The notes under the pieces were generated by a model that saw nothing but the letters and a program-made list of their open reading frames with translations, had not been told where the DNA came from and did no database searches. From assembly GCA_964016885.1 (NCBI GenBank), contig OZ024743.1, positions 258,664,001-258,728,000 on the forward strand: a stretch of DNA of 64,000 bases, in the 5' to 3' direction. Positions 1 through 64,000 of the stretch are shown here, piece by piece. This stretch comes from Eledone cirrhosa (taxonomy: Eukaryota). Positions within the stretch are counted from its first letter, which is position 1. Every line of letters starts with the position of its first letter. The position numbers were made by a program, and so were the translations under genes.

Positions 1-2
1 AC

Positions 3-182
3 ATACAAATCACTCGCATCACACAGAAAACGTACATGACACTAAAACAAAAATTCCCCAAAGACATCGGAGACTTCCGACAAGCACTCTCCAGGAGGAT
101 TTATAAGGACATCCTTCCTGAGGAGGCCACAAGCAGTGAAAAGGATGGAAAAGCCGTCCTTCCCCTACGAGAAGTAAGGTAA
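3..182 (+). CDS. C-terminal fragment of ORF1, copy A (partial)
   Basis: Manual translation IQITRITQKTYMTLKQKFPKDIGDFRQALSRRIYKDILPEE...LPLREVR* resembles the end of copy C ORF1 (KIAQKQYTNIKTKFPNAVGDFRD...RRVYSDILLEE...PPLQKVR*). Confidence 0.8.
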   Translation: MQITRITQKTYMTLKQKFPKDIGDFRQALSRRIYKDILPEEATSSEKDGKAVLPLREVR

Positions 183-216
183 GTGGTCTTTCCCATCTTT
201 TCCACTCCTTTTCAAC

Positions 217-3200
217 ATGACCTCACTCAGAATAGGCAGCATAAATGCGCGTGGCTTGGGGTCGTCATGGAAGCAGGGCCACCTGCTCAACGACCTCAGG
301 TCACTAAACATAGATGTAGTGGCCATCAGCGAGACCAGAATCTCCGAAGCACAGGCTTTCGCACCGATCTTCGGCGGCTACGATGTGTACGCATCTCCCA
401 GCCGTCCGGGATCGGGGGGAGGAGTTGCTGTGCTTTTTCGGAGAGGTTTGGATCTTGCCATACGGGCCATCTTCCTGCACCCAGAAGGTAAGTTGGTGGT
501 GCTGGACGTGACCAGCGGAGACGGCGAAGCTTTCAGGTTAGTGGCCGTCTATGCCCCGACAGGAGCAGGGCGGCCTGATTTCTTCCGGCGTCTGGAGACC
601 TTTCTTGGAACGTCCCGCTCTTTAGTGTTAGTGGGCGACTGGAACGGGATCTTAGATGCACGCTGGGATTGTGTGGGATTATTGGATAGGGAAGGAGGGT
701 GCAAGAGTCTCACCAACCTGCTCAGACGTTTTGAACTGTCTGACAGGTACCGAATGGATTTCCCGAATGTACCAATGTGGACTTGGACAAATCGCATAGG
801 GTCATCCAGATCATATCTAGATAGAGTATTTTGTAGGGAAATAGATAGGTCTAGCATAGGCTGTCCACAATTCAAGATAGTCAGCTACACGGACCACAAA
901 TTCGTGATCTGTGTGCTTGACTTAGATAGGCTTCATAGACGAGGACCCGGCTACTGGAAGTTAAACGCGTCCTTACCAGCGCGCAAGGCCTACAGAGACC
1001 GGATTTGCGAACTAGTTAAGCGGGCGTTGACGGGGGCCATCGTCAACAACAAGTGGTGGTTTGCTCTGAAAAGAGCAATTAGAATAGAGTCCATTAGGTT
1101 TAGTAAGACTTTAGCAATAGAGAAAAATAGAGCAGAGGGAGAATTAGTTAGAAAATTAGATGAGGCGCTTAGTAAAGGCATCGCGACCGACGTACTTGCG
1201 GCGAAATTGGCCCTTGACCAATTCTTCAATGCAAAGCACGAAGGCTGCGTTGTCAGAGCTAGGGTGCGTGCTCTCAGACACGAGGGGACGAAAGCCGTTC
1301 AATGGGCCCGAGTGGCGGAGGCGCGTCGTGGCAACAAAGCCACGATCCGGTCTTTGGTGGACCACGACGGGCGCATGCTACTCGATCCCGGGCAAATGTG
1401 TGAAGCTTTTCAGCGACACTTCGCTCAACTGTTCGGGGGCAGTGGCGGGCCGGATCGAGGGATGGACTTTAGTGTCTACCTCGACGGACTGCCGCGGCTT
1501 TCGGCCACTGAGGCGGAGTGTTGCGAAAAGCCGATAACAACTGCTGAAGTACGAGATGCAATGACTAGTTGCACAAGGGGTAAATCGCCTGGTTTGGATG
1601 GTCTGCCCTATGAACTTTACGTACAAATGCCAAACTTGTTCGGAGGCCTCTTGGCGGACGTCTACTGCAACTGGCAACAGAACGGGAGAATTCCCAGCTC
1701 TGTGATCCGAGGAGCGGTGGCGCTGCTGAGAAAGGATCCGAACAAGGGGGATAACATAGATAATTTTAGGCCCATAACTCTGCTAAACACAGAGTTCAAG
1801 ATTTTGGCCAAGGTGCTAGCAAAGAGGTTGGCGCTTGTCGTTGGTGGTCTGGTGGGAGAGGCACAGACATGCGCCATTCCCGACAGATCCATCCACGACA
1901 ACCTCCACCTCATGCGATACATCGTAGAGAGGGTAGCTAGGGAACCTGGCACGGGTGGGTCTTTGATCAATTTAGATCAGTCGAAAGTCTTCGATAGGGT
2001 CGACCATCGTTACCTAGCGGCAGTCCTGAGGGCGGCTGGCTTTGGGCCCGTCTTCAGAGGCTGGATCGCTGCCATGCACAGCGACATCTGCTCTGTAGTG
2101 AGAGTGAACGGTCACCTTTCGGAACCGTTCAACATCATGCGCTCGGTCCGCCAAGGATGTCCCCTCTCGTCCCTATTGTACGTATTGACTCTCGAGCCAT
2201 TACTGCACAAACTGGAGACGTTGAGGGGGGTCCCGCGCGAACTAGGATCCAGAAGATCCGTGTCAGCATATGCCGACGATGTCACCGTAGTGGTGTCGAA
2301 CGCCAAACACATCGAGGCGATCGGCACTACACTAAGAGAATACGAAGCGGTGACAGGAGCAATGATCAACCAGGAAAAGTCAGTGGGCCTGCAGCTCGGC
2401 ACCTGGAGAGGCAGGTCCATGCCGTCCAACAGCGTCGTCGGGCGCTGGACGGACGGACCGGTTAAATTGCTAGGGGTCTGGTTCGGTCCAGACCTCCAGA
2501 CGGACAAAAACTGGTACGAGGTGACGAGCAGGGTGGCTTCTCTCACCCAGAAATCGGCCGAGAGGAAGCTATCCCTGAAAGGTCGAGCGGAGGTGGCGAA
2601 TGCGTACATCGCATCCGTCATCTACTACCGCCTGACCGTCGTACCTTGTCCTAAGCCCCGCCTGACTGCGCTGGAGCGTTTGCTCTTTCGCTTCTTGTGG
2701 AAGCGACGCGCTCCGATGGTCAGGCGGTCCATCTGCTGTCAACACCCGCTACGTGGAGGGCTGGGCATGCCGTGGCTGATGATGCGCAGACACGCGCTCA
2801 GGCTACGACATCTCCACCTCTTCCTCGACGGTGATCAGGTGTGGTCGCCGTTTGCAAGACACGTTTTTCCCCAGCTCGTCTCCTTGACGGAGCTGCAGTC
2901 CTAGGTCAAGCGAAGACCGAGAGGGAGCGCTTGGAGACTGGAATGTCTTCAGGCGCTCACAGCCCTCGACCAATCGGGCAATGTGATCGGTGGAAACTCC
3001 ACCTTGGCGTTCTATAGGGGATTAGTGGAGGGGAAGAGCGACGACGTACTTGGAGAAACTCTAGGCGTCGACGAAAATCAACTAGCCAATCTCTTCGGAG
3101 GACTTTCGGGCCGGGGCCTATGGACAACTTCCAGAAATCCCTGGCCTGGCAGTGCTACCGAGGAGCTTTGCCAGTTCGGGATAAACTCTACAGGCATGGA

Positions 3201-3635
3201 GGTGCCGTCAGCCGGGCATGTCCGAGATGCGCGCAGGGCGACGAAACCGTCCTGCACGCACTCGTCCAGTGTCCGAGCATTGCTGACTTGTGGGTTTATG
3301 TCGAACACCTGCTGTCACGTGTAGGACGGATCCAACTATCAGCTGAGTCCATCGTGAGGATTGCCCCGCCCCCTTCCTTTAGCCTGGAAGGGCAGGCAGT
3401 TTTTATCTGTCTGGTGGCCATGGCGAAAGAGATAGTATGGTGGACACGTTTGAAAGGGCTGAAGACGAGCACTTACCTCTTCGGTGATGCCCTGATTAAC
3501 TTTTTCAAATTTCATTTGAAAAGGAAAATCAGGGTAGAGAGGGAAGTGCTCTCTTCCCAGCATTTTTTTGAAAGATGGGTGAGAGAAGCAAGTATGGCCC
3601 GAATGAATGGGCCTTCTCTGAGTATGTGTCTGTAA
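217..3635 (+). pseudogene. ORF2 (AP endonuclease-reverse transcriptase-zinc finger) of copy A, disrupted
   Basis: APE motifs SINARG, ISET, GDWN, YLD, TDH; RT motifs KSPGLDG, FRPITLLN, QGCPLS, YADD. TGG>TAG stop at 2902-2904 and a 1-bp frameshift near 3100 relative to copy C; remainder in ORF 3120-3635. Confidence 0.9.
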
Positions 3636-4120
3636 ATTAAAGGTGGAAAACTGGGAGAGGGCACTTGCCCTGGTGGTCAGGGCCACTGTGGTCTTTTAAT
3701 GGGCTTTCTCCACAAATGTCCCTTGGAAGTCTCCCCCCTATTGGGGAATTTTTCTTTGTTATTTTATTTCAACCTCTGTTTTATTTTACACGCAGAAATG
3801 CCCATTTGTACCGTCCTGTATTGTCCTGTACTGTCCTTAATGTCTACTTTATGTGAACCCTTGTGGTTAATAAAGAAAACATTATTATTATTATTATTAT
3901 TATTATTGACGAAAGTGGATGTACGTTTTTTGAAGCTCCGTGAGTAAGCAATTTTTGAGGATTAATTGTAGAGAATTGTTTATTTTTTGTACCGCTGAAG
4001 CATTATAAGACATTAATTTGTATCCTGTGAAGGAATAACTCATAATATTTGGGCCTTTTGGCCCAAATATTTGAACTTTATTTTGGAAAAAAAAAATAAT
4101 AATTTTTTTCTCAAAAAAAC

Positions 4121-6031
4121 ATGGCGGAGCCACGCCCCCTAGAGGCGGGTCTGCTGTCGTGCAACGGCGACTTGAGCGTTGAGAGGAGAGGTGAGGCGAG
4201 GAGCGCCACCAGCACGAATGTGAGCAGCGACAGTGCCAGCACCAACGGGCCGAGCGGCGCGGAAGGTGGTAACAGCGACAACACCAACACCAACAAGCCG
4301 AACAGCGCAGAAGGTGGTAATAGCGAGAGCACCAACAAAACGAACAGCACAGAGAGTAATAGTAGCGACAGCAGCAGCACCAACAAGGCCAACAGCACAG
4401 AAGGTAACCACGACACAGGGGAGAACAACAACAGCAATAGCAGCAGCAACACCAACAAGAACAACAACAGTGACAACACCAACAAGAACACTTTCGCTGC
4501 TGTGGCAACGGCTAAAAGGAGACCATGCTACAGCATCGACTTAACCAACAGAGAGGAAAAGTTGGCCCAGGCCTGGAAAATCATAAATCAAGAGCAGACC
4601 TGGGCAAACTTAACTGTCCCGGCAGAAGCCATTGAGGCAGTGGAAAAAAGAACGGTGCATTTCAGATGCATCTCAGTAGAGACAAAGAGGGCAGCGATAA
4701 TCGCCCAAGCTGACATAGAAGCCGCACTGAAATACATCAGAGAGGACACAGACTTCATAGAGAGGGGCAGGCAATACGGCACCGTTTCGGTGCTGTTCAA
4801 GTCTGAAGCCCTCGCTGTGAAGCATTCAATGACCCCTTGCAAAACCAGCAAGGTCATAATGTACCCCTCCCACATGGGAAAACGAATAGCACGTGTGCGC
4901 ATTCCCAGGATTCCACCAGGACTTGATATGTGGTGGCTCCTGGGTTGCGTAATCGTGGAAGGAACGGATACAGTCCCGGTAGAGGCAACGAGAACTGCCA
5001 GGGACGACTGGTCCGGGGTTGATCTGGAGATACTGCTCCAAATCAGACCCGAAAACGTAAAAACAATCCCGGACCACATCCGCCTCCAAAACGGGAGGGT
5101 GTTGCATATAATGACTGAGGGCAAAAGGCCGCATTGTTTCCTTTGTGGGGAAACGACACACTTGCGAGCCTTCTGCCCTCAACTGCCGAAAAGCGCAAGG
5201 GGTCGAAAGATTCCACTGCTGGCGACGCCGGGACAAGGACCACCAGCAACACCGTCAACAATGGAACCACCAAAATTGCACACCCAGGGGGGAAACGAGG
5301 AAAGCTCTCCCATTCCCCCTCCCCCCCAAAATACACACACGAACAAGAACATAAACACTCACTCAGACACAAACACGCTCACAGCCACAGACCCCTCATC
5401 CTCCAGCAGTGAAGATGAGGGAAAACCAAAGTCCCCCAAAATACAAAAAACAAAACACAAAAAAAAAAGAAATCCACAAAGCACAAACACCCCCACAAAA
5501 AAAAATACACACACCACCCACACAAACATTTTCCCCACAGCATCACCAACACAACCACCAAAATCCCCCAAACGCAAACAAGCTAAACAGACACAAGAAC
5601 AAATAGACACACAAACATCAGAAACTACAGACACCCCACCCACAACAAACGCAGACACAATAGAAACAACACTAACAAAGCTATCACCACCACAATCACA
5701 CGAACAAATAAAACCCGAGCAACAAAACATTAAAAACTTCGTGCTTGCCAGAAGGGCCAACAAGGAATTGATGGCCCATGTAGCACGAAGCACAAACATC
5801 GAAAAAGACGGGGAAACATTTGAAGCGAGCACATTTCGCGTACCAGATAATTTGCTTCTGATGCTAATGTCGCTCGCTTCATACAAAGAAATTCGAAAGA
5901 GCTTTCCTCGGGATGTGGGAACCCCGAACGTAAAACCCACGTCAAGGCTATTAAAGGGGTTCCCAAAAGAAACCCCACAAACCATGGAGGTCGAACCACC
6001 CGACCTTCACAAGACCCCGGAAGGTAAGTAA
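4121..6031 (+). CDS. ORF1 nucleic-acid-binding protein of copy B
   Basis: Ser/Asn-rich N-terminus, RRM-like middle (inferred), CX2CX4HX4C knuckle CFLCGETTHLRAFC, Thr/Pro/Lys-rich linker; homologous to copy C ORF1. Confidence 0.9.
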   Translation: MAEPRPLEAGLLSCNGDLSVERRGEARSATSTNVSSDSASTNGPSGAEGGNSDNTNTNKPNSAEGGNSESTNKTNSTESNSSDSSSTNKANSTEGNHDTGENNNSNSSSNTNKNNNSDNTNKNTFAAVATAKRRPCYSIDLTNREEKLAQAWKIINQEQTWANLTVPAEAIEAVEKRTVHFRCISVETKRAAIIAQADIEAALKYIREDTDFIERGRQYGTVSVLFKSEALAVKHSMTPCKTSKVIMYPSHMGKRIARVRIPRIPPGLDMWWLLGCVIVEGTDTVPVEATRTARDDWSGVDLEILLQIRPENVKTIPDHIRLQNGRVLHIMTEGKRPHCFLCGETTHLRAFCPQLPKSARGRKIPLLATPGQGPPATPSTMEPPKLHTQGGNEESSPIPPPPQNTHTNKNINTHSDTNTLTATDPSSSSSEDEGKPKSPKIQKTKHKKKRNPQSTNTPTKKNTHTTHTNIFPTASPTQPPKSPKRKQAKQTQEQIDTQTSETTDTPPTTNADTIETTLTKLSPPQSHEQIKPEQQNIKNFVLARRANKELMAHVARSTNIEKDGETFEASTFRVPDNLLLMLMSLASYKEIRKSFPRDVGTPNVKPTSRLLKGFPKETPQTMEVEPPDLHKTPEGK

Positions 6032-6060
6032 ACCTTTCCTCTCCCATTCATCCTGCCAGC

Positions 6061-9000
6061 ATGGCCATAAGAGTAGGAAGTTTAAATGTTCGTGGCCTGG
6101 GGTCGCCCTGGAAGCAAGGTCACTTGCTCAACGACCTCAGGTCACTAGGAATGGATGTAATTGCCATCAGCGAGACCAGAATTTCCGACACACGCGCACT
6201 GGCGCCGATTTTCGACGATTATCAGATCTTTGCATCTGTTAGTCGGCCGGGAATGGGAGGTGGAGTGGCTGTGCTGTTTAGGAAATGTCTGGATCTCGAG
6301 GTAAGGTCAATCTTCCGGGATCCTGACGGAAAGTTGGTGGTCCTGGACGTGAGCAATAGCGAAGGTGGTGCCTTTAGACTGGTGGCCGTCTACGCCCCTA
6401 CTGGGGCCGGTCGGCCGGACTTCTTTAGGCGCCTGGAAAACTTTCTGCTTACGTCTCGCCCTTTACTGTTAATAGGGGATTGGAATGGCATCTTAGAAGC
6501 ACGCTGGGATTGTGTGGGAGTATCTGATAGGAGCGGGGGGTGCAAAAGCCTCAAGTACCTGATCAGCCAGTTTCAACTGTCTGACAGGTACCGACTAGAT
6601 TTCCCTAATGCGCCAGTATGGACCTGGACCAATCGCATAGGGTCATCTAGATCGTACATAGATAGGATTTTCATTAGGAAAAGAGATAGAAATAGTGTAG
6701 GATGTCCACATTTTAAAACGGTTGCCTATTCAGATCACAAGCTTGTGATCTGTATGGTCGACCTAGATAAGACACGTAGGTTAGGACCTAGCTACTGGAA
6801 GCTAAACATGTCGTTTCCGGCACGTAAAGCTTACAGGGACCGGGTCAACAACTTAGTTAAGAAAAAGTTGACAGGGGGGGTTGTCAACAACAGGTGGTGG
6901 GGGGCACTCAAAAGAGAGATTAGAGCAACCTCGATAGGATTTAGCAAAGAAGTAGCAATAGAGAAAAATAGAAAGGAGGAGGGGCTGATAGCTAAGTTAG
7001 ACGAGGCTATTTGTAGTGGCATTGCAACAGACGTGCTAGCGGCGAGAATGGCACTAGACCATTTCTTCAATGCGAAACACGAAGGTTGCATTGTCAGAGC
7101 TAAGGCGCGTGCTCTGAGGAACGAGGGAACCAAAGCTGCCCGATGGGCTCGCTTTGCAGAGACGCAGCGTGGAAATAAAACCACAATTCGGTCTTTGACG
7201 GATCGAGATGGACACGAACTGAGCGATTCCAAGCAGATGTGTGAGGCCTTTCGCCAGCACTTTGCTCGATTGTTCGGGAGGATGGGTGAGTCGGAGACGG
7301 CGGCGGACTTCAGTCCCTACCTCGACGGCTTGCCACGCCTCTCGACGGCCGACGCTGAGCGCTGCGAAGAGCCGATAACATCAGCCGAAATTCAGGACGC
7401 CCTTGTCGGCTGCTCGAGTCGCAAGTCACCCGGTTTGGATGGTCTGCCCTACGAGCTTTACGTAAATATGCCAGACTTGTTCTCCGATCTCCTCGAAGCG
7501 CTCTACTGCAACTGGCAGCAGAACGGGAGCATTCCCAGTTCTGTGAGCCGTGGCGTAGTGACGCTGATAAGGAAAGACGAGAACAAGAGGGACACACTAG
7601 ATAATTTCAGGCCCATAACCCTGCTCAACACAGAGTTTAAGATTTTGGCCAAGGTGTTAGCGAAAAGGTTGGCGCTTGTCGTCAAAGATTTGGTTGGGGA
7701 GGCGCAAACTTGCGCAATCCCGACCAGGTCCATACACGACAACCTCCACCTCATGCGATACATCATAGAGAGGGTTGGGTGCAAACCTGGCTTCGGTGGG
7801 GCTCTGATCAATTTAGATCAATCGAAAGCATTCGATAGGGTCGACCATCGGTACTTGGAGGCTGTCCTCGAGGCGGCTGGCTTCGGCCCCGTCTTCAGAA
7901 GCTGGATCGCTGCAATGTACAGCGGCATCCGCTCGGTGGTCAAAGTTAATGGCCACCTCTCGGAACCGTTTCAGATCTCTCGATCGGTCCGTCAAGGGTG
8001 CCCTCTCTCCTCACTTCTGTACGTATTGACTCTTGAGCCTCTACTGCGGAAGCTGGAGTTGTTGCAGGGCATCCCGCTCGAACCGGGACGTAGAAAGGCT
8101 GCGTCCGCTTATGCGGACGACATCACCGTGATGGTGTCGGACACCTCGGAAATCGAGGTGATCCGCACCCATTTGGAGGAATATGAAAGGTTGACGGGAG
8201 CAAAACTTAACCCGGAAAAGTCGGTGGGCTTGCAGCTCGGCACCTGGAGAGGCAAGTCCATGCCGTCCAACAGCGTCGTTGGGCGCTGGACAGACGGACC
8301 GGTAAAGTTGCTCGGGGTTTGGTTCGGACCAGACCTCCAGGTGGATAAGAATTGGGACGAGGTGACGAGCAGGATAGCCAACCTCACCCAGAAATGGGCT
8401 GAGAGAAAGCTATCACTGAAAGGGCGGGCGGAGGTGGCGAACGCGTACATCGCGTCCGTCATCTACTACCGCCTGACCGTCGTGCCTTGCCCCCGTCCAC
8501 GCCTCGCCAATTTGGAACGGCTCCTTTTCAAATTTTTGTGGAGGGGACGGGTCCCGTTGGTGAGGCGGTCCATCTGCTGCCAGCACCCTCTTCGTGGAGG
8601 GCTGGGCATGCCGTGGCTAATGATGCGCAGACATGCGCTGAGGCTGCGACATCTCCAGATATTTTGCCTAAACGGTGAACAGGTGTGGTCGCCGTTTGTT
8701 AGACGGGCCTTTCCGCAGCTCATCTCTTTGACTGAGCTGCAGTCCTGGGTCAAGAAGAGACCGAGACTGGGCGACTGGCATCTGGAATGTTGCCAGGCGC
8801 TCACTGCACTCTGCAAGGTGGGCAATGCGGTCAGTGGAACTTCCACTCAAGATTTCTATAGAGGATTAGTGGAGGGCAAGTGCGATGACGTACTAGGAGA
8901 GGCTCTGGGCGTCAACGAAGTAGAACTGACCAGTATGTTCCGGAGGACTTTCGAGCCGGGGACGATGGATAACTTCCAGAAATCCCTCGCTTGGCAGTGC

Positions 9001-9480
9001 TACCGGGGGGCGCTGCCGGTTCGGGATAAACTCTACAGGCACGGAAGTGCTGTCAGACGAACCTGCCCGAGATGCGCGCAGAGCGACGAAACCGTTCTGC
9101 ACGCACTCGTCCAGTGTCCGTGCATTGCTGACTTGTGGGGTTATGTCGAACAGCTATTGTCGCGTGTAGAACGGATCCGGCTATCGTCCGAGTCCATAGT
9201 GAAGATTGACCCGCCGCCTTCTTTTGGTCAGGAAGGGCAGGCAATTTTCCTCTGCCTGGTGGCAGTAGCGAAAGAGGTTGCATGGTGGACCAGGTTGAAA
9301 GGACTGAAGACAGACACTTTTCTCTTCGGCCAATCCCTCATCAACTTCTTCAAGTTTCACTTGGAAAGGAAGGTGAGGGTGGAGAGAGAAGTGCTGCCCC
9401 CCAGTACATTTACTGAAAGGTGGGTGAATGTGGCGAGAATGGCCCGCGTGAGTGGGCCTACTCTGATCATGCGCCTGTAG
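6061..9480 (+). CDS. ORF2 polyprotein of copy B (AP endonuclease, reverse transcriptase, C-terminal CCHC finger)
   Basis: SLNVRG, ISET, GDWN, SDH endonuclease motifs; KAFDRV, QGCPLS, YADD RT motifs; GGLG; CPRCAQSDETVLHALVQC finger; uninterrupted 1139 aa. Confidence 0.96.
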   Translation: MAIRVGSLNVRGLGSPWKQGHLLNDLRSLGMDVIAISETRISDTRALAPIFDDYQIFASVSRPGMGGGVAVLFRKCLDLEVRSIFRDPDGKLVVLDVSNSEGGAFRLVAVYAPTGAGRPDFFRRLENFLLTSRPLLLIGDWNGILEARWDCVGVSDRSGGCKSLKYLISQFQLSDRYRLDFPNAPVWTWTNRIGSSRSYIDRIFIRKRDRNSVGCPHFKTVAYSDHKLVICMVDLDKTRRLGPSYWKLNMSFPARKAYRDRVNNLVKKKLTGGVVNNRWWGALKREIRATSIGFSKEVAIEKNRKEEGLIAKLDEAICSGIATDVLAARMALDHFFNAKHEGCIVRAKARALRNEGTKAARWARFAETQRGNKTTIRSLTDRDGHELSDSKQMCEAFRQHFARLFGRMGESETAADFSPYLDGLPRLSTADAERCEEPITSAEIQDALVGCSSRKSPGLDGLPYELYVNMPDLFSDLLEALYCNWQQNGSIPSSVSRGVVTLIRKDENKRDTLDNFRPITLLNTEFKILAKVLAKRLALVVKDLVGEAQTCAIPTRSIHDNLHLMRYIIERVGCKPGFGGALINLDQSKAFDRVDHRYLEAVLEAAGFGPVFRSWIAAMYSGIRSVVKVNGHLSEPFQISRSVRQGCPLSSLLYVLTLEPLLRKLELLQGIPLEPGRRKAASAYADDITVMVSDTSEIEVIRTHLEEYERLTGAKLNPEKSVGLQLGTWRGKSMPSNSVVGRWTDGPVKLLGVWFGPDLQVDKNWDEVTSRIANLTQKWAERKLSLKGRAEVANAYIASVIYYRLTVVPCPRPRLANLERLLFKFLWRGRVPLVRRSICCQHPLRGGLGMPWLMMRRHALRLRHLQIFCLNGEQVWSPFVRRAFPQLISLTELQSWVKKRPRLGDWHLECCQALTALCKVGNAVSGTSTQDFYRGLVEGKCDDVLGEALGVNEVELTSMFRRTFEPGTMDNFQKSLAWQCYRGALPVRDKLYRHGSAVRRTCPRCAQSDETVLHALVQCPCIADLWGYVEQLLSRVERIRLSSESIVKIDPPPSFGQEGQAIFLCLVAVAKEVAWWTRLKGLKTDTFLFGQSLINFFKFHLERKVRVEREVLPPSTFTERWVNVARMARVSGPTLIMRL

Positions 9481-9972
9481 GCTGGTGAATTCGAGAAGGA
9501 GAGGGGTGCCCTTCCCGGGTGCCCTAGGAGCGTCGGGTGGCTCAGGACTGGTGGGGTGCTTGAGTCAACCCTGGGTGGTGATCCCTCTTATTGGGGAACT
9601 TTCATTGTTGTATTTTTATTGTTATTTTGTTTTTGTTTTTTTGTTATTTATACTTACTCGATCTCTATGTAAACCCCCACTGTCCCTGTCTATTGTGTTG
9701 TCCCCTATATGTCGGCCCTTGTGGCCAATAAATGAAATCATTATTATTATTATTATTGAATGCCATGGTTGACGGAGGCTCGGCTCTGTAAGGTATAGTA
9801 ATTTTTAACCATTAAAACAATTGTAAATTGTTTAAAACTTGAACCAAATTGTTGATAAAGACACCCTCCTCCTCGTGAGAGGGGTCTTTCTGTCCGTTAT
9901 TTGGCCCTTCGGGGTTAAATAACCAGTTATTGGGGTTTTGTACCCAAAATTTCATTTTAAACAAAAAACAAC

Positions 9973-12086
9973 ATGGCTACGAAAAAGAAATTTCATACGT
10001 CACTCCCACTCATTCCGTCTTCTTCTTCCTCAATCATCACTACAGCAGAGAGAAGATTGTCTCTCTCCCTCCCTTCTTTAAATGTGTCTCTCTCCCTCCC
10101 TTCTCTTTCGCAAGTGACGAAAGAAAAGAAAAGTCTCGTGCAAAGCGTGCAAGGTTTCTCCACGACGACGACGACAGCGACGAAACAGGTGTGCGGGAAA
10201 TACGAAAACCCAGTTCATTCGTCTGACGTCAGGAATAATAGCAGTAGCAGCCGTAATAACAACAGCAACGGTGACAATGAAAACAACAGTAGCAGCCGCA
10301 ACAGCATCACCAGCAGCATAAACAACAACAGCATTAGCAGCAGCAACACCAACAACAACCACAGCAACAGCGGCGGAGGCAGTAGTCGTAGTACCTGCAG
10401 CAACAACAAAAGTACCAGCAGCTCTGACGACAACAACAACAGCAGAGAAAAACCAATCTCATTTGCAGGTATTGCGAAAAACTTGGAAACAATCCTCATA
10501 ACAAATGAGGAATTAGAGGAAGCGAAGAAGATAGTGACAAAGAACGGACACCGAGCAATCTGCAAGGCAGCGGAAAAATTTTTCGAAACCCAAGAGCACT
10601 GTACGGTCACGTACCGTACAGTAAGTACAAAATCCCGTAGGGTGGAAAGAGCCACAGAGGCCCAAATACAAAAAGCCTTGGGGTCTGTGTGGCAGCGGAA
10701 AACGCACATCACCCGAGGCAAAAAATATGCCACCGTAGACGTACTTTTTGCCACACCCCAGGAGGCAAAGGCCCAATCAGTAGTGACCCTAAGGAGCGAG
10801 GAAATGGTGTTGGTGCCCTCCTTCTGCGGGCAAAAAATTGTGAGGGTCAAACTGACCCACGTCCCCCCCCCCCCCCCCCCCCCCCCCGGAATGACCCCTT
10901 CTTGGCTGGCCGCGTCTGTCCTCGTCGGAATCGAGGACAAAACAACTGTACTGCAAGTACAGAAAAAAGTAAGAGAAGATTGGGTCGGCTCCTCCATTGA
11001 GATGCTAATCCAAACCAACCAGGAGTGCATCGAAGCTATCCCGGATGTGATAGACTGCGATAACGGCACTCAACTGCCCATAAGTGTTGAGGGCAAACGC
11101 CCGAAATGCTTTCGCTGTGGATCGAAGACTCACCTCAGGGCCTTCTGCAACGAGAAGACCCTGAGAAAGGAGAAAACCCCCTACTTCCGAATCCGGCTCC
11201 ACGGCTACCAGAAACAGGACAAGCGGCAACCAGGAACGATAGGTCCGTGGCACCCATACCCACTCCACGGAAATCAAAAACAGCAGCAGCAGTGGAAATA
11301 TTAACAACAACAACAGCAATACCAAATGCAGCTGCAACAGAGACTCCAGTGCAAACATCACCAACAACAACAAGTGAAAGAGTGGAGCTGGTACCCCTCC
11401 CCGACCTCACAGAATCAGACATGGAGTGTGAGGTGGGAGAGGGATGGCAAAAGGTCGCAAGAAGGCACAAACGCAGAAGCAGCGCATCGTTGCCTTTGAA
11501 AAGGGAGGAAAGGAATGAGAAAAGGGTAAAGTCTACTGCAAAGAGACCCACAGCAGCAACACCACCAACACCATCACCACCCACACCAGCACCACCATCA
11601 CCACCGGCGACAACCCCACCGCCAACAACACCTTCAACACCACCACCACAAGCACCAACATCGCAAACACAACAACAAAACACACACACCCAGCAACAAC
11701 GACAAGAAAATAGCAGAACCACACCCCACCCCCAGAAAAACAAATGCACGGCAATAAACACACACAACAAGAAACTAATGACTTACATAATTGAACACAC
11801 AGACATTTCACAACAGGACTACATAATACCAGCACCAATCAAAACGCCAACTAACATAAGACTGCTAAAAATAGCACAGAAACAATACACAAACATTAAA
11901 ACGAAATTCCCCAACGCAGTTGGTGATTTCAGGGACCTAGGAGGAACCATCAATCGAAGAGTATATTCAGACATTCTCTTAGAGGAGCCGACGACCAGTC
12001 GAAGGGACGATTCAACGGTCCCTTCACCAGACGATCAAGTGAAAAGGGATGTAAAAACCATCCCTCCTCTACAAAAAGTACGGTAA
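9973..12086 (+). pseudogene. ORF1 of copy C, split by one frameshift just after the zinc knuckle
   Basis: ORF 9973-11304 carries CFRCGSKTHLRAFC; similarity to copy B (GRKIPLLATP ~ GENPLLPNP) continues in ORF 11106-12086, placing the shift at ~11150-11175. Confidence 0.8.
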
Positions 12087-12121
12087 GTGGTCTTTCCCAT
12101 CTTTTCCACTCTATTTTAAAC

Positions 12122-15100
12122 ATGACCTCACTCAGAATAGGCAGCATAAATGCGCGTGGCTTGGGGTCGTCATGGAAGCAGGGTCACCTGCTCAACGACC
12201 TCAGGTCACTAAACATAGATGTAGTGGCCATCAGCGAGACCAGAATCTCCGAAGCACGGGCCTTCGCACCGATCTTCGGCGGCTACGATGTGTACGCATC
12301 TCCCAGCCGTCCTGGATCGGGTGGAGGAGTTGCTGTGCTTTTTCGGAGAGGTTTGGATCTCGCCATACGGGCCATCTTCCTGGACCCAGAGGGTAAGCTG
12401 GTGGTGCTAGACGTGACCAGCGGAGACCGGCAAGCTTTCAGGCTAGTGGCCGTCTATGCCCCGACAGGAGCAGGGCGGCCTGATTTCTTCCGGCGTCTGG
12501 AGACCTTTCTTGGAACGTCCCGCTCTTTAGTGTTAGTGGGCGACTGGAACGGGATCTTAGATGCACGCTGGGACTGTGTGGGATTAGCGGATACGGGTGG
12601 AGGGTGCAAGATCCTCACCAACCTGCTCAGGCGTTTTGAACTGTCTGACAGGTACCGATTGGATTTCCCGAATGTGCCAATGTGGACTTGGACAAACCGC
12701 ATAGGGTCATCCAGATCATATCTAGATAGAGTATTTTGTAGGGAAATAGATAGGTCTAGCATAGGCTGTCCACAATTCAAGATAGTCAGCTACACGGACC
12801 ACAAATTCGTGACCTGTGTGCTTGACTTAGATAGGCTTCATAGACGAGGACCCGGCTACTGGAAGCTAAACGCGTCCTTACCAGCGCGCAAGGCCTACAG
12901 AGACCGGATTAGCGAACTAGTTAAGCGGGCGTTGACGGGGGCCATCGTCAACAACAAGTGGTGGTTGGCTCTGAAAAGAGCGATTAGAATAGAATCGATT
13001 AGGTTTAGTAAGGCTTTAGCAATAGAGAAAAATAGAGCAGAGGGAGAACTAGTTAGAAAATTAGACGAGGCGCTTAGCAAAGGCATTGCGACCGACGTGC
13101 TTGCGGCGAAATTGGCCCTTGACCAATTCTTCAATGCAAAGCACGAAGGCTGCGTTGTCAGAGCTAGGGTGCGTGCTCTCAGACACGAGGGGACGAAAGC
13201 CGTTCAATGGGCCCGAGTGGCGGAGGCGCGTCGTGGCAACAAAGCCACGATCCGGTCTTTGGTGGACCACGACGGGCGCATGCTACTCGATCCCGGGCAA
13301 ATGTGTGAAGCTTTTCAGCGACACTTCGCTCAGCTGTTCGGGGGCAGCGGGGAGCCGGGTAGAGGGATGGACTTTAGTGTCTACCTCGACGGACTGCCGC
13401 GGCTCTCGGCCACTGAGGCGAAGTGTTGCGAAAAGCCGATAACAGCCGCTGAAGTAAGGGAGGCAATGACTGGCTGCACAAGGGGTAAATCGCCTGGTTT
13501 GGATGGTCTGCCCTATGAACTTTACGTACAGATGCCAGACTTGTTCGGAGGCCTCTTGGCGGACGTCTACTGCAACTGGCAACAGAACGGGAGAATTCCC
13601 AGTTCTGTGAGCCGAGGAGCGGTGGCACTGCTGAGAAAGGATCCGAACAAGGGGGATAACATAGACAATTTCCGGCCCATAACTCTGCTAAACACAGAGT
13701 TCAAGATTTTGGCCAAGGTGCTAGCAAAGAGGTTGGCGCTTGTCGTTGGTGGTCTGGTGGGAGAGGCGCAGACATGCGCCATTCCCGACAGATCCATCCA
13801 CGACAACCTCCACCTCATGCGATACATCATAGAGAGGGTAGCTAAGGAACCTGGCACGGGTGGGTCCTTGATCAATTTAGATCAGTCGAAAGCTTTCGAT
13901 AGGGTCGACCATCGTTACCTAGCGGCAGTCCTGAGGGCGGCTGGCTTTCGGCCCGTCTTCAGAGGCTGGATCGCTGCCATGCACAGCGACATCTGCTCTG
14001 TGGTGAGAGTGAACGGTCACCTGTCGGAACCGTTCAACATCATGCGCTCGGTCCGCCAAGGATGGCCCCTCTCGTCCCTCTTGTACGTATTGACTCTCGA
14101 GCCATTACTGCACAAACTGGAGACGTTGAGGGGAGTCCCGCGCGAACTAGGATGCGGAAGATCCGTGTCAGCATATGCGGACGATGTCACCGTAGTGGTG
14201 TCGAACGCCAAACACATCGAGGCGATCGGCACTACACTAAGAGAATACGAAGCGGTGACAGGAGCAATGATCAACCAGGAAAAGTCAGTGGGCCTGCAGC
14301 TCGGCACCTGGAGAGGCAGGTCCATGCCGTCCAACAGCGTCGTCGGGCGCTGGACGGACGGACCGGTTAAATTGCTAGGGGTCTGGTTCGGTCCGGACCT
14401 CCAGACGGACAAAAACTGGGACGAGGTGACGAGCAGGGTGGCTTCTCTCACCCAGAAATGGGCCGAGAGGAAGCTATCCCTGAAAGGTCGAGCGGAGGTG
14501 GCTAACGCGTACATCGCGTCTGTCATCTGCTACCGCCTGACCGTCGTACCTTGTCCTAAGCCTCGCCTGACTGCGCTGGAGCGTTTGCTCTTTCGCTTTT
14601 TGTGGAAGGGACGTGCTCCGATGGTCAGGCGGTCCATCTGTTGTCAACACCCGCTACGTGCAGGGCTGGGCATGCCGTGGCTGATGATGCGCAGGCACGC
14701 GCTCAGGCTACGACATCTCCACCTCTTCCTCGACGGTGATCAGGTGTGGTCGCCGTTTGCTAGGCGCGTATTTCCCCAGCTCGTTTCCTTGACGGAGCTG
14801 CAGCCCTGGGTCAAGCGAAGACCGAGAGGGAGCGCCTGGAGACTGGAATGTCTTCAGGCGCTCACAGCCCTCGACCAATCGGGCAATGTGATCGGTGGAA
14901 ACTCCACCTCGGCGTTCTATAGAGGATTAGTGGAGGGGAAGAGCGACGACGTACTTGGGGAAACTCTAGGCGTCGACGAAAATCAACTAGCCAATCTCTT
15001 TGGAAGAACTTTCGGGCCGGGGCCTATGGACAACTTCCAGAAATCTCTGGCCTGGCAGTGCTACCGAGGAGCCTTGCCAGTTCGGGATAAACTCTACAGG

Positions 15101-15541
15101 CATGGAGGTGCCGTCAGCCGGGCATGTCCGAGATGCGCGCAGGGCGACGAAACCGTCCTGCACGCACTCGTCCAGTGTCCGAAAATTGCTGACTTGTGGG
15201 TTTATGTCGAACACCTGCTGTCGCGTTTAGGACGGATCCGGCTATCATCTGAGTCCATCGTGAGGATTGCCCCGCCCTCCTCCTTTAGCCGGGAAGGGCA
15301 GGCAGTTTTTATCTGTCTGGTGGCCATGGCGAAAGAGATAGTATGGTGGACACGTTTGAAAGGGCTGAAGACGAGCACTTACCTCTTCGGTGATGCTCTG
15401 ATTGACTTTTTCAAATTTCATTTGAAAAGGAAAATCAGAGTAGAGAGGGAAGTGCTCTCTTCCCAGCATTTTGTTGAAAGATGGGTGAGAGAAGCAAGAA
15501 TGGCCCGAATGAATGGGCCTTCTCTGAGTATATATCTGTAA
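12122..15541 (+). CDS. ORF2 polyprotein of copy C (AP endonuclease, RT, zinc finger)
   Basis: Uninterrupted 1139 aa with YADD; a few substitutions at positions shared by A and B (QGWPLS for QGCPLS, RAGLG for RGGLG) may impair it. Confidence 0.93.
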   Translation: MTSLRIGSINARGLGSSWKQGHLLNDLRSLNIDVVAISETRISEARAFAPIFGGYDVYASPSRPGSGGGVAVLFRRGLDLAIRAIFLDPEGKLVVLDVTSGDRQAFRLVAVYAPTGAGRPDFFRRLETFLGTSRSLVLVGDWNGILDARWDCVGLADTGGGCKILTNLLRRFELSDRYRLDFPNVPMWTWTNRIGSSRSYLDRVFCREIDRSSIGCPQFKIVSYTDHKFVTCVLDLDRLHRRGPGYWKLNASLPARKAYRDRISELVKRALTGAIVNNKWWLALKRAIRIESIRFSKALAIEKNRAEGELVRKLDEALSKGIATDVLAAKLALDQFFNAKHEGCVVRARVRALRHEGTKAVQWARVAEARRGNKATIRSLVDHDGRMLLDPGQMCEAFQRHFAQLFGGSGEPGRGMDFSVYLDGLPRLSATEAKCCEKPITAAEVREAMTGCTRGKSPGLDGLPYELYVQMPDLFGGLLADVYCNWQQNGRIPSSVSRGAVALLRKDPNKGDNIDNFRPITLLNTEFKILAKVLAKRLALVVGGLVGEAQTCAIPDRSIHDNLHLMRYIIERVAKEPGTGGSLINLDQSKAFDRVDHRYLAAVLRAAGFRPVFRGWIAAMHSDICSVVRVNGHLSEPFNIMRSVRQGWPLSSLLYVLTLEPLLHKLETLRGVPRELGCGRSVSAYADDVTVVVSNAKHIEAIGTTLREYEAVTGAMINQEKSVGLQLGTWRGRSMPSNSVVGRWTDGPVKLLGVWFGPDLQTDKNWDEVTSRVASLTQKWAERKLSLKGRAEVANAYIASVICYRLTVVPCPKPRLTALERLLFRFLWKGRAPMVRRSICCQHPLRAGLGMPWLMMRRHALRLRHLHLFLDGDQVWSPFARRVFPQLVSLTELQPWVKRRPRGSAWRLECLQALTALDQSGNVIGGNSTSAFYRGLVEGKSDDVLGETLGVDENQLANLFGRTFGPGPMDNFQKSLAWQCYRGALPVRDKLYRHGGAVSRACPRCAQGDETVLHALVQCPKIADLWVYVEHLLSRLGRIRLSSESIVRIAPPSSFSREGQAVFICLVAMAKEIVWWTRLKGLKTSTYLFGDALIDFFKFHLKRKIRVEREVLSSQHFVERWVREARMARMNGPSLSIYL

Positions 15542-15800
15542 ACTAAAGGTGGAAAACTGGGAGAGGGCACTTGCCTTGGTGGTCAGGGTCATTGTGGCTT
15601 TTTACTGGGCTTTCTCCACAAATGTCCCTCCGAAGTCTCCCCCCTATTGGGGAATTTTTCATTGTTATTTTCATTGTTATTTTTGTTACATCCTCTGTTT
15701 TTGTTTTTTACACGCAGAAATGCCCATTTGTACCGTCCTGCATTGTCCTGCACTGTCCTTAATGTCTACTTTATGTAAACCCTTGTGGTTAATAAAGAAA

Positions 15801-15859
<59 letters not shown>

Positions 15860-16086
15860 GAAGGTGGTGGATTGGCAGTATCAGAAGGGTGGCAGACAAC
15901 ATGCTATGTAGCATAAGTTATGGCCCTTTATGTTCTGAGTTCAAATCCCGCCGAGGTTAGCTTTGCCTTTCAGGCTTACGGGCAATAAAATAAATCACCA
16001 GTAATTCACTGGGGTCAATTTGATCAACTTTCCCCTCTCCCAAAATTGCTGGCCTTGTGCCTATAGTGGAAACCATTATTATTATT
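15860..16086 (+). mobile_element. tRNA-derived SINE with (ATT)n tail (Nin/Deu-like central domain, tentative)
   Basis: A-box-like TGGCAG, B-box GAGTTCAAATCC, core GCCTTTCA...AAAATAAA..ACCAG, tail GGCCTTGTGCC..GAAACC(ATT)4; further copies at 57414 (+), ~48960-49127 (-), ~50210-50340 (-). Confidence 0.8.
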
Positions 16087-16099
16087 ATATATACACATG

Positions 16100-16255
16100 G
16101 CAGGTTTCTGCCTACCAAATTCTTTCACAAGGCCTTGGCCCATGTGGAGCTATAGTGGAAGGGATTTGCCAATGGTGCCCCACAGTAGGATAGAAGCCAA
16201 GATGACAAACATGATCATGGAACAAACTTCTTAACCACACAGCTATGACTGTACC
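16100..16255 (-). mobile_element. Degenerate SINE (second family)
   Basis: CTACCAAATT..CACAAGG..GCTATAG..GAAG...TTGCC.A.GGT pattern recurs at 23165-23290. Confidence 0.5.
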
Positions 16256-16339
16256 TGATTTCATGTTCATTTCCATTCTTCCCTTACCTCACCAATAAAA
16301 ATGTTTATGGAGAACAAATAAATGCACCTCAGATACTGA

Positions 16340-17100
16340 TTAAGGGTACAATGCTTAAAGTTGTGACTTCTTTTGAAAACCTGGGTAGCTGGTACATTCA
16401 CTTTGACAGCCTAGAATATAAAGGCTGATCATGGTATATATCTCATTTGGTCATTCTACTCTGCTGTATTCTTCTGAAACTTAAACAATGTACATGCATC
16501 TTGTAAAAATGTTGGAAAATTTTCACAAAAAGTGCCTTTGTCACATACTCAGAATAAGATGGTCCTCACACGTTCCTGATACTGAGGTTTTCACTGAAGC
16601 TGGTATCACATCAATCCAAGCCTGCTTATTAGTAATCAATTACGCTGAACAGGTCATCTCATCTCTATGGATAATGAGCACATTCCCAAGCAGATGTTTA
16701 TGATAAGCTTATGCTGGGAAAGAGAGATATTAGTAAGCCAAAGAAAAGATACAAGGACTCTTAAAAATCAAATTTGAAATGTCTTCAATTATGTTACAAA
16801 AGTCTTGAATGTGGCAGATAAGGAAGCATGGCAAGCTGTGATTTGGAGCAGTGTTATAGATTTTTGAACTTCACAGAAATGCTGAAATGAAAGGAAAAGT
16901 TTGTAAAAATGAGATTAATAACAATAACAGATTCATAAGTAGATTCACATTCTTCTATAAATATTCCATATGTACAAAAGTATGCATACTTCATGCTGGT
17001 TTGAAATTATACCAGTACACCCATGCTGGCAAGGTACACAGATGACCAGTTTCAATGCCATGTTTGTCAAAAAACCTACAAGTCACAAGTCAAGTGAAGT
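16340..17100 (+). mobile_element. Decayed RTE-clade LINE ORF2 C-terminal fragment
   Basis: Broken frames read LLYSSET, LENFHKKCLCHILRIRW..VPDTEV..AGITSI, GHL..MDNEHIPKQM, typical of the region after the RT of RTE elements. Confidence 0.65.
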
Positions 17101-17145
17101 ATGAGACATTGCTGCAGTATTTGCAGTCAGCTCTTCAAACGCCTT

Positions 17146-18752
17146 TCATCATCATTTAATGTCTATTTTCCACGCCAGCATGGGTTAGATGGGTTTGTCC
17201 CATTAGAGGCAAGTTGGGTCAGGTGACCATGTCTTGCTCATATAGGACTGTTTCTGGATGGTTTTCTATGACTGGATACCCTTACTAATGCCAACCACAT
17301 TTACAGTGTGTGCTGGGTGCTTTTTGCCGTGTCTCCTACATGACCACTTTATAGTGTGGGCTGGGAGCTTTTTGTTGTGACACCTACACGATCACTTAAC
17401 AAGATGTTTGTGTGATACCAACATAACTTTACTGAGTAAGGGTGGTCTGGGTGGAAGTAGGAGGGTGATGTAGGTGGGGTGTATATTAGATTAAGAGGTG
17501 CCTACTGAGTGTAGGTTTAAGTCTGTGTATAAAGGAAGGCGGGTTTTCTTTATTACTGCATAAGACCAAAGATCTTGATCCTGTGACATTGTCTTTGAGA
17601 GGTGCAGTCCAAGGACTTTCTGGGTCTTCTTACTCTGTAGCATCCATCAATTTTGATCGCCCTGCACCTTTTTATACAGCTGTCATCCTTCATACACATC
17701 ACATGGCCATAGCAATGCAATCTCTTCTCTAGTATACTGCATTTGATCCCTCTTATACCTAATTTCTCACTTAGTTCATTTACGCTTTGCCGTTTGTGTA
17801 TTGTACATCCATCGGAGCCTGCATGCTTCATTTCTTTCCAATCTATGCAGATCCCCTGCGCACAGTGCCCAGATCTCACTACCATGTAACATTGCTGTTC
17901 ATATACATGTATCGTACAATCTGCCTTTCATTTTTACGGAGAAACCTTTTGTGGCCAACAGCGGTATTAGCTCTCTGAACTTTTTTTATCCCGTTCTTTA
18001 TCTGGCTACTGTATTTTCAGAACACCCTCCTCCACTGCTGATTTTGTCACCCAGCTAATGGAAAGTGTCTACTATTTCTATAGAACCATCTGGGCAATTG
18101 AAGGAGCTAGTATCCTGTGGGTACTTGCTACTTACTGCACCCAAGCATCGGCCACATATAAAACATACGTTCTTTGATAGACTGCCTGTGATCCAACTAC
18201 GTATTTTAAGTTCTTATAGTTTATATTTGGGACATAGAATGGAATTTATACCTACTCCTTTCCTACACACTGAGCAAGGCCATTTCCCTGAGGGAAACTG
18301 TGCCCTATTTTCCTTAGTCTTAGACAAGTTAACTTTAAGGCCTTTTGATTCTAGGCCATGCTTCCAGGTTTGGAATTTCTTCTCTAGTTCAGCCATAGAT
18401 TCAGCTATGAGAGTTAGATCATCTGCATATAGAAGTTCCCATGGGCAGCCAGTCTTAAACTCTTCTATTATAGCCTGTTCAGCAATAATAAACAGGAAGG
18501 GTGCTAAGGACGGCGCCCTGGTGAACAACTACTTTTACGCTAAATTCTTCACAATGTTCATTGTTAATTCTAACCATGGCTTGTATAGCTTTCACAAGCT
18601 ACTCATCCACTACTAGTTTTCTAAGAGCCCACCAGATAATGGAGTGGAGACTTGGTCAAATGCTTTCTCCAAGACAACAAAAGCTAAGTAGAGGGGTTTA
18701 CTTTTAGCTAGGTACTTCTCCTGTAGTTGCCTCTCTGAGGAAGAGAGCATCT
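17146..18752 (-). mobile_element. 5'-truncated decayed RTE-like LINE (RT, Cys-rich insert, 3' end with (GAT)n tail)
   Basis: Minus strand RQLQEKYLAKSKPLYLAFVVLEKAFDQ, PWELLYADDLTLIAES, KGLKVNLSKTK, WPCSVCRKGVG, YGHVM; many frameshifts. Confidence 0.8.
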
Positions 18753-18784
18753 GTGGTACTTTTACTTGGCACAAACCCAAACTG

Positions 18785-19330
18785 TTCCTTTCCTCCTTAC
18801 TCCCCTTCCTCTCCTTTCACTCACTACTCCCCTTCTTCTCCTTACTCTCCTTTCCTCCTTACTCTCTTTTCTTCCTTACTCTCCTTTCCTCCTCACTCTC
18901 CTTTCTCTCCTTACTCTCTCCTTACTCTCATCTTTCCTCCTTACTCTCCTTTCTTCCTTACTCTCCTTCCCTCCTTACTCTGCTTCCCTCCTTACTCTCC
19001 TTTCCTCCTTGCTCTCCTTTCCTCCTCACTCTCAATTCTCTCCTTACTCTCTCCTTCCCTCCTTACTCGCCTTCCCTCCTTACTCTCCTTTCCTCCTTGC
19101 TCTCCTTTCTTCCTTACTCTCCTTTCCTCCTTGCTCTCCTTTCTTTCTTACTCTCCTATCCTCCTTACTCTCCTTTCCTCCTTACTCTCTTTTCCTCCTA
19201 TATCTCCTTTCCTCCTCACTCTCCTTTCTCTCCTTACTCTCTCCTTTCCTCTTTACTCTCCTTGCTCTCCTTGCTCTCCTTTCCTCCTTGCTCTCCTTGC
19301 TCTCCTTACTTTCCTTTCCTACTTACCATA
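18785..19330. repeat. Polypyrimidine degenerate tandem repeat, roughly (CTCCTTTCCTCCTTACT)n
   Basis: Directly visible; ~540 bp of almost only C/T on the + strand. Confidence 0.9.
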
Positions 19331-19540
19331 TCTCCCCTTCTTAAACTCCCCCCCTCTTTTCTTGTCATTACCCCTCTTACATTCCTCCATTTCCTGGAAA
19401 GAGCTTACATTTTAGTTAACCTCGAGCAACAGAAAAAGTCATTTAAGATTTCATACTAGGAAACATCAACTATAGGTACAAGAAGAGGTAAAGCTCTGCA
19501 AGGATCAGTCAACCACCATATATATATATATATATATATT

Positions 19541-20522
19541 CCACACACTAGCATGGGTTAGATGGGTTGTCCCGTTCTGTGACATGTCAGATCAGATGAC
19601 AGTGTCTTGCTCATACAGAACTGTTTCTGGATTGGTTTCTATGGCTAGATGCCCCTTCTAATGAGGACTGGGTGCTTGTTGTCGAGTCACCAACATGACC
19701 ATATTACAGGGTGGATTAGGTGCTTTGTGTCATGGCACAAGCTTGACCACCTTACAGGGTGGAGTGAGACCTTTTAGCCATTTCATCAGTATTTTGGAGG
19801 AGAGTGTTCAGCTTTCGATGATTATATGTATGGGTTTGACAAGAGAGGTGTATCAGATATGGAAAGTGGGGAGAGGTACATATATAGTATAGGGATAGGT
19901 GAGATAGATCTAAGGTAGGGTACTTAGCTGGTGAAGGGTAAGGTGTTAAGTCATGGGAGGACTATGGAAGGAAAGGGGGAGAGGTAATGCATAACAGTGA
20001 CCACTAGATGTTTGCTTCATCACATGCATATGGGATTGTTTGAGGTCAGCTGTTATTACTTCATCACAAACTTTCTTAGGTCTTCTGCTCCTATAGCTTC
20101 CATGCATCACATGTCCATACCACTGCAATCTCCTCTCTTGCACGCTCAATCTGATCCTTTTTATGTACAGTTTCTCTTTCAGTTCATTTACGCTTTGCCA
20201 TTCATGTATTTTCTCCCTTTTTACACATCCATCAGAGCATGCAAGCTTCATTTCTTTCCAATCTTCACACGTTCCCTGCACACTATGCCTTGGTCTCACT
20301 ACCATGCAGCATTGCTGTTCATATACCCTAATTTTGTCACCTAGGTAACAGAAGCTGTCAACTGCTTCTACGGAACCCTCTAAGAATTTGGTAGAGCTTG
20401 TTTCCTGTGATTACTTGCTGCTTACTGCTCTTGTGCATCAGCCGCATGTAAAAACTTACATTCTTTGTAAGCCTGCCTGAAATCCCACTACGTCCATAAT
20501 TTTTCATTTGGGACAAAAGATA
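19541..20522 (-). mobile_element. Decayed 3' fragment of the same RTE-like LINE family
   Basis: Minus-strand SVNELKEKL..VQERRLQWYGHVM; shares GCATGGGTTAGATGGG and GATGCCC 3' motifs with 17160-17300. Confidence 0.7.
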
Positions 20523-20539
20523 GAATATATATATATATA

Positions 20540-20758
20540 GGAACGATCGACTGTCGTCAAATCCGACCGAGGGAACAATGTTTCCGTTGGTCTTTCCAAT
20601 TGCTAATACTATCTATCGGTCGCAACTCCAGGTAGAAGGAGCAACGTGAAATAAAGTGTCTTGCTCAAGGACATAACGCATCGCCTGGTCCAGGAATCGA
20701 ACTCACAACCTTACAATTGCGAATCCAATTCTCTAACCACTCAGCCACACGCCTTCAC
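20540..20758 (-). mobile_element. tRNA-derived SINE with CORE-like domain
   Basis: Reverse strand GTGGCTGAGTGGTTAG (A box), GAGTTCGATTCC (B box), GTCCTTGAGCAAGACACTT; second copy at 48306 (+). Confidence 0.7.
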
Positions 20759-21378
20759 ATATATATATATATATAAGTAGAAGGGTCTACTTATATATAT
20801 ATATATATTATATATATATTAATATATATATTAATATATATCATTTATGTTAGGTTGTTTAGCAATGGGTAGAACTGGTGGTTCTGGTCAGTAAACGATG
20901 ATGCAACAAATTAATTAAAGCACTCAACATTATGCAAATTATCCATCGTAGATGTGGTATCCAATGGCTGGTGCAGGAATGGAGTAAAGTATTTATTAAA
21001 ACAACAGAAGGCTGGACTGGAAAATTTTAAGAATTTTAATCACGCAAATACACTATACATATTTCGATATCCCAGCTCTATCATCCAATTATGACGCAAG
21101 ACTAGGCGATTTTATGAGGTGTTATTTGCAGAATTATGTAACAGGATTACATTGAACCCAAACATATAATAGAAGATAGGGCATAGAACAATAAATAGAA
21201 GACAGAAATAGAAAATTTTATCCGGGGACAACCTGCTAATTTGGTGTTATATCGATAGCAGACATACACATAATATATATATATATTATGTGTATTTTTG
21301 TGTATGTATATGTATATATATGAAATATATATACGTGTGTGTGTGTGTGTATTATGTATTTGTTTGTTTATGTGAGTG

Positions 21379-21410
<32 letters not shown>

Positions 21411-22984
21411 CACACACATGTACATTCATATACATAGAGAGGCAGATAGTGGTGGAATGTAGTAACTCAAAAATGCATTGTAATTTATTGAAAATTCCTA
21501 TTCAAAATTCTTGCAGATTCTTCAAACATACCATTTCCAAGTATTACCATTTTATCAAAGACATTCTTCATTTAATAATTATTAATCCAAAGACACAATG
21601 TGTCAACAAATGAACTTAATGCAGTTTTAGTTCCACTAAAACAAAACAAAGCAAAAAGTTCCTCAACATAAGTGAATTTCTATGGATTTACTTAGAATGG
21701 CCCTAATTCTATTAATAGTGTTCTTCAGCATTTTCTTCTGCTCTCTATTTCTCTGTGTGCCTGTCCCCCCTTTCTCTCTCTATGTCTATCTTTTCTCTCC
21801 TACTCTTACTCTCTATTCCCACCATTTTCTCTCTCTCTCTCTCTCTCTCTCTCTTATATATATATATGTCCCTCTCTCTTTCTCTCTCTGCGGCTTTCTC
21901 AGTCTCTTTGTCGCTCTTTCCTTCTCTATCTATCTATCTATCTATCTCTGCTATCTTCACTGCTGTTAAAAAATGTAAAAAAAAAATTGAAATAAACGAT
22001 TCGAGGAATATAAGAACAATTATTAGAACTATGTCATTTATTATTAGATCACCTGTTTTGCAGTGGTGGTCATGATGGTGGTGGTGGTGGTGGTGGTATG
22101 TGATGGTGATATATGTGTATTAATATGTGTATATATGCCTTAGATGTTGTGAAGGTGGATGTTTTAGTGCTTTGTTAAGCAAATACTGGGGCTTCTCCAG
22201 TCACTTCCTCTTTGCACCAGTCGTTGTTCAGACTTTAGGCATCCTTTGACACTTTTCAGCTGACCTCCTCCATAAAATTGGAATGATTGCAGCCCCTTTG
22301 AGGAAGGAGCCCTATGAGGTTGGGTCACTGTTGCAGCGAGTGTCCACTGCAATGCCTATGCCCTTATTTCTCTGGGGCACAGCCAAAACACTACTGTGAT
22401 TTAGGTGTAGAATCTATCACCCTCATCCCTCCCCCCTTTCTTTCTTTTATTGCTTAATAATCCTTGCCCTTTCTCTCTATTCTAAGGTTGTGAGTGTGTG
22501 TCCCTGTGGTGCATTGTGTTCTTGATCAAGGTGCTTCAGTTCATGTTGCTCCAATCTAGTCAACTGGTAAAAACCACTAAATTACAGGACATAAACACTG
22601 ACACAATGTTAACATGAATGGATACATATGCACACACACACACATATTTATATATATTATTAATATCTGTTTTCCTTGAAGGCAAGGATTGGACATACCT
22701 CTGACCTCTAGGTAGATCAAGGGACCAACATATGATCCTCTGCTCTACCATGTACATTTTAGCATGGCACCAACATTAAGGAAGTTGTATCTTTGGCATT
22801 GCTGAAGAGTTTTCCTAATCCTTTGTTTGGCAGGTTGTCTATGATTGGCTACACTTCAACTCACCAGCCACTTTACAGAGTGTACTGGGTAATCGTTTAT
22901 CATGTAGATAACTAAAACTAGGAAAGTTGTTATGTTTATGGCATTGCTAGAATCCTCCTGGCCCTTTGTTTGTTAAGGTTTCTA

Positions 22985-23010
22985 TGGCTCTATCTCTCTC
23001 TCTCTATATG

Positions 23011-23086
<76 letters not shown>

Positions 23087-23160
23087 TCTCTCTCTCTCTC
23101 TCTCACACACACTCTCTCTCTCTCTATTGATATATATGTATATATATACATATATACTCA
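22985..23160. repeat. (TC)n and (TA)n microsatellites
   Basis: Directly visible. Confidence 0.95.
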
Positions 23161-23164
23161 ATAG

Positions 23165-23292
23165 CCTTCTGCATTTTCCATCTACCAAATTTCACTCACA
23201 AACGATTGGGTAACTTCAGGCTATAGAAGATGATACTTGCCCAAGGTACCATTCAGTGAATATGAACCCTAAACCACGCAGCCACACCCGCA
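23165..23292 (-). mobile_element. Degenerate SINE fragment (same family as 16100-16255)
   Basis: CTACCAAATTTCACTCACAA...GCTATAGAAGATGATACTTGCCCAAGGT. Confidence 0.5.
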
Positions 23293-23669
23293 TCTCATTA
23301 GTCCAATGAAACTATATTAATATTCCTGAGAAGTTCTCAAAAATAGCTTCCTGGCACGAAGAAGGTATTTGTATTAATTTAGTATTTAATCTCGTTAATC
23401 CAGTTTTTGACAAGACTTAATACCAGAAAATTCTTTACAATAGCTATTATTCCATCTTCATTGTGTCTGATTTATTAAGATGTGTGATATGAGCATAACC
23501 ATCACTACCATTATCATCATCATCATTGATCGATTGTAGTAGCAGATAGCTGTAATCATCCCCCACTCATTGAAGCTTTCATAATCGGTTATGGTCCTAT
23601 GGTCAGCTGATTAGTTTGGCCATTGGTGGGATTTGACAGGAATTCAGTCTCAGATAACTATCCACCAAT

Positions 23670-26600
23670 CAGTCCACCTAGCTGTCAGTAATAGGTACCA
23701 GACCACGGTCCAGCAGGCTGTCAGTAATAGGTACCAGACCACATTCCACCTAGCTGTCAGTAATAGGTACCAGACCACAGTCCACCTAGCTGTCAGTAAT
23801 AGGTACCAGACCACAGTCCACCTAGCTGTCAGTAATAGGTACCAGACCACAGTCCAGCTAGCTCTCAGTAATAGGTACCAGACCACAGTCCACCTAGCTG
23901 TCAGTAATAGGTACCAGACCACAGTCCACCTAGCTGTCAGTAATAGGTACCAGACCACAGTCCAGCTAGCTGTCAGTAATAGGTACCAGACCACAGTCCA
24001 CCTAGCTGTCAGTAATAGGTACCAGACCACAATCCAGCTAGCTGTCAGTAATAGGTACCAGACCACAGTCCACCTAGCTGTCAGCAATAGGTACCAGACC
24101 ACAGTCCAGCTAGCTGTCAGTACTAAGTACCACACCACAGTCCACCTAGCTGTCAGTAATAGGTACCACACCACAGTCCACCTAGCTGTCAGTAATAAGT
24201 ACCAGACCACAGTCCAGCTAGCTGTCAGTAATAGGTACCAGACCACAGTCCACCTAGCTGTCAGTAATAGGTACCAGACCACAGTCCACCTAGCTGTCAG
24301 TAATAGGTACCAGACCACAGTCCACCTAGCTGTCAGTAATAGGTACCAGACCACATTCCACCTAAATGTCAGTAAAAGGTACCAGACCACAGTTCACCTA
24401 GCTGTCAGTAATAGGTACCAGACCACAGTCCACCTAACTGTCAGTAATAGGTACCAGACCACACTCCACCTAGCTGTCAGTAATAGGTACCAGACCACAG
24501 TCCACCTAGTTGTCAGTAATAGGTACCAGACCACAGTCCACCTAAATGTCAGTAATAGGTACCAGACCACAGTTCACCTAGCTGTCAGTAATAGGTACCA
24601 GACCACAGTCCACCTAGCTGTCAGTAATAGGTACCAGACCACAGTCCACCTAGCTGTCAGTAATAGGTACCAGACCACAGTCCACCTATCTGTCAGTAAT
24701 GGGTACCAGACCACAGTCCAGCTAGCTGTCAGTAATTCGTACCAGACCACAGTCCACCTAGCTGTCAGTAATAGGTACCAGACCACAGTCCACCTAGCTG
24801 TCAGTAATGGGTACCAGACCACAGTCCAGCTATCTGTCAGTAATAGGTACCAGACCACAGTCCAGCTATCTGTCAGTAATAGGTACCAGACCACAGTCCA
24901 GCTATCTGTCAGTAATAGGTACCAGACCACAGTCCAGCTATCTGTCAGTAATAGGTACCAGACCACAGTCCAGCTATCTGTCAGTAATAGGTACCAGACC
25001 ACAGTCCACCTAGCTGTCAGTAATAGGTACCAGACCACAGTCCACCTAGTTGTCAGTAATAGGTACCAGACCACAGTCCACCTAAATGTCAGTAATAGGT
25101 ACCAGACCACAGTCCAGCTAGCTGTCAGTAATAGGTACCAGACCACAGTCCACCTAGCTGTCAGTAACAGGTACCAGACCACAGTCCACCTAGCTGTCAG
25201 TAATAGGTACCAGACCACAGTCCACCTAACTGTCAGTAATAGGTACCAGACCACAGTCCAGCTAGCTCTCAGTAATAGGTACCAGACCACAGTCCACCTA
25301 GCTGTCAGCAATAGGTACCAGACCACAGTCCAGCTAGCTGTCAGCAATAGGTACCAGACCACAGTCCAACTAGCTGTCAGCAATAGGTACCAGACCACAG
25401 TCCACCTAGCTGTCAGTAATAGGTGCCAGACCACAGTCCCCCTAGCTGTCAGCAATAGGTACCAGACCACAGTCCACCTAGCTGTCAGTAATAGGTACCA
25501 GACCACAGTCCAACTAGCTGTCAGCAATAGGTACCAGACCACAGTCCACCTAGTTGTCAGCAATAGGTACCAGACCACAGTCCCCCTAGCTATCAGCAAT
25601 AGGTACTAGACCACAGTCCACCAAGCTGTTAGTAATAGGTATCAGACCACAGTCAACCTAGCTGTCAGTAATAGGTACCAGACCACAGTCCACCTAGCTG
25701 TCAGTAATAGGTACCAGACCACAGTCCAGCTAGCTGTCAGTAATAGGTACCAGACCACAGTCCACCTAACTGTCAGTAATAGGTACCAGACCACACTCCA
25801 CCTAGCTTTCAGTAATAGGCACCAGACCACAGTCCAGCTAGCTGTCAGTAATAGGTACCAGACAACAGTCCACCTAGCTGTATGTAATAGTTACCAGACC
25901 ACACTCCACCTAGCTGTCAGTAATAGGTACCAGACCACAGTCCAGCTAGCTGTCAGTAATAGGTACCAGACCACAGTCCAGCTAGCTGTCAGTAATAGGT
26001 ACCAGACCACAGTCCAGCTAGCTGTCAGTAATAGGTACCAGACAACAGTCCACCTAGCTGTATGTAATAGTTACCAGACCAAAGTCCACCTAGCTGTCAG
26101 TAATAGGTACCAGACCACAATTCACCTAGCTGTCAGTAATAGGTACCAGACCACAGTCCACCTAGCTGTCAGCAATAGGTACCAGACCACAGTCCAGCTA
26201 GCTGTCAGCAAAAGGTACCAGACCACAGTCCAACTAGCTGTCAGTAATAGGTACCAGACCACAGTCCAGCTAGCTGTCAGTAATAGGTACCAGACCACAG
26301 TCCACCTAGCTGTCAGTAATAGGTACCAGACCACAGTCCACCTAGCTGTCAATAATAGGTACCAGACCACAGTCCAGATAGCTGTCAGTAATAGGTACCA
26401 GACCATAGTCCACCTAGCTGTCATTAATAGGTACCAGAACACAGTCCACCTAGCTGTCAGTAATAGGTACCAGACCACACTCCACCTAGCTGTAAGTAAT
26501 AGGTACCAGACCACAGTCCACCTAGTTGTCAGTAATAGGTACCAGAACACAGTCCACCTAGCTGTCAGTAATAGGTACCAGACCACAGTCCACCTAGCTG

Positions 26601-29600
26601 TCAGTAATAGGTACCAGACCACACTCCACCTAGCTGTCAGTAATAGGTACCAGAACACAGTCCACCTAGCTGTCAGTAATAGGTACCAGACCACACTCCA
26701 CCTAGCTGTCAGTAATAGGTACCAGACAACGGTTCACCTAGCTGTCAGTAATAGGTACCAGACCACACTCCACCTTGCTGTCAGTAATAGGTACCAGATC
26801 ACAGTCCAGCTAGCTGTCAGTAATAGGTACCAGACCACAGTCCAGCTAGCTGTCAGTAATAGGTACCAGACCACAGTCCACCTAGCTGTCAGTAATAGGT
26901 ACCAGACCACAGTCCACCTAGCTGTCAGTAATAGGTACCAGACCACAGTCCACCTAACTGTCAGTGATAGGTACCAGACCACAGTCCACCTAGCTGTCAG
27001 TAATAGGTACCAGACCACAGTCCAACTAGCTGTCAGTAATAGGTACCAGACCACAGTCCACCTAGTTGTCACTAATAGGTACCAGACCACAGTCCACCTA
27101 GTTGTCAGCAATAAGTACCAGACCACAGTCCACCTAGTTGTCAGTAATAGGTTCCAGACCACAGTCCACCTAGCTGTCAGTAATAGGTACCAGACCACAG
27201 TCCACCTAGTTGTCAGCAATAGGTACCAGACCACAGTCCACCTAGCTGTCAGTAATAGGTACCAGACCACAGTCCACCAACCTGTCAGCAGTAGGTACCA
27301 GACCACAGTCCACCTAGCTGTCAGTAATAGGTACCAGACCACAGTCCACCAAGCTGTCAGCAATAGCACCAGACCACAGTCCACCTAGCTGTCAGTAATA
27401 GGTACCAGACCACAGTCCAGCTAGCTGTCAGTAATAGGTACCAGACCACAGTTCAGCTAGCTGTCAGTAATAGATACCAGACCACAGTCCACCTAGTTGT
27501 CAGTAATAGGTACCAGACCACAGTCCACATCTGTCAGTAATGGGTACCAGACCACAGTCCAGCCAGCTGTCAGTAATTCGTACCAGACCACAGTACACCT
27601 AGCTGTCAGTAATAGGTACAAGACCACATACCACCTAGCTGTCAGTAATAGGTACCAGATCACAGTCCAGCTAGCTGTCAGTAATAGGTACCAGACCACA
27701 GTCCAGCTAGCTGTCAGGAATAAGTACCAGACCACAGTCCAGCTAGCTGTCAGTAATAGGTACCAGACCACAGTCAAGCTAGCTGTCAGTAATAGGTACC
27801 AGACCACACTCCACCTAGCTGTCAGTAATAGGTACCAGACCACAGTCCACCTAGCTGTCAGTAATAGGTACCAGACCACAGTCCACCTAGCTGTCAGTAA
27901 TAGGTACCAGACCACAGTCCACCTAGCTGTCAGTAATAGGTACCAGACCACAGTCCAGCTAGCTGTCAGTAATAGGTACCAGACCACAGTCCACCTAACT
28001 GTCAGTAATAGGTCCCAGACCACACACCACCTAGTTGTCAGTAATAGGTACCAGACCACAGTCCACCTAGCTGTCAGTAATAGGTACCAGACCACAGTCC
28101 ACCTAGCTGTCAGTAATAGGTACCAGACCACAGTCCAGCTAGTTGTCAGTAATAGGTACCAGACCACAGTCCACCTAACTGTATGTAATAGTTACCAGAC
28201 CAAAGTCCACCTAGCTGTCAGTAATAGGTACCAGACCACAGTCCACCTAGCTGTCAGTAATAGGTACCAGACAACAGTCCACCTAGCTGTATGTAATAGT
28301 TACCAGACCAAAGTCCACCTAGCTGTCAGTAATAGGTACCAGACCACAATTCACCTAGCTGTCAGTAATAGGTACCAGACCACAGTCCACCTAGCTGTCA
28401 GCAATAGGTACCAGACCACAGTCCACCTAGCTGTCAGTAATAGGTACCAGACCACAGTCCACCTAGCTGTCAGTAATAGGTACCAGACCACACTTCACCT
28501 AGCTGTCAGTAATAGGTACCAGACCACAGTCCAGCTAGCTGTCAGTAATAGGTACCAGACCACAGTCCACCTAGCTGTCAGTAATAGGTACCAGACCACA
28601 GTCCACCTAGCTGTCAATAATAGGTACCAGACCACAGTCCAGATAGCTGTCAGTAATAGGTACCAGACCATAGTCCACCTAGCTGTCAGTAATAGGTACC
28701 AGACCACAGTCCACCTAACTGTCAGTGATAGGTACCAGACCACAGTCCACCTAGCTGTCAGTAATAGGTACCAGACCACAGTCCACCTAGCTGTCAGTAA
28801 TAGGTACCAGACCACAGTCCACCTAGTTGTCAGTAATAGGTACCAGACCACAGTCCACCTAAATGTCAGTAATAGGTACCAGACCACAGTCCAGCTAGCT
28901 GTCAGTAATAGGTACCAGACCACAGTCCACCTAGCTGTCAGTAACAGGTACCAGACCACAGTCCACCTAGCTGTCAGTAATAGGTACCAGACCACAGTCC
29001 ACCTAACTGTCAGTAATAGGTACCAGACCACAGTCCAGCTAGCTCTCAGTAATAGGTACCAGACCACAGTCCACCTAGCTGTCAGCAATAGGTACCAGAC
29101 CACAGTCCACCTAGCTGTCAGCAATAGGTACCAGACCACAGTCCAACTAGCTGTCAGCAATAGGTACCAGACCACAGTCCACCTAGCTGTCAGTAATAGG
29201 TACCAGACCACAGTCCCCCTAGCTGTCAGCAATAGGTACCAGACCACAGTCCACCTAGCTGTCAGTAATAGGTACCAGACCACAGTCCAACTAGCTGTCA
29301 GCAATAGGTACCAGACCACAGTCCACCTAGTTGTCAGCAATAGGTACCAGACCACAGTCCCCCTAGCTATCAGCAATAGGTACTAGACCACAGTCCACCA
29401 AGCTGTTAGTAATAGGTATCAGACCACAGTCAACCTAGCTGTCAGTAATAGGTACCAGACCACAGTCCACCTAGCTGTCAGTAATAGGTACCAGACCACA
29501 GTCCAGCTAGCTGTCAGTAATAGGTACCAGACCACAGTCCACCTAACTGTCAGTAATAGGTACCAGACCACACTCCACCTAGCTTTCAGTAATAGGTACC

Positions 29601-32600
29601 AGACCACAGTCCAGCTAGCTGTCAGTAATAGGTACCAGACAACAGTCCACCTAGCTGTATGTAATAGTTACCAGACCACACTCCACCTAGCTGTCAGTAA
29701 TAGGTACCAGACCACAGTCCAGCTAGCTGTCAGTAATAGGTACCAGACCACAGTCCAGCTAGCTGTCAGTAATAGGTACCAGACCACAGTCCAGCTAGCT
29801 GTCAGTAATAGGTACCAGACAACAGTCCACCTAGCTGTATGTAATAGTTACCAGACCAAAGTCCACCTAGCTGTCAGTAATAGGTACCAGACCACAATTC
29901 ACCTAGCTGTCAGTAATAGGTACCAGACCACAGTCCACCTAGCTGTCAGCAATAGGTACCAGACCACAGTCCAGCTAGCTGTCAGCAAAAGGTACCAGAC
30001 CACAGTCCAACTAGCTGTCAGTAATAGGTACCAGACCACAGTCCGCCTAGCTGTCGGTAATAGGTACCAGACCACACTTCACCTAGCTGTCAGTAATAGG
30101 TACCAGACCACAGTCCAGCTAGCTGTCAGTAATAGGTACCAGACCACAGTCCACCTAGCTGTCAGTAATAGGTACCAGACCACAGTCCACCTAGCTGTCA
30201 ATAATAGGTACCAGACCACAGTCCAGATAGCTGTCAGTAATAGGTACCAGACCATAGTCCACCTAGCTGTCATTAATAGGTACCAGAACACAGTCCACCT
30301 AGCTGTCAGTAATAGGTACCAGACCACACTCCACCTAGCTGTAAGTAATAGGTACCAGACCACAGTCCACCTAGTTGTCAGTAATAGGTACCAGAACACA
30401 GTCCACCTAGCTGTCAGTAATAGGTACCAGACCACAGTCCACCTAGCTGTCAGTAATAGGTACCAGACCACACTCCACCTAGCTGTCAGTAATAGGTACC
30501 AGAACACAGTCCACCTAGCTGTCAGTAATAGGTACCAGACCACACTCCACCTAGCTGTCAGTAATAGGTACCAGACAACGGTTCACCTAGCTGTCAGTAA
30601 TAGGTACCAGACCACACTCCACCTTGCTGTCAGTAATAGGTACCAGATCACAGTCCAGCTAGCTGTCAGTAATAGGTACCAGACCACAGTCCAGCTAGCT
30701 GTCAGTAATAGGTACCAGACCACAGTCCACCTAGCTGTCAGTAATAGGTACCAGACCACAGTCCACCTAGCTGTCAGTAATAGGTACCAGACCACAGTCC
30801 ACCTAACTGTCAGTGATAGGTACCAGACCACAGTCCACCTAGCTGTCAGTAATAGGTACCAGACCACAGTCCAACTAGCTGTCAGTAATAGGTACCAGAC
30901 CACAGTCCACCTAGTTGTCACTAATAGGTACCAGACCACAGTCCACCTAGTTGTCAGCAATAAGTACCAGACCACAGTCCACCTAGTTGTCAGTAATAGG
31001 TACCAGACCACAGTCCACCTAGCTGTCAGTAATAGGTACCAGACCACAGTCAACCTAGTTGTCAGCAATAGGTACCAGACCACAGTCCACCTAGCTGTCA
31101 GTAATAGGTACCAGACCACAGTCCACCAACCTGTCAGCAATAGGTACCAGACCACAGTCCACCTAGCTGTCAGTAATAGGTACCAGACCACAGTCCACCA
31201 AGCTGTCAGCAATAGCACCAGACCACAGTCCACCTAGCTGTCAGTAATAGGTACCAGACCACAGTCCAGCTAGCTGTCAGTAATAGGTACCAGACCACAG
31301 TTCAGCTAGCTGTCAGTAATAGATACCAGACCACAGTCCACCTAGTTGTCAGTAATAGGTACCAGACCACAGTCCACATCTGTCAGTAATGGGTACCAGA
31401 CCACAGTCCAGCCAGCTGTCAGTAATTCGTACCAGACCACAGTACACCTAGCTGTCAGTAATAGGTACAAGACCACATTCCACCTAGCTGTCAGTAATAG
31501 GTACCAGATCACAGTCCAGCTAGCTGTCAGTAATAGGTACCAGACCACAGTCCAGCTAGCTGTCAGGAATAAGTACCAGACCACAGTCCAGCTAGCTGTC
31601 AGTAATAGGTACCAGACCACAGTCAAGCTAGCTGTCAGTAATAGGTACCAGACCACACTCCACCTAGCTGTCAGTAATAGGTACCAGACCACAGTCCACC
31701 TAGCTGTCAGTAATAGGTACCAGACCACAGTCCACCTAGCTGTCAGTAATAGGTACCAGACCACAGTCCACCTAGCTGTCAGTAATAGGTACCAGACCAC
31801 AGTCCAGCTAGCTGTCAGTAATAGGTACCAGACCACAGTCCACCTAACTGTCAGTAATAGGTCCCAGACCACACACCACCTAGTTGTCAGTAATAGGTAC
31901 CAGACCACAGTCCACCTAGCTGTCAGTAATAGGTACCAGACCACAGTCCACCTAGCTGTCAGTAATAGGTACCAGACCACAGTCCAGCTAGTTGTCATTA
32001 ATAGGTACCAGACCACAGTCCACCTAACTGTATGTAATAGTTACCAGACCAAAGTCCACCTAGCTGTCAGTAATAGGTACCAGACCACAGTCCACCTAGC
32101 TGTCAGTAATAGGTACCAGACAACAGTCCACCTAGCTGTATGTAATAGTTACCAGACCAAAGTCCACCTAGCTGTCAGTAATAGGTACCAGACCACAATT
32201 CACCTAGCTGTCAGTAATAGGTACCAGACCACAGTCCACCTAGCTGTCAGCAATAGGTACCAGACCACAGTCCACCTAGCTGTCAGTAATAGGTACCAGA
32301 CCACAATTCACCTAGCTGTCAGTAATAGGTACCAGACCACAGTCCACCTAGCTGTCAGCAATAGGTACCAGACCACAGTCCACCTAGCTGTCAGTAATAG
32401 GTACCAGACCACAGTCCACCTAGCTGTCAGTAATAGGTACCAGACCACACTTCACCTAGCTGTCAGTAATAGGTACCAGACCACAGTCCAGCTAGCTGTC
32501 AGTAATAGGTACCAGACCACAGTCCACCTAGCTGTCAGTAATAGGTACCAGACCACAGTCCACCTAGCTGTCAATAATAGGTACCAGACCACAGTCCAGA

Positions 32601-35600
32601 TAGCTGTCAGTAATAGGTACCAGACCATAGTCCACCTAGCTGTCAGTAATAGGTACCAGACCACAGTCCACCTAACTGTCAGTGATAGGTACCAGACCAC
32701 AGTCCACCTAGCTGTCAGTAATAGGTACCAGACCACAGTCCACCTAGCTGTCAGTAATAGGTACCAGACCACAGTCCACCTAGTTGTCAGTAATAGGTAC
32801 CAGACCACAGTCCACCTAAATGTCAGTAATAGGTACCAGACCACAGTCCAGCTAGCTGTCAGTAATAGGTACCAGACCACAGTCCACCTAGCTGTCAGTA
32901 ATAGGTACCAGACCACAGTCCACCTAACTGTCAGTAATAGGTACCAGACCACAGTCCAGCTAGCTCTCAGTAATAGGTACCAGACCACAGTCCACCTAGC
33001 TGTCAGCAATAGGTACCAGACCACAGTCCACCTAGCTGTCAGCAATAGGTACCAGACCACAGTCCAACTAGCTGTCAGCAATAGGTACCAGACCACAGTC
33101 CACCTAGCTGTCAGTAATAGGTACCAGACCACAGTCCCCCTAGCTGTCAGCAATAGGTACCAGACCACAGTCCACCTAGCTGTCAGTAATAGGTACCAGA
33201 CCACAGTCCAACTAGCTGTCAGCAATAGGTACCAGACCACAGTCCACCTAGTTGTCAGCAATAGGTACCAGACCACAGTCCCCCTAGCTATCAGCAATAG
33301 GTACTAGACCACAGTCCACCAAGCTGTTAGTAATAGGTATCAGACCACAGTCAACCTAGCTGTCAGTAATAGGTACCAGACCACAGTCCACCTAGCTGTC
33401 AGTAATAGGTACCAGACCACAGTCCAGCTAGCTGTCAGTAATAGGTACCAGACCACAGTCCACCTAACTGTCAGTAATAGGTACCAGACCACACTCCACC
33501 TAGCTTTCAGTAATAGGTACCAGACCACAGTCCAGCTAGCTGTCAGTAATAGGTACCAGACAACAGTCCACCTAGCTGTATGTAATAGTTACCAGACCAC
33601 ACTCCACCTAGCTGTCAGTAATAGGTACCAGACCACAGTCCAGCTAGCTGTCAGTAATAGGTACCAGACCACAGTCCAGCTAGCTGTCAGTAATAGGTAC
33701 CAGACCACAGTCCAGCTAGCTGTCAGTAATAGGTACCAGACAACAGTCCACCTAGCTGTATGTAATAGTTACCAGACCAAAGTCCACCTAGCTGTCAGTA
33801 ATAGGTACCAGACCACAATTCACCTAGCTGTCAGTAATAGGTACCAGACCACAGTCCACCTATCTGTCAGCAATAGGTACCAGACCACAGTCCAGCTAGC
33901 TGTCAGCAAAAGGTACCAGACCACAGTCCAACTAGCTGTCAGTAATAGGTACCAGACCACAGTCCGCCTAGCTGTCGGTAATAGGTACCAGACCACACTT
34001 CACCTAGCTGTCAGTAATAGGTACCAGACCACAGTCCAGCTAGCTGTCAGTAATAGGTACCAGACCACAGTCCACCTAGCTGTCAGTAATAGGTACCAGA
34101 CCACAGTCCACCTAGCTGTCAATAATAGGTACCAGACCACAGTCCAGATAGCTGTCAGTAATAGGTACCAGACCATAGTCCACCTAGCTGTCATTAATAG
34201 GTACCAGAACACAGTCCACCTAGCTGTCAGTAATAGGTACCAGACCACACTCCACCTAGCTGTAAGTAATAGGTACCAGACCACAGTCCACCTAGTTGTC
34301 AGTAATAGGTACCAGAACACAGTCCACCTAGCTGTCAGTAATAGGTACCAGACCACAGTCCACCTAGCTGTCAGTAATAGGTACCAGACCACACTCCACC
34401 TAGCTGTCAGTAATAGGTACCAGACCACAGTCCACCTAGCTGTGAGTAATAGGTACCAGACCACACTCCACCTAGCTGTCAGTAATAGGTACCAGACAAC
34501 GGTTCACCTAGCTGTCAGTAATAGGTACCAGACCACACTCCACCTTGCTGTCAGTAATAGGTACCAGATCACAGTCCAGCTAGCTGTCAGTAATAGGTAC
34601 CAGACCACAGTCCAGCTAGCTGTCAGTAATAGGTACCAGACCACAGTCCACCTAGCTGTCAGTAATAGGTACCAGACCACAGTCCACCTAGCTGTCAGTA
34701 ATAGGTACCAGACCACAGTCCACCTAACTGTCAGTGATAGGTACCAGACCACAGTCCACCTAGCTGTCAGTAATAGGTACCAGACCACAGTCCAACTAGC
34801 TGTCAGTAATAGGTACCAGACCACAGTCCACCTAGTTGTCACTAATAGGTACCAGACCACAGTCCACCTAGTTGTCAGCAATAAGTACCAGACCACAGTC
34901 CACCTAGTTGTCAGTAATAGGTACCAGACCACAGTCCACCTAGCTGTCAGTAATAGGTACCAGACCACAGTCCACCTAGTTGTCAGCAATAGGTACCAGA
35001 CCACAGTCCACCTAGCTGTCAGTAATAGGTACCAGACCACAGTCCACCAACCTGTCAGCAATAGGTACCAGACCACAGTCCACCTAGCTGTCAGTAATAG
35101 GTACCAGACCACAGTCCACCAAGCTGTCAGCAATAGCACCAGACCACAGTCCACCTAGCTGTCAGTAATAGGTACCAGACCACAGTCCAGCTAGCTGTCA
35201 GTAATAGGTACCAGACCACAGTTCAGCTAGCTGTCAGTAATAGATACCAGACCACAGTCCACCTAGTTGTCAGTAATAGGTACCAGACCACAGTCCACAT
35301 CTGTCAGTAATGGGTACCAGACCACAGTCCAGCCAGCTGTCAGTAATTCGTACCAGACCACAGTACACCTAGCTGTCAGTAATAGGTACAAGACCACATT
35401 CCACCTAGCTGTCAGTAATAGGTACCAGATCACAGTCCAGCTAGCTGTCAGTAATAGGTACCAGACCACAGTCCAGCTAGCTGTCAGGAATAAGTACCAG
35501 ACCACAGTCCAGCTAGCTGTCAGTAATAGGTACCAGACCACAGTCAAGCTAGCTGTCAGTAATAGGTACCAGACCACACTCCACCTAGCTGTCAGTAATA

Positions 35601-38600
35601 GGTACCAGACCACAGTCCACCTAGCTGTCAGTAATAGGTACCAGACCACAGTCCACCTAGCTGTCAGTAATAGGTACCAGACCACAGTCCACCTAGCTGT
35701 CAGTAATAGGTACCAGACCACAGTCCAGCTAGCTGTCAGTAATAGGTACCAGACCACAGTCCACCTAACTGTCAGTAATAGGTCCCAGACCACACACCAC
35801 CTAGTTGTCAGTAATAGGTACCAGACCACAGTCCACCTAGCTGTCAGTAATAGGTACCAGACCACAGTCCACCTAGCTGTCAGTAATAGGTACCAGACCA
35901 CAGTCCAGCTAGTTGTCATTAATAGGTACCAGACCACAGTCCACCTAACTGTATGTAATAGTTACCAGACCAAAGTCCACCTAGCTGTCAGTAATAGGTA
36001 CCAGACCACAGTCCACCTAGCTGTCAGTAATAGGTACCAGACAACAGTCCACCTAGCTGTATGTAATAGTTACCAGACCAAAGTCCACCTAGCTGTCAGT
36101 AATAGGTACCAGACCACAATTCACCTAGCTGTCAGTAATAGGTACCAGACCACAGTCCACCTAGCTGTCAGCAATAGGTACCAGACCACAGTCCACCTAG
36201 CTGTCAGTAATAGGTACCAGACCACACTTCACCTAGCTGTCAGTAATAGGTACCAGACCACAGTCCAGCTAGCTGTCAGTAATAGGTACCAGACCACAGT
36301 CCACCTAGCTGTCAGTAATAGGTACCAGACCACAGTCCACCTAGCTGTCAATAATAGGTACCAGACCACAGTCCAGATAGCTGTCAGTAATAGGTACCAG
36401 ACCATAGTCCACCTAGCTGTCAGTAATAGGTACCAGAACACAGTCCACCTAACTGTCAGTGATAGGTACCAGACCACAGTCCACCTAGCTGTCAGTAATA
36501 GGTACCAGACCACAGTCCACCTAGTTGTCAGTAATAGGTACCAGACCACAGTCCACCTAACTGTCAGTAATAGGTACCAGACAACAGTTCACCTAGCTGT
36601 CAGTAATAGGTACCAGACCACAGTCCACCTAGCTGTCAGTAATAGGTACCAGACCACAGTCCACCTAGCTGTCAGTAATAGGTACCAGACCACAGTCCAC
36701 CAAGCTGTCAGCAATAGCACCAGACCACAGTCCACCTAGCTGTGAGTAATAGGTACCAGACCACAGTCCAGCTAGCTGTCAGTAATAGGTACCAGACCAC
36801 AGTTTAGCTAGCTGTCAGTAATAGGTACCAGACCACAGTCCACCTAGTTGTCAGTAATAGGTACCAGACGACAGTCCATCTAGCTGTCAGTAATAGGTAC
36901 CAGACCACAGTCCAGCTAGTTGTCAGTAATAGGTACCAGACCACAGTCCACCCAGCTGTCAGTAATAGGTACCAGACCACAGTCCACCTAGCTGTCAGTA
37001 ATGGGTACCAGACCACAGTCCATCTAGCTGTCAGTAATAGGTACCAGACCACAGTCCACCTAGCTGTCAGTAATAGGTACCAGACCACAGTCCAGCTAGT
37101 TGTCAGTAATAGGTACCAGACCACAGTCCACCTAGCTGTCAGTAATGGGTACCAGACCACAGTCCACCTAGCTGTCAGTAATGGGTACCAGACCACAGTC
37201 CACCTAGCTGTCAGTAATAGGTACCAGACCACAGTCCACCTAGCTGTCAGTAATAGGTACCAGACCACAGTCCACATCTGTCAGTAATGGGTACCAGACC
37301 ACAGTCCAGCCAGCTGTCAGTAATTCGTACCACACCACAGTACACCTAGCTGTCAGTAATAGGTACCAGACCACATCCCACCTAGCTGTCAGTAATGGGT
37401 ACCAGACCACAGTCCAGCTAGCTGTCAGTAATAGGTACCAGATCACAGTCCAGCTAGCTGTCAGTAATAGGTACCAGACCACAGTCCAGCTAGCTGTCAG
37501 GAATAGGTACCAGACCACAGTCCACCTAACTGTCAGTAATAGGTACCAGACCACAGTCAAGCTAGCTGTCAGTAATAGGTACCAGACCACAGTCCAGCTA
37601 GTTGTCAGTAATAGGTACCAGACCACACTCCACCTAGCTGTCAGTAATAGGTACCAGACCACAGTCCACCTAGCTGTCAGTAATAGGTACCAGACCACAG
37701 CCCAGCTAGCTGTCAGTAATAGGTACCAGACCACTGTCCACCTAGCTGTCAGTAATAGGTACCAGACCACAGTCCACCTATCTGTCAGTAATGGGTACCA
37801 GACCACAGTCCACCTAGCTGTCAGTAATAGGTACTAGACCACAGTCCACCTAGCTGTCAGTAATAGGTACCAGACCACAGTCCACCTAGCTGTCAGTAAT
37901 AGGTACTAGACCACAGTCCACCTATCTGTCAGCAATAGGTACCAGACCACAGTCCAGCTAGCTGTCAGTAATAGGTACCAGACCACAGTCCACCTAGCTG
38001 TCAGTAATAGGTACCTGACCACAGTCCACCTAGCTGTCAGTAATAGGTACCAGACCACAGTCCACCTAGCTATCAGCAATAGGTACCAGACCACAGTCCA
38101 CCTAGCTGTCAGTAATAGGTACCAGACCACAGTCCACCTAGCTGTCAGTAATAGGTACCAGACCACAGTCCACCTAGCTGTCAGTAATAGGTACCAGACC
38201 ACAGTCCACCTAGCTGTCAGTAATAGGTACCAGACCACCGTTCACCTAGCTGTCAGTAATAGGTACCAGACCACAGTCCAGCTAGTTGTCAGTAATAGGT
38301 ACCAGACCACAGTCCACCTATCTGTCAGTAATGGGTACCAGACCACAGACCAGCTAGCTGTCAGTAATGGGTACCAGACCACAGTCCACCTAGCTGTCAG
38401 TAATAGGTACCAGACCACATTCCACCTAGCTGTCAGTAATAGGTACCAGACCACAGTCCACCTAGCTGTCAGTAATAGGTACCAGACCACAGTCCACCTA
38501 GCTGTCAGTAATAGGCACCAGACCACAGTCCACCTAGTTGTCAGTAATAGGTACCAGACCACAGTTCTGCTAGCTGTCAGTAATAGGTACCAGACCACAG

Positions 38601-41600
38601 TCCACCTGGCTGTAAGTAATAGGTACCAGACCACAGTCCAGCCAGTTGTCAGTAATAGGTACCAGACCACAGTCCACCTAGCTGTCAGTAATAGGTACCA
38701 ATCCACAGTCCAGCTAGTTGTCAGTAATAGGTACCAGACCACAGTCCAGCTAGCTATCAGTAATAGGTACCAGACCACAGTCCAGCTAGCTGTCAGCAAT
38801 AGGTACCAGTCCACAGTCCAGCTAGCTGTCAGCAATAGGTACCAGACCACAGTCCAGCTAGCTGTCAGCAATAGGTACCAGACCACAGTCCAGGTAGCTA
38901 TCAGCAATAGGTACCAGACCACAGTCCACCTAGCTGTCAGTAATAATTAACAGACCACAGTCCACCTAGCTGTCAGTAATAGGTACCAAACCACAGTCCA
39001 GCTAGCTGTCAGTAATAGGTACCAGGCCACAGTCCACCTAGTTTTCAGTAATAGGTACCAGACCACTGTCCAGCTAGTTGTCAGTAATAGGTACCAGACC
39101 ACTGTCCAGCTAGTTGTCAGTAATAGGTACCAGACCACAGTCCACCTAGCTGTCAGTAATAGGTACCAGACCACAGTCCACCTAGCTGTCAGTAATAGGT
39201 ACCAGACCACAGTCCAGCTAGTTGTCAGTAATAGGTACCAGACCACAGTCCACCTAGTTGTCAGTAATAGGTACCAGACCACAGTCCACCTAACTCTCAG
39301 TAATAGGTACCAGACCACAGTCCACCTAGCTGTCAGTAATAGGTACCAGACCTCAGTGCAGCAATTTGTCAGTAATAGGTACCAGACCACAGTCCAGCTA
39401 GCTGTCAGTAATAGGTACCAAACCACAGTCCACCTAGCTGTCAGTAATAGCTACCAGACCACAGTCCACCTAGCTGTCAGTAATAGGTACCAGACCACAG
39501 TCCAGCTAGCTGTCAGTAATAGGTACCAGACCACAGTCCACCTAGCTGTCAGTAATAGGTACCAGACCACAGTCCAGCTAGCTGTCAGTAATAGGTACCA
39601 GACCACAGTCCACCTAACTGTCAGTAATAGGTACCAGACCACAGTCCACCTAGCTGTCAGTAATAGGTACCAGATCACAGTCCAGCTAGCTGTCAGTAAT
39701 AGGTACCAGAGCACAGTCCACCTAGCTGTCAGTAATAGGTACCAGACCACAGTCCAGCTAGTTATCAGTAATAGGTACCAGACCACAGTCCAGCTAGCTG
39801 TCAGTAATAAGTACCAGACCACAGTCACCTAGCTGTCAGTAATAGGTGCCAGACCACAGTCCACCTAGCTGTCAGTAATAGGTACCACACCACAGTCCAG
39901 CTAGCTGTCAGTAATAGGTACCAGACCACAGTCCAGCTAGCTGTCAGTATTAGGTAACAGATCTCACTCCACCTAGCTGTCAGTAATAGGTACCAGACCA
40001 CAGTCCAGCTAGTTGTCAGTAATAGGTACCAGACCACAGTCCACCTAGCTGTCAGTAATAGGTACCAGACCACAGTCCACCTAGCTGTCAGTAATAGTTA
40101 CCTGACCACAGTCCAGCTAGCTGTCAGTAATAGGTACCAGACCACAGTCCACCTAACTGTCAGTAATAGGTACCAGACCACAGTCCAGCTAGTTGTCAGT
40201 AATAGCTACCAGACCACAGTCCACCTAGCTGTCAGTAATAGGTACCAGACCACAGTCCACCTAACTGTCAGTAATAGGTACCAGACCACAGTCCAGCTAG
40301 CTGTCAGTAATAGGTACCAGACCACAGTCCACCTAACTGTCAGTAATAGGTACCAGACCACAGTCCACCTAGCTGTCAGTAATAGGTACCAGACTACAGT
40401 CCAGCTAGCTGTCAGCAAGAGGTACCAGACCACAGTCCACCTAGCTGTCAGTAATAGGTACTAGACCACAGTCCACCTAGCTGTCAGTAATAGGTACCAG
40501 ACCACAGTCCACCTAACTGTCAGTAACAGGTAACTGACCACATTCCAGATAGCTATCAGTAATAGGTACCATACCACAGTCCACCTAACTGTCAGTAACA
40601 GGTAACTGACCACATTCCAGATAGCTATCAGTAATAGGTACCAGACCACAGTCCACCTAACTGTCAGTAACAGTTAACTGACCACATTCCAGATAGCTAT
40701 CAGTAATAGGTACCATACCACAGTCGACCTAGCTGTCAGTAATAGGTACCAGACCACAGTCCACCTAGCTGTCAGTAATAGGTACCAGACCACAGTCCAC
40801 CTAACTGTCAGTAACAGGTAACTGACCACATTCCAGATAGCTATCAGTAATAGGTACCATACCACAGTCGACCTAGCTGTCAGTAATAGGTACCAGACCA
40901 CAGTCCACCTAGCTGTCAGTAATAGGTAACTGACCACAGTCCAGCTAGCTGTCAGTAATAGGTAACTGACCACAGTCCACCTAGCTGTCAGTAATAGGTA
41001 ACTGACCACAGTCCAGCTAGCTGTCAGTAATAGGTACCAGACCACAGTCCACCTAGCTGTCAGTAATAGGTACCAGACCACAGTCCACCTAGCTGTCAGT
41101 AATAGGTACCAGACCACAGTCCACCTAGCTGTCAGTAATAGGTACCAGACCACAGTCCACCTAACTGTCAGTAATAGGTACCAGACCACAGTCCACCTCG
41201 TTGTCAGTAATAGGTACCAGACCACAGTCCACCTAACTGTCAGTAATAGGTACCAGACCACAGTCCACCTAGTTGTCAGTAATAGGTACCAGACCACAGT
41301 CCACCTAACTGTCAGTAATAGGTACCAGACCACAGTCCACCTAACTGTCAGTAATAGGTACCAGACCACAGTCCACCTAGCTGTCAGTAATAGGTACCAG
41401 ACCACAGTCCACCTAGCTGTCAGTAATAGGTACCAGACCACAGTCCAGCTAGCTGTCAGTAATAGGTACCAGACCACAGTCCACCTAACTGTCAGTAATA
41501 GGTACCAGACCACAGTCCACCTAGCTGTCAGTAATAGGTACCAGACCACAGTCCAGCTAGCTGTCAGCAATAGGTACCAGACCACAGTCCACCTAGCTCT

Positions 41601-44600
41601 CAGTAATAGGTACTAGACCACAGTCCACCTAGCTGTCAGTAATAGGTACCAGACCACAGTCCACCTAACTGTCAGTAACAGGTAACTGACCACATTCCAG
41701 ATAGCTATCAGTAATAGGTACCAGACCACAGTCCACCTAGCTGTCAGCAATAGGTACCAGACCACAGTCCACCTAAATGTCAGTAATAGGTACCAGACCA
41801 CAGTCGACCTAGCTGTCAGTAATAGGTACCAGACCACAGTCCACCTAGCTGTCAGTAATAGGTAACTGACCACAGTCCAGCTAGCTGTCAGTAATAGGTA
41901 CCAGACCACAGTCCACCTAGCTGTCAGTAATAGGTAACTGACCACAGTCCAGCTAGCTGTCAGTAATAGGTAACTGACCACAGTCCACCTAGCTGTCAGT
42001 AATAGGTAACTGACCACAGTCCAGCTAGCTGTCAGTAATAGGTAACTGACCACAGTCCAGCTAGCTGTCAGTAATAGGTACCAGACCACAGTCCACCTAT
42101 CTGTCAGTAATAGGTACCAGACCACAGTCCACCTAACTGTCAGTAATAGGTACCAGACCACAGTCCACCTAGCTGTCAGTAATAGGTACCAGACCACAGT
42201 CCACCTAGCTGTCAGTAATAGGTACCAGACCACAGTCCACCTAGCTGTCAGTAATAGGTACCAGACCACAGTCCACCTATCTGTCAGTAATAGGTACCAG
42301 ACCACAGTCCACCTAGCTGTCAGTAATAGGTACCAGACCACAGTCCACCTAACTGTCAGTAATAGGTACCAGACCACAGTCCACCTAGCTGTCAGTAATA
42401 GGTACCAGACCACAGTCCACCTAGCTGTCAGTAATAGGTACCAGACCACAGTCCACCTAACTGTCAGTAATAGGTACCAGACCACAGTCCACCTAGTTGT
42501 CAGTAATAGGTACCAGACCACAGTCCACCTAACTGTCAGTAATAGGTACCAGACCACAGTCCACCTAGTTGTCAGTAATAGGTACCAGACCACAGTCAAC
42601 CTAACTGTCAGTAATAGGTACCAGACCACAGTCCACCTAGTTGTCAGTAATAGGTACCAGACCACAGTCAACCTAACTGTCAGTAATAGGTACCAGACCA
42701 CAGTCCACCTAACTGTCAGTAATAGGTACCAGACCACAGTCCACCTAGCTGTCAGTAATAGGTACCAGACCACAGTCCACCTAGCTGTCAGTAATAGGTA
42801 CCAGACCACAGTCCACCTGGCTGTCAGTAATAGGTACCAGACCACAGTCCACCTAACTGTCAGTAATAGGTGCCAGACAACGGTTCACCTAGCTGTCAGT
42901 AATAGGTACCAGACCACAGTCCACCTAGCTGTCAGTAATAGGTACCAGACCACAGTCCACCTAACTGTCAGTAATAGGTACCAGACCACAGTCCACCTAG
43001 TTGTCAGTAATAGGTACCAGACCACAGTCCACCTAGCTGTCAGTAATAGGTACCAGACCACAGTCCACCTAGTTGTCAGTAATAGGTACCAGACCACAGT
43101 CCACCTAGCTGTCAGTAATAGGTACCAGACCACAGTCCACCTAGCTGTCAGTAATAGGTACCAGACCACAGTCCACCTAGCTGTCAGTAATAGGTACTAG
43201 ACCACAGTCCACCTAGCTGTGAGTAATAGGTACCAGACCACAGTCCACCTAACTGTCAGTAATAGGTACCAGACCACAGTCCACCTAGCTGTCAGTAATA
43301 GGTACCAGACCACAGTCCAGCTAGCTGTCAGTAATAGGTACCAGACCACAGTCCACCTAACTGTCAGTAATAGGTACCAGACCACAGTCCACCTAGCTGT
43401 CAGTAATAGGTACCAGATCACAGTCCAGCTAGCTGTCAGTAATAGGTACCAGAGCACAGTCCACCTAGCTGTCAGTAATAGGTACCAGACCACAGTCCAG
43501 CTAGTTATCAGTAATAGGTACCAGACCACAGTCCAGCTAGCTGTCAGTAATAAGTACCAGACCACAGTCACCTAGCTGTCAGTAATAGGTGCCAGACCAC
43601 AGTCCACCTAGCTGTCAGTAATAGGTACCACACCACAGTCCAGCTAGCTGTCAGTAATAGGTACCAGACCACAGTCCAGCTAGCTGTCAGTATTAGGTAA
43701 CAGATCTCACTCCACCTAGCTGTCAGTAATAGGTACCAGACCACAGTCCAGCTAGTTGTCAGTAATAGGTACCAGACCACAGTCCACCTAGCTGTCAGTA
43801 ATAGGTACCAGACCACAGTCCACCTAGCTGTCAGTAATAGTTACCTGACCACAGTCCAGCTAGCTGTCAATAATAGGTACCAGACCACAGTCCACCTAAC
43901 TGTCAGTAATAGGTACCAGACCACAGTCCAGCTAGTTGTCAGTAATAGCTACCAGACCACAGTCCACCTAGCTGTCAGTAACAGGTACCAGACCACAGTC
44001 CACCTAACTGTCAGTAATAGGTACCAGACCACAGTCCAGCTAGCTGTCAGTAATAGGTACCAGACCACAGTCCACCTAACTGTCAGTAATAGGTACCAGA
44101 CCACAGTCCACCTAGCTGTCAGTAATAGGTACCAGACTACAGTCCAGCTAGCTGTCAGCAATAGGTACCAGACCACAGTCCACCTAGCTGTCAGTAATAG
44201 GTACTAGACCACAGTCCACCTAGCTGTCAGTAATAGGTACCAGACCACAGTCCACCTAACTGTCAGTAACAGGTAACTGACCACATTCCAGATAGCTATC
44301 AGTAATAGGTACCATACCACAGTCCACCTAACTGTCAGTAACAGGTAACTGACCACATTCCAGATAGCTATCAGTAATAGGTACCAGACCACAGTCCACC
44401 TAACTGTCAGTAACAGTTAACTGACCACATTCCAGATAGCTATCAGTAATAGGTACCATACCACAGTCGACCTAGCTGTCAGTAATAGGTACCAGACCAC
44501 AGTCCACCTAGCTGTCAGTAATAGGTACCAGACCACAGTCCACCTAACTGTCAGTAACAGATAACTGACCACATTCCAGATAGCTATCAGTAATAGGTAC

Positions 44601-47446
44601 CATACCACAGTCGACCTAGCTGTCAGTAATAGGTACCAGACCACAGTCCACCTAGCTGTCAGTAATAGGTAACTGACCACAGTCCAGCTAGCTGTCAGTA
44701 ATAGGTAACTGACCACAGTCCACCTAGCTGTCAGTAATAGGTAACTGACCACAGTCCAGCTAGCTGTCAGTAATAGGTACCAGACCACAGTCCACCTAGC
44801 TGTCAGTAATAGGTACCAGACCACAGTCCACCTAGCTGTCAGTAATAGGTACCAGACCACAGTCCACCTAGCTGTCAGTAATAGGTACCAGACCACAGTC
44901 CACCTAACTGTCAGTAATATGTACCAGACCACAGTCCACCTAGTTGTCAGTAATAGGTACCAGACCACAGTCCACCTAACTGTCAGTAATAGGTACCAGA
45001 CCACAGTCCACCTAGTTGTCAGTAATAGGTACCAGACCACAGTCCACCTAACTGTCAGTAATAGGTACCAGACCACAGTCCACCTAACTGTCAGTAATAG
45101 GTACCAGACCACAGTCCACCTAGCTGTCAGTAATAGGTACCAGACCACAGTCCACCTAGCTGTCAGTAATAGGTACCAGACCACAGTCCAGCTAGCTGTC
45201 AGTAATAGGTACCAGACCACAGTCCACCTAACTGTCAGTAATAGGTACCAGACCACAGTCCACCTAGCTGTCAGTAATAGGTACCAGACCACAGTCCAGC
45301 TAGCTGTCAGCAATAGGTACCAGACCACAGTCCACCTAGCTGTCAGTAATAGGTACTAGACCACAGTCCACCTAGCTGTCAGTAATAGGTACCAGACCAC
45401 AGTCCACCTAACTGTCAGTAACAGGTAACTGACCACATTCCAGATAGCTATCAGTAATAGGTACCAGACCACAGTCCACCTAGCTGTCAGCAATAGGTAC
45501 CAGACCACAGTCCACCTAAATGTCAGTAATAGGTACCAGACCACAGTCGACCTAGCTGTCAGTAATAGGTACCAGACCACAGTCCACCTAGCTGTCAGTA
45601 ATAGGTAACTGACCACAGTCCAGCTAGCTGTCAGTAATAGGTACCAGACCACAGTCCACCTAGCTGTCAGTAATAGGTAACTGACCACAGTCCAGCTAGC
45701 TGTCAGTAATAGGTAACTGACCACAGTCCACCTAGCTGTCAGTAATAGGTAACTGACCACAGTCCAGCTAGCTGTCAGTAATAGGTAACTGACCACAGTC
45801 CAGCTAGCTGTCAGTAATAGGTACCAGACCACAGTCCACCTATCTGTCAGTAATAGGTACCAGACCACAGTCCACCTAACTGTCAGTAATAGGTACCAGA
45901 CCACAGTCCACCTAGCTGTCAGTAATAGGTACCAGACCACAGTCCACCTAGCTGTCAGTAATAGGTACCAGACCACAGTCCACCTAGCTGTCAGTAATAG
46001 GTACCAGACCACAGTCCACCTATCTGTCAGTAATAGGTACCAGACCACAGTCCACCTAGCTGTCAGTAATAGGTACCAGACCACAGTCCACCTAACTGTC
46101 AGTAATAGGTACCAGACCACAGTCCACCTAGCTGTCAGTAATAGGTACCAGACCACAGTCCACCTAGCTGTCAGTAATAGGTACCAGACCACAGTCCACC
46201 TAACTGTCAGTAATAGGTACCAGACCACAGTCCACCTAGTTGTCAGTAATAGGTACCAGACCACAGTCCACCTAACTGTCAGTAATAGGTACCAGACCAC
46301 AGTCCACTTAGTTGTCAGTAATAGGTACCAGACCACAGTCAACCTAACTGTCAGTAATAGGTACCAGACCACAGTCCACCTAGTTGTCAGTAATAGGTAC
46401 CAGACCACAGTCAACCTAACTGTCAGTAATAGGTACCAGACCACAGTCCACCTAACTGTCAGTAATAGGTACCAGACCACAGTCCACCTAGCTGTCAGTA
46501 ATAGGTACCAGACCACAGTCCACCTAGCTGTCAGTAATAGGTACCAGACCACAGTCCACCTGGCTGTCAGTAATAGGTACCAGACCACAGTCCACCTAAC
46601 TGTCAGTAATAGGTGCCAGACAACGGTTCACCTAGCTGTCAGTAATAGGTACCAGACCACAGTCCACCTAGCTGTCAGTAATAGGTACCAGACCACAGTC
46701 CACCTAACTGTCAGTAATAGGTACCAGACCACAGTCCACCTAGTTGTCAGTAATAGGTACCAGACCACAGTCCACCTAGCTGTCAGTAATAGGTACCAGA
46801 CCACAGTCCACCTAGTTGTCAGTAATAGGTACCAGACCACAGTCCACCTAGCTGTCAGTAATAGGTACCAGACCACAGTCCACCTAGCTGTCAGTAATAG
46901 GTACCAGACCACAGTCCACCTAGTTGTCAGTAATAGGTACCAGACCACAGTCCACCTAGCTGTCAGTAATAGGTACCAGACCACAGTCCACCTAGCTGTG
47001 AGTAATAGGTACCAGACCACAGTCCACCTAACTGTCAGTAATAGGTACCAGACCACAGTCCACCTAGTTGTCAGTAATAGGTACCAGACCACAGTCCACC
47101 TAGCTGTCAGTAATAGGTACCAGACCACAGTCCACCTAGCTGTCAGTAATAGGTACCAGACCACAGTCCACCTAGCTGTCAGTAATAGGTACCAGACCAC
47201 AGTCCATCTTACTGTCAGTAATAGGTACCAGTCCACAGTCCACCTAACTGTCAGTAATAGGTACCAGACCACAGTCCACCTAGTTGTCAGTAATAGGTAC
47301 CAGACCACAGTCCACCTAGTTGTCAGTAATAGGTACCAGACCACAGTCCACCTAGCTGTCAGTAATAGGTACCAGACCACAGTCCACCTAGCTGTCAGTA
47401 ATAGGTACCAGACCACAGTCCACCTAGCTGTCAGTAATAGGTACCA
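23670..47446. repeat. 36-bp satellite array, ~660 monomers, consensus CCACCTAGCTGTCAGTAATAGGTACCAGACCACAGT
   Basis: Uninterrupted head-to-tail monomers with point variants and rare 1-2-bp deletions; 12-aa periodicity in the ORF track on both strands. Confidence 0.99.
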
Positions 47447-47467
47447 ATTCAATCTTGACATAACCTC

Positions 47468-48095
47468 CCTCAGCTACCCTCACTCACATGGTAGTCACTC
47501 AGCTCTCCTCACTCACACGGTAGTCAGTCAGCTACCCTCACCCACATGTTAGTCACTCAGCTACCCTCACTCACATGGTAGTCACTCAGCTATCCTCACT
47601 CACTTGGTAGTCACTCAGCTACCCTCACTCACATGGTCATCACTCAGCTACCCTCACTACATGGTAGTCACTCAGCTCTTGTCACTCCCAAGGTAGTCAC
47701 TCAGCTACCCTCACTCACATGGTAGTCACTCAGCTGCCCTCACTCACTTAGTAGTTACTCAGCTACCCTCACCCACATGGTAGTCACTCAGCTACCCTCA
47801 CTACATGGTAGTCACTCAGCTCCTGTCACTCACAAGGTAGTCACTCAGCTACCCTCACTCACATGGTAGTCACTCAGCTGCCCTTACTCACTTGGTAGTC
47901 ACTCAGCTACCCTCACACACATGGTAGTCACTCAGCTACCCTCACCCACATGGTTGTCACTTAGCTACCCTCACTCCCATGGTAGTCACTCAGCTGCCGT
48001 CACTCACTTGGTAGTCACTCAGCTACCCTCACTCACTTGGTAGTCACTTAGCGACCCTCACTCACTTGGCAGTCACTCAGCTTTCCTCACTTGTT
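47468..48095. repeat. 29-bp minisatellite, ~21 copies, consensus GGTAGTCACTCAGCTACCCTCACTCACAT
   Basis: GGTAG starts at 47490 and 47519 (period 29); degenerates toward 48150. Confidence 0.95.
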
Positions 48096-48305
48096 TGCTA
48101 ATTACTCAGTTACTCTCACTCAGTTCCTAGCCACTCATCTACCATCACTCACCTAATACATGTATATGGAAATGATGATGATGATATATATATATATAAA
48201 TGAAATATATATATATAAACAGTCTATTTTTAGAATCATTGAGCCGATGGGAAGTTTGTGAATTTGAAAGAAGCATACACTCCCACATACAGTATATATA
48301 TTATA

Positions 48306-48612
48306 GTGAAGGCCTGTGGAATAGTGGTTAGATTTCTGGGTCATGGCTGTAGGGCCATAAGTTCAATTCCTGGAGCTGACAGCACATTGTGTCCTTGAGC
48401 AAGACACTTTATTTGATGTTGCTTCAGTTCACAGTTGGCAAAAATGAGTTGAATTTGTAATTCAAGAGGACAGCCATTGTGTCATGCAAATTTTCTTTAA
48501 GAACTACCATAAGGGTGTACATGTCTGTGAAATGCTCAGCCCCTTACATATTAATTTCATAACCAGGATGTTCCTTTGATTGAATCGACTGGAGCACTCA
48601 TCATCGAAACAA
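48306..48612 (+). mobile_element. tRNA-derived CORE-like SINE
   Basis: GTGAAGGCCTGTGG..TAGTGGTTAG, AGTTCAATTCC, GTGTCCTTGAGCAAGACACTTTATTT; matches the reverse complement of 20640-20758. Confidence 0.7.
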
Positions 48613-48959
48613 TCATGTTTTAGTATAATATATAGTATATGTATATTATAGTTGTCACTTAGAACATCCCAAGGACAGTCACCAATAAAAACAGTTTCAG
48701 CATGTCAACCTATACGGTGAACCTAAGCTAAGAATCTTAAAATCAATTTGTATCCAGAGATGACTTATACATCAGCTTAGTTATTAGAATAATACACTTT
48801 ATGTTAATTCTCAATGTGATGTCAATATCTATGGCTAGCACTTGCAACTGAATAGGACTTAGTAGTATGTACCATGACTTTGTTAAGGGTTTGGAGGAGC
48901 CCTATGCAGTTGCAAGCAGACATACACTCTCTTCTTTGACTCGCCCTTCTTTGATCCAA

Positions 48960-49128
48960 CAGAACATTCAGGTTGTTATAACTGGAAGGAAAGAGGGCAG
49001 CACTGATACTTTCTTTATCAAGTTTGAAAGGATGAGAATCAAAGTAGACCTCGGTGGGATTTGAACTCAGATCACTGAAAGACAGAACAAATATCCAACA
49101 CTCTAATGACTCTGCCAAATCGACCACC
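48960..49128 (-). mobile_element. SINE of the 15860 family (degenerate)
   Basis: AAGGATGAGAATCAAAGTAGACCTCGGTGGGATTTGAACTCAG...CTGCCAAATCGACCACC is the reverse complement of the family head. Confidence 0.65.
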
Positions 49129-50209
49129 TATGATCTCTATACTGATATCTGAACTAGAGTTTATTGATTCATGAGTAACCATGTTTATAAATTTAATTCA
49201 CTGGCTTTGTGTTTTTCTTAATTTATTTTAGTAGATGATAATTTGAAGTAAGTTAGTAAAATATATTTTTGTCATTAAGCTGGTGATTGGAACATATCTT
49301 AACAAAAGATAAATGTATATTGATGGTGCTTGGAACATATGATAACAAAAGACAAATATATACTGATATATCAAAATGATGTTTAAAACATAATTTAAAA
49401 TGTTCTTACATATAGTTATGATGGAAGGTTTTAATTTAAATATCAACACAAGACAAATGTATATTGGTCTATTAAGTTGGTGTTTGACATGTAACAAAAA
49501 CAAATATATATTTGTATATTAAGAGTGTTTGGGACATTACTTAACAAAAGACAAATATATATTGAATATTAAAATGTTATTTGGATCATACTCTATCAAA
49601 TATATATTAATGTGATGCCACATGGTAGTTAGGCATAAACATTGAATGCAGAAGATTTGCAAAGGTGAGAAAAAATATATTATTTTTGTAGGTATAGGGA
49701 CCAACATGACCCAACACTTTCTCTCACAATGATATGTAACCCCCATCCACAAATGCCAGCCATGCTTCCCTTCTGCTGGCTCCACAATAAATTGCACCCA
49801 CCCTACTCTATAAATTGGTAGTGTTAGTGTCACAATAAAAGTGCCCAGTCTGCACAGTAAGGCAGTTGTACAGGTGCCATAAAATAACATCCAGTCAACC
49901 CTGTAAGGTGGTAGAGATGGAGGCACAATAAAATGCTCCCATCACACCGTTTAAAGTGGTTGACATTAGAAAGGGTGTCAAGCTGTGGAAACCAAGCCAT
50001 AAACAGAGTATACAAGCAAGATTAGAAAAGCAAATGTAAAAATGATGATGATTAGAATGATTGTCTTTAGAATATAAGTTAATAAAAGTCTAATGTATAT
50101 AGGCATAAGTGTTTGGAACATATCTAAAGACATTGCTATATCAAAATAATGTCATGATCATAACATAATGTAAGATAAATATGTGTTTATATATTAATTC
50201 TTACTTGAA

Positions 50210-50345
50210 ATAATTGTTTCTACTTTAGGCACAAGGCCAGCAATTCACCAGTACATTACTGGTACTTTATTTTATCGACCCCGTAAGGATGAAAGGCAAA
50301 GTTAACCTCGGCGGGATTTGAACTCAGACTGTAAAGGGACGTAAC
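50210..50345 (-). mobile_element. SINE of the 15860 family (5'-truncated)
   Basis: TTGTTTCTACTTTAGGCACAAGGCCAGCAATT...ATCGACCCCGTAAGGATGAAAGGCAAAGTTAACCTCGGCGGGATTTGAACTCAG. Confidence 0.75.
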
Positions 50346-51274
50346 TATGCTAGAAAGCATGTTCTTACATGAAATAATGTTAGCATATTTCTTATGAAAT
50401 ACATAGCCAATGTGTTTCAATTTATTCTGAAAATAACGAAGAATTCAAGAGAATTTAATAATATAGTTTACATTTTTCATAATTAACCTGGTGTTTGGAA
50501 TAACAAAAAAGTTGTACTATAAAATTATGTTGGAAGGTTTTAATTTAAATATGAATGCTTTAAATCTTTAGTTGTGATAAAGACATCATAGCTTTTCTAG
50601 TCTTAAACACACATGATAAACACATGCTGTGAAGTGATTGGTGATAAGAAGGCATCCAGCAATAGAAAACCTGCCAAACAATCGTCCAGAGGAATTATCA
50701 GCTGTGTCAAAAACAAGACAGCCTCTCTAGTTTGGTTATGTACATGACAAACGCATTACATAAAGTGGTTGGTGATAGTGGGGCATCCAGTCATAGAAAA
50801 TCTGCCAAACAATGGGTCAGGGGGACTCATCACCTGTGTCAAAGACATGAGAAACTCCCTAGTCCTGGTGCCACAATAAAATGCCTGGAATTGTATGTAA
50901 ATAAGATGCAAGCCCCAGGCACATCTGAGAAGTCAGTAGCTCCACTTGAGTACTGACTCAGTCTGTAAAGATCTGCCCAACCCTTGCTAGCAGGGAAAAC
51001 AGAGGTTATATATAATGATGATGATATCATAAGATCAGGTGTGGCATCAAGTTGGTTGATATTAAAAGTTCAAAATAGGAAGATTTTGTAGCAAAGAACC
51101 CAAGAGCTTTTTCAATCAGCTGGGTTTGGTATGAAAAACAGGTAATTCAAACAGTTTAAAACAGTGAACCATTTACATAATAAAGTAGAACATATGGAGA
51201 GAAAGGTTTTAATGAAAAAAAAACTTTTGATTGCTTAATTTAATTTAGGAGAATAAAACCGGCAACCAGGGACT

Positions 51275-53033
51275 CCAGGCACCTCATTGTCAAGCTTGAC
51301 ATGAGGAATTCCTTCAACTCTTTACGCCGGGATCATCTGCTCGAGGCCTGCATCAGCTGAGCCCCCTCTGCCTACCCGCTGGCCTACCTTTCGTATGGAG
51401 CCCCGAGCATGCTCCTTGCTGCTGATATGGTCATACCCTCGGCTACTGGGGTCCAGCAGGGTGACCCTTTGGGACCCCTCCTGCACACCCTTGGTGTTGA
51501 CCACATCGCCTGGAGTATCACAGCCCCTCTCAACGTTTGGTATCTGGATAATGCTACGTTGGGTGGGCCCATACGGACGGTCTCCCATGACCTTCAATCG
51601 GTGGTTCCTGCCCTGGCGGGAATCAGCCTCTAGGTCAACTCGGTCAAGTCGGAGGTGGTGAATGTCAGCCTCGATGCTGTGAGCTTTGCAGCCTCCGTCT
51701 TGGACGTGCGGTCCATTCTCCACCAGGTTCAGGTGACCCCAAAGAGGATGTCCTCATCCTCGGGTCACCGATCCACCCGCTTGCCATCTGCTCCACCATC
51801 AGGTCCAGGCTTCAACAGCTTCAGACTCTCACGATCCAACTGGGCTTGATTAACGGCCATCCAGCTCTCTTTCTACTGAGGAACTGCTTCGCCATGCCTA
51901 AGCTCCTCTATACACTCCGCAGCGCTCCGTGCTACACCCAGACATCACTCTTCGCTGACCTCGATACTTGTATCCAAGCAGCAGCCGAGGAGATATGCAA
52001 TGTCAAATTAGATGACATAGGGTGGCAACAGGCCACTTTATCTGTCAGGTATGGTGGCCATGGCCTCCGGTCCCCGATCTCAGTAGCTTTGCCGGCGTAT
52101 CTTTCGTCAGTAAGCTCGTGCCATATCCTCGTCAGCAGGGTTCTTCAAAATACAACAGAACCCTGTATGTTCAGGGAACCCTCTATGTTCAGGAACTACT
52201 AGCCCAGTAGACATCCTCCTCCTCCCCCTGTTGACGTCAAGTCCCCCCCCCCCCCAACGCACTTGGGATGCCATCCAGTGCAGCCTGGCCTCAGACAGGC
52301 TCAAGCGCCAGCTCGACCAGCACCGCCTTGCTTGTTTTCGTGCGGCCTCCAAACCCCACAGTGGTACCTGGCTCCATGCCCTGCCCTCCTTCCCCACTGG
52401 CACACAGCTAGACAACCATAGGCTGCACATCGGCGTTTCCCTGAGGATCTGCCAGCCACACCAATGTCGCTGAGGTTCCACCATGGACTCTTTCGGTATC
52501 TACCCGCTTTCCTGTCGCCACATGCCAGACGCATTCCACGCCATGCTGCCCTCAATGAGGTCATTAAGCATGGCTTGGACGCTGCAGGCTTCCCTTTCCG
52601 GCTCGAGCCGGTTGGGCTGGATCAAGGGGACAGCAAAAAGCCAGATGGCGTGACCATCTTCCCGTTCCACGGTGGCAAACCCATCGTCTGGGATGCCCCT
52701 TGCATCAACACTTTCTGCAGCTGCAACCTGGTGCAGTCTGCGACTGACCCAGGTGCTACTGCACATCAGGCTGAGGGGGCCAAACTTTTCAAATACCGGT
52801 TGCTCTCTGACAGGTTTGCGGTCGTACCCCTGGCAGTGGAGACTTCTGGTGTCCTCGGCCCCAGGGCTACCTCCTTACTCACCACCATAGGCGCTGAGCT
52901 GGCCAGCCGTGGGTGTGAGCCCCGCGAGTTGGAGTGGCTCTTCCAGCACATCTCCCTCGCCGTCCTCCGGGGAAACGCCTTCTCCATTCTGTCCGCCGGG
53001 GCTGTGGGTGGGCCCCATCGCGTACTGTTGTAG
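51275..53033 (+). mobile_element. Decayed 5'-truncated RLE-type non-LTR retrotransposon (CRE-like)
   Basis: KLDMRNSFNSLRR, GVQQGDPLGPLL, NVWYLDN (decayed YLDD), PKLLYTLR, RHAALNEVI, KPDGVT..WD (PD-D/E nuclease), AVETSG, LRGNA; stops and frameshifts; GC-rich island in AT-rich DNA. Confidence 0.82.
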
Positions 53034-53264
53034 TTGTTGTAGAAGAAACAGGAAAACAACAACTGGAAAGTTTGATTTTCTAGAACTTGATGTTTGCTTA
53101 GTATTTCGATATTAAGTTCATCTACATTTATATTATATTATATTCTTCCTAGAACCATTTTCTCCATATTTTGAGGAGAATTATTTTAAATCTTCTATGT
53201 TTATTTATACTTAATCACATATATATATATATGCATTTATATGTGCACACACAGACACACACAC

Positions 53265-53343
<79 letters not shown>

Positions 53344-55689
53344 TATATACACATATATATATGTAATTTGTATATTTACTTACCTGAGAAAAAATGGAAC
53401 TTTATTGCATATATATATATATATACTTATCTAAGAAAGAATTAAGGTTTATCACATATATATATTTATTTATTTATGTATATATGTATGTTTGTTTATA
53501 CATTTAAGTATGCTTATATTATGTTTATATATATGTATATATATATACACATAAAAATAAATATATATATGTGATAAAACTTCATTTTTTTCTGAGGTAA
53601 GTAATGTACAAATAAAATATATACAATTTAATTCCATATAACAAGAGTAGAAGGACGAGGGAAATAGAGAAAAGTAAAAAAAGACATGCATGAATGCATG
53701 CATATGTGTATGTGTGCATATATATATATATATGTGTGTGTGTGTACTCATATAAAATTAGCCATTCAAAGTTTTGAAATTATTTTCAAACCCATAGTGT
53801 TTTATCTTTTATCCTTTTCTATTATTTGTTTTTATTTTATTTTTTTGTTGTTTTTATTTTCATTTTCTTTTACCTCATTTTATCACTTTATTTACTTTTT
53901 ATTTATTTATTCTATTATATATGATTTGAAGAAACTTCAGATAAAATAAAATAAAAAGTGATTTTGATTTAGATAAGAATAAAAAATATATATAGATATA
54001 TTATTAATAAAAAAAAATAGCAATAAAATAATAATAACAATAACATTACAATAACAATAACAATAACAAAGATAATAATTTATTTTATTTAATTGTGACT
54101 TATTTTATCTTTATAAACTTATTTTATATTTATATTTTAGTTTAATTTTTAGTTTTTTTTTTCTTCTTGTTATAATGATAATAACAACAACAATAATTCT
54201 AAAGAAGAAAATGAAATAGAATGGGAAATTTTGTTTTCTTTAGATCTATCCCTCTGAAGTTTTTCAGTTGAATATTTTTGCATTATTGTCCCCGGAAATG
54301 AAACAGCATTAAAGACTGACTTGATTTATAATCGGCTTGTCTTATACATATGTCTGTCACACGGTAAGTTAGCCATGAAATTAGCCACAACTACAACCAC
54401 AACAAGCACTGCAACATCTAGAAAAAATACTATAGGAACATGAACAACAAACACTACAAGTACCCCAACTGCAACAACAATGCCAGCAACAACAAGAGTG
54501 CTGACAACAAAAACATCAACAATAATTACATTAATAAGAAAAACAACAACAATATCAAAAACATCAACATTGACAACAACATCTACATCAGTAACAGCAA
54601 TAGCAACAACAATGCTGATATTGTAAATACTTTTACTGAGGTTCCTTTCTTTAGGTTTGTATATATGATCTCAGTTCTGTTATGTGTTGTGTGTGTAAGA
54701 GAAGGGAAAAAAGAGAGAACTGGAGAGACAAAGAGAGAGGTGGAGAGAGAAAGAGGGAGAATTTATTTTTTGTTTATGTCTTTCTGTATTAAAACATGAT
54801 TATGGGCTTATATGAACACTGTGAAGGTGTTATGACAAAAAGTACCAAGCCCTCCCAAAATATAACTATATATAAATAGAGAGAGAGAGGAGATAGATAT
54901 AGGTGCATAGATACAAATAGTATATATGAAAGCATATACGATATGTTAGTGTATAATAAACATACAACAGTCTCACTATGAATATTTTAAGTAGTGATCA
55001 TGCCACAGCTATATCAGTAGCCAGCAAGAATATACTAGGTCAATATGATTGACTAAATCAGCATGGGTCTTTATATAGTTGCAATATAATGACTGACATC
55101 AATGAGAAATCTTTTTTTTAAATAGAAAAATTACTATATTTAACTGTACATATTTACTAAAATTACTATATTTAATTATACAAAGCTGCACAATTTAAAG
55201 TGTTTCTATATATCTAAAAAGTTTGCATCCTAATTTTATGTAAGATGGTTATAATACTAAATACATACAAATTCTTGATGATTTTTTAAATGATTTGAAA
55301 ATCATAGATTGTGTCATTCAGTAGAAATGTTAATAAAAGGGTTAATGTGTATATATATATTTATTGAAAGAACTTTCCAACATAATTTTTTTCTAAGAAC
55401 GTTTGTTAAATTATTTTTCAAACTCCAGTCTTATAATTTAGAAAGTTAGTTAAATACCTCCATATTCTTAATTACCATATACTTGAATATAAGTCAATCC
55501 AAATATAAATTGACACCCTATTTTATGCCTGAGAAATAGGTAAAAATTCAAACCCTGTTTATAACCCAAGGCATCAACGCATTATGTTTAGATGGTGCAG
55601 TTTTGAAATTCTCATGAAGTTTCAATATTTCAATGCAGTAATACAGAAGACCCACCTTCCCATGAGCACAGGCTGAAGCACACATTTAG

Positions 55690-56070
55690 TATGCACCACC
55701 TTCCCCTTCATTGCTTCTTCCATACACCTCCCATGTCCTAACACTCCATCCCTCACACATGCCCCTATACCTATCTCCCCAATCCTCACTCACCTCCCCC
55801 ACCAAAGTCCCCAGGTCACACTGTAAAGTGATCATTTTGGTGCCATGACAAAAAGCATCCAACCCACACTGTAAAGTGGTCATGTAGGTGTCACAACAAA
55901 AAGCACCCCCGCCCACACTGTAAATGTGGTTGGTGTTAGGAAGGGCATCCAGCTATAGAAACCAAACCAGAAACTGTTCTGTATGAGCAAGGCTCGATCA
56001 TCTGACCCGACTTGCCTCAAATGGGACAAGCCATCTAACCCATAAAATAAACGTTGAACAATGTTGAAGA
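55690..56070 (+). mobile_element. 3' end fragment of the RTE-like family
   Basis: GGTTGGTGTTAGGAAGGGCATCCAGC...CCATCTAACCCAT is the reverse complement of motifs at 17180-17300 and 61740. Confidence 0.6.
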
Positions 56071-57030
56071 TAATATATAAAATGTTTTAAGTTTTGTATA
56101 GAGTATAGTGTTTTTGTTTCCTGACTCCATTACGTAATAACGTTTTACAAATTTCTGACCATTTTGAAGGTTATATTCATTCAATGCATATAAAAAAAAA
56201 AACAATAGGAAATATGAATTTCATTTTGAATGTAAAACTGGTTTGATATTCATTTCTAAATTGAAACCAGTGTAATATTCACTTCCAAAGTGAGAATGAT
56301 GTAATATTCACCTCCAAAGCAAATTTTGAAGTTGGTGAAAATCAGCAAAATATTAACCTTGGATATGAGCTGACTCCATTTTACCATCGATTTTTGTCAC
56401 ATATTTCTCGGCAAATATATGAGTATATACAGTAATTTCAAAATCAATTGAGAATCATAGGCAATGTCTTTTGCTAGAAATATGTTAATAAAAGGTTATA
56501 AATAATAGAGAATGTCTATCATAAGAAATATGTTCTCTTCTTATATATATATATGTTCTCTTCTTTATATCATAGCCCTTAATAAAGCTGAACTGATTTT
56601 CAAGAGATACTACAACTAATAGATTGTTGTATGAATAACATTTGTATAATTTCTAATAAAGTCTATGTAAAATGCTTACTATAGAAAACTGACAGTTTTA
56701 TCATGAGGATTAAGTAGAAAATATTCTTACTTCAAGTGTAGGCAGACAGAATATCTTGCCTAAGGATATGATGTAAATTAGATATGGTTTCCTCCCAAAC
56801 AGTAAAATATCCTCTTTCTAAGCAATATATTATAACCATTCATAGACAATATATTCTTCGATATATATTCATGTGTGTGCGCAAGTGTGTGTGTGTATAT
56901 ATATATGTGTATGCATATATGTATGCATATATATATGTATATATATATGTGTTTATATATATGTATATATAAATGTATGCATATGTATATATATATATAT
57001 TTGGAATGCTGAGAAGTGATACACGAGTTG

Positions 57031-57790
57031 ATATATATTAGTAAAATAAGAAAAACAGTAAAAAATGCTAATGGGATTTTCTCATAGAATAACTGCAAAA
57101 CATTTATTTACAAAAAAAATTTATTGTACCAGTTTCAGCCAGATGTTGTAGGCTTCTTGTGCTACAAAAGTGTATAATAAAATTTATAATGGAGTTAAGG
57201 TGTATAATAATGAGAATATGGTATTAGAGAACATGGTCTACATACATATAGATATATAAATGAGTTCACATGTTCGTTTATCGCTTTCTCTCTTTCTTGG
57301 TGGTTCTTCTATTTCAAACCACCAAGGAGGGGGAGAAAGAGAGAAAGTGATAAACGAAAATGTGAACTCATTTATATATCTATATGTATGTAGATCATGT
57401 TCTCTTATACCATCGGTGGATTGGCAGTATCGCTAGAGGGTCGGACGCCATGCTTTGGTGCATAGAGTTACGGCCCTTTCCATTCTGAGTTCAAATCCCG
57501 CCAAGGTTAACTTCACCTTTCATCCTTACGGGGTCGATAAAATAAAGTACCAGTAATGCACTGGGTAATTGCTGGCCTTGTGTCAAAAGTAGAAACAATT
57601 ATTATACACCTTAACTCCATTATAAATTTTATTATACACTTCTGTAGCATGAAGAAGCCTACAACATTTGGCTGATACAATAAATTCCAGTACAATAAAT
57701 TCCTTTTTTGTAAATAAATGTTTTGCTGTTATTCTATGAGAAAATCCCATTAGCATGCTCTACTGTTTTTCTTATTTTACTTATATATAT
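57031..57790. mobile_element. Fold-back (palindromic) element or MITE between (TA)n, right arm interrupted by a SINE
   Basis: 57031-~57305 is the reverse complement of ~57316-57413 plus 57598-57790; centre CTTGGTGGTT...AACCACCAAG. Confidence 0.85.
57414..57600 (+). mobile_element. SINE of the 15860 family nested in the fold-back element
   Basis: GGTGGATTGGCAGTATC...GAGTTCAAATCCCGCC...CCTTTCATCCTTACGGGGTCGATAAAATAAAGTACCAG...GGCCTTGTGTC..GAAACAATT. Confidence 0.85.
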
Positions 57791-57959
57791 ATAGCCTGGC
57801 ATTGTCCACAACAGGACAACCCATCTAACCCATGCTAGCTTGGAAGAATGAATGTAAAACAGTGATGATGATGATGATAATGATAATGATATATATATAT
57901 GTATATATATACACACACATATTTCAGAAAGAACTTAATGAAAAGAATACAAAAATAAG

Positions 57960-58830
57960 GCTTCTGCAAAGGCACTTCTTCAGCCAATGGTCATCATCCA
58001 TGTGCATCACATGTCCATTCCCACGCAGTCTTCTCTCCGGCACAATGCCGCGGATTTCTCTTAAATCCAGCTTCTTCCTCAGTTCATCCAAGCTTTGCCT
58101 TTCTCTCACACTTACATTACACATCCAACAAAGCTGGGGTTCCTTCATTTCTCTCCTGTCTATTCATGTCCTCTGCAATCACAGCCCATGTTTCACTAAT
58201 ATGAAGCATCACTTCACATGCAAGCAACATACGGTTGTCTTTTCGTATGTAGGAAGAAACCTTTTGTAGTCAACAGTGGGAGTAGCTCTCTAAACTTTTT
58301 CCATCTATTATGCTCTCAGAGCACCTCCTCCACTGTGAATTAAATCACCTAGATAGCAGAAGCTATCAACCACTTCTATGGACACTTCTTGTGACTACAA
58401 AAGTGTTATATCACTGACACACTTCCTCTTGATTATCTCTGAGCATCTTCTACATACAAAATCTTCTTTCTTACTCCCTACCACTTGAATTTTTGCTAAG
58501 TTTACTCTCAGACCTTTTGATTCCAAATTCATTTTCCATAGTTGGAACTTATTTTCTGGTTATTTAATGGATTCAGTTATAAGAATCAAATCATCTGCAT
58601 AGAGAAGTTCCTGTAGACAGCTATTTTTAACCTACTCTGTTATGGCCTGGAGAACTATGATGAACAGCAGTGGACTAAGACCTGCACCTTGATAAACTCC
58701 TCCTTGTACCTTTAATTCTTCACTAAACTCATTTTCGACTCTCACTTTACTGACAGCTCTTCTGTACATGGCTTTCACTGCTCTCAGAAGCCATTTTCTA
58801 CACCTAATTTCCTTAAGGACCACCAGATAA
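57960..58830 (-). mobile_element. Decayed RTE-like LINE fragment
   Basis: Minus strand WLLRAVKAMY..VSKVRV..GVYQGAGLSPLLFIIVLQAITE, ELLYADDL, SLDELRKKL..ERRLR..GHVM. Confidence 0.75.
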
Positions 58831-59659
58831 TAGGTGGTGTGTATGTATATGTGTGTATATTTATTTCTCATGACTTAGCAATTCAACAAAATGTAATGAG
58901 ATAGGGGGCCAATTTATGGAATAAATTAATATGCTTATAATGAAGCATTAAAAAGCTATTGTCACACATTGAGATGACCATGTGGAATGACACTAATAGA
59001 GAAAGGTAGAATTTATACTTGTCTGCTGTGTTCATGCCTCTTATCATTTACTTCTCATACATTGAGCTCTATGTCAAACCTAATAATGATTTTTTTATTT
59101 GTCAAACCTAATAATAATAGCATATATATATATACACACATGCACATATATGTGTATGTGTGAGATATATATGTTTAACATCTGTTTTCCCGGTTAGCAA
59201 CGAATGGATGGTTATTACAGACTGGTTAGTACACAAAGGGAGTTTCTGACTTCTAGGTGGGCAGAGGCCCCAAAATACGATCCCGTGCTCTACTGAGTGC
59301 ATTTTATTGTAGCACCAGCACTTGGAGTTGTTGTATCTATAGCTCAGCTGATAAGTCATCCCAACCAATGGCTTCGCATATTTTGTATATATATATATAT
59401 ATATATCAAATGTGTTATGGAAAATATGAAGGGCTCCAAATTTAAAAAGTAAATAAAATAATTTATATCACTATACATTTTGTTATATGTCAAAATATCT
59501 GTGGTTGTATGTGTGAGTGTATTTATACATACATATTTAAAATTATATATCTAGATGCATTCATCGAAAAATATTAATTTAAAAAAAACACATTCTTGCA
59601 AATGTCTTTCATATGACTTTTATCTATGTATAGTTATATTTGTGTGTGTGTGTATATTT

Positions 59660-59661
<2 letters not shown>

Positions 59662-59757
<96 letters not shown>

Positions 59758-59762
59758 TATAT

Positions 59763-59817
<55 letters not shown>

Positions 59818-59822
59818 TATAT

Positions 59823-59871
<49 letters not shown>

Positions 59872-59876
59872 TATAT

Positions 59877-59947
<71 letters not shown>

Positions 59948-60059
59948 TATACATATATATTCATACATGTATGTACATATGTGTGTATATATATATATAT
60001 ATTATGCATATATACATATATACTCATACATGTATGTACATATGTGTATATATGTGTAC

Positions 60060-60115
<56 letters not shown>

Positions 60116-60125
60116 TATACACATA
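59662..60125. repeat. (TA)n-rich compound microsatellite
   Basis: Directly visible; similar tracts at 53268-53340 and 61515-61590. Confidence 0.97.
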
Positions 60126-61518
60126 CATGTGTGTGTATTAGAAGTACATATTTTTATTATTTTTTACACATACAGTCTCTTCTGCATATTTATTTATATT
60201 TTGTAAGTACATGTATATCGCTGTAACTCTCTATATCGCTGTATATCATATGCTTACAGTCCTTAGTGCATGCTTCTGTGCATTCACGCATATATATACC
60301 CATTTTTTATTTGCAAAAGTAAATAAAATCAGCCTTTTTGTGTAAGGAATTTTTCTCACTGAACACCATGGAGATTGCTGTTCATTTATGTATTGTGCAC
60401 GAATGCATTAGTGTTGGACAAATGCATGAATTCGTGAAGAGTTAAAAAACACCCCAAAAAGAACGATTTTATCTAACGAAAATATCAAAATAAATAAGAA
60501 TAAATAAAAATTGGGAAAAATCCTGCCAATATCTATTGCAATTCTTAAGACCCAGATTTTTATGGAAATTCTATATCTTAAAGGGAACTAGAAAAAAAAA
60601 TAAAGGTATTTCTAAAGAAAAAAATAATCCCTGAAGAATTATAAAAATGTAGAGATTAAATTTTAGATTAAAAAAGTATTCGTTTTTTTTTTTCATTGAA
60701 AAATTCTTGAAAATATATAAAAAAAATTATTATTCACTTAAAAATTCAAAAAAATCAAACAAATTTTACAGCCTGTTAGCAAAAAAATCAGTGTTTTGTA
60801 TACAGCTCAATAATTACACCATATATATTTTGAAATTAAACCACGCAATCAAAGAATGCAGTTTCTGACAAAAGAATTCTGCAATTCTATACAGATCAGC
60901 AAAATTTATTTTAAAAAAAAATTCAGAACAGCAGAATTTACAAAAAAGAAAAAAAGAGTACTGATCAGCAAAATTTATAAAAAGAAAATTGCAGATCAGT
61001 GAAATTTATAAGAAAAAATAATGGTAAAGTATAATAAAAAATAGATAGATAAGTGAAATATATATTTTGTTTTCAGACAAAGAACAAAACAGTAAATACA
61101 GATATGCAAATTAAAATTACACATTTCGCTGATTGATCTCATCTCATATATATATATGTGTGCATGTATGTTTATACAAATATATACGATATACATGCAT
61201 TTGCACACACACACATATATATATGTATATATAGATATATATATTACTCTATTACGTGTTCCAGATCACAGGCTGAAGCCATGCTGGGGCACCATTGATT
61301 CTACACTTTCTATAGCCAGCTTTCCCTGGTTGGCCATTGATGCAATAGGGAGCTTATTGCTGCTGCTCTTATTTGTGCTTCACCTTGTGTCGTGGGTTCA
61401 TCCAGGATCTTGGTCAGTAGAATGTTGAGACGTCTCTTGAAAACATCTAAATATATATACTTCATATGAATGAAACAGTTCTAGTCCTGTAGAAACCATT
61501 TCTATATTATAAATATAC

Positions 61519-61597
<79 letters not shown>

Positions 61598-61613
61598 ATT
61601 ATATATTTATATA

Positions 61614-62285
61614 CATCATCATCATCGTTTAACGTCCGTGTTCCATGCTTGCATGGGTTTGGACGGGAGTTTTCCCACTTGAGGCAAGAGTGGTTGTCTT
61701 GCTCGCGTAGGACTGTCTGGCGGGTTTTCTACAGTTGGATGCCCTTCCTAACACCAACCACATTTACAGTGTGGGGCTGGGAGGTTTTTACCGTGTTGCC
61801 TACACGGCCACATTACAGCATGGACTGTCTGGCGGGTTTTCTACAGCTGGATGCCCTTCCTAACACCAACCACATTTACAGTGTGGGGCTGGGAGGTTTT
61901 TACCGTGTTGCCTACACGGCCACACTACAGCGTGGACTGTGTGTTTTTTTGACGTGACACCTACACGATCTCATTTGTTTCGGCCTGGATTTTGTGGCAC
62001 CAACATAACTTTACATTGAAAGGGGCGGTGTGGATGGGGTGGTGGTGGTGGGACGGGGGGGGGGGGGTATTTTGTTAGAGATGCCTACTGACTGTAGTAG
62101 GTTTTACTTTGTATTTAGGTAACACGGGTCTTCTCTATTACTGAGTACTGCCAAAGCTCTCGGTCCAGTGACATTGTCTTGGAGAGGTGTAAGTGTGTGA
62201 GGTCGGAATTTATCAGCTCGTCCCAGGTTTTTCTGGGTCTGCCTACTCCGTGGCTACCGTCTATCTTTATTGCCCTGCACTTTGT
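61614..62285 (-). mobile_element. 3' part of the RTE-like family with an internal 112-bp tandem duplication
   Basis: (CAT)n tail at 61614, GGATGCCCTTCCTAACACCAACC motif present twice, minus-strand GRPRKTW near 62220-62245. Confidence 0.7.
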
Positions 62286-62411
62286 TATACATATATATAT
62301 ATATAATTAATTAGAATATGTGTTAGTTTATGACCGACACTTTACTATGCAGGGTAGAGCACTCAACGAAGTACACAAGTGGGTCTGTTTTCTCTGGAGT
62401 ATATTTATAAT

Positions 62412-62738
62412 CATGAAGTACAAGTCAATGGGTTATAAGTCACTTCGTGAATTCATAATCGCAGTTATATATATTTCGGTGATAACAGTTATGCAATAGC
62501 TATGACCTCAACAGACAGCTAGAAGTTGAACAGAAAAACATAAAGAAGAAATAAAGCTTACTTCTGCTGTTATGATTCATTGATATGCCCCGGACTAATA
62601 TTCATTGATATGCCCCAGTGCTTTCTCAAAGCAACATATGAGGTCATAACTGTTGCATAACGGTTATCACCAAAATATATATAACAGCGATTATGAATAA
62701 ACGAAGTGAATTATAACTTGTTGACTTGTACTTCATAA
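62412..62738. mobile_element. MITE-like inverted repeat (~100-bp arms)
   Basis: ATGAAGTACAAGTCAA...TATGACCTCA (62413-62510) mirrors TGAGGTCATA...TTGACTTGTACTTCAT (62639-62736). Confidence 0.75.
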
Positions 62739-63221
62739 TCTATACTATAAAGCTGACGGCCGTATTTAAGTAACAAACTTTCCGCCTTGCGACTGGAACA
62801 AACGGCACCAAATTTGCACCATAGATGTAACTTTTTCCAAGTAAGAAAGTGAGGGTATTTTTGTCTACTGAATTTTGTTAAAAGATTAAAGACATTATTC
62901 AAATATTCACTTCTTTTAAATTTTCAAATGTCAACACTTCCGGTTATACAACATTCCTAACGTCTTCACGAACCAAAGTATCATCTTCCTGTTTTCTTTC
63001 GGTTGCAACGTTTTTCGAAATATTTGCTTCTGCGTTCACAGATTGATTTTTTAGTTTCAGAAGATCCCGTTAAGGGTGAAAGCAGCGATTCTTTGCTTAA
63101 ACTTTAATCTGTTATTTTAATATATATATATATATATATATATAACGGAGGAAATGTGGTAAGGAACCAGGTGGACCATAACGCACCAAAGTACTCAATA
63201 CTTGAGGTAGTAGAGTGGGTA

Positions 63222-63312
63222 ATAGGAACCAGTAAGACCCCGACAGCTGAGCTCAAGCCGTTTCGACGGCTAATAACGGCTTGAGCTCAGCTGTCGGGGT
63301 CTTACTGGTTCC

Positions 63313-63315
<3 letters not shown>
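63222..63315. repeat. Perfect 41-bp inverted repeat with 12-nt loop
   Basis: ATAGGAACCAGTAAGACCCCGACAGCTGAGCTCAAGCCGTT (63222-63262) and its exact reverse complement (63275-63315). Confidence 0.93.
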
Positions 63316-63344
<29 letters not shown>

Positions 63345-63525
63345 TATATTTGTGTACAGATATTTTTGCATACACAAAAACAAAATATAAACAAACGTAT
63401 TTATTTCACGAAAGCACGGGTGGCTTATCCTCATTGTTACTGCCGATATGCCACCCAAAAAGTCCTAGCCTGGCCGCAAGATGAGATTTTCCAGAAGAAA
63501 AAATGTTACTAGAGCTACAGAGAGA

Positions 63526-63712
63526 CTAAGCTTCGCGATTACCATCAACAAAGCTCAGGGTCAAACCCTAAATGTGGCTGGCCTTCATCTGGGAAAACCA
63601 ATGTCAATTGTATGTAGGATGCTCTAGGGTGAGCTCGCCAAACAATCTCTTCATCTTTGCTCCCGAGTGCCGAACAAAAAATATTGTATACTCTGAGGAT
63701 CTAACAATGTAA
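63526..63712 (+). pseudogene. Helitron-type PIF1 helicase C-terminal remnant
   Basis: Manual translation LSFAITINKAQGQTLNVAGLHLGKP / QLYVGCSRVSSPNNLFIF..TKNIVYSEDL (helicase motifs V-VI) with a frameshift or deletion. Confidence 0.8.
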
Positions 63713-64000
63713 TTTATGTATTTTCTGTTACTTGGAATTTCCATTATGGTTGTACAAATTATTGTAAAGTTTGTTAAAAAATGTGTTCTCTGTTCAACCT
63801 TTATTGTTGTAACTATCAATTTTCTTTAATGTACTGGCTGACAAAAGAAATCTACAATGAAAGAACATCTTAAAGTTTACCCAAGCTAAATGTTGTATTT
63901 ATTAACATTTCTATCTGCTGGTTCTTAGCAAGCTTACTGGCGCTTTAGTATGGTATTCAATTCTCATATCGTTTTTGATTGATATGGTGCATATATCGCA

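Follow-up and report, generated by a model that had tools for sequence, protein, structure and literature searches.

Related elements and their targets

HeT-A and TART are non-LTR elements in head-to-tail arrays, as are the retrotransposons of Eledone cirrhosa described here, which differ in being interstitial, endonuclease-made and accompanied by duplications, with no sign of a chromosome-end function. Microsatellite-specific APE LINEs of Tx1 type are represented by Kibi, Koshi and the crocodilian (TTCC)n/(TTTC)n families (PMC4494074 and PMC3812793), and the route by which APE-type LINEs came to target microsatellites is called poorly understood in the latter; the Eledone family is distinguished from these by its target (ATT)n, an A/T-only unit, its cephalopod lineage, its thousands of young full-length copies in the genome, and a loosely aimed partner SINE. 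Tx1-Mar and SINEU-3 likewise pair a Tx1 LINE with a SINE, and tandem SINE insertions there sandwich a duplication, although SINEU-3 has the specificity of its LINE and the Eledone SINE is looser (PMC4494074). Dong, of the R4 clade, targets the same microsatellite as (TAA)n (PMC3812793 and PMC3774820), but with a restriction-like endonuclease placed after the reverse transcriptase (RT), in contrast to the N-terminal APE domain found here. R2 with an upstream-cleaving ribozyme is a precedent in which upstream target RNA yields uniform 5′ joints (PMC3774820), and would be comparable if the Eledone RNA keeps upstream target bases; its endonuclease is of another class, and no ribozyme was found at Eledone LINE 5′ ends using Rfam or a crude HDV-like descriptor, the latter having no working positive control. 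Human L1, the best solved-structure match (197 bits), and Alu share duplications of ~15 bp that begin with a match to the end of the RNA, but the Eledone DNA is without poly(A) and has a stringent 3′ hairpin common to LINE and SINE. The literature searched, mostly non-subscription papers, reports no ATT-targeting Tx1 and no such SINE signature, and the supplement of PMC4494074 may list further targets; the ATT-targeting LINE is regarded here as a fresh target variant of an already known kind, acting through a mechanism that we infer.

Organisation and coding capacity of the chain

The window, the whole 64,000-nucleotide stretch analysed, contains the following features, all on the forward strand:

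1..3880, element A, 3′ two thirds, damaged; its 5′ end precedes the window by 2,019 bases
217-3635, A ORF2, with a stop and a frameshift
3881..3907, (ATT)9 tract at the A/B junction, comprising the target and its duplicated copy
3908..9739, element B, full length, intact and youngest; its last base is the C after AATAAA plus 7 nt
4121..6031, B ORF1, 636 aa, with a CCHC knuckle
6061..9480, B ORF2, 1139 aa, with APE endonuclease, RT and zf-RVT
9714..9726, B 3′ hairpin, 4-bp stem and loop CUUGU
9740..9757, (ATT)6 tract at the B/C junction, of a size compatible with a 15-18 bp duplication
9758..15802, element C, full length
9973-12086, C ORF1, frameshifted at the C-run 10863-10887
12122-15541, C ORF2, open; its RT QG-x-P motif has W where C is expected
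15778..15790, C 3′ hairpin, with compensatory changes relative to B and an identical loop
15803..15859, (ATT)19 tract at the C/SINE junction
15860..16074, partner SINE, with Pol III A/B-box-like motifs recognised by eye
16051-16061, SINE 3′ hairpin, loop as in B and C
16075..16086, (ATT)4 closing tract

A sequence-only reading of this DNA had held that the elements abut, and indeed no DNA separates A, B, C and the SINE at the three junctions, which read (ATT)9|GAC (3907/3908), (ATT)6|GAA (9757/9758) and (ATT)19|GAA (15859/15860), with the SINE terminating in (ATT)4 at 16086. Extension upstream, as that reading had advised, located a SINE ~2.2 kb ahead of base 1, then (ATT)17, then the 5′ end of A, giving five head-to-tail members in the order SINE-A-B-C-SINE. 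The 5′ UTR lengths first given, 213 nt (B) and 215 nt (C), follow from ORF1 ATGs at 4121 and 9973; the 5′ UTR of A, upstream of the window, is a third type, distinct from both. A and C are 95.5% identical over 3,792 bp and diverge across the first 134 window bases (the ORF1 end), and B and C share 76% identity, a divergence that rules out a simple tandem duplication of A-B-C, as first argued. B had also been taken for the youngest of the three, in agreement with its 4 departures from the column majority versus 41 for C, and is likely to have joined the chain last, inserting between A and C.

Both ORFs are open in B; A is broken by a stop at 2902-2904 and a frameshift further on, and its ORF1 is in fragments. 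The frameshift in C ORF1 falls in a run of 25 C; among 37 further copies examined, 34 have 7 C at this place. Since most C copies examined carry intact ORFs, C is not the relic of a dead family. Features of the L1 superfamily (L1/Tx1) are present in the two ORFs and in an ORF2 with APE endonuclease, RT and C-terminal zinc knuckle; B ORF1 carries, by sequence motif, the CCHC knuckle of Tx1 ORF1 proteins, its feature look-alikes are CCHC/RNA-binding clusters (scores 0.89-0.92), and a Pfam search with it returned no match. The proposed Tx1-like identity fits B ORF2, which scores 411-472 bits against five U2-associated metagenome relatives versus 197 against human L1. In a quick RT tree, built without named Tx1 or L1 sequences and with U2 loci retrieved by the B/C family's own alignment, the family comes out as sister to the group containing five U2-flanked loci, a join whose support of 91 falls short of the star level of the tool. 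The ORFs appear closest to U2-inserted Tx1 elements like Keno, which targets U2 snRNA; identity is ~30% and the target differs. The nearest named relatives are cephalopod, with relatives in Argonauta and cuttlefish; among distant relatives, ATT tracts occur at 1 of 80 metagenome loci.

Targeting and duplication of (ATT)n tracts

Across the genome, 1,655 C-type 5′ ends match exactly, and (ATT)4 or more directly precedes 1,596 of them (96%), in phase, which is not attributable to chance given that a reversed-pattern control yielded 0. The same is true of 29 of the 30 B-type 5′ ends taken in genome order, and a perfect upstream tract of 4-27 units was present in 30/30 C heads sampled likewise; the proposal that this lineage targets (ATT)n is thereby sustained, at a frequency far above the >20% of flanks by which target-specific Tx1 elements are recognised (PMC4494074). 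An upstream tract supplied wholly by the element RNA is disfavoured because young truncated copies (>=94% identity) also lie mostly in tracts (7/11, by eye, internal deletions set aside).

The downstream tract is largely a target-site duplication rather than an element-owned tail, since B copies L362 (18-bp tract with a GTT interruption) and L361 (15 bp with one mismatch, GTT immediately following the element's final base) repeat an interrupted tract on both flanks, the element itself contributing no ATT in either. These two are the only full-length copies in which a duplicated interruption is beyond doubt; the interruption is not repeated in B copies L114 and L365 or in C copies L374, L075, L410, L422, L424, L426 and L432. 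For C this would fit later mutation, 3.6% being interrupted, roughly the share that 0.5% divergence would yield over 12 bp. C heads with interrupted tracts gave 16 pairings (11 matches plus 5 from list comparison), comprising 9 without a tail at the expected place, 5 without a repeated interruption, one repeating it within a tandem pair (ambiguous), and one followed no further than the next tract. Downstream of several B and C copies there are just 2-3 ATT, less than a 15-bp duplication. A repeated host site carries 3-8 units in its empty form (21 sites), whereas three filled sites, each with both flanks, carry 12, 14 and 16, so that the claim that each insertion delivers (ATT)n survives as a net gain of tract. 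Three contig runs (one sample) and three reduced-representation runs, with repeats masked, contained no joint skipping an element. In repeat curation, consensus models ending in (ATT)n would include target DNA.

The sequence-only reading had combined an element-owned (ATT)n tail with a cap-derived starting G and HeT-A/TART-like arrays. ATT does follow every copy, G does start all four head types, and the tails of C reach a median of 13 units (n=35) against 8.5 for the upstream tracts, by which C adds units beyond a duplication; this model is nonetheless very unlikely in view of L361 and L362, of the SINE 'tails', which are duplications, and of the location of the window, 258.7 Mb along a scaffold of 378.8 Mb, with heads spread along the scaffold arms. 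Stacks are interstitial and dispersed genome-wide, in place of the confinement to chromosome ends that marks telomeric retrotransposons, and the suggested link to a nearby satellite is lost, as the 36-bp satellite (23670-47446) shares nothing with the chain.

The partner SINE and 5′ joints

As in stringent SINE/LINE pairs, the SINE and LINEs have a common 3′ end and a conserved stem-loop with compensatory pairs, and the SINE may be moved in trans by this LINE; ARAGORN and Rfam searches of the window SINE returned no match. The SINE is not ATT-specific: 42/69 copies have duplications (4-11 for shuffled pairs), which are of ordinary length (12-19 bp) and begin ATTAT in 35 of the 42. Of 22 loci chosen without ATT, 20 have a duplication and 1 lies behind (ATT)4. 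The base preceding the duplication is T or C in 26/32. The SINE may instead be mobilised by a relative of looser specificity, in which case the contrast between LINE and SINE would no longer hold.

The 5′ joint is exactly ATT|G in 64/64 B heads and 84/87 C heads; 18 SINE heads behind (ATT)4 have 16 different linkers, and the joints of truncated LINE copies and of SINEs inside tracts are ragged or microhomologous. Seamless joints in full-length LINEs, set against ragged SINE joints, favour RNA-target pairing over a copied cap. A reverse-transcribed cap as the junction G is disfavoured because every head type starts with an invariant G, undoubled in the B and C heads seen, many of them retrieved by patterns containing it, and because at the SINE junction the G is part of the SINE, itself likely a Pol III transcript that would carry no cap.

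Proposed mechanism of insertion

It is rather probable, from comparison of the copies, that the Tx1-like LINE, which enters (ATT)n tracts and has part of each tract duplicated, is aimed by AUU repeats at both RNA ends that pair with the cut target. Every insertion would in this way be flanked by targets open to further use, and copies would accumulate genome-wide in head-to-tail order. Established within this account are the target preference, duplications of 12-19 bp, the 3′ hairpin common to LINE and SINE, the seamless 5′ joints of full-length copies, the dispersal of the stacks, and later duplication of some arrays. The APE domain would nick at ATAAT/purine on the bottom strand, a pyrimidine/purine step like that of L1; the transcript may run beyond the element end into the duplicated tract and be cleaved near AATAAA, so carrying (AUU)n able to pair with the freed primer strand, for which L1 offers a precedent (PMC3649969). 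Transcription may likewise begin within the upstream tract, allowing the cDNA end to anneal in register to the top strand. SINE RNA, matching AUU only briefly at its 3′ end and not at its 5′ end, would accept any ATTAT and produce ragged 5′ joints.

It is conceivable, if doubtful, that aim lies in the endonuclease alone, the APE domains of B and C reading long (ATT)n duplex and cutting both strands in phase while an older, relaxed relative moves the SINE. The sole top-strand T/A step within (ATT)n would yield ATT| ends, older B-like copies (83-91%) frequently have short or non-ATT ends, one 86% truncated copy (L034) has a SINE-like 17-bp duplication, and Tx1 targets are usually explained by endonuclease specificity (PMC4494074). 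The ragged and microhomologous joints within tracts indicate, however, that the second cut is not as a rule locked in phase, and the loop that sets specificity in APE domains aligns to human L1 without insertion. Returning to RNA pairing, a fuller version is plausible, though less likely than not, in which target choice is RNA-guided and self-inheriting: the protein would cut loose ATTAT, strict (ATT)n would come from landing-site AUU at both RNA ends, read-through into a neighbour's head would further favour insertion next to the same subfamily, and the SINE would serve as control for the bare protein preference.

Stacks and genomic distribution

Enrichment for same-family neighbours, a check proposed at the outset, is evident, ~40% of heads following a family 3′ end versus at most 16% expected. 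By hand count, 17/100 B heads and 12/100 C heads have same-subfamily neighbours versus 0.5% and 2.5% expected, an excess only partly explained by duplication and counting against the pairing model. Some same-subfamily arrays, of up to 10 units, grew through duplication: in a B array of 10 units, 9 of them aligned, neighbours share 24 substitutions private to the array and the joint is a constant (ATT)5; a C array of 4 units shows 8 such substitutions, and three further pairs share 2-4. To extend this to stacks in general, through unequal crossing-over between flanking tracts or misassembly, is extremely improbable, as the window neighbours belong to different subfamilies, 10/28 adjacent same-subfamily pairs (including L114, L068 and L070) have no private shared change, and the one flank-to-head junction tested is present in short-read contigs.

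At least 10,705 of the ATT tracts in the genome are made by the family, which also contributes several megabases of young full-length DNA. Its LINE aims strictly and its SINE loosely although their 3′ hairpin is shared, and with thousands of dated copies in this one lineage the shares of endonuclease and RNA pairing become directly testable. Dong-like elements in the Eledone genome enter these tracts from the other strand, the ATT target being common to this LINE family and an unrelated restriction-like LINE.

The chain in the window

The chain carries these elements:
1..3880, LINE A
3908..9739, LINE B
9758..15802, LINE C
15860..16074, SINE

The sequence-only reading of the three LINE-LINE/SINE junctions and of both 5' UTR lengths is confirmed; B's ORFs are intact, and A and C are each damaged. 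B was proposed to have inserted last, which is consistent with its 4 departures from the column majority in the alignment of copies, versus 41 for C. Upstream, A proves to be full-length: its 5' end, of a third type, lies behind (ATT)17 and another SINE; the chain is thus SINE-A-B-C-SINE, ~18.3 kb, with no further family copies in the 50 kb of neighbouring assembly sequence upstream. The window lies at 258.7 Mb on a 378.8-Mb scaffold of the 3.0-Gb genome.

ATT tracts as a genome-wide target

ATT targeting and stacking are real, genome-wide properties of the lineage. The exact 22-mer of the C head (element 5' end) has 1,655 genome matches, 1,596 with (ATT)4 in front, and the B head has 324; an ATT tract precedes all sampled copies of both subfamilies, both the best 30 C and 30 B by score and, for each subfamily, the first 30 along the genome, where upstream tracts have medians of 8.5 (C) and 7.5 (B) perfect units, bearing out the proposed (ATT)n targeting. 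Another repeat's end provides 7 of 30 sampled tracts, and an internal ATT island in the 3' UTR of an RTE-like element (L266-L295; label by eye), with 1,297 exact matches, also serves as a landing site. Portions of PMC4494074 and PMC3812793 describe the same kind of targeting by Tx1 families specific for TC, TTC, TTCC and TTTC microsatellites; the target here is ATT. No report of an ATT-specific Tx1 family was found in the literature searched, and our verdict is that ATT is a new target for a microsatellite-specific Tx1-like family.

Most of 55 copies read whole retain long or complete ORFs, so the B and C subfamilies are young, and an unusually large fraction of the family's insertions seem to be full-length (324 B heads against 1,310 3' motifs, the latter count taking in older subfamilies). 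Among older B-like copies (L216-L244), internal deletions are commoner than true 5' truncation.

Uniform 5' joints

Tract and element meet as ATT|G at 64 of 64 B heads and 84 of 87 C heads (distinct cases, many found by patterns that include the G); at truncated LINEs the joint has microhomology or additional bases, and the 18 SINE heads that follow (ATT)4 carry 16 distinct linkers. For R2, uniform 5' joints are attributed, in a section of PMC3774820, to RNA retaining upstream target bases, and by analogy the LINE RNA would likely start within the upstream ATT tract; a copied cap as the source of the G appears disfavoured on such grounds.

Stacking by insertion and duplication

Of 67,123 (ATT)5 tracts with A, C or G just before them, 10,705 (16%) are family 3' ends, the true share being lower because T-preceded tracts fall outside the count. 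A family end stands in front of 12/30 C heads and 12/30 B heads (11 by script, one variant by eye), and these 24 of 60 give p about 7e-6, uncorrected for clustering; with same-subfamily tandems removed, 15 of 51 remain (p 0.011). Such tandems, counted by hand, involve 17/100 B and 12/100 C, far over expectation. Among 28 adjacent aligned pairs, the two members share at least two private substitutions in 13 (eight from one 10-unit array), one in 5 and none in 10, whereas at least two are shared in 9 of 675 dispersed pairs; it follows that duplication and independent insertion both occur. Independent same-subfamily neighbours are in excess.

One head-to-tail array holds ten B units of 5.8 kb (G000:C1:423.36-423.42 Mb; L246-L252) with mosaic shared variants, a LINE on its way to becoming a macrosatellite. 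Tandem units of element plus 120-900 bp of flank, with ATT tracts at their borders (L011/L012, L023-L025, L177/L178), would stem from duplication or from transduction by 3' read-through. In the downstream flanks of L360, L374, L352, L345 and L425, family tracts are followed by a further, fourth type of 5' end, starting GGTC.

The downstream tract

Delivery of a new (ATT)n with each insertion holds in part: at a repeated host site, tracts total 12-16 units when filled (three sites) versus 3-8 when empty (21 sites, leaving out 9 of a longer-tract variant). Two B copies in interrupted tracts repeat the interruption on both sides, with duplications of 18 and 15 bp and no element-derived ATT. Evidence on the other side is that the interruption stays single in nine further interrupted copies, some copies have only 2-3 downstream ATT units, and C tails are longer than duplication accounts for. 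The downstream tract is concluded to be mainly duplicated target, plus extra units in C. Young B copies (L108, L137, L145, L151, L152) often show 2-6 ATT and then an AGT run, either a compound target or slippage at priming.

The partner SINE

SINE and LINE have in common a hairpin with loop CUUGU just upstream of the 3' end; B and C differ in its stem, and the changes are compensatory. The SINE motif has 55,232 exact genome matches, a count inflated by tandem arrays of its first 45 bp that reach 25 or more units and lie immediately before a complete SINE.

Loci of 45-bp SINE-head arrays:
L391-L393
L397-L405
many further places

A target-site duplication flanks 42/69 SINE copies at all loci read (4-11 in shuffled pairings), with a median length of 16-17 bp and ATTAT at the start in 35/42; at loci not selected via ATT, 20/22 SINEs have a duplication and 1/22 has (ATT)4 in front, so the machinery moving the SINE needs only ATTAT. 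It is this contrast between strict LINE and loose SINE that opens a mechanism to testing. At L386 SINEs stack through reuse of a duplication, as part of PMC4494074 reports for SINEU-3.

Identity and relatives

ORF2 holds APE, RT and zf-RVT domains, with human L1 ORF2p as top solved-structure match (197 bits); among named proteins, those of Argonauta hians (69% across the RT region) and a cuttlefish (53%) come closest, which points to an octopod host. Among metagenome relatives (80 of 362 retained), U2 snRNA, a mark of Keno-type Tx1, occurs in five of 12 loci scanned against Rfam, and these five score 411-472 bits versus B. A quick tree of 93 RT rows unites B and C with the Argonauta protein (99), and the 17-row clade holding them is sister (91) to that of all five U2 loci; because the rows include no named Tx1 or L1, the lineage is likely, not proven, to be Tx1-like. 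The U2 snRNA lies beside or inside these Keno-like elements (contigs L442, L448, L449, L451, L454), and three of the five have a second U2-like piece ahead of ORF2.

Other LINEs on the same tracts

Reverse-strand LINEs with an (AAT)n end make up many of the flanks; at the 9 loci read, their ORFs bear a restriction-like motif along with a CCHC knuckle, and we take them from these motifs to be R4/Dong. At least two such families share these tracts with the ATT-targeting family; lying on the other strand, they meet it tail-to-tail or head-to-head.

R4/Dong-like LINEs by flank:
Downstream: L066, L072, L074, L078, L080-L082, L089, L118
Upstream: L004, L018, L038, L059

Dong is a known TAA targeter, according to parts of PMC3812793 and PMC3774820. 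Octopus vulgaris has both Dong-R4 and L1-Tx1 recently active, as stated in a portion of PMC13282606, whose main text lacks the word 'target'.

Further features of the window

A, B and C each have a perfect splice-donor-like GTAAGT across the ORF1 stop (178-184, 6025-6031, 12083-12089), about 30-35 nt upstream of the ORF2 ATG. A GCTCY motif followed by donor-like GTAAG/GTGAG, possibly a host promoter or splice signal, lies 25-45 nt inside the 5' ends of A, B and C and in that of an unrelated restriction-like LINE. Long stop-free frames within the satellite are a by-product.

Motif and satellite positions:
3935-3948 and 9783-9793 in the window, L061, L038 and L059, GCTCY with GTAAG/GTGAG
23670-47446, 36-bp satellite, about 661 units
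47469-48152, 29-bp array after the 36-bp satellite
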